Source: a virus (taxonomy: Duplodnaviria; Caudoviricetes). From it: DNA of 31,472 nucleotides. Under the pieces are notes generated by a model, which was not told where the DNA came from, did no database searches, and saw only the letters and a list, made by a program, of their open reading frames with translations. Location of the stretch: IMG/VR virus record IMGVR_UViG_3300047561_000293, positions 1 to 31,472 of that record, one strand, 5' to 3'. Positions within the stretch are counted from its first letter, which is position 1. Each line of letters starts with the position of its first letter. Positions 1 through 31,472 of this stretch are shown in pieces. Both the position numbers and the translations under genes were made by a program.

Positions 1-127
1 TGCCGACGCCGATCACCAGAGCTGTTGGTAGACATTGAGGGAAACCTATCACCTGCCTGGCCACCCGTGGACGAGATCCACTGGTGCGGCGAATACTCAC
101 CGGACAACTACTCATGAGCCACGATCC
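1..127. repeat. Terminal direct repeat, left copy (circular assembly overlap)
   Basis: 1-127 is identical to 31346-31472 (tgccgacgccgatcacc...catgagccacgatcc). The reading frame of 31055..31462 and its ATGA coupling to the next gene are reproduced across the join. Confidence 0.95.
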
Positions 128-356
128 CGTACACCACCCACAGCACTACACTCAACATCCGTCTGGCGTTGAGTGCATCCAGATCACCGAGCATATGTGC
201 TTCAATCTTGGCAACGCCATCAAATACGTTTGGCGAGCGGATCTCAAAGCCGGGATGCAGGACCTTGAGAAAGCACGTTGGTATCTGGACCGGGAAATCG
301 AGCGACGCAAGAAAGCGTTTGACGATCACGTTGATAACGTGCTAAAACGCGCATGA
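114..356 (+). CDS. DUF3310 / SaV-like protein (T7 gp1.7 nucleotide-kinase-related family)
   Basis: Motifs DPVHHPQHY, GVECIQI, FNLGNAIKYVWRA and DLEKARWYLDRE. ATG at 114 overlaps the upstream stop (ATGA). Confidence 0.8.
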   Translation: MSHDPVHHPQHYTQHPSGVECIQITEHMCFNLGNAIKYVWRADLKAGMQDLEKARWYLDREIERRKKAFDDHVDNVLKRA

Positions 357-364
357 TTGGGTCC

Positions 365-423
365 GGGCGCACTCCTCGCCACTACATTGCCCAATTGGGC
401 GACGAGGGGTTGCCCATTTTTTT
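365..423 (+). terminator. Terminator-like nested hairpin followed by a T7 tract
   Basis: 365-378 pairs with 403-415 (G-U pairs, one bulge), enclosing the palindrome gcccaattgggc (389-400), followed by TTTTTTT at 417-423. Confidence 0.5.
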
Positions 424-434
424 CGGTGGTGCAG

Positions 435-797
435 ATGGAAAATGAAGCGAGTACATTTGTCTCGGTGCTTCTGCACTCAGGCACAAACGCGCATCTGCTG
501 CATTGGACCACCAGCAGCTTCGCTGCGCACCAGGCACTAGGTGAGTATTACCAAGCAATCCCTAAGTTGGTAGACCGGCTCGCAGAAGTCTACATGGCCA
601 GGCACGGGCAATTCACCGACTTCCAAGAAGACTACTACCTTCCAGCCGATGATCCTGTCGAGTACATGGTGGGCATTAAGTACTTTGTGCAAGACTCACG
701 CGAAATCATGCCCGACGAAACCGAAATCCAGAATCTCATTGATGAGATCGCGCAGCTCATTGACTCAACCCTTTTTAAACTTAAATTTCTCAAGTAA
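435..797 (+). CDS. Ferritin/Dps-like four-helix-bundle protein (DUF5856-like)
   Basis: AHLLHW...FAAHQALGEYY...VDRLAE resembles the Dps/ferritin-like helix motif; C-terminal IQNLIDEI...TLFKLKFL. Start assigned to ATG 435. Confidence 0.7.
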   Translation: MENEASTFVSVLLHSGTNAHLLHWTTSSFAAHQALGEYYQAIPKLVDRLAEVYMARHGQFTDFQEDYYLPADDPVEYMVGIKYFVQDSREIMPDETEIQNLIDEIAQLIDSTLFKLKFLK

Positions 798-805
798 GGA
801 AAATC

Positions 806-1090
806 ATGAACTTCAAGAACTCACCAGCCCAACACTTAGATGACATCCACGCCCAGGCCTACGAGAATGGATCAGATGCCGGCAAGAGCGAGCTGGCCGA
901 GGAAGTCGCTGTCATGATGGGCGCAATTGACCTCGAGGAATGCCCACAGTGCCGTGACGTTCTCAAGCGCGTGCTAAATCAGCACATTGCCCAATTTCTA
1001 TCTGTTGGCGAGCATGAGTGCGAGCAAGAACCAGAAGATGAAGATGAAGAGGGCGAAGTCTCTTTCGTAATCTCATTTCCAGATCACTGA
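806..1090 (+). CDS. Hypothetical acidic protein with CPQC motif
   Basis: RBS aagga upstream; 94 aa; Asp/Glu-rich tail EQEPEDEDEEGE. Confidence 0.7.
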   Translation: MNFKNSPAQHLDDIHAQAYENGSDAGKSELAEEVAVMMGAIDLEECPQCRDVLKRVLNQHIAQFLSVGEHECEQEPEDEDEEGEVSFVISFPDH

Positions 1091-1112
1091 AATCTAACTT
1101 AAAAGATCAACG

Positions 1113-2297
1113 ATGCAAGTCGAGCAGCGCAAGATAGAATCGCTGATCCCATATGTCAATAACTCTCGGACGCACAGTGATGAGCAGGTTGCTCAGATTG
1201 CTGCCAGCGTTCGGGAGTTTGGCTGGACCAACCCGATCCTGGTTGACGGGAAGAACGGCATCATTGCCGGTCACGGTCGTTTAGCAGCCGCTCGTAAGCT
1301 CAAGTTGACCGAGGTTCCGGTTATCGTGCTGGACCATCTCACAGAGGCGCAAAAGAAAGCGCTGGTCATTGCCGACAACAAGCTCGCATCAAATGCCGGA
1401 TGGGACGATGAGATGCTGCGTCTCGAGCTTGGCGATCTGCAAGAGATGGGTTTCGACGCGACGATTGCCGGTTTCACGACCGAGGAGCTGGACGCACTCC
1501 TAAGCGTCACCGAAATCACGGACGGGCTGACCGACGAGGATGACGTGCCAGAGGCTCCAGAAGAGCCTACAACGCGATTGGGCGACGTTTGGGTACTAGG
1601 ACAGCACCGGCTGATGTGCGGCGATTCTACGTCAATTGACGCGGTTGAAAAGTTGATGGATGGCCAGAAGGCCGATATGGTGTTTACTGACCCTCCGTAT
1701 GGAATCAATATAGGCAATCAATCGCAAGGCAAGGGCGGCGGGTTGGCCAAGAAAATTGACTATGGAATCAATGAGTGGGATAAAAGTATTCCATATGAAG
1801 CAATAAATGTCGCTTTAACTCTTTCTGATTGCTGCGTTTTTTGGGGCGCAAATTATTACGCAGATCGTTTGCCACCGTCATCCTGTTGGATTGTTTGGGA
1901 TAAAGATAACGGAGAAACCGATTTTGCAGATGTTGAGCTTGCATGGACAACTTACAAAAAAGCAGCGCGTTTAGTTAAATGGAAATGGTCTGGAATGTTG
2001 CAAGAAAACATGAAAGACAAAGAAAAAAGAGTGCATCCAACTCAAAAACCTATAGCGCTTCCAATTTGGGTGTTTGATAAATTCAAGGCTGGGACAATTG
2101 TTCTTGACCTATTCGGCGGCTCCGGCTCTACACTAATCGCTTGCGAGAAAACGGCGCGTCAATGCAGGATGATGGAACTTGACCCAAAGTATTGCGATGT
2201 GATCGTTAAGCGCTGGCAGGAGTTCACTGGCAAGGCAGCAACCCACGCAGAATCTGGAATTCCTTTTGCGGAGGTTAAAAGTGGCAACGAAAACTGA
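1113..2297 (+). CDS. ParB/Srx-like N-terminal domain fused to a beta-class N6-A/N4-C DNA methyltransferase
   Basis: N-terminus YVNNSRTHS...FGWTNPILVD...IIAGHGRLAAA...ADNK; methyltransferase motifs DPPY, HPTQKP, DLFGGSGSTLIA and MELDPKYCDVIVKRW. Confidence 0.92.
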   Translation: MQVEQRKIESLIPYVNNSRTHSDEQVAQIAASVREFGWTNPILVDGKNGIIAGHGRLAAARKLKLTEVPVIVLDHLTEAQKKALVIADNKLASNAGWDDEMLRLELGDLQEMGFDATIAGFTTEELDALLSVTEITDGLTDEDDVPEAPEEPTTRLGDVWVLGQHRLMCGDSTSIDAVEKLMDGQKADMVFTDPPYGINIGNQSQGKGGGLAKKIDYGINEWDKSIPYEAINVALTLSDCCVFWGANYYADRLPPSSCWIVWDKDNGETDFADVELAWTTYKKAARLVKWKWSGMLQENMKDKEKRVHPTQKPIALPIWVFDKFKAGTIVLDLFGGSGSTLIACEKTARQCRMMELDPKYCDVIVKRWQEFTGKAATHAESGIPFAEVKSGNEN

Positions 2298-2694
2298 AAA
2301 ACCTGCGCTTAAAAAGCGCGGACCTAATGGTGGAGCTCGCCCAGGTGCTGGCCGACCAGCCTTTGAGCCAACAGACTCCGAGCGCAAACAGGTGGAGGCC
2401 CTCAGTGGCTATGGCCTGCCAATCGAGCAGATCGCAGTCCTGGTGCGTGATGGCATCCACATTGACACCCTTCGTGCCCACTTTGCCACTGAGCTGGTCT
2501 CAGGCAAGGCCAAGGCAAACGGCCAGGTCGGGAAAACCCTGTTCCAGAAAGTCATGGCAGGCGATACCACCGCGGCGATCTGGTGGAGTAAAACCCAGAT
2601 GCGATGGGCCGAGACCCAGAAGCACGAGGTAACCGGCGCTGATGGCGCACCACTAGAATTCAGGGAAATCAAGCGGGTGATCGTCAAGGCATGA
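2281..2694 (+). CDS. terS: Terminase small subunit (putative)
   Basis: Lies directly before terL with ATGA overlap; GGARPGAGRP, helix-turn-helix-like region, AAIWWSKTQMRW and EVTGADGAPL tail; GTG start after GGAGG. Confidence 0.75.
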   Translation: MATKTEKPALKKRGPNGGARPGAGRPAFEPTDSERKQVEALSGYGLPIEQIAVLVRDGIHIDTLRAHFATELVSGKAKANGQVGKTLFQKVMAGDTTAAIWWSKTQMRWAETQKHEVTGADGAPLEFREIKRVIVKA

Positions 2695-3914
2695 GCGTTC
2701 TGCAGCTTCAGACACCAGAATGGGCCGTTCCGCTGCTGGAGCCAAGCCGTTACAAAGGGGCCTGGGGAGGCCGAGGCTCTGGCAAGTCCCATATGTTTGC
2801 CGAGCTGATGATCGAGTCACACATCATGGATCAGAAACGGCGCAGCGTCTGCGTCCGTGAAATCCAGAAGTCGCTAAATCAGTCCGTCAAGCGCCTGCTG
2901 GAGACCAAGATTCAGGCCATGAATGCTGGCGCCTACTTCGAGGTGCAGGATGCCGTCATCAAGTCTCGCAAGGCCGATGGCGCGATCATCTTCCAGGGTA
3001 TGCAAAACCACACAGCCGACAGCATCAAGTCGCTGGAAGGTTACGACTGCGCCTGGGTAGAGGAAGCCCAGAGTCTAAGCCAGACCAGTCTCGACTTGCT
3101 GCGGCCAACAATCCGCAAGCCAGGCTCAGAACTGTGGTTTACCTGGAACCCACGCGACAAGTCCGACCCGGTGGATTTTCTGCTGCGTGGCCCGACACCG
3201 CCAAAAGATTCCACTGTCCTAAAGGTCAACTTTACCGATAACCCGTGGTTTCCCGACGTCCTGTGCGACGAGATGGAGTACGACAAGCGGCGCGATCCAG
3301 ACAAGTACAGCCACGTCTGGATGGGCCAATATCTGACCAACAGCAGCAGCCGAGTGTTTAAGAATTGGCGCGTCGAGGACTTTGAGGCACCACCAGATGC
3401 CATTCATCGCTTGGGTGCTGACTGGGGTTTTGCCGTCGATCCAACCACGCTGGTGCGCTGTCACATCATTGGGCGCACGCTCTACATTGACCACGAGGCC
3501 TACATGGTCGGCTGCGAGATCGTCAATACCCCTGAGCTCTTCATGACCGTGCCTGAAGCTGAGAAGTGGCCCATCGTGGCCGACTCTGCCAGGCCAGAGA
3601 CCATCAGCCACATGAAGAAGAATGGCTTTCCTAAGATCATGACCGCGATCAAAGGTCCGAAGTCAGTCGAGGAGGGCGTCGAGTTTCTGAAGAACTATGA
3701 CATCGTTGTCCACCCACGTTGCATTCACACAATTGACGAGCTGACGCTTTACAGTTATAAGCAAGACCCATTGACCGGCAGAATATTGCCGGTGCTGGAG
3801 GACAAAAAGAACCACGTTATTGATGCCTTGCGTTATGCCTGCGAGGCTGTTCGGCGATCCAACGCATCCAGACCAATGGCTTTCACTCCGATCGCCAACA
3901 TGAAAAAGTGGTGA
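2691..3914 (+). CDS. terL: Terminase large subunit (PBSX/SPP1-like, Terminase_3 type)
   Basis: Walker A GGRGSGKS, Walker B AWVEEA, TWNP coupling motif, nuclease motifs GADWGFAVDP, ADSARP and NHVIDALRYA. Confidence 0.95.
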   Translation: MSVLQLQTPEWAVPLLEPSRYKGAWGGRGSGKSHMFAELMIESHIMDQKRRSVCVREIQKSLNQSVKRLLETKIQAMNAGAYFEVQDAVIKSRKADGAIIFQGMQNHTADSIKSLEGYDCAWVEEAQSLSQTSLDLLRPTIRKPGSELWFTWNPRDKSDPVDFLLRGPTPPKDSTVLKVNFTDNPWFPDVLCDEMEYDKRRDPDKYSHVWMGQYLTNSSSRVFKNWRVEDFEAPPDAIHRLGADWGFAVDPTTLVRCHIIGRTLYIDHEAYMVGCEIVNTPELFMTVPEAEKWPIVADSARPETISHMKKNGFPKIMTAIKGPKSVEEGVEFLKNYDIVVHPRCIHTIDELTLYSYKQDPLTGRILPVLEDKKNHVIDALRYACEAVRRSNASRPMAFTPIANMKKW

Positions 3915-3943
3915 GACAATTGCACAAATTGGAGGATTGATCT

Positions 3944-6007
3944 ATGGCCAGAATCTCAAACGACCAACGGCTGTCGAATCTGCACAGCGAAGCCCTGCGC
4001 CAGTTCAATGACATCCAGACTGCGCTGCGGGACGAGCGCCTGCAATGCCTGCAAGACAGACGTTTCTATTCCCTGTGCGGCGCCCAGTGGGAAGGCCCAC
4101 TCTGGGATCAGTATGAGAACAAGCCGAAGTTTGAGGTCAACAAGATCATGTTGGCGGTCATTCGCATCGTTAACGAATACCGCAACAATCGCATCACAGT
4201 GGACTATGTGTCTAAAGATGGCACAGACAATGTGAAGCTGGCAGAGGTCTGCGATGGCCTGTACCGCGCCGACGAGCAGGCATCCGTGGCAGACGAAGCC
4301 TACGACAACGCATTCGAGGAAGCGGTTGGCGGCGGCATTGGCGCATGGAGGCTGCGCACCGTCTACGAGGATGAGGAAAATGGCGAAGATGACCGGCAGC
4401 GCATTCGCATGGAGCCAATCTTTGATGCCGACAGCTCGGTGTTCTTCGACCTGAACGCCAAGCGCCAGGACAAGTCGGACGCCAAGTATTGCTTTGTGGT
4501 CACCAGCATGACCCGTGAGAGCTACAAAGAAATCTACAACGATGACCCAACAGATTGGCCAAAGATCATCCACCAATATGAATTCGACTGGGCAACGCCT
4601 GATGTCGTATTCGTGGCTGAGTACTTCAAGGTCGAGGAAAAGATCGAGACTATCCGCATCTTCGAGGCCATCGACGGCACCGAGGAGCGTTACAGCACTG
4701 CCGACTTTGCAGCCGATGAAACCCTAGAGGAAACGCTGGCAGCCGTCGGAACCCTTGAGGTGCGGCAGAAAAAGATCAAGCGCAAGCGCGTGCGCAAGTA
4801 CGTCATGTCCGGTGGCCGAGTGCTTGAGGACGCAGGCTACATCGCAGGCAACTGCATTCCAGTTGTGGTGGTTTACGGCAAGCGCTGGTTCGTGGACAAC
4901 ATCGAACGCTGCATGGGCGCTGTTAGATTGGCAAAGGATGCCCAACGCCTCAAGAATATGCAGCTCTCAAAACTGGGTGAGATCAGCGCACTGTCCAGCG
5001 TCGAGAAGCCAATCCTGGTCCCAGAGCAGGTGGCAGGCCATCAGCTCATGTGGGCCGAAGACAATCTCAGGGACTATCCATATCTGCTGGTGAATCCGAT
5101 CACCGGCCCTGATGGCAGTCAGCAAATCAGCGGCCCAGTTGCTTACACGAAAAGTCCAGATATACCGCCAGCAATGGCTGCGCTCCTGCAAATCACAGAG
5201 ACTGATATGCAGGACATTCTTGGCAATCCGCAAGGCGCTGACAAGATCGTATCGGGTGTGTCTGGCAAAGCAGTGGAGATGATCCAGACTCGTGTTGATA
5301 TGCAGACATTCATCTACATGAGCAACTTTGCCAAGGGCATGAAGCGCTGTGGCGAGATTTGGCTGAGCATGGCCAGAGACATCTACGTTGAAGAAAAACG
5401 CAAGATGAAGACCATTGCACCGACTGGTGAGTCCAGCGTGGTCGAGCTGATGAAGCCCATGATTGACCCAGAAACGGGTGCGATGGTTATGGAGAACGAT
5501 TTAAGCACTGCAACCTTTGATGTGGTTGCCGATGTTGGCCCGTCCAGCAGCAGTAAGCGTGCAGCGACTGTTCGAGCGCTCACGGGAATGCTCCAGATCA
5601 CCTCAGATCCAGAGACCGCCCAGGTACTGACGGCAATGGCCATGATGAACATGGAGGGAGAGGGCGTCAGCGATGCCAATGCCTACTTCCGCAAGAAGTT
5701 GCTTCGCATGGGCGTGGTGCAGCCCACCGATAAAGAAGCCGAAGAACTTATGGCCGAGATGCAAGGCAAGCCTCAGGACCCGAATGCCATGTACCTCCAG
5801 GCAGCGGCAGAGGAGGCCACCGCAAAAGCAGCCAAGGCTCGAGCTGATACGGTGGAAACCGTGGCAAGCGCAGAATTGAAACGCGCTCAAACTTTGCAGA
5901 CTTTAGGCAAGGTTGACCAGACTTCTCAAGAAATGGCAATGACCAATGCCCAGGCCGTGCAAGAGATATTGCAAGGCCAAATTGTGCAGCCTGTTGCGAA
6001 TCAGTAA
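3944..6007 (+). CDS. Portal protein, P22 gp1-like
   Basis: 687 aa directly after terL; DRRFY..GAQW, EEAVGGGIGAWRL and AKDAQRLKN; long Ala/Gln-rich C-terminal helix; RBS ggagga. Confidence 0.9.
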   Translation: MARISNDQRLSNLHSEALRQFNDIQTALRDERLQCLQDRRFYSLCGAQWEGPLWDQYENKPKFEVNKIMLAVIRIVNEYRNNRITVDYVSKDGTDNVKLAEVCDGLYRADEQASVADEAYDNAFEEAVGGGIGAWRLRTVYEDEENGEDDRQRIRMEPIFDADSSVFFDLNAKRQDKSDAKYCFVVTSMTRESYKEIYNDDPTDWPKIIHQYEFDWATPDVVFVAEYFKVEEKIETIRIFEAIDGTEERYSTADFAADETLEETLAAVGTLEVRQKKIKRKRVRKYVMSGGRVLEDAGYIAGNCIPVVVVYGKRWFVDNIERCMGAVRLAKDAQRLKNMQLSKLGEISALSSVEKPILVPEQVAGHQLMWAEDNLRDYPYLLVNPITGPDGSQQISGPVAYTKSPDIPPAMAALLQITETDMQDILGNPQGADKIVSGVSGKAVEMIQTRVDMQTFIYMSNFAKGMKRCGEIWLSMARDIYVEEKRKMKTIAPTGESSVVELMKPMIDPETGAMVMENDLSTATFDVVADVGPSSSSKRAATVRALTGMLQITSDPETAQVLTAMAMMNMEGEGVSDANAYFRKKLLRMGVVQPTDKEAEELMAEMQGKPQDPNAMYLQAAAEEATAKAAKARADTVETVASAELKRAQTLQTLGKVDQTSQEMAMTNAQAVQEILQGQIVQPVANQ

Positions 6008-6077
6008 AAAACAGGAGAGAATATATTTAACGGATGCCGCCCACCGTTTCAATGGGTGAGTTTAATGGGGTCGAAGG

Positions 6078-6911
6078 ATGAACGAAAAGGCAGTAATTGA
6101 GGACGAAGAAATCAATGTAGAGGAAGTAATTGAGGAAATCACGGAAATCGTTGATGACCTTGAGGAACCTGATGCAGAGGAAGTAATCGTCAGCATTGGT
6201 GAGGAAGCGCCACCTCCCGAAGAGCACACTCCAGCACCTGAATGGGTACGAGAGCTGCGAAAGACAAACCGTGAATTGCAACGCCAGAATCGTGAACTGC
6301 AAAGCAAGCTACAAGTCCAGCCAACTGAGATCAATCCAGTTGTCATTGGAGCCAAGCCCAAGCTAGAAGATCACGACTATGACGCTGACAAATACGAAGA
6401 GGCACTGACTGCTTGGTTTGAGCGCAAGCGACAAGCCGATGAGGTCAACGCCAAGCAACAAGCTGAAGTTATGAATCAGCAGAAGGCATGGCAAGCCAAG
6501 CTGGATGGCTACGGCAAAGCGAAAGCAGAGCTGAGAGTTAGGGATTACGAAGATGCCGAGGCCGTGGCCCAGGAGGTCTTCTCAATCACCCAGCAGGGCG
6601 TGATTCTTCAAGGCGCTGAAAATGCCGCACTGGTTGTTTACGCACTCGGTAAGAACCCAAAGAAGGCCAAGGAGTTGTCAGACATTAAAGACCCCGTAAA
6701 GTTTGCTTTTGCGGTAGCGAAACTGGAGAAAGAATTGAAAGTTACCAATCGCAGAGCAGCACCCGCACCAGAGCGTATCGTTTCAGGAACTGGACGATCG
6801 TCAGGCGCGGTAGACTCAACACTTGAACGGCTTAGAGAAGAAGCGGCTCGTACTGGCAACATGACGAAAGTCATCCAGTATCGGGCGCAGAAACGATCAG
6901 CATCAAAGTAA
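6078..6911 (+). CDS. Scaffolding protein (putative)
   Basis: Between portal and coat; acidic N-terminus, coiled-coil, KPKLEDHDYD and VYALGKNP; basic C-terminal helix. Confidence 0.8.
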   Translation: MNEKAVIEDEEINVEEVIEEITEIVDDLEEPDAEEVIVSIGEEAPPPEEHTPAPEWVRELRKTNRELQRQNRELQSKLQVQPTEINPVVIGAKPKLEDHDYDADKYEEALTAWFERKRQADEVNAKQQAEVMNQQKAWQAKLDGYGKAKAELRVRDYEDAEAVAQEVFSITQQGVILQGAENAALVVYALGKNPKKAKELSDIKDPVKFAFAVAKLEKELKVTNRRAAPAPERIVSGTGRSSGAVDSTLERLREEAARTGNMTKVIQYRAQKRSASK

Positions 6912-6932
6912 TTCTTTTTATAGGATCATGAA

Positions 6933-8219
6933 ATGAGCAATTCATTCAGCAAAGAAGAGCGCGTAGCGTTCGAGGACATCCTCGAAGGCTTTAACGATGC
7001 TCTGGTGTTGTCCCGCAACGTGTCCATCTACAACACAGATGGTTCGATGATGGAGCGCACCAACAACGTCATCTATCGTCCACAGCCATACATTGCACAG
7101 TCGTACAATGGCATGGATCAAACCGATAACTTCACCGCTTACACACAGCTTTCAGTGCCAGCGACATTGGGCTTTCAAAAGTCCGTGCCGTTCATCCTGG
7201 ATGCCCTGGAACTGCGTGATGCCCTGCAAGAAGGTCGCCTGGGTGATGCTGCCAAGCAGAAGCTGGCCTCCGACATCAACATCGCCATCATGAACGTGGC
7301 TGCTGCCCAAGGTTCGTTGGTTGTTACCGTGAACACCGCTGCTGGTGACTATGATGACGTTGCCCTGTGCGACAGCATCATGAACGAGCAGGGCGTGCAA
7401 GCGTTTGACCGCTACCTGGCCTTGTCCAGCCGTGACTACAACGGTATTGCTGGCAACATTGCTGGTGGCACTGGTGGCGCATCTGTATCCCGCAGCTTTG
7501 CAGGCAACAAGTCCAACACCGCTTTCGAGCGTTCGTTCGTTGGTATGGTCGCTGGCTTTGAGACTTATAAGCTGGATTACGCAAACCGTTTGGCGGCACG
7601 TACTGGTTCTAACACCACTATGTCCACTTTGGTTGCGGCAAACAACTACTATGTCCCAGTCGCCACTTCTACCGCTGTGACCGGCGAGACCCAGAACGTA
7701 GACAACCGCTTCCAGACCATCACTGTCACATCGACAACTGATCTGCGTGTTGGTACACCGTTCGAGATCGCTGGCGTTGAGGCTGTGCATCACATCACCA
7801 AGCAGGGTACTGGCTTTGCCAAGACCTTCCGTGTGGTGAGCATCACAAACTCAACCACTTGCGTTATCACACCGCCAATCATCTCGGCCCAGGGCGGCAC
7901 TGATGCAGAACTGCAATACCAGAACTGCATCGTGACTCCTAACGCCTCAGCAACAATGACCCGTTTGAACTCGGTCACCGCACCCATCAACTGCTTCTGG
8001 CAGAAGGATGCGTTGGAGATTCTGCCTGGTCGTTACGCTGTCCCGTCCGATGCTGGTGTCGCAGTGATGCGTGCCTCCACCGATCAGGGCATCGAGCTGG
8101 TGATGCAGAAGCAGTACGATGTGAACACCATGAAGACCAAGTATCGTCTTGATACTCTCTTCGGCGTGGTCAATAAGCAGCCGGAAATGTCTGGCATTTT
8201 GTTGTTCGGTCAGACTTAA
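6933..8219 (+). CDS. Major capsid protein, P22 gp5-like
   Basis: 428 aa; IYRPQPY, AKQKLASDIN, C-terminal TKYRLDTLFGVVNKQPE; size and position match the P22 coat protein. Confidence 0.92.
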   Translation: MSNSFSKEERVAFEDILEGFNDALVLSRNVSIYNTDGSMMERTNNVIYRPQPYIAQSYNGMDQTDNFTAYTQLSVPATLGFQKSVPFILDALELRDALQEGRLGDAAKQKLASDINIAIMNVAAAQGSLVVTVNTAAGDYDDVALCDSIMNEQGVQAFDRYLALSSRDYNGIAGNIAGGTGGASVSRSFAGNKSNTAFERSFVGMVAGFETYKLDYANRLAARTGSNTTMSTLVAANNYYVPVATSTAVTGETQNVDNRFQTITVTSTTDLRVGTPFEIAGVEAVHHITKQGTGFAKTFRVVSITNSTTCVITPPIISAQGGTDAELQYQNCIVTPNASATMTRLNSVTAPINCFWQKDALEILPGRYAVPSDAGVAVMRASTDQGIELVMQKQYDVNTMKTKYRLDTLFGVVNKQPEMSGILLFGQT

Positions 8220-8233
8220 TTAGAGGACGAATC

Positions 8234-8845
8234 ATGAGTTACCAAGTAATTTTCACTCAGGGCACGGCCACTGTTACTGTTCCTGCCGGACAGAAAATCG
8301 CGGTCCAGGCCTTTTCACCAGCAAGTGTGTTTCAGCAAGTTGGTTTCCCCAACTTTCCTGATTCGCAAGACCTGCTGACCGTTGTCGAAAACACCACTTA
8401 TGTGTCACCAGCATTCACCAATGCCACTATCGTGACCATTCAAGCCGGTGCATCTGGCGCTTTCTATAGCACTGGAACAGCACCAACGATCAGTAATGAT
8501 GGCAACTGGCAGTCTCAGCCTGCTCCAGCCAACATTGCTGATGGCGGCTCGATGGTTATGACTGCGGCTGAATTGCTGACCAGCATCATCACAGCAACAC
8601 CAACAGCATCACGCAACATCCAGTTGCCGACGGCTGCTAATCTCGAAGCGGCAACAGTATTGGCTGTTAACGATTCGTTCGACTTCAGCGTCATCACCTT
8701 GGCTGCGTTTGCTTTGACATTGACGGTCAACACAGGCGTGACCATTGTTGGTTCTCCTGCAACTGGTGCTGGTTCTGGCGCTGCGGCACGTTTCCGCATC
8801 CGTTATACTGCTTTAAACACATTCATTGTTTACCGCATCATGTAA
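8234..8845 (+). CDS. Putative capsid decoration/accessory structural protein
   Basis: 203 aa Thr/Ala/Val-rich, beta-type composition; directly after coat and before a terminator; RBS gagga. Confidence 0.55.
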   Translation: MSYQVIFTQGTATVTVPAGQKIAVQAFSPASVFQQVGFPNFPDSQDLLTVVENTTYVSPAFTNATIVTIQAGASGAFYSTGTAPTISNDGNWQSQPAPANIADGGSMVMTAAELLTSIITATPTASRNIQLPTAANLEAATVLAVNDSFDFSVITLAAFALTLTVNTGVTIVGSPATGAGSGAAARFRIRYTALNTFIVYRIM

Positions 8846-8854
8846 GTAGAAAAG

Positions 8855-8884
8855 ACAGGCCAGCAGAGATGTTGGCCTGTTTTT
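8855..8884 (+). terminator. Rho-independent terminator after the capsid genes
   Basis: Stem acaggccagca / tgttggcctgt, GAGA tetraloop, followed by a T tract. Confidence 0.8.
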
Positions 8885-8898
8885 CAATGGGGAACGAT

Positions 8899-9069
8899 AT
8901 GCCAATGACAAAGGGTTACTCTCAGAAATCCATCGGCAAGAACATTGCTATGGAAATGAAATCAGGCAAGCCACAAAAGCAAGCCGTTGCAATGGCACTC
9001 AGCACAGCAACCAAAGCAGCAAAAGCTGCAGGGAAGCCAAGCAAAGCGCCAATGAAAAAGATGAAATGA
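8899..9069 (+). CDS. Small Lys-rich basic phage protein
   Basis: MPMTKGYSQKSIGKNIAMEMKSGKPQKQAVAMALS...; this type of small protein is common in phage head regions; ATGA coupling to the next gene. Confidence 0.7.
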   Translation: MPMTKGYSQKSIGKNIAMEMKSGKPQKQAVAMALSTATKAAKAAGKPSKAPMKKMK

Positions 9070-9383
9070 TTAAATCGGCAGCGATTATCAAGACAAAGAC
9101 TCTCGCCCCGTGGCGGGAGGTGCGTATTCAAAAGCGCAAACTCAAAAAAGAGCAAGTCGTTGAACGCAGATTGGCAAAAGTCTGCTATCCATCGTCCATT
9201 GATGCTGTTGTACAGCAGGTGGACATTGTGGAAGTGGGCGAGCCAACACGTGATGAAATGTTGGAGCAAGCTGCTAAAATCGGCCTCAAAGTGGACAAGC
9301 GTTGGTCAGACGAAACTCTGCTCAATCGCATCAATCAGACGATGGAGGCCACATCATGGGATACAGCAAACGTCAGTTTGTGA
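9066..9383 (+). CDS. Hypothetical protein with C-terminal helix-extended-helix-like motif
   Basis: PTRDEMLEQAAKIGLKVDKRWSDETLLNRI; translationally coupled to the upstream gene. Confidence 0.65.
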   Translation: MIKSAAIIKTKTLAPWREVRIQKRKLKKEQVVERRLAKVCYPSSIDAVVQQVDIVEVGEPTRDEMLEQAAKIGLKVDKRWSDETLLNRINQTMEATSWDTANVSL

Positions 9384-9838
9384 ACGCTGCCTTTGAGGAA
9401 ATCGGTCTCGCCTCTTATGCGTTCGACCTGACTCCTGAGCAGGTGAACACGGCATTGCGTAGGCTGGATGCAATGATGGCAGACTGGAATGCAAAGGGCA
9501 TCCGCTTGGGTTACCCGCTGCCATCAAGCCCACAAGACAGCGATTTAGATGAACAGACCAATGTGCCTGATTCGGCATATGAGGCCATTATTTGCAGTCT
9601 TGGCATCAGACTTGCTCCGAGCTACGGCAAACAAGTGATGATTGAGACGAAGACCACTGCCAAGCAGGGTTACGATGTCTTGCTTCAGCGTGCAACATTT
9701 CCGCTAGAGAAGCAACTTCCAGCAACCACACCGGCTGGCGCTGGCAACAAGCCCTGGCGTGTGTACGATAACCCATTTGTGCGGCCACCGTATAGCCCTG
9801 TTGATGCTGGCCCTGATGGGCCAATCGAATACTACTGA
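9356..9838 (+). CDS. Head-tail adaptor / packaged DNA stabilization protein, P22 gp4-like
   Basis: ALRRLDAMMADW..GIRLGY, LGIRLAPSYG and PAGAGNK; RBS ggagg before ATG 9356. Confidence 0.85.
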   Translation: MGYSKRQFVNAAFEEIGLASYAFDLTPEQVNTALRRLDAMMADWNAKGIRLGYPLPSSPQDSDLDEQTNVPDSAYEAIICSLGIRLAPSYGKQVMIETKTTAKQGYDVLLQRATFPLEKQLPATTPAGAGNKPWRVYDNPFVRPPYSPVDAGPDGPIEYY

Positions 9839-9846
9839 GGATCATC

Positions 9847-10905
9847 ATGCCTACAATCAATCAATTGCCAGTGCTGAGTCCTATCAGCAGTGGTGATCAG
9901 CTTCCAGTTTATTCGCCAAACAACGGTGATGCACGCAGAACCTCGATTGGCTCATTGCTGACGTTCTTCCAGCAGAGTTTTGCATCGCCCACTTTGGCGG
10001 TGAATCTGTACGTGCCTGGTTCTGGGTTCAACATCACAGTGCCAACACCAGTAAGTCAGCAACAGTGGATGCTGCTGCAACCTGCTGGGACTTTGGCGTC
10101 TGGCACGATAACGCTGCCTCTAAATACTGGCGTGCCTGATGGCACTACGGTGCTGATTACATCAACGCAAGAGATCACCTCACTGACCATCGCGCTAAAT
10201 GGCGCATCTGCCATCTATGGTGCAATCACAAGTCTTGGTGCAGGTTGTGCTGCTGTTTATCGCTTTTACCAGCCAACAAATTCTTGGTACAACATCAACG
10301 CTGAGAACGTCTTGGCGGCTGGCATTGCTGCGTGGTTGAACAATCCCACAAGCGCCAACCTGCGTGCAGCAATGACAGATGAGACCGGAACAGGTCTGCT
10401 GGTATTCAACACCAGTCCAACCTTTGTGACCCCTGTGTTGGGTACAGTGACCAGCGGCAACATCAGCGCTTGCACAAGTACCAGCATGGCGATGGTTACT
10501 CCGATTCTTGGAGTCCCAACGTCTGGAACATTGACAAACTGCACTGGGTTGCCGCTAACGACTGGTGTGACAGGGGCCTTGGCAGTTGCCAATGGAGGCA
10601 CTGGAGCATCAGCAACTGTTCAGGCATTGAGTGGCCCAGGTGCTGTAAATATCACAAGCATTGCCACCGCTTTTACTTCAACTGCTACTGGCAATGCGTT
10701 GACTCTTGCTGATGGCGCACAAGGCCAACTGAAAACGATTATTTATGTTGCAGAAGCGGCTGGTGGTGATACTGGTGTTTTGACTCCAGCCAATCTTGGA
10801 AGCGCCACCACAATCACATTTAATTCAGTTGGTGATTCGGTAACTCTCCAGTTTGCTGGTACTGATTGGTGGGTTGTTGGGTTCCGTGGTGCGGTGGTTG
10901 CGTAA
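9847..10905 (+). CDS. Thr/Gly-rich virion fibre-like structural protein
   Basis: 352 aa; repeats TPVLGTVTSGNISACT / TPILGVPTSGTLTNCT; motifs DETGTGLLVF and GALAVANGGTG typical of phage fibre shafts. Confidence 0.6.
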   Translation: MPTINQLPVLSPISSGDQLPVYSPNNGDARRTSIGSLLTFFQQSFASPTLAVNLYVPGSGFNITVPTPVSQQQWMLLQPAGTLASGTITLPLNTGVPDGTTVLITSTQEITSLTIALNGASAIYGAITSLGAGCAAVYRFYQPTNSWYNINAENVLAAGIAAWLNNPTSANLRAAMTDETGTGLLVFNTSPTFVTPVLGTVTSGNISACTSTSMAMVTPILGVPTSGTLTNCTGLPLTTGVTGALAVANGGTGASATVQALSGPGAVNITSIATAFTSTATGNALTLADGAQGQLKTIIYVAEAAGGDTGVLTPANLGSATTITFNSVGDSVTLQFAGTDWWVVGFRGAVVA

Positions 10906-11090
10906 TGGCGACCAAGCCCAAGTCCTCTGTGAATGAGGCTGGCAATTATACAAAACCAACCATGCGTAAGCGTCTTTTTGAGGAAATCAAAGGTTCTGCT
11001 GTGCAAGGTACTGCAGCCGGTGAATGGTCGGCTCGCAAAGCGCAATTGTTGGCAAAGAAATACAAAGAAAAAGGTGGCGGTTATAAATGA
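10905..11090 (+). CDS. Small basic protein (N-terminal part of a DUF5872-like module)
   Basis: NYTKPTMRKRLFEEIK...GEWSARKAQLLAKKYKEKGGGY; TAATG coupling at 10903-10907. Confidence 0.7.
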   Translation: MATKPKSSVNEAGNYTKPTMRKRLFEEIKGSAVQGTAAGEWSARKAQLLAKKYKEKGGGYK

Positions 11091-11320
11091 AAGCCACACA
11101 AAAAAGTCTGAAGGACTGGGGCGCACAGAAGTGGCGCACCAAGTCCGGCAAGCCGTCCAGTGAGACCGGAGAGCGCTATTTGCCAGAGAAGGCCATCAAG
11201 GCCTTGTCACCGACTGAGTACGCTGCAACAACCCGAGCCAAGCGTGAGGCAACCGCCAAGGGCCAACAATTTGCAAAGCAGCCCAAAAAGGTGGCCGAAA
11301 AGATTAAGAGGTTTCGATGA
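11087..11320 (+). CDS. Small basic protein (DUF5872-like)
   Basis: QKSLKDWGAQKWRTKSGKPS.ETGERYLPEKAIKALSPTEYAATTRAKR; ATGA coupling. Confidence 0.7.
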   Translation: MKATQKSLKDWGAQKWRTKSGKPSSETGERYLPEKAIKALSPTEYAATTRAKREATAKGQQFAKQPKKVAEKIKRFR

Positions 11321-11610
11321 AAACTCCAGCCTATGCACGTAAGGAAGGCCAAAACCCCAAGGGCGGGTTGAACGCTAAGGGGCGAGCTGCTGCCCGTGCT
11401 GAAGGCATGAATCTGAAGCCTCCAGTTAAGTCTGGTGACAATCCTCGTAGAGCATCTTTTTTGGCTCGCATGAGCGGCAACCCTGGCCCAGAATATAAAG
11501 ACGGTGAACCCACAAGGCTGCTGCTGAGTTTGAGAGCATGGGGCGCATCATCAAAAGCAGATGCCAAAGCCAAGGCAAAACGCATCTCTGAACGCAACAA
11601 GGCCAAGTGA
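11317..11610 (+). CDS. Small basic protein (DUF6321-like)
   Basis: RKEGQNPKGGLNAKGRA...NLKPPV...RRASFLARM...PTRLLLSLRAWG; ATGA coupling. Confidence 0.7.
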   Translation: MKTPAYARKEGQNPKGGLNAKGRAAARAEGMNLKPPVKSGDNPRRASFLARMSGNPGPEYKDGEPTRLLLSLRAWGASSKADAKAKAKRISERNKAK

Positions 11611-13055
11611 TGCAGGTCCCAATTCTAAGCGGCATCTACGCTGACAACACGCCAGAGCTGCGCACCGCATACCCTGTGAATATGGTGCCGGTGCCAAAGG
11701 CATCAGGCATCAGCAATGGATTCTTGCGACCAGGCGATGGCATTGTGGCTAACGGCACAGGCCCAGGTATTGACCGCGGCGGCATCAACTGGAATGGTAT
11801 CTGCTATCGCGTGATGGGCACTAAGCTGGTCTCCGTGGCCAGCAATGGCGCTGTGACCATATTGGGCGATGTTGGCGGCCCTGTCACCGACCTGGTGACA
11901 ATGGATTATAGCTTTGATGTGCTGGCCATCGCATCTGGTGGAAGGTTGTATTACTGGATTCCATTCAACACGCCGGGCACCATAGGTTGGAATCCAACGG
12001 CTCCGATCTTAAGGCAGGTTACAGACCCAGACCTTGGCGTAGTACTGGATTTCTGTTGGGTTGATGGCTATTTCATGACCACGGATGGTGCCAATTTAGT
12101 TGTCACTGAGTTGTCAGACCCGACTCAAGTCAATCCCCTGAAATATGGAAGCTCAGAAGTTGACCCTGATCCTGTAGTTGCACTTATCAAGCTGCGTAAT
12201 GAGGTCTATGCTCTCAATAGCAACACGATGGAAGTCTTCGACAACGTCGGTGGTGAGTTATTTCCATTTGCACGCATTGACGGTGCTCAAGTCCAAAAGG
12301 GCGTTCTTGGCACGCACGCCTGTTGCATCTATTTGGAGCGCATTGCTTTCTTGGGAGGTGGTCGCAACGAAGCACCAGGAATCTATATTGGCGCAGCAGC
12401 AACTACCCAAAAAATAAGCACCCAAGAAATCGACAATCTGCTTCTGCAATATACAGAGGCGCAACTGGTACGTGTCCAGCTCGAAGCACGCAACGATAAA
12501 AACCACCAGCACCTTTACGTCCACCTGCCAGACCGCACGGTGGTCTACGATGCCTCAGCATCTGAGGCTCTGGATCAGCCTGTCTGGTTTACTCTGACCA
12601 CCACATTGGTTGGTTTCAACCAGTATCGAGCACGCAATATGGTCTGGATATATGACAAGTGGTTGGTCGGAGATCCGCAGTCCAGCTCTATCGGCTATCT
12701 GGTGCAGAACATTGGCCACCACTGGGGCCAGCAGGTGCGATGGGAGTTTGGTACGGTCATCGTTTACAACGAAAGCAATGGCGCCATCTTCAATCGCCTG
12801 GAGCTGGTCAGCCTGACCGGCAGTGTGACTCTCGGTAAAAACCCACAGATCAGCACAAGCTACAGCGTAGACGGCCTGTCTTGGAGTCAAGACCGCAGTA
12901 TTGCAGTCGGCACGATTGGCAGTACAGCCAAGCGCCTGGCCTGGTTCCAGCAGGGCCATATGCGCAACTGGCGCATTCAGCGTTTCCGTGGCGATAGCGA
13001 TGCCCATGTGTCGTTTGCACGCCTTGAGGCGCAGATCGAGGCATTGGCATACTGA
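11607..13055 (+). CDS. Tail hub / packaged DNA stabilization protein, P22 gp10-like
   Basis: About 482 aa; YPVNMVPVP, DFCWVDGYF and SSEVDPDPVVA; beta-propeller-like composition; position matches. The start may be ATG 11610. Confidence 0.85.
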   Translation: MMQVPILSGIYADNTPELRTAYPVNMVPVPKASGISNGFLRPGDGIVANGTGPGIDRGGINWNGICYRVMGTKLVSVASNGAVTILGDVGGPVTDLVTMDYSFDVLAIASGGRLYYWIPFNTPGTIGWNPTAPILRQVTDPDLGVVLDFCWVDGYFMTTDGANLVVTELSDPTQVNPLKYGSSEVDPDPVVALIKLRNEVYALNSNTMEVFDNVGGELFPFARIDGAQVQKGVLGTHACCIYLERIAFLGGGRNEAPGIYIGAAATTQKISTQEIDNLLLQYTEAQLVRVQLEARNDKNHQHLYVHLPDRTVVYDASASEALDQPVWFTLTTTLVGFNQYRARNMVWIYDKWLVGDPQSSSIGYLVQNIGHHWGQQVRWEFGTVIVYNESNGAIFNRLELVSLTGSVTLGKNPQISTSYSVDGLSWSQDRSIAVGTIGSTAKRLAWFQQGHMRNWRIQRFRGDSDAHVSFARLEAQIEALAY

Positions 13056-13705
13056 TGGCTACTGCACCAGTCTCCCGCAGGTTGAATCTGACTCGCGACC
13101 AGCTCGCAACTTTCCTGACCGACCAGCAGCAGATCAGACAATTTGAGCTGCTATTCTCTATAGTCGATCAAATACAGGATATTATCGGGATTGATTTTCT
13201 GTACCAAGCAGACACAGCAGCGGCCAGGGCCAACAACGCATTGGCCCAGATCAGTGTGCTCGCCCAAGATACTGCAGTTGATGATGCTGTGCTCAATTCC
13301 AAAGTGCAGCAAGCCTTGGATGCCATCCCGCGCTTGGCCCAGGCCTTGGAATTGTTGGCCCTGGCTCCGGTGCGCAATAATGTTGAACTAGAGCACGACA
13401 CCAATGGCGTCTTGCCAGTAAAAAATGGTGGCACTGCTCAAAGTACCTTTACCAATGGACAGTTGTTGATTGGAAACACCACAGGAAACACGCTGACAAA
13501 ATCTACGTTGACTGCAGGTGCAAACATCAATATTAGCAACGGAACAGGTTCGATTACCATTTCGGTGACTGGCCTTGGCACAATTGCATCTCAAAATACT
13601 GGAATATCTGGAACTGCGGCATTGGCAAAACTTACAGCTTTAGGATTCGACGGATCTTTGACCTTTGCCAATGGAATCATTACCGCATATATTGCGCCAA
13701 CTTAA
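13055..13705 (+). CDS. Putative tail needle/plug-like protein (P22 gp26 position)
   Basis: Directly after the gp10-like gene; helical N-terminal half, fibre-like C-terminal half (GVLPVKNGGT, GQLLIGNTTG). Confidence 0.5.
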   Translation: MATAPVSRRLNLTRDQLATFLTDQQQIRQFELLFSIVDQIQDIIGIDFLYQADTAAARANNALAQISVLAQDTAVDDAVLNSKVQQALDAIPRLAQALELLALAPVRNNVELEHDTNGVLPVKNGGTAQSTFTNGQLLIGNTTGNTLTKSTLTAGANINISNGTGSITISVTGLGTIASQNTGISGTAALAKLTALGFDGSLTFANGIITAYIAPT

Positions 13706-13714
13706 GGGAAAATC

Positions 13715-14050
13715 ATGGCTGTTTCAATTAAAGTGCTGATCCCTGCCAAGCAGGCTGAGAACACGCAGACAACGCAATACACGGCCACCAATTGCAAGGC
13801 CATCATCGACAAGTTTACGGCTACCAACACCACAGCAGGCAATGTGACCATCAGCGTCAACTTGGTGACCGTTGGCGGCACAGCAGGCGTGACAAATTTG
13901 ATCGTGGACACCCGCAGCATTGCACCAGATGAGACCTATACTTTTCCAGAATTGGTCGGCCAGTCATTGGACAGTGGCGGGTTCATCTCAACCATTGCCA
14001 GCGCAGCCACATCATTGACAATCCGCGCATCTGGTCGCGAAATTACTTAA
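13715..14050 (+). CDS. Small beta-rich structural protein
   Basis: 111 aa, Thr-rich; C-terminal LTIRASGREIT; RBS-like aaggga. Confidence 0.65.
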   Translation: MAVSIKVLIPAKQAENTQTTQYTATNCKAIIDKFTATNTTAGNVTISVNLVTVGGTAGVTNLIVDTRSIAPDETYTFPELVGQSLDSGGFISTIASAATSLTIRASGREIT

Positions 14051-14061
14051 AGGGAAACAGC

Positions 14062-14460
14062 ATGAACAAATTTATGATAATGCCCGAGGGCTTTATGGGC
14101 CTGCCAATGGATGAGGAATTCATTACCACGGCAGAAAACAAAAAGAACTACGTCATTGCGGTGCAGGACTGGAATTACGGTCCAGAGATGCCAACCAATG
14201 AGCCAGGAGCAAACAAGGAGTTCTACGCAGGGTTGGCCGAAGCCATGCAGTGCACCGAAAAGGATGCACGGCGCAAGCATTGCTCAAACTGTGAGTACTA
14301 CGACAACAGCTTTATAGCCCAAGTCAGGATCGAGCGCATCCCGATGGCAGCCTACGATAAGGGCGCAGGATTTCGCGGTCACTGTGAAAAGCTGAACTTT
14401 ATTTGCAACGATATGCGCGTCTGTCAGGCTTGGGAAGACCGAGAAGAATATGGCGATTGA
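14062..14460 (+). CDS. Cys-rich hypothetical protein (metal-binding, HiPIP-like cysteine spacing)
   Basis: HCSNCEYY...GHCEKLNFIC...VCQAW. Confidence 0.65.
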   Translation: MNKFMIMPEGFMGLPMDEEFITTAENKKNYVIAVQDWNYGPEMPTNEPGANKEFYAGLAEAMQCTEKDARRKHCSNCEYYDNSFIAQVRIERIPMAAYDKGAGFRGHCEKLNFICNDMRVCQAWEDREEYGD

Positions 14461-14538
14461 CCAAATCCCGAAATGTGGGAAAATGCAAATGCTGAGCCTA
14501 TCGAGCCGCCAGCAGCTCACCCTGAAGAGGAGCTGCGT

Positions 14539-14988
14539 ATGTCTGATGTCGATTGGTTAAGAGTGAACCTGCAAAGGGTTTTCGCTCTCCCAATGCCAGC
14601 TGTTGAGTGGCTGCTCATGCTTTATGGGGCCATCCAGGTATTTGATGATGTCGCAGACGGTGATCCAGTCGAGCGCGAAGACCTGAACGCAGCAATCTGG
14701 AACACATTGGTCGGCATGAATCAGAACTCATTCTGGATCGCCAACTCCCACAACCTGACACCGGTTGTTGCGACCATGATCCTGAAGTGGCAAGCATCTG
14801 ATCAGTCCGAGCGATCAGGCAACGCCGATGCACGATCATTCGTCTGGCGTGCCGGATACTATGACGTTGTGCTGATGACCGTGGCGCTATGCCATGGCAC
14901 TCATCGTGCGACAGAATATGCAGGCAATGTCATGGAGTTATATGGCGAGAAATTTGAAGACTATATGAAGGAGTTCAGCCATGCCTGA
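14539..14988 (+). CDS. Helical protein with DDxxDxD motif (isoprenoid-synthase-like), upstream of the ejection genes
   Basis: IQVFDDVADGD; RBS gaggag before ATG 14539; overlaps the start of the next gene. Confidence 0.6.
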   Translation: MSDVDWLRVNLQRVFALPMPAVEWLLMLYGAIQVFDDVADGDPVEREDLNAAIWNTLVGMNQNSFWIANSHNLTPVVATMILKWQASDQSERSGNADARSFVWRAGYYDVVLMTVALCHGTHRATEYAGNVMELYGEKFEDYMKEFSHA

Positions 14989-15631
14989 TCCGGTAACCGC
15001 TTTAGTTGTTGGAGGTTCTCAACTGGTTGGCGGCATTATGCAGGCCGACGCCGCAAGCGAAGCCGCAAGCATTCAAGCAGGCGCATCGCAAGCTGGTATT
15101 GAGGAACAGCGCAGGCAGTTTGATGCACTGCAAGCATTACTAAAGCCTTATGTCGAGGCTGGTACACCTGCGCTCGAGCAGCAACAGGCCTTGCTTGGCC
15201 TACGAGGTCCAGAAGCAGAGCAAGCTGCCATTGAACGCATTCGAGGAGGGCAGACCTTCCAGGAGTTGGCACGGCAAGGCGAAGAAGCATTGCTCCAGCG
15301 TGCCTCGGCCACTGGTGGTCTGCGCGGTGGCAATATCCAGGGCGCACTCGCACAATTCCGACCAGCTTTACTTAGCCAAGCTATCGAGCAGCAATATGGT
15401 CGCCTGGGAGGCATGACGCAATTGGGTCAGCGATCTGCTGCCGGTGTCGGTGCTTCTGGAATGGAGTCTGGGACCAATGTGGCCAATTTGCTGGCACAGC
15501 AAGGAGCAGCCAGAGCTGGGGGAGAACTTGGCGAGGCTAAAGCATACAGTGGCCTGTTTAACCTTCCGGCTCAGGTGCTTGGATTCCAGTATGGTGCAGG
15601 CGGCAAGGCTGGTATGGGATTCGGATTTTAA
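14981..15631 (+). CDS. DNA ejection (transfer) protein, P22 gp7-like
   Basis: Gly/Ala/Gln-rich; LKPYVEAG and ASATGGLRGGN..GALAQ; hydrophobic N-terminus; first of three ejection-type genes. Confidence 0.75.
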   Translation: MPDPVTALVVGGSQLVGGIMQADAASEAASIQAGASQAGIEEQRRQFDALQALLKPYVEAGTPALEQQQALLGLRGPEAEQAAIERIRGGQTFQELARQGEEALLQRASATGGLRGGNIQGALAQFRPALLSQAIEQQYGRLGGMTQLGQRSAAGVGASGMESGTNVANLLAQQGAARAGGELGEAKAYSGLFNLPAQVLGFQYGAGGKAGMGFGF

Positions 15632-15640
15632 GGAATAGAT

Positions 15641-17188
15641 ATGGCCACCATCAATCCATTCCAACCTCCAATCAACTACGCAGTCGACGTGCAAAGCCCA
15701 TTCGAGGCTGCACTCGGTGGATTTAAGATAGGTTCTGGTGTTGCGGAGGCACAGGCTCGAGCATTAGAGCGCGAGGATGCCAGAGCTGTGCGTGAGCAAG
15801 CAAGAGTAGCGCAAGAGCAAGCAAGATTAGCACAGGAGCAATATCAGGCTGGACTGAATTCGTTTTTTGCAAAACCACCAGACGAGCGCACATTTGATGA
15901 GCTGCAGCGTTTAATGGTTGGTGGAAATAAACAGCAGTTTGATGCTTTAAAGCTGATCGGCGAGAGCATGAGCGCAGATAAGCTGAATAGCTCAAAAAGA
16001 TTTACATCGCAGGTTCTATTGGCCTTTGAGGCAAACCCAGAAACAGCAAAGACGCTGCTTCAAGATCGCATCAACGCTGAGACAGATCCTGCCCAGAAGC
16101 GTGCATTTCAAGACATTCTGACGATCGCCAATCAAAAACCAGAGCAAGCCGCACAGCTTGTGGAGTCGCTTGGGGCTGGCACGTTTGGTAAAGACTGGTA
16201 CGAGGGCATCACGAAAGTACGCGATGAGCGTAGGACTGCTGCCAGAGAAGAACCAGCGCTCAGAGAATCAGTTGCAAAGGCAGATGCTGCTGTTGCCAAT
16301 GCTCAGATGAAAGTGCTCGAAGCGGCAACTTATCAAGATCGCTTGAACGCAGAGCAAGATTTGAGAGTTGCTCAAGCGCAAAAAGCACAGGCAGAGGCTA
16401 GAGTCGCACAAGCTACTGAGCCGTTCGCAATCAGTGAAGCTAGGAGTAAATCAATTATCAAAGCTGCAGAGGCCAAGTTTGCGCCGGAGAAGTTCGGCCT
16501 TGAAATTGGTCTGACACAGTCGCAGATTGATCAATCAAAGGCGGCACGTCAAGCATCTATTGCTGCAGCGGCCAAGTCTGGAGCAGAGGCCAAGCGTGCA
16601 CAAGCAGAAGCCAATCAAATTGCAGCAGGCGTCATTCCTGCTGAAAAGCGCCCAGAAGCCGAAACCAAATTCCGCAAGGAATACAACGATCAGACAAAGC
16701 CTTTCCAAGAGGTCAAGTCTGCTTATGGTCGAGTGCTGTCATCTGAGGACACTGCTGTCGGCGACTTGTCTCTGATTTTTGGCTACATGAAGATGCTTGA
16801 CCCAGGCTCGGTGGTGCGCGAGGGCGAGTTTGCCACTGCACAGAATGCCACTGGTGTGCCTGAGCGAATCCAGAACATCTACAATAAGGTCGTCAGCGGT
16901 GAGAGGCTCAGCGCTTCTCAGAGAAATTCATTTAAAGGCCAGGCCAAGAAACTCTACGAATCTGCTGGAGAGCAAGAGACTGTCGTCAGGCAAGGTCTTG
17001 AGCGTATTGCCAAAGGTTATGGTCTGAACACTGGCAACATTTTCTATACGCCAGTCGAAGTCGCACCGACTGCTCGATCTTCAACTCCTGCAAATACCGT
17101 CACAGTCGGAGGTAGAACTTACACGCGTCCTGCGAATTTCACTGACGCACAGTGGAACTCATACAAACAATCTGTGGGGGCACAATGA
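15641..17188 (+). CDS. DNA ejection protein (P22 gp20 position)
   Basis: 515 aa, Ala/Gln/Glu helical; C-terminal domain GDLSLIFGYMKMLDPGSVVREGEF. Confidence 0.65.
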   Translation: MATINPFQPPINYAVDVQSPFEAALGGFKIGSGVAEAQARALEREDARAVREQARVAQEQARLAQEQYQAGLNSFFAKPPDERTFDELQRLMVGGNKQQFDALKLIGESMSADKLNSSKRFTSQVLLAFEANPETAKTLLQDRINAETDPAQKRAFQDILTIANQKPEQAAQLVESLGAGTFGKDWYEGITKVRDERRTAAREEPALRESVAKADAAVANAQMKVLEAATYQDRLNAEQDLRVAQAQKAQAEARVAQATEPFAISEARSKSIIKAAEAKFAPEKFGLEIGLTQSQIDQSKAARQASIAAAAKSGAEAKRAQAEANQIAAGVIPAEKRPEAETKFRKEYNDQTKPFQEVKSAYGRVLSSEDTAVGDLSLIFGYMKMLDPGSVVREGEFATAQNATGVPERIQNIYNKVVSGERLSASQRNSFKGQAKKLYESAGEQETVVRQGLERIAKGYGLNTGNIFYTPVEVAPTARSSTPANTVTVGGRTYTRPANFTDAQWNSYKQSVGAQ

Positions 17189-19641
17189 GTCCAGAAGAAT
17201 GGCTCGCATCACAGACTAGGCAGGCCACTCCTGCGACTGCTGCGACTCCAGCTCCATCACCGGCTGCTGCACCAATGTCGCCTGAGCAATGGGCGGCATC
17301 ACAGCCAAAACCGATGGGATTTTTTGAGGGCTTAGTTGAGACTGTGACTGGCCGAGCTCGCGCAACTCCTGAAACTCAGCGCTTGCCTGAGTGGACAACC
17401 ATGCCAGAACTTAATCAGATGAGCGTGGCATCTTTCAAAACTGCTCTTGGATCGCTGCTCAGTAATCCTAAGGAGACGGTGCAGATTCTGCAGTCCAACT
17501 TCCCTGGAACGCAAGTGCGTCAAGACGAGAAGGGTAACTACATCCTTAGATCGTCCGTCAACCAGCAGGAATACGCTATCCCGCCAGGTTTCACAATGGG
17601 CGATGTTCCTCGTGCAATTGGAGGCATTGCAGCATTCACGCCAGCAGGCCGAGCTGCGACTATTCCTGGCGCAGTTATTGGCGCTGGTGCAACCCAGGCG
17701 GCAATCGAGGCGACTCAGGCCGCCACTGGCGGTCAAGTCAGTCCACAAGAGATTGCCTTGGCGGCAGCCACAGGCCCAGCAGGACAGATTCTTCAGCGAG
17801 TGGCACCTCCGGTTACCGCAGCCGTGCGCAGAAGCGTACAGCGCGTTACAGGCCGCGCACCGGTCACTGCTCCAGCTCCTGGCGCTCCTGGTGCATCTAT
17901 GGGCACCGCAATGGCTCCAGAGGCACCTTCTCCAGCAAGGCGCGTTGAGCCAAGATTTTTTGAAGAACCTCCCATCGCGGGAGCAACGCCTGAAGCACCT
18001 TCTATGGCTGCAGCAATGCCAGAGGTGCAACCTTCAGCGGCAGCGCCTGCAGCGGCCCCAGCCCTGGCTGCAGAGGCCGCAGAAGTTGGCGTCACTGACG
18101 TTCTAAACTTGGCACGCAAGGCCGGAGGATTTGGGCCTGGATCATCAGCGGCAAAGGCCCAACTTATTGATCTTGCGCAGATCAACCCAGAGGCTCGCGC
18201 AGCAGCCGAGCGCCTGAATATGGATCTGCCATTCGATGTGTTCAGCGACAATCCGCAGGTTCGCAGTGCTGTGGGTCTGACCCGTGCGCTGGTCGCAGGA
18301 GAAGCAGAGGCGGCATGGGAAAGCACCGTCCGCAATGCCATCCAGCGTGCCGACGAAGTGTCTCAGCAGTTTGATGCGAATTTCATCGCTGGCAGACCAG
18401 CTCCTGGGGCTATCTCTCAGAAGATTGCGGACAACTTGCAGCAAGCTAGGCAGACGCTGAAAACTGACGCCAAGGCAATCTACGATCGGATCGACGAGGT
18501 TGTTCCGAAGAATGCACCAGTTAACCTAAACAACCTGCAAACGTATCTCGACGAATTGCGTACCAATCTGGGTGCTGCAGGTCGAATGACGCCCCAGGAA
18601 TATAATCTGGCCAAGATGCTAGAAAAAGGCGAACTAACCTATTTCGGCCTCAAGCGCGAAAAGGACTTGGTAGGACAAGCCGTTGGTGGTCTAAAGTCAC
18701 CATACGACAACATGGCAGCCGGTGACCTCAAACGCCTATATGCAGCACTGGCTCAAGATCAACTGGACAATGTGGCAACGCTGGCAGGCGAAGAGGCTCG
18801 GCGCGAACTGCGTGCAGCCAACTTGCTGACCGCAAAGCAAAAGGCACTAGAGAAGCGTATCGTCGGCGCATTCGGCCAGGAAATTGATGGAAGTGTGGCC
18901 CAACGTATGCAGACAGCCATTACAACGGCTGCAAAGGGCGATGCAGCGGCCTTTAATCGTCTGATGAAAGTAGTGCCAGATGACCTGCAAAAGGAGACGC
19001 TGGCAACTGCGCTGGCGTCTGTTACCGCAGGCAGGGCCGCTGGTCGTGCGGCAGCAGGAGCTGCTGAAACAGTGTTCAGTCCTTCTGAGTTCACCAAGGT
19101 TTATCGTGGACTTCGTGCCAACCCGCCTGTCTATTCACAGATGGTCAAGATCATGGGGCCAGAATGGGACCGTGCATCGCGTGATCTCTACGAGATTTCG
19201 AGGCGCATCGCAGACGCACAGGCTCGCATCCCGACAACAGGCAAGGCAAACCAGATTCTTGGCGATGCAGCGGTCCAGGGCTTGATGGGTCGAGTCATTT
19301 CCAGCAGTGTGGCACAACGTGCTGCCACTGGCGCGGCCAGCATGGTGCCTGGCGGTGGATTGATCGCCCCAGACATTGTGCAATGGATGTCATCAGCCAA
19401 GGGCGCTGGAGTGCAGCAGGCCGCCAAGCTCTTCGCCTCACCAGAGTTTCAAGAGCTGGCCGTGCAGGCTGCCACTAAGGGTGGTCAACCCAGCCAGGCG
19501 GCCATCCGTCGCACAGCGATGAGCAAGTCATTTGGTGATTTCGCAAAAGAAGCGAACCTGCCACAATCGCTTGACGCACGAGTCCAATTCTTGCAGAGCG
19601 CAATTCAGACAGGTCGACAATTAGATCAGGAGAATCAGTAA
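17185..19641 (+). CDS. Large DNA ejection protein (P22 gp16 position)
   Basis: About 818 aa, Ala-rich helical with Gly/Ala hydrophobic stretches; ATGA coupling at 17185; directly before the tailspike. Confidence 0.65.
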   Translation: MSPEEWLASQTRQATPATAATPAPSPAAAPMSPEQWAASQPKPMGFFEGLVETVTGRARATPETQRLPEWTTMPELNQMSVASFKTALGSLLSNPKETVQILQSNFPGTQVRQDEKGNYILRSSVNQQEYAIPPGFTMGDVPRAIGGIAAFTPAGRAATIPGAVIGAGATQAAIEATQAATGGQVSPQEIALAAATGPAGQILQRVAPPVTAAVRRSVQRVTGRAPVTAPAPGAPGASMGTAMAPEAPSPARRVEPRFFEEPPIAGATPEAPSMAAAMPEVQPSAAAPAAAPALAAEAAEVGVTDVLNLARKAGGFGPGSSAAKAQLIDLAQINPEARAAAERLNMDLPFDVFSDNPQVRSAVGLTRALVAGEAEAAWESTVRNAIQRADEVSQQFDANFIAGRPAPGAISQKIADNLQQARQTLKTDAKAIYDRIDEVVPKNAPVNLNNLQTYLDELRTNLGAAGRMTPQEYNLAKMLEKGELTYFGLKREKDLVGQAVGGLKSPYDNMAAGDLKRLYAALAQDQLDNVATLAGEEARRELRAANLLTAKQKALEKRIVGAFGQEIDGSVAQRMQTAITTAAKGDAAAFNRLMKVVPDDLQKETLATALASVTAGRAAGRAAAGAAETVFSPSEFTKVYRGLRANPPVYSQMVKIMGPEWDRASRDLYEISRRIADAQARIPTTGKANQILGDAAVQGLMGRVISSSVAQRAATGAASMVPGGGLIAPDIVQWMSSAKGAGVQQAAKLFASPEFQELAVQAATKGGQPSQAAIRRTAMSKSFGDFAKEANLPQSLDARVQFLQSAIQTGRQLDQENQ

Positions 19642-21501
19642 ATGGCACCGCTTTCGATTCAAGTCCCATTCCCGGTCTTTCAAGACCGTGACGGGCAGCC
19701 TTTGGAGAACGGTTATATCTGGATTGGCGAGCCAAATCTGAACCCTCAGACAAACCCTGTCGTGGCGTACTTTGACGCAGCTCTAACCATCCCAGCACCA
19801 CAGCCATTGCGTACGCTAAACGGCTATGTCTCACGCGCTGGCACACCGGCCCAGATTTACATTGATGGCGTGAACTTCAGCATTCTGGTGCAGGATAGCA
19901 AAGGCTCAATGGTCTATAACTTCCCAGACGGATCGGGCATCAGCCCAGACGCTTGCGGCGTGACCTATAACCCACCATTTACTGGTGCTGTCTCTTACCC
20001 TGTTTGTGAGAAGCTGGAGCAGACGGTCAGTGTCAAGGACTTTGGTGCTGTTGGTGATGGCGTGACAGATGACTACGATGCAATCAATGCAGCGTGGCTG
20101 TACTGCTACCCCATCGGGGCAAGTTTGTATTTTCCATCTGGCACCTACTTGGTCGTCACTGAGAACTTCCCATTCCGCAATACTCAGTTGCCAGTCACTT
20201 CACTGCTTGACTGCAATGACATGACAATTTACGGCGATGGGCCTAGTACGATTTTAAAAACTTCGTCGGTTCTTGGCGCCGATGTTTTGCAATTGAACGG
20301 GCTGCAAAACTTTCACGTTCGTGACATGATGATCCAATCGGTTGTCAGCGGATCGGATGCGGGCAGCAACGCCATTTCCATTACAGGTGGATTTGACAAC
20401 ATTACGATTTACAACGTGTGGATGAAAGATTTGGCCTATGTTGATAAAGTAACTTATGTTGATGGCGGCAAAGCGTTGTCAATACAGCCGCCAGGTTCAG
20501 GAGACCCTATTTTAATGGGTTCAATTAAAGCATCAAACATCATTGCTGACGGATGCGTATATGGTTTTGGATACGAACCGGACAACGTTTTAGCGTTGAC
20601 GCAGCCGGTAAACATTGACGTTGACATTAAAGTCATGAATTGTCGCCAAGGCATTGTGTTTTCGTCGGGCGCGGCAACAGCCGCATTGTCAACGCACAAA
20701 ACCAGCGGTATTCGCATTCGTGGTCAAAGCATAAACAATTGGCAAGATATTGTTTGTGCTCGGTGTTTTGGTATTGACGTTGATATGCAAATCATCACAA
20801 CCAAAACGCAATTGCAATTGCTGTTGTCTTACAACGGAACCCCGTGGTCAACCGCTGACGGAATTGCTGATTGCATTGCCTTAGTTTGTACTTATGCAAA
20901 AAACAGTCGTTTTGCCGTATATGGAAACAAGAAAAATTGCCGTCACAAAGCAAAAATTGGTGGCGCGTCGGAAGGTACAAGCGGATTTAATGGCGCAACC
21001 GAATGGACTGATTTTTACCTAGATATAACCGGCACTTCAGACGGCGTTGACGTTCAGTTCACTAATTTTGGTGGCAACATTATGAACAACAGCCGTTTGT
21101 ACGTTACAACGTCCACGGCCATCACATTGCCAATTGAGTTTTACGCGCCATCATTGGATAACACCATCACAATTGGCCCTGATTTGCGCCAGCAATCGTT
21201 GTCGGTAACAAATGAAGTTGCGTGGACTGAAACGGACGGAAGAACCGTTCGCCACAATATGTTTATTCAATCAGACCTTTTAACAACAAAACAAACGATT
21301 GGTTCAAGTGCTGATTTTTTAATTCAGCAATGGGTAAATCACGCGGGTGCGCGTAGATTTGGCATTCGAAATGATGGAGGAATTGCGTCAGGCTCTTTAG
21401 GAACGGCATCATCTGTTGTGACAGTCAAAGGCGTTTTGCCAATCTACGATCAAGACAATGTGTTTATTGGATATATTCCTATTTACACTTCTTACACATA
21501 A
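19642..21501 (+). CDS. Tailspike with head-binding N-terminal domain and beta-helix (pectate-lyase-like) receptor domain
   Basis: N-terminal DGQPLENGYIWIG...PQPLRT; linker EKLEQTVSVKDFGAVGDGVTDD; LYFPSGTY and IYGDGPSTIL. Confidence 0.85.
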   Translation: MAPLSIQVPFPVFQDRDGQPLENGYIWIGEPNLNPQTNPVVAYFDAALTIPAPQPLRTLNGYVSRAGTPAQIYIDGVNFSILVQDSKGSMVYNFPDGSGISPDACGVTYNPPFTGAVSYPVCEKLEQTVSVKDFGAVGDGVTDDYDAINAAWLYCYPIGASLYFPSGTYLVVTENFPFRNTQLPVTSLLDCNDMTIYGDGPSTILKTSSVLGADVLQLNGLQNFHVRDMMIQSVVSGSDAGSNAISITGGFDNITIYNVWMKDLAYVDKVTYVDGGKALSIQPPGSGDPILMGSIKASNIIADGCVYGFGYEPDNVLALTQPVNIDVDIKVMNCRQGIVFSSGAATAALSTHKTSGIRIRGQSINNWQDIVCARCFGIDVDMQIITTKTQLQLLLSYNGTPWSTADGIADCIALVCTYAKNSRFAVYGNKKNCRHKAKIGGASEGTSGFNGATEWTDFYLDITGTSDGVDVQFTNFGGNIMNNSRLYVTTSTAITLPIEFYAPSLDNTITIGPDLRQQSLSVTNEVAWTETDGRTVRHNMFIQSDLLTTKQTIGSSADFLIQQWVNHAGARRFGIRNDGGIASGSLGTASSVVTVKGVLPIYDQDNVFIGYIPIYTSYT

Positions 21502-21515
21502 ACGGAGAATTTAAA

Positions 21516-21773
21516 ATGGCTTTGAAAATAAACATGGTTTCGCCGCAAGGTTTTGACGTTCAAGACGCATATTTGCGCGTTGAATCAACCCAATTGCAGA
21601 AAAAAACCGCAATGCAATTTATCTTGCGAATGTATAAAGACGCGCAAACCGAGGTGGCTTTTGATTCCAGGCAATTTATTTGTGCTTACAACCTGGTTGG
21701 CGGCAATCCGTTCAACCAGGCTTACAACCATCTTAAAACGCTGCCTGAGTTTGCAGGCGCAAAGGACTGCTGA
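21516..21773 (+). CDS. Small tailspike-associated protein
   Basis: 85 aa ending QAYNHLKTLPEFAGAKDC; RBS ggaga; follows the tailspike. Confidence 0.65.
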   Translation: MALKINMVSPQGFDVQDAYLRVESTQLQKKTAMQFILRMYKDAQTEVAFDSRQFICAYNLVGGNPFNQAYNHLKTLPEFAGAKDC

Positions 21774-21775
21774 TC

Positions 21776-23008
21776 ATGTTAAAAACAGTTTCATCCATAA
21801 CCAACGCCATCGGTGCGCTGAACTTCAAAGGCACATGGGATGCCAATGCCAACAGCCCTGTGCTGACTTCCAGCGTGGGCACAAAGGGCGACTATTACGT
21901 TGTCGGAACAGCAGGCTCGACCAACCTAAACGGCATTAGCAACTGGGGTGTGGGTGATTTGGCAACCTTCAACGGCTCTGTTTGGCAGCGGGTCGAGGGC
22001 GGCGCTGACTTGAATGGCGTGAATCTGTCTGTCTCAGGCACAAGCACCCTGTCCAACTTGACCGCATCGACTGCGCTGGCACTGAACGCAAGCAAAGAGA
22101 TCGTCAGCGTGACCAACACTGGCACAGGCAATAACGTGCTCGCTACTTCATCAACACTGACTACACCAAATATTGGCGCAGCTACTGGTTCACAATTAGA
22201 CATTGACAACATTCGCATTGATGGCAACACACTCAGCAGCACAGATACCAACGGCGACATTAATTTGACGCCAAATGGAACTGGTACTACTCGTACAGGA
22301 AATGGTGTCACGATTGGCTCTGGTTCAGCGTATGCAAGATTGGGGCTTCAATCAAGTGCTGCGGGTGGTTTTGATGTTAATTTTTCGACAGGGTCAACCA
22401 ATCGTTGGATTCTGAACAAAGCAGGAGCAGAAACTGGTAGCGATGCTGGCAGTGACTTGATCTTGTATCGCTATAACGATGCAGGCGGTTTTGGCGGCAC
22501 TGTCATGACTTTCACCCGTTCTTCCGGTAGCGTTGCAGTCATTGGAGCGCTGTCCAAAGGCTCTGGCTCATTCCGCATTGACCACCCACTGCCTGAAAAA
22601 GAAGCCACTCACCAACTGGTGCATTCGTTTATTGAAGGCCCACAAGTTGACTTGATTTATCGTGGCAAAGTTGCGTTGGTCAATGGCACAGCCCAGATCA
22701 ACATTGATGAGAAGTTCGGCATGACCGCTGGCACGTTTGTAGCTTTGTGCCGTGATACCCAATGCTTTACTACCAACGAGCAAGGCTGGCATCATGTGCG
22801 TGGCTCTGTGGCTGGCGCTGTGCTCACTATTGAATGCGAAGACGCAACTTGCACCGACACAGTCTCATGGATGGTCATTGGCGAGCGCCAAGACAAGCAC
22901 ATTATGGACACTGACTGGACAGACGAGAATGGCAAAGTAATTCTTGAGCCAATCAAACCTGCTGATCGCCCACCATACAATCCACCAATCATTGAAGAAG
23001 GAGTCTGA
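21776..23008 (+). CDS. Second tail fibre-like protein with probable C-terminal chaperone-like domain
   Basis: N-terminal FKGTWDA...GDYYVV..AG; Thr/Gly/Ser-rich shaft; C-terminal KGSGSFRIDHPL...LVHSFIEGP..DLIYRG. Confidence 0.7.
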   Translation: MLKTVSSITNAIGALNFKGTWDANANSPVLTSSVGTKGDYYVVGTAGSTNLNGISNWGVGDLATFNGSVWQRVEGGADLNGVNLSVSGTSTLSNLTASTALALNASKEIVSVTNTGTGNNVLATSSTLTTPNIGAATGSQLDIDNIRIDGNTLSSTDTNGDINLTPNGTGTTRTGNGVTIGSGSAYARLGLQSSAAGGFDVNFSTGSTNRWILNKAGAETGSDAGSDLILYRYNDAGGFGGTVMTFTRSSGSVAVIGALSKGSGSFRIDHPLPEKEATHQLVHSFIEGPQVDLIYRGKVALVNGTAQINIDEKFGMTAGTFVALCRDTQCFTTNEQGWHHVRGSVAGAVLTIECEDATCTDTVSWMVIGERQDKHIMDTDWTDENGKVILEPIKPADRPPYNPPIIEEGV

Positions 23009-23009
23009 C

Positions 23010-23366
23010 ATGGCCCAAAATAGTCAAATTGCATTTGCCCCACTTGGCAATACCGTTGTCATCCCTGCGGCGACTTCAGCCTCAACTGGTGTCCAGGCAC
23101 TCGTTGATGCACGTTTCGATGCCCAAAGCACAGGTCAGTATCGGATCATCAACTCAAGCACAAATACGGTGTTTTTGGGCGTTGGCCCAACGGCTTCAAT
23201 TGCTACTGCAAACGCTGTGGCTCCTGTCGCTGGCACACCATCGGCTGCCATCGTGCTGGTGCCTGGTGCTGTTGAGGTTTTGCGCTTTGGGCGTGAGTCG
23301 TTCTTCAGTGGCTTGGCCCCTGCTGGCGCATCCACCGTGTACATCGTCCAAGGTCAAGGTATTTAA
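23010..23366 (+). CDS. Hypothetical structural protein
   Basis: 118 aa, beta-rich; RBS aaggag before ATG 23010. Confidence 0.65.
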   Translation: MAQNSQIAFAPLGNTVVIPAATSASTGVQALVDARFDAQSTGQYRIINSSTNTVFLGVGPTASIATANAVAPVAGTPSAAIVLVPGAVEVLRFGRESFFSGLAPAGASTVYIVQGQGI

Positions 23367-23587
23367 TGTTGGAGACTGATGTCATGTCAGATATTGATCC
23401 CGTAAAATATGGTCAGTTAATCGCCAAGGTCGATTTGCTGGAAAAGCAGGTTGCCGATATGCAAGCCGACATAAAAAAACTATTGGAGCTTGCTAATCAG
23501 AGCAAGGGTGGCTTTTGGTTTGGGATGGCGGTCATCAGCGGCATCAGCACCGCTGCCGGCTGGATCATCAGCCACTGGTCAAAATGA
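23366..23587 (+). CDS. Small coiled-coil plus C-terminal transmembrane protein (lysis module accessory)
   Basis: Heptad region VDLLEKQVADMQADIKKLLELAN, then hydrophobic GGFWFGMAVISGISTAAGWII. Confidence 0.65.
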   Translation: MLETDVMSDIDPVKYGQLIAKVDLLEKQVADMQADIKKLLELANQSKGGFWFGMAVISGISTAAGWIISHWSK

Positions 23588-23985
23588 TCGGCTTAGAGGC
23601 GATCCTCGGGCTTGGTGGTGAGATCATCAAGCGGGTCTGGCCAGATCCAGCACAACAGGCCAGCGCTCAGCTCGAGCTGCTGAAACTGCAACAGTCTGGC
23701 GAGCTTGCCAAGATCGTCGGCCAGCTCGAGATCAACAAGGCTGAAGCAACATCAGGCAGCTTGTTTGTGGCCGGCTGGCGTCCGGCGATCGGATGGGTCT
23801 GTGCTACGGCACTTGCTTACCAATACGTTCTGCGACCAATTGGCTCCTACGTTGCCCGACTCAATGGGATTGAAGTTGGAGATATGCCGACGCTGGATGC
23901 AACGCTCTGGGAGCTGATGTTTGGGATGCTTGGACTTGGCGGTCTAAGAACCTTTGAGAAAGTGCAAGGGGTTGCGTCAAAATGA
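23584..23985 (+). CDS. Holin (3TM, GTA-holin/DUF3154-like)
   Basis: GQLEINKAEA, SLFVAGWRPAIGW and GMLGLGGLRTFEK; directly upstream of the endolysin. Confidence 0.8.
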   Translation: MIGLEAILGLGGEIIKRVWPDPAQQASAQLELLKLQQSGELAKIVGQLEINKAEATSGSLFVAGWRPAIGWVCATALAYQYVLRPIGSYVARLNGIEVGDMPTLDATLWELMFGMLGLGGLRTFEKVQGVASK

Positions 23986-24491
23986 AAGAGAATTTCAAGA
24001 AAGCGCTAGATCTGACGCTTGGCTTTGAAGGTGGCTACTGCAACCATCCATCAGACCCAGGTGGAATGACCAACCACGGCGTCACCAAGCGCGTCTGGGA
24101 GGACTGGACAGGCGAGAGTGCCGACGAGCAATGTATGCGCGATCTGGACGTTTCTGACGTGCTTCCGCTCTACCGGGGGCGCTACTGGAACAAGGTCTGG
24201 GGCGACGAGCTACCGGCTGGGTTGGACTATTGCGTCTTTGATTGCGCGGTCAACTCGGGGCCGAAACAGGCAATCGTATTCTTGCAGCGCAGCCTAGGCG
24301 TAGATGACGATGGCGTCATCGGTCCGGTTACCCTAGCCGCGGTTAAGCGCGAAAAGGCGGTTGATTTAATTGAAGATTACAGCGATATCAGGCTGAGATT
24401 TCTAGAGAAATTGAAGGCTTATGCTGTGTTTGGCAAGGGTTGGACACGTCGGGTCAACGCGGTTGAGGATTTTGCGAAAAAAAATATATAA
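23982..24491 (+). CDS. Endolysin, glycoside hydrolase family 108 with peptidoglycan-binding domain
   Basis: EGGY.NHPSDPGG.TN.GVT catalytic motif; FDCAVNSG, DGVIGPVT and FGKGWTRRV. Confidence 0.92.
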   Translation: MKENFKKALDLTLGFEGGYCNHPSDPGGMTNHGVTKRVWEDWTGESADEQCMRDLDVSDVLPLYRGRYWNKVWGDELPAGLDYCVFDCAVNSGPKQAIVFLQRSLGVDDDGVIGPVTLAAVKREKAVDLIEDYSDIRLRFLEKLKAYAVFGKGWTRRVNAVEDFAKKNI

Positions 24492-24564
24492 ATCAATACG
24501 TTTGCGCTAGACATTGCAACCCTTGCGTGATATTTAGCACCAACGAAACAAATGGTGCTAAAAA

Positions 24565-25551
24565 ATGGCTGGAAAAACCAAGATCTCCGACGAGGATTTT
24601 CTGGTTGCGTGGCAGAAATTCAAGAGCGCAACACAGGTTGCTAATTTCTTTGGGTTCACTGAGCGCTGGGCACACAACAACCGCCGGCGACTGGAAGCTA
24701 AGCTCAAGATCAAACTTGAAGCAACCGCAGTAAACGCTAAATCGTTTGAGCATTTGCAAACGCATCACCTGACAAAAGCACGTCACAACGCCGGTATAAC
24801 GGACGGCACGGTGATCGTATTCTCTGATGCACACTTCTGGCCAGGCTTGCGCACAACGGCGTTTAAGGGACTGCTGTGGGCGATCAGCCAGCTTAAACCT
24901 TATGCTGTGATCAACAACGGCGATGCCTTTGATGGCGCTTCAATCAGCAGATACCCTAGAATTGGGTGGACACAACAACCTAGTGTTAAGGAGGAGCTTA
25001 ACGCCTGCCAGGAGGCGCTGGCAGAGATTGAGGCGGTTGCCAAAGCAGCACGCCACAACGTCCAGCTCATTTGGCCACTTGGCAATCACGACTCTAGGTT
25101 TGAGAACTTCTTGGCTGCTAACGCGGGGGGATATGAGGGTGTTGCCGGCTTCTCACTGAAAGACCATTTCCAAGCGTGGCATCCGTGCTGGAGCTGCTGG
25201 TTGACAGATGAGGTGGTGGTCAAGCACCGATATAAAAATGGCATTCATGCGACGCACACGAACACGATGGGCAGCGGCATCAGCATCGTCACGGGACACT
25301 TGCACTCGCTCAAGGTCACGCCATTTACGGATTATCGCGGCAACCGTTATGGGGTCGACACCGGGACGCTGGCCGACATCGATGGCAAGCAATTTAACGA
25401 TTACTTGGAAGACAATCCTGTGAACTGGCGTTCCGGATTTTCCGTGCTTACATTCCGAGATTCCCGGCTGTTGCTGCCTGAACTGGCAATCAAGCACTCT
25501 GAGGGAATGCTTGATTTCCGTGGCGAACTAATCGACGTGTCTGCGCTCTAA
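24565..25551 (+). CDS. Calcineurin-like metallophosphoesterase with N-terminal HTH-like domain
   Basis: Motifs SDAH, NGDAFD, GNHD, VKH and GHLH. Confidence 0.85.
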   Translation: MAGKTKISDEDFLVAWQKFKSATQVANFFGFTERWAHNNRRRLEAKLKIKLEATAVNAKSFEHLQTHHLTKARHNAGITDGTVIVFSDAHFWPGLRTTAFKGLLWAISQLKPYAVINNGDAFDGASISRYPRIGWTQQPSVKEELNACQEALAEIEAVAKAARHNVQLIWPLGNHDSRFENFLAANAGGYEGVAGFSLKDHFQAWHPCWSCWLTDEVVVKHRYKNGIHATHTNTMGSGISIVTGHLHSLKVTPFTDYRGNRYGVDTGTLADIDGKQFNDYLEDNPVNWRSGFSVLTFRDSRLLLPELAIKHSEGMLDFRGELIDVSAL

Positions 25552-25736
25552 ATTCCTAAAACGTCATCCTTGACGGACCATTGCCGGACAAAAAAATACT
25601 CACCGTATTGGTGGCGCAGCTCCGGCGGGTAACCACGATCGTCTAACCAGTGCAGCATATTGTCGTGCAGCTCAGTGTCCCAAACCTTGGGAAACCCGTA
25701 ACGCCAACCCTCGGGTGGATCAACCCAGACTTTCAT
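25548..25736 (-). CDS. Hypothetical protein
   Basis: MKVWVDPPEGWRYGFPK...; RBS aaggag; last gene of the leftward operon. Confidence 0.7.
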   Translation of the reverse strand: MKVWVDPPEGWRYGFPKVWDTELHDNMLHWLDDRGYPPELRHQYGEYFFVRQWSVKDDVLGI

Positions 25737-26007
25737 CGAAATGCTCCTTTGTTTCTTTCATCAATTGCTGTTTCAAGCGCTTGTGAAATCCTTCTTCGGT
25801 ATCGTCACCGGACAAAAACCAGTCAAGGCGCTGCACCAAGGTGTAGCACATATTGAGCAATGAGATTGTCCCTTTCATCACTTCAATGGTTTCTGGGCTA
25901 TATTTTTCATCATAGGTATCGCGCTCATCCTCAAGGATTGCCTGTTCAATGTTGTCAGCAATTCGTTGCAGATAAAACTGCTGATACTCAAAATGTCCAC
26001 CGCTCAT
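25720..26007 (-). CDS. Hypothetical phage protein
   Basis: MSGGHFEY...LDWFLSGDD.EE; ATGA coupling to the upstream ORF. Confidence 0.7.
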   Translation of the reverse strand: MSGGHFEYQQFYLQRIADNIEQAILEDERDTYDEKYSPETIEVMKGTISLLNMCYTLVQRLDWFLSGDDTEEGFHKRLKQQLMKETKEHFDESLG

Positions 26008-26174
26008 CGGATCACCTTTTCAATTAAGTTACGTGCCAACGGTTGCTTGCCTAACAGCCAGCCCTGGATGCGCCCCATGTCCCAGGTCACGATCTTGAAC
26101 TGGTTGGGCTTCTGGTAGCCGGTGCTGATCTGGCTCTTGTCCCAGTCCTTGATAAATTTACCCTTGATTATCAT
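26004..26174 (-). CDS. Hypothetical protein, 56 aa (absent from the ORF track)
   Basis: Hand-translated MIIKGKFIKDWDKSQISTGYQKPNQFKIVTWDMGRIQGWLLGKQPLARNLIEKVIR; ATGA overlaps at both ends fill the gap exactly. Confidence 0.7.
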   Translation of the reverse strand: MIIKGKFIKDWDKSQISTGYQKPNQFKIVTWDMGRIQGWLLGKQPLARNLIEKVIR

Positions 26175-26398
26175 TTCTCTCCCCTTGCGAGGAAGGCTTT
26201 AAGCACATCATCGGTACAGCAAATCCCTTCGGCATCGCTGTTGTCTAGCACTATTAAGCGACACGCATCCCGCTCATGCGCGGCCACTAATGCGGCAAAG
26301 CGTTCAAGACCGTCAACATTGACAATCTCCCAAGTCCCGTAAAAGTACGGCATCCGCGCTTCTTTTGCCATGCGGATGATGTCGTCTCTGTCAATCAT
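26171..26398 (-). CDS. Hypothetical phage protein
   Basis: DRDDIIRMAKEA...LERFAALVAAHERDAC; coupled in the operon. Confidence 0.7.
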   Translation of the reverse strand: MIDRDDIIRMAKEARMPYFYGTWEIVNVDGLERFAALVAAHERDACRLIVLDNSDAEGICCTDDVLKAFLARGEK

Positions 26399-26465
26399 TT
26401 TTGTTCCTTACTGGGCAATTTCTTCCCTGATTGCAATTCCCGTGGCAGGGAGGACACCGTTTCAT
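26391..26465 (-). CDS. 24-aa Cys-rich peptide nested in an alternative frame
   Basis: MKRCPPCHGNCNQGRNCPVRNKND, preceded by RBS gaggag. Confidence 0.45.
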   Translation of the reverse strand: MKRCPPCHGNCNQGRNCPVRNKND

Positions 26466-26613
26466 TTTTGCTCCTCATTCGTTTAATCATCTTATGGACG
26501 TTCTGGGGGGTGCAGCCCAGAACCCGTGCTATTTCATTCATGGACGGCAACCGGCCCAAGGATTTCTCAAGCCCACCGATTGCGTCCAATAATCGGATCT
26601 GAGCCATCCTCAT
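26395..26613 (-). CDS. Small HTH DNA-binding protein (LexA DNA-binding-domain-like)
   Basis: QIRLLDAI...GRLPSMNEIARVLGCTPQNVHKMIKRM. Confidence 0.65.
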   Translation of the reverse strand: MRMAQIRLLDAIGGLEKSLGRLPSMNEIARVLGCTPQNVHKMIKRMRSKNETVSSLPRELQSGKKLPSKEQK

Positions 26614-27371
26614 GCTGCTGCTTTCATTAGCGCATCAAGAGCGCCAATCCGTGCCGAGAAGGTCTGAAGGAACCTCGCACGCTCTACCATTGACAGCCGG
26701 CTCACTTCAGCGTCGTTAGCGGTACGCAGCAATTTGAGCTTGGCAATGCGATCTGCTGGCGGAATTTTGCCGGCTTTCATCACAGCGTCGGCCAGCGCGT
26801 TGAAATCAACAACCCATCCAGCTTCATCGGCGCTCATTGAACGTGGCTTGGCTTCGTTGGGCACTCGCAATGCCCAGGTGCCACCAGCACCATCCTCAAA
26901 CTCGATGACGTCTGGCGGCGGCTCGGTAGGCTTTGGCAGCGCTTTGGGTGCTACGGCATCCAATGGGTTTGCCGGCTTAACCTCGGGCCGTTGAGGAGGC
27001 TTTCTGCTGGCGGCATTGCCGTCATCATCCTCGGCAGCGATACCGCACGCAGCCATAAGCGAGTACCGGCGAGCGTAGGTCAATGCCGAGCCATACCCTT
27101 GCGGGTCGTGCTTGGCTGCTGGCACGTGGAGTTTGCCCATGCGCAGCGTCTCACCGGACTCATGCAAAAAACACGTTTCCACAGTTACGCCGTCTTGCAC
27201 ATCAAACGTCTCTTGGTAGACAGCAATACCGTTCTCAAGCAAGGCGTCATTGACGGCTTCCAAACAGCTCGCAAGGTCGACGTACTTGTTCTTAAAATGA
27301 GAGTTTGTGTTGGTCTTGAGCGCCGGTGCAAACGCACGTTTGGCTGCGACAAATGCTGCTGCGATTTTCAT
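26610..27371 (-). CDS. erf: ERF-family single-strand annealing protein with C-terminal extension
   Basis: NSHFKNKYVDL and PQGYGSALTYARRYSL...GIAAEDDDGN. Confidence 0.9.
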   Translation of the reverse strand: MKIAAAFVAAKRAFAPALKTNTNSHFKNKYVDLASCLEAVNDALLENGIAVYQETFDVQDGVTVETCFLHESGETLRMGKLHVPAAKHDPQGYGSALTYARRYSLMAACGIAAEDDDGNAASRKPPQRPEVKPANPLDAVAPKALPKPTEPPPDVIEFEDGAGGTWALRVPNEAKPRSMSADEAGWVVDFNALADAVMKAGKIPPADRIAKLKLLRTANDAEVSRLSMVERARFLQTFSARIGALDALMKAAA

Positions 27372-28324
27372 TTTGGTCCCTTAATGGTGACGGTCGATTG
27401 GCGCATTGAGTGCGCAGGCTTGGCGGGCACAACCTTTTCCGGCTGCGCCTGGTACTTGCGGATTGGCCAGGAGATACGGAACTCCTCAGCGTGCGCCAGC
27501 GTTGCGTTACCGAGCATTTCCTTCAGCTCGGTCTCGTCTTCGGTAATTCTGGTTTCCAGCGTCTTGATTTGCTCTTTTGCTTTAACGATCCGCTCAGCCA
27601 GCGTTGCTCCCCATTCACCGAGATCAACTGAGTCTAGATTGGCATCGCCTGGCCACTTGGTGCCGTACTCTGCCGGCGTTGCGGGGTCGTACCATTCGAC
27701 TTCACCAGTCTCGGACCAGTGCGTAATCTTGCTTTCAAAGTCACGGGCGGCGGATCGGATCAGCGCTTGCGTTTCCTCGTGAGGAGCAAAGAGAAATATC
27801 CGCAGCTCGGTGCCTTGATACAAGACGCAGACAGCTCCCCACTTGGCGCCGGTAATATCCATCTGAGCTTGGAGCTGGAGCGGACCACGGCTAAGCGCTG
27901 GGTAATCTTCGGGATACACCGAGGTGACTTTGGCCTCGAGCACGCCGACACCATCAAGCGTGATTGACTCGGCGCCAACAACGTAAACGCCAGCGTCTGG
28001 GTTATCTGTCACGACCAGGCCGTTGCCATCTCCCTGGCCGTCTAAGCTGCAAGCGATCGGCGCGTCAGGATGGAAGTAGGGCTTGGGATGGTCTAACACT
28101 AAGTGTGACAGACCCAGACGTGCGCTTGCCTCAAGCAGAAGCGGCACTTCAAGCAGATTGCCCCAGTGCATTGCCTCGTTGGTCTCAAAATGCTCTGGAG
28201 CGTCCTGTAGCGCGTTTATGACGCTCGTAAGAACACCATTGGGCGTTTCGTACTTTGAGTGTCCCAGCAGGGCTGGGACGCGGGATGCCGACAACATTGT
28301 GTTGGGGGTTACTTTGCCGACCAT
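27368..28324 (-). CDS. YqaJ-like (lambda-type) exonuclease
   Basis: SAS..PALLG.SKY, AMHWGNLLE, CSLDG, LEAK and QLQAQM; coupled to erf. Confidence 0.88.
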   Translation of the reverse strand: MVGKVTPNTMLSASRVPALLGHSKYETPNGVLTSVINALQDAPEHFETNEAMHWGNLLEVPLLLEASARLGLSHLVLDHPKPYFHPDAPIACSLDGQGDGNGLVVTDNPDAGVYVVGAESITLDGVGVLEAKVTSVYPEDYPALSRGPLQLQAQMDITGAKWGAVCVLYQGTELRIFLFAPHEETQALIRSAARDFESKITHWSETGEVEWYDPATPAEYGTKWPGDANLDSVDLGEWGATLAERIVKAKEQIKTLETRITEDETELKEMLGNATLAHAEEFRISWPIRKYQAQPEKVVPAKPAHSMRQSTVTIKGPK

Positions 28325-28428
28325 TACAGACCTCCAGAGAGTGCGAGAAACAAGCAGATTGCCGACATTGCGCCAACGGCAATTGACGCCAGGATGATTG
28401 TCAGATTGGAATCGTGTTCAGGTTTCAT
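28324..28428 (-). CDS. 34-aa single-transmembrane peptide (absent from the ORF track)
   Basis: MKPEHDSNLTIILASIAVGAMSAICLFLALSGGL; RBS gaggag; TAATG coupling to the exonuclease gene. Confidence 0.6.
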   Translation of the reverse strand: MKPEHDSNLTIILASIAVGAMSAICLFLALSGGL

Positions 28429-28588
28429 CGCTTGGCTCCTCAAAGGTTGGTTCTACGTAGCGGATCGTTACGAAGTTATCGTCGCTGTATTTCTCAAGCA
28501 CAATTTCGTTGAATTCGTCAGCGACCTTGTTTTTGATGGCAGCTAGCACGATGTCTAGCACTTCTTGCTGGTTCAGTATGATTTTCAT
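28418..28588 (-). CDS. Hypothetical acidic protein, 56 aa
   Basis: MKIILNQQEVLDIV...EEPSDET; RBS aaggag before ATG 28588. Confidence 0.7.
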   Translation of the reverse strand: MKIILNQQEVLDIVLAAIKNKVADEFNEIVLEKYSDDNFVTIRYVEPTFEEPSDET

Positions 28589-28603
28589 TTTGGCTCCTTG
28601 GGT

Positions 28604-28617
28604 GGGGCCGAAGCCCC
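28604..28617 (-). promoter_or_regulatory. cUUCGg tetraloop hairpin between the first two early genes
   Basis: The minus strand reads ggggc-ttcg-gcccc, intergenic, with no U tract following. Confidence 0.6.
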
Positions 28618-28625
28618 GTGGTTGT

Positions 28626-28880
28626 TTACAGGTTTGCGATGCGTTCTTTGGCGGTTTTGTAAGCCCAGGCCGTGGCTTCTTGTTGGCTTGAAAAGGTTTT
28701 GCTACGTTGTGATACGCCAAAGTCATTGAAGTCGCGACCGATCTTGCGACCGTTTTGGACCCAGGCTGCAAACTCGGTTCCGTTGTCGTTAAGGCCGACG
28801 ATGTAGCCAATCTCGCGTTGTTTGCTGTCAAACTTGCCAGATCCGAGCCACGTTTCAAGAGGGTTGTTCCAGTCGTTCAT
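28626..28880 (-). CDS. Hypothetical protein, first gene of the leftward early operon
   Basis: MNDWNNPLETW...; RBS aaggag before ATG 28880. Confidence 0.7.
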   Translation of the reverse strand: MNDWNNPLETWLGSGKFDSKQREIGYIVGLNDNGTEFAAWVQNGRKIGRDFNDFGVSQRSKTFSSQQEATAWAYKTAKERIANL

Positions 28881-28930
28881 CTTGGTTGCTCCTTGGTTTT
28901 GCGCCACGACGTGCAGCGCATGAGTGAAAC

Positions 28931-28960
28931 ATTATCACGGTTGACAACCCTCACAAAGCA
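28931..28960 (-). promoter_or_regulatory. Putative sigma70-type leftward early promoter
   Basis: The minus strand reads aaaaa-TGCTTT-N18-GATAAT about 50 bp before the first early gene, with A tracts upstream. Confidence 0.45.
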
Positions 28961-29079
28961 TTTTTCGAGCTTTTTTTCATCTTTCGCATTAGGGCAAACC
29001 CTACCTGCAAAACCCTAGAAATTTTCTCCACAAGCCCGTCGACTTCGTGCATCATCCGAAATTCGCACTCGGAGATCAG

Positions 29080-29502
29080 ATGTTTACCCTTCAATTTACG
29101 ATCCCAGGACCACCGGTCGGCAAGGGCAGACCAAGGTTCAGCACGCAAGGCGGCAAGCCCCGCAGCTACACACCGGCTGTTACTCGAGAATATGAAGCGC
29201 TCATCGCAGCTCGAGCAGCAGAAGCTATGAACGGTCATCCACCTTTGCAGACGCAGCTCACCGTCTATATCTACGCATCCATGAGCATTCCCCTGTCGTG
29301 GTCCAAGGCAAAGCGCAAGGCAGCGTTATGTGGCGACATTTACCCTGCCAGACCAGACGTCGACAACATTGCTAAGACGGTGCTGGACGGGATGAATGGC
29401 GTGGTTTACGCAGACGATGCCCAGGTTACTTATTTGAAAGTTACCAAGAAATATGCCGAGGAAGGCAGCGTGACAGTCTGGTTGTCGGAGAACCTGAAGT
29501 GA
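29080..29502 (+). CDS. rusA: RusA-family Holliday junction resolvase
   Basis: IPGPPVGKGRPRF, RPDVDNIAKTVLDGMNG and YADDAQV; RBS ggaga before ATG 29080. Confidence 0.9.
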   Translation: MFTLQFTIPGPPVGKGRPRFSTQGGKPRSYTPAVTREYEALIAARAAEAMNGHPPLQTQLTVYIYASMSIPLSWSKAKRKAALCGDIYPARPDVDNIAKTVLDGMNGVVYADDAQVTYLKVTKKYAEEGSVTVWLSENLK

Positions 29503-29666
29503 GTAAAAAGGCAAACGTCGAAGCCAAGAGACGACTTGAACGGATGCCCTACAGGGGGTTAGATTTAAATGGCAAACCCTTGCGAGATTATACAAAAGCT
29601 GAAAAGGAGATCGTAAAGGAAATCAAAAGAGAATACGAAAACAGCCTCAAAAACACCCCAGAGTAG
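29499..29666 (+). CDS. Hypothetical basic protein, 55 aa (absent from the ORF track)
   Basis: GTG start overlapping the rusA stop (GTGA); MSKKANVEAKRRLERMPYRGLDLNGKPLRDYTKAEKEIVKEIKREYENSLKNTPE; ends 2 bp before the first DnaA box. Confidence 0.55.
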   Translation: MSKKANVEAKRRLERMPYRGLDLNGKPLRDYTKAEKEIVKEIKREYENSLKNTPE

Positions 29667-29668
29667 CC

Positions 29669-29734
29669 TGTGGATAACTTGTGAATAACTACCCTAAGAT
29701 CTGTGGATAACCCTGTGAACAACCTTGTGGATAA
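29669..29734. promoter_or_regulatory. Cluster of five co-oriented DnaA boxes (putative origin of replication)
   Basis: TGTGGATAA at 29669, 29702 and 29726 (perfect TTATCCACA reverse complement); TGTGAATAA at 29680; TGTGAACAA at 29714. Confidence 0.85.
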
Positions 29735-29761
29735 CTTTTCTTCATATACGTGCGCGCGTAG

Positions 29762-29841
29762 AGATCTAAGACTAAGATCTAAGACTAAGATCTAAGACTT
29801 AGAGAGCTAAGACTAAGATCTAAGGAGAAGATCTATGACTA
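29762..29841. repeat. Tandem AGATCTAAGACTA 13-mer array (putative unwinding element or iterons)
   Basis: Units at 29762, 29775, 29788, 29801 (15 bp variant), 29816 and 29829. Confidence 0.9.
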
Positions 29842-30092
29842 AGATGGATGACTCTATATTTAATTTTACTAAAGAAATAAGAGGAGGTTTGAAAAAAATA
29901 AAAGGTGCAAAAATAAGTGGCAACTTGATCGACAAGCTAATTGCTCTGGACATGACGTCAGCGCAAATGCAAAAAGGAATCGAATCGGTTATTAGACGCC
30001 GAATTGATGCAAAGCAACCCGAGGTGGAAACAATGGAAGAGCTTTTATCCGAAGTTGTGACCGACCAAATCCTGAGAAACAATTTAAAGTGA
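29835..30092 (+). CDS. Hypothetical protein adjacent to the origin
   Basis: 85 aa, helical; RBS taaggag lies inside the 13-mer array. Confidence 0.65.
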   Translation: MTKMDDSIFNFTKEIRGGLKKIKGAKISGNLIDKLIALDMTSAQMQKGIESVIRRRIDAKQPEVETMEELLSEVVTDQILRNNLK

Positions 30093-30469
30093 ATCAAATG
30101 AACAAACCAACCGCAGCCAAAGGAACCTACGAGCAGAAACCTGGCAAGGGCGCTGCATTCCCGAATGACAAAAAGGTCGAGGACTGGCACGCCGATTACA
30201 AGGGCCGGATCTGCTTGCCAGACGGTTCGATGCACTGGCTGGACGTGACGATCAAAACCGCGGCTAGCGGGATGCAATACGCTGCTGTGACCATCGGAAA
30301 CGCTTGTGAATCCTCCACCGCGGTCGATCATGGCCCGAAAAGGCATCCAGACGGGCACCAGAACGGCTTTCAGAAGGCGGGTGAGGCTACCCTACCAGCC
30401 CGGATGAAAAACGCGCCACAGGGCCGCGCACCGAGTTTCGAGGAAAACGACGAATCTATCCCCTTCTGA
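30089..30469 (+). CDS. Putative ssDNA-binding protein with SSB-like acidic tail
   Basis: Short beta-rich domain (AFPNDKK...ADYKGRI...WLD), disordered linker, C-terminus ENDESIPF resembling the SSB DDDIPF tail. Confidence 0.6.
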   Translation: MNQMNKPTAAKGTYEQKPGKGAAFPNDKKVEDWHADYKGRICLPDGSMHWLDVTIKTAASGMQYAAVTIGNACESSTAVDHGPKRHPDGHQNGFQKAGEATLPARMKNAPQGRAPSFEENDESIPF

Positions 30470-30487
30470 TGTTTAAGGAGTAATAAA

Positions 30488-30778
30488 ATGGAAATTAAAT
30501 TAGATCCACTACAAGTCATTGCCAATCATGGATCAATGACGTCAAAGCAATGCGCCGAATACTTTCCCGGATTAAGCTCAAAAGATATTGATGCAAAGCT
30601 GCGTCAGGGCTTTCGGGTTGGGAGACTTGGACGGCGAATTGACGAGACTGACGGCGCCAGTCGCAAGCGATACGTTTATTTCGACGCCAATGGTCGTGCC
30701 AGCAATCGCGAGCCAGAGTATTGCGTCGTTCTCAGAACCCTTGGAAAACCCCTGGAGAGCGTTGATGGAATTTACTAA
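30488..30778 (+). CDS. Putative winged-helix DNA-binding protein
   Basis: LQVIANHGSMTSKQCAEYF...IDAKLRQGFRVGRL...YVY pattern; strong RBS taaggag. Confidence 0.55.
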   Translation: MEIKLDPLQVIANHGSMTSKQCAEYFPGLSSKDIDAKLRQGFRVGRLGRRIDETDGASRKRYVYFDANGRASNREPEYCVVLRTLGKPLESVDGIY

Positions 30779-31058
30779 TGGCCGATTTGTCTACCGTGGC
30801 GAAGACAATGAAAAGCTCCACCCAGACGTCCAGCCGGTATTCTTTCTGGGTGACTCAATGTTTGTGCCGCACTACGTGACGCCACATCTATGGGTTACGT
30901 TTGGCAACGCTAAACTCACGACCAAGAATTTGATTGAGCGCAACGCCAAGATCGGGACAACTTATTTATGGGTTCGACCTTGGGTTGAGAAGATTTTCAA
31001 TTCGGAGGATATTTTTAGCATGAAGGAATCACAATTGAAACAGGCGCTCATTGCATGA
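30765..31058 (+). CDS. Hypothetical protein
   Basis: ATG 30765 with RBS ggag; FVPHY motif; ATGA coupling to the next gene. Confidence 0.6.
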   Translation: MEFTNGRFVYRGEDNEKLHPDVQPVFFLGDSMFVPHYVTPHLWVTFGNAKLTTKNLIERNAKIGTTYLWVRPWVEKIFNSEDIFSMKESQLKQALIA

Positions 31059-31462
31059 CGCTACAAGTAGGAGAATCAATTACCAGCATTCAATTAAACG
31101 TCAGCGAATTGCAAAAACAATGTGCTGGATTCAAAGTGGAGCTGGACTGCGTTGTCAGTCTTGCAAAGCAGATCCAGGCTGACGCATCCGTTTTGATAGA
31201 CGAATGGGAAGGACAAGATGAAACCAGTAATCGACGAACAAACCAGCGACCTATTCTTGGAGGAATGGCTGTGCGACCTACTTGCGGATCCTGTCGATAT
31301 TTCAACGTACTTGGAGGAGATGGGACGGACGCCTGGATGGGTGAATGCCGACGCCGATCACCAGAGCTGTTGGTAGACATTGAGGGAAACCTATCACCTG
31401 CCTGGCCACCCGTGGACGAGATCCACTGGTGCGGCGAATACTCACCGGACAACTACTCATGA
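31055..31462 (+). CDS. Hypothetical protein with C-terminal four-Cys domain
   Basis: TCGSCRYF...GECRRRSP...WPPV....WCGEY; the stop overlaps the DUF3310 start across the circular join. Confidence 0.6.
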   Translation: MTLQVGESITSIQLNVSELQKQCAGFKVELDCVVSLAKQIQADASVLIDEWEGQDETSNRRTNQRPILGGMAVRPTCGSCRYFNVLGGDGTDAWMGECRRRSPELLVDIEGNLSPAWPPVDEIHWCGEYSPDNYS

Positions 31463-31472
31463 GCCACGATCC
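31346..31472. repeat. Terminal direct repeat, right copy (circular assembly overlap)
   Basis: Identical to 1-127. Confidence 0.95.

Follow-up and report, generated by a model that had tools for sequence, protein, structure and literature searches.

We consider it reasonably probable, judging from sequence, that the block of DNA lying between the rusA and SSB-like genes of this phage is a replication origin that lacks an initiator gene, is fired by the DnaA protein of the host, and is derived from a lambda-type origin. No recognisable initiator was found, and a run of DnaA boxes sits beside the most meltable DNA of the genome in the slot of an initiator gene, so the phage likely copies itself with host machinery. 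If this is true, a lytic-type phage genome would be started by the cell-cycle-regulated initiator of its host with no phage initiator, a strategy new to the literature we searched, and the replication of some small tailed phages without replication genes would be accounted for.

The window, by which we mean the whole stretch of 31,472 nucleotides that was analyzed, is a complete P22-like phage (31.3 kb); it has a direct terminal repeat of 128 bp, and its completeness was rated at 100%. It encodes P22-like terminase, portal, scaffold, coat and head-closure genes together with a holin and an endolysin, and its early region carries Erf, a YqaJ/RecE-like exonuclease, RusA and an SSB-like gene, the last of which in relatives matches the ssDNA-binding protein of Methylophilales phage MEP301. 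The cultured phages nearest by YqaJ (35%) infect Methylophilales and those nearest by coat protein (54-55%) infect Pseudomonas and Ralstonia; none of the cultured phages carries the element region, their matches being to the run of boxes only. Among the 202 ORFs of at least 50 aa, 64 were compared with PHROGs and 20 with Pfam, the remainder being mostly overlapping shadow frames, and these comparisons gave no match to an initiator, helicase, loader, primase, polymerase or integrase family, with 0 matches to a Rep family among the 64 ORFs compared with PHROGs. Promoter and terminator scans gave counts at chance level, and GC skew did not locate an origin because the skew follows gene direction. 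Elsewhere in the window, a ferritin-like ORF was seen at 357-797, with a PHROG match named 'starvation-inducible transcriptional regulator', and a ParB-like domain fused to a DNA methyltransferase at 1113-2297, which is variable among relatives. The features of the region are as follows.

26610..28324, minus strand: recombination module of an Erf-like annealing protein and a YqaJ/RecE-like exonuclease (PHROG E-values 2e-40 and 1e-30)
29080..29502, plus strand: RusA-like Holliday junction resolvase, left marker of the slot (PF05866, E-value 3.5e-32)
29499..29666, plus strand: orf55, a small conserved ORF separable from the boxes (no PHROG or Pfam match)
29669..29734: run of five DnaA boxes in one orientation, reading TTATCCACA on the minus strand and TGTGGATAA-type on the plus strand
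29735..29761, no strand: 27-bp spacer, GC-rich at its end (95% identity over 22 loci)
29762..29845, no strand: AGATCT 13-mer array, candidate unwinding element with two mirror alleles (67% AT)
29835..30092, plus strand: orf85, predicted three-helix protein (model pLDDT 74)
29846..29915, no strand: AT-rich block (76% AT) that shares sequence with the 5' end of orf85 and carries TTATT motifs on its minus strand
30089..30469, plus strand: SSB-like gene, right marker of the slot (phrog_18154, E-value 1.7e-4)
30488..30778, plus strand: orf96, small protein with MarR/wHTH-like features (Atlas 0.91 to a MarR-named cluster)

The first-pass annotation had described a phage with no initiator gene and had placed the block where the O/P genes would be expected, between rusA and an SSB-like gene; both statements were borne out, with the addition that ORFs of 55 and 85 aa also lie in the slot. 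Profile searches recognised no initiator in the window or in four related genomes (92-100% complete, searched in six frames together with the window): the sister O-like profile, run with no positive control in that search, phrog_678 and DnaB_C each matched 0 of the 5 clade genomes, and HTH_36 rose above the cut-off solely in the O-bearing control genome G157 and in none of the five. A weak antisense HTH_36 match inside erf (15 bits, under the cut-off) was not conserved.

The run of five boxes in one orientation within 66 bp, with roughly helical phasing of starts 11, 22, 12 and 12 bp apart, was recovered by motif scan and held up in simulation. The boxes start at 29669, 29680, 29702, 29714 and 29726, and three are perfect while one has 1 mismatch and one has 2 mismatches to TTATCCACA. 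The whole window holds four TTWTNCACA matches, all within the cluster, and since 2.8 are expected genome-wide, the signal lies in the clustering. None of 1000 Markov-simulated genomes placed more than 2 matches within 70 bp, versus four in 66 bp here. Contigs of one public run, possibly the source sample, are identical to 29600-29755 and 29726-29908, and the element was seen again in separately assembled contigs. A sixth AGATCT lies at 29697-29702, between boxes 2 and 3, and relatives do not keep it.

Related elements were collected from several searches. The box-plus-AGATCT pattern matched 28 viral loci, of which 26 belong to the family of the window; orf85 as query returned 34 loci, 32 with 4-5 boxes upstream and 2 interrupted by contig ends; the array pattern matched 39 viral loci, every one with 4-5 boxes within 130 bp upstream; and of 19 loci found by scanning metagenomes, 15 belong to the window's family. 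After these overlapping sets were deduplicated, 35 distinct elements remained, the window included, and all of them lie between rusA/orf55 and orf85/ssb, with no initiator between wherever the flanks reach. Each of the 4 complete clade genomes carries one box cluster, and the O-bearing complete relative carries none. The variation in the 174 boxes of these copies is confined to two positions (151 perfect, 15 TTGTCCACA, 7 TTATTCACA and 1 TTGTTCACA), and the gaps between boxes run 2/13/3/3 in 21 copies, 2/13/3/2 in seven and 3/12/3/3 in six, with one four-box copy. Adjacent boxes are thus separated by 2 or 3 bp only, and compensating gaps of 2+13 or 3+12 keep boxes 1 and 3 at a constant distance of 33 bp. 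In vivo, DnaA favours pairs of boxes 2 or 3 bp apart, according to a passage of PMC11317965. Box sequence and spacing are constrained as would be predicted for DnaA binding.

The spacer from the last box to the array is 27 bp in 34 of the 35 copies and 26 bp in the other. The six-unit 13-mer array reported earlier is present (period 13, 6.3 copies, 82% matches, the top score among the 20 tandem-repeat rows of the window) and its description was refined: the AGATCT hexamers start 13, 13, 15, 13 and 13 bp apart, the fourth unit reads AGAGCT, and the element runs on to about 29915. As claimed, the array is not coding, with stops in all six frames across 29499-30092. The mean step energy of the array is -1.15 versus a genome mean of -1.45, and the least stable 150-bp window of the genome is 29767-29916, at -1.137 (mean -1.447, sd 0.063, nearest-neighbour stacking energy), inside which the best 40- and 80-bp low-stability windows also fall. 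Over 22 loci, third-codon-position identity is 0.93 in the AT-rich block versus 0.73 in the rest of orf85, which indicates that the cis element extends to about 29915; the corresponding values are 0.59 for rusA and 0.75 for ssb. At least two TT[AG]TT motifs occur in the block in 33 of the 35 copies, and the block is kept where orf85 is destroyed. The AT-rich block is likely part of the unwinding element.

By its composition and position, the array itself appears to behave like an unwinding element and not like iterons. The other possibility is that the origin needs a small phage protein (orf96, a 72-aa HTH protein or orf55) which binds the 13-mers as iterons, with DnaA as a helper as in P1 or RK2, and we regard this as unlikely. 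The array units are palindromic, and a palindromic array with two alleles would suit a dimeric binder of double-stranded DNA; plasmid and P1 origins also pair DnaA boxes with a Rep protein and iterons, as passages of PMC4980987 describe. The array, however, occupies the place of the AT-rich stretch that follows the iterons in sister phages, and it is low-stability DNA. In six copies (L035, L038, L039, L040/L220, L041 and L047) the array allele is the reverse complement of the common unit, and the two alleles differ at A/T positions only. The AGATCT hexamer was earlier equated with the ATP-DnaA 6-mer; such a 6-mer is indeed described, in the part of PMC4285127 that we cite, just for the single-stranded E. 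coli DUE.

The main candidate for a hidden phage initiator would be orf96, which is MarR/wHTH-like, gives no PHROG or Pfam match, and is kept in all copies with sufficient flank, as is the 72-aa HTH protein (hth72) at 26395-26613; the flank of L008 ends before hth72. Across relatives, orf96 is 51-99% identical, with no link to array allele: copies with the common allele are 51-99% identical to the window protein, and the 6 copies with the other allele 79-99%. This variation without tracking of the array alleles makes an iteron-binding role less probable. Neither is orf85 needed, as it is destroyed in L004 and in L014, a complete genome, by a stop and a 126-bp deletion, with the element intact; from these sequences it appears dispensable in both relatives. 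It is possibly a relic of the O-like C-terminal domain, with which it aligned weakly (hhalign P 0.01, first of 754 frames, E-value 1.6). Its top viral fold match was a 286-aa HTH-domain protein (weak, E-value 0.45), BLASTP against the L271 initiator was likewise weak (E-value 1.9), the best Z in the PDB comparison was 5.6, and there was no Atlas match. Close matches to orf85 number 47 only, and a profile search among 1.8 billion proteins recovered, apart from its own cluster, one repeat-rich protein. For orf55, an origin as a relic of the O linker was rejected, reversed controls scoring better (15 versus 2 of 138 at P<0.01).

The conservation of the element was compared over 22 loci, after 8 loci with large indels and those with short flanks were dropped. 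Identity was 94% for the boxes, 95% for the spacer, 90% for the array and 94% for the AT-rich block, and 82% for the box spacers, 79% for rusA and orf55 and 87% for ssb. In L002, a DNA methyltransferase gene inserted at 2942-3553 parts orf55 from the boxes, and this insertion, along with the destruction of orf85 beside intact elements, suggests that the element travels as a non-coding unit. Extra genes of about 0.6-0.85 kb inserted beside the origin among rusA, orf55 and the boxes were seen in L001, L002, L005, L011, L019 and L021. That the block could be a decaying, functionless relic of an O-like gene is in our judgment scarcely credible: its order and polarity match the interior of such genes and orf85 is decaying in two relatives, yet the non-coding element is more conserved than the flanking genes, and it has five boxes where 62 O-like genes have 0-2.

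The descent of the element was traced through sister phages. The best 80 among 388 viral YqaJ loci included 33 sister loci at 51-54%, which together with 4 from genome bins made a set of 37. The 18 that reach ssb all have an O-like gene before it, which, set against the 35 copies of the element without an initiator, gives the anticorrelation with replication genes for which the first-pass annotation had proposed a survey; the other 19 stop short of ssb, and 3 of these already show the O-like gene. Three clustered boxes were found in 0 of the 37. The sister initiator family is named replication initiation O-like in PHROGs, and its HTH_36 genes in L271 and L279, like gp55 of MEP301, occupy the same slot before ssb as the element does. 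In MEP301, the nearest cultured phage by YqaJ, the wHTH protein gp55 lies upstream of rusA and ssb, and the box cluster was not found. A YqaJ tree built from 30 chosen rows places the phages that have the element in a single group (support 100/99) nested among O-bearing phages, the nesting having a support of 93/90, below the threshold of the tool, under a midpoint root. Such nesting favours loss of the initiator.

Additional evidence came from the interior of the O-like genes, of which 62 distinct ones were taken from the best 80 of 395 loci after short and duplicate genes were dropped. With five near-consensus variants counted as boxes, 39 of the 62 contain one or two DnaA boxes (range 0-2 per gene). 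The genes, 57 kb in total, have 46 boxes in forward and 3 in reverse orientation, versus 5 and 4 in 236 kb of flanks. The boxes within genes all lie at 61-72% of gene length, ahead of iterons and AT-rich DNA. The O-like examples that were printed read box, palindromic iterons, AT-rich stretch and C-terminal domain; the window reads boxes, spacer, array plus AT-rich block and orf85, with the same polarity and with the iterons missing. The sister-type palindrome is present in 72 of 80 sister loci and was not found near the window element, while 10 of the 35 clade elements have one copy within -200..+450 of the boxes, in the coding stretch of orf85 downstream of the AT-rich block. The shared layout and polarity suggest that the element likely descends from an origin of the kind found within sister O-like genes. 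On this likely account, the element began as a lambda-type origin, from which the initiator and the iterons were lost and in which the DnaA boxes multiplied. In L418, the AT-rich stretch after the iterons holds similar short repeats, and across L348-L427 the strand-biased boxes in O-like genes encode VDN/VDK peptides just before the iterons. Long ORFs with three boxes in coding sequence were observed at L154:1107-2006, L090:4448-5446 and L147:4382-5482, the first of which is O-like by PHROGs and may represent an intermediate state.

In comparison to the lambda-type origin, the element shares the order and polarity of box or boxes, a middle part, an AT-rich stretch and a short helical coding part, and it has the early-operon position with an AT-rich region downstream; it differs in having no wHTH initiator, in lacking palindromic iterons ahead of the AT-rich DNA, in its five boxes where those genes have 0-2, and in being non-coding. 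In comparison to E. coli oriC, it shares the 11-12 bp period of a phased box cluster and an adjacent AT-rich, low-stability element with GATC-containing 13-bp repeats, an AT cluster and TTATT motifs on the T-rich strand, within the TT[AG]T(T) motif taken from passages of PMC10325909. It has, however, one array only, whose polarity is that of the Right-DOR. An R1-type anchor is missing, as is an IHF site (none at up to 1 mismatch in 29401-30100), the boxes are of high and not of low affinity, and the 13-mer sequence is different.

The polarity of the boxes speaks against a DnaA-fired origin, as it is that of the E. coli Right-DOR and not of the Left-DOR. The window boxes read TGTGGATAA toward the array, like R4 and the Right-DOR, whereas in E. 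coli oriC (R1), P1 oriR and Burkholderiaceae origins the box nearest the DUE faces that element in the TTATCCACA reading. According to the passages used from PMC10325909, the Left-DOR suffices for unwinding and the Right-DOR binds the T-rich strand moderately; some box orientations are tunable, in T. maritima and in the Right-DOR, with the DUE-proximal box kept, as parts of PMC10316083 and PMC13643167 indicate. A basal unwinding system (BUS), in the section drawn on from PMC8287927, has at least three DnaA-trios no more than about 16 bp beyond a box that reads TTATCCACA. Such trios were found after a box of that reading on neither side, and to the left of box 1 there is a single CTA in variable flank. 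The earlier label of oriC mimic is therefore not supported: with opposite polarity to R1 and missing trios and IHF site, the element is likely no copy of a host oriC.

Burkholderiaceae BUS origins share tandem boxes, a GC-rich spacer and AT-rich DNA with the element, and their distal pair resembles its 22-bp-spaced TGTGGATAA pair, but the trio repeat is missing in the window. P1 oriR likewise has tandem DnaA boxes, GATC-containing short repeats and a GC-rich spacer; its boxes, in contrast, read TTATCCACA toward the repeats, and it needs RepA and five 19-bp iterons, neither of which was found in the window. The element would work like a DUE-plus-box origin and, by its motifs, falls outside the oriC and BUS types. 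Host chromosomes were also considered as a source. The array pattern had 3 matches in the genome collection, none with boxes, and the pattern of box pair and AGATCT gave 29 unrelated loci without the array. For a source in the family Burkholderiaceae, box pairs were present in 29 of 151 genomes, and those at origins used trios; in the MAGs holding sister contigs, the box pair was present in 0 of 2.

The earlier proposal of a cis-only mini-oriC in place of the initiator module stands as regards the missing initiator and the initiator slot and fails as regards the oriC type, and firing by DnaA alone is what we infer. In the proposed mechanism, a lambda-type origin would have lost its O-like initiator gene and iterons, ATP-DnaA would oligomerise on the five boxes, and the array and AT-rich block would then melt, probably assisted by early transcription from the rusA side. 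As there is no IHF site, the helper in melting would be a non-specific bending protein, probably HU, going by the passages cited. DnaA would hold the T-rich minus strand and recruit the host helicase, and later concatemer replication would proceed via Erf, the YqaJ-like exonuclease, RusA and SSB.

The same recombination module admits another reading, in which the phage replicates by recombination or restart, with the YqaJ-like exonuclease, Erf, SSB, RusA and PriA, the last belonging to the restart pathway of the host, and the boxes either form a sink for DnaA or put a roadblock in the way of transcription through the early operon. DnaA is able to block elongating RNA polymerase and affects transcriptional activation in lambda, as stated in the portions consulted of PMC11317965 and PMC3985674, respectively, and box clusters are common in phages away from replication genes. 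We nevertheless hold this reading to be quite unlikely. A sink or roadblock would require neither a spacer kept at 27 bp nor conservation of the least stable 150 bp of the genome, no IHF site is present, and sister phages that have the same recombination genes still keep the O-like initiator.

Triple-box clusters occur at no fewer than 121 viral loci. Among the 80 listed, many adjoin terminase genes or end-like sequence or fall within rep genes, and DnaA boxes play an accessory part in iteron plasmids and in lambda in what is cited here from PMC4980987 and PMC3985674. Since clusters are common in phages and accessory elsewhere, the boxes alone prove nothing about an origin. Box clusters right before G-runs, terminase genes or end-like sequence were seen in L086, L089, L091, L092, L101, L102, L106, L113, L143, L146, L148, L153 and L159. 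A role of the boxes in DNA entry, tethering or packaging has been proposed for T5, in which, as far as the cited part of 10.1101/866236 goes, the eight boxes that T5-like phages keep lie at the injection stop and an origin role is not demonstrated. T5 and the window both have a conserved non-coding box array, and many viral clusters adjoin terminase or end-like sequences as noted; the T5 boxes, however, are in the terminal repeat, while those of the window fill the initiator slot beside a conserved low-stability block. Such a role is very improbable here, since the element replaces an initiator gene within the early replication slot, and on the circle about 4 kb separate it from the terminase genes.

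A host-DnaA-fired origin may be present in other phages as well. A second, unrelated family (L111:5012, L117:3695, L128:5001, L138:1984, L145:5001 and L158:3985, the last in genome G158) has 3-4 co-oriented boxes 11-12 bp apart followed by AT-rich DNA in the window polarity, with YqaJ-like genes near, and 5 of the 6 loci share a AAAATTAAGCA/AAAATTTAAGCA/AAAATTAGGCA-like motif. In G158, which is complete at 38 kb, no initiator, helicase or primase match was obtained in the 61 of 65 ORFs scanned, nor any HTH_36 match; RecET-like genes, RusA and a clamp-like gene are present. No phage shown to replicate by DnaA alone was found in the literature search, older reviews of replication modules being outside its coverage. 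That tailed phages can shed their initiator altogether and replicate as natural DnaA minichromosomes, having turned the accessory DnaA boxes of a lambda-type origin into a five-box platform whose polarity differs from that of known DUE-proximal arrays, and that at least two unrelated families have arrived at such a layout, is a proposition on which we find the balance even. If true, it would provide a traceable path from an O-dependent to a DnaA-dependent origin, and a natural 250-bp test of DNA opening by a single box array of Right-DOR polarity. As a minor observation, short GATCAAGA repeats lie by a DnaA box pair at L076:1400-1560, in a genome-bin contig, and resemble the interior of a rep gene.
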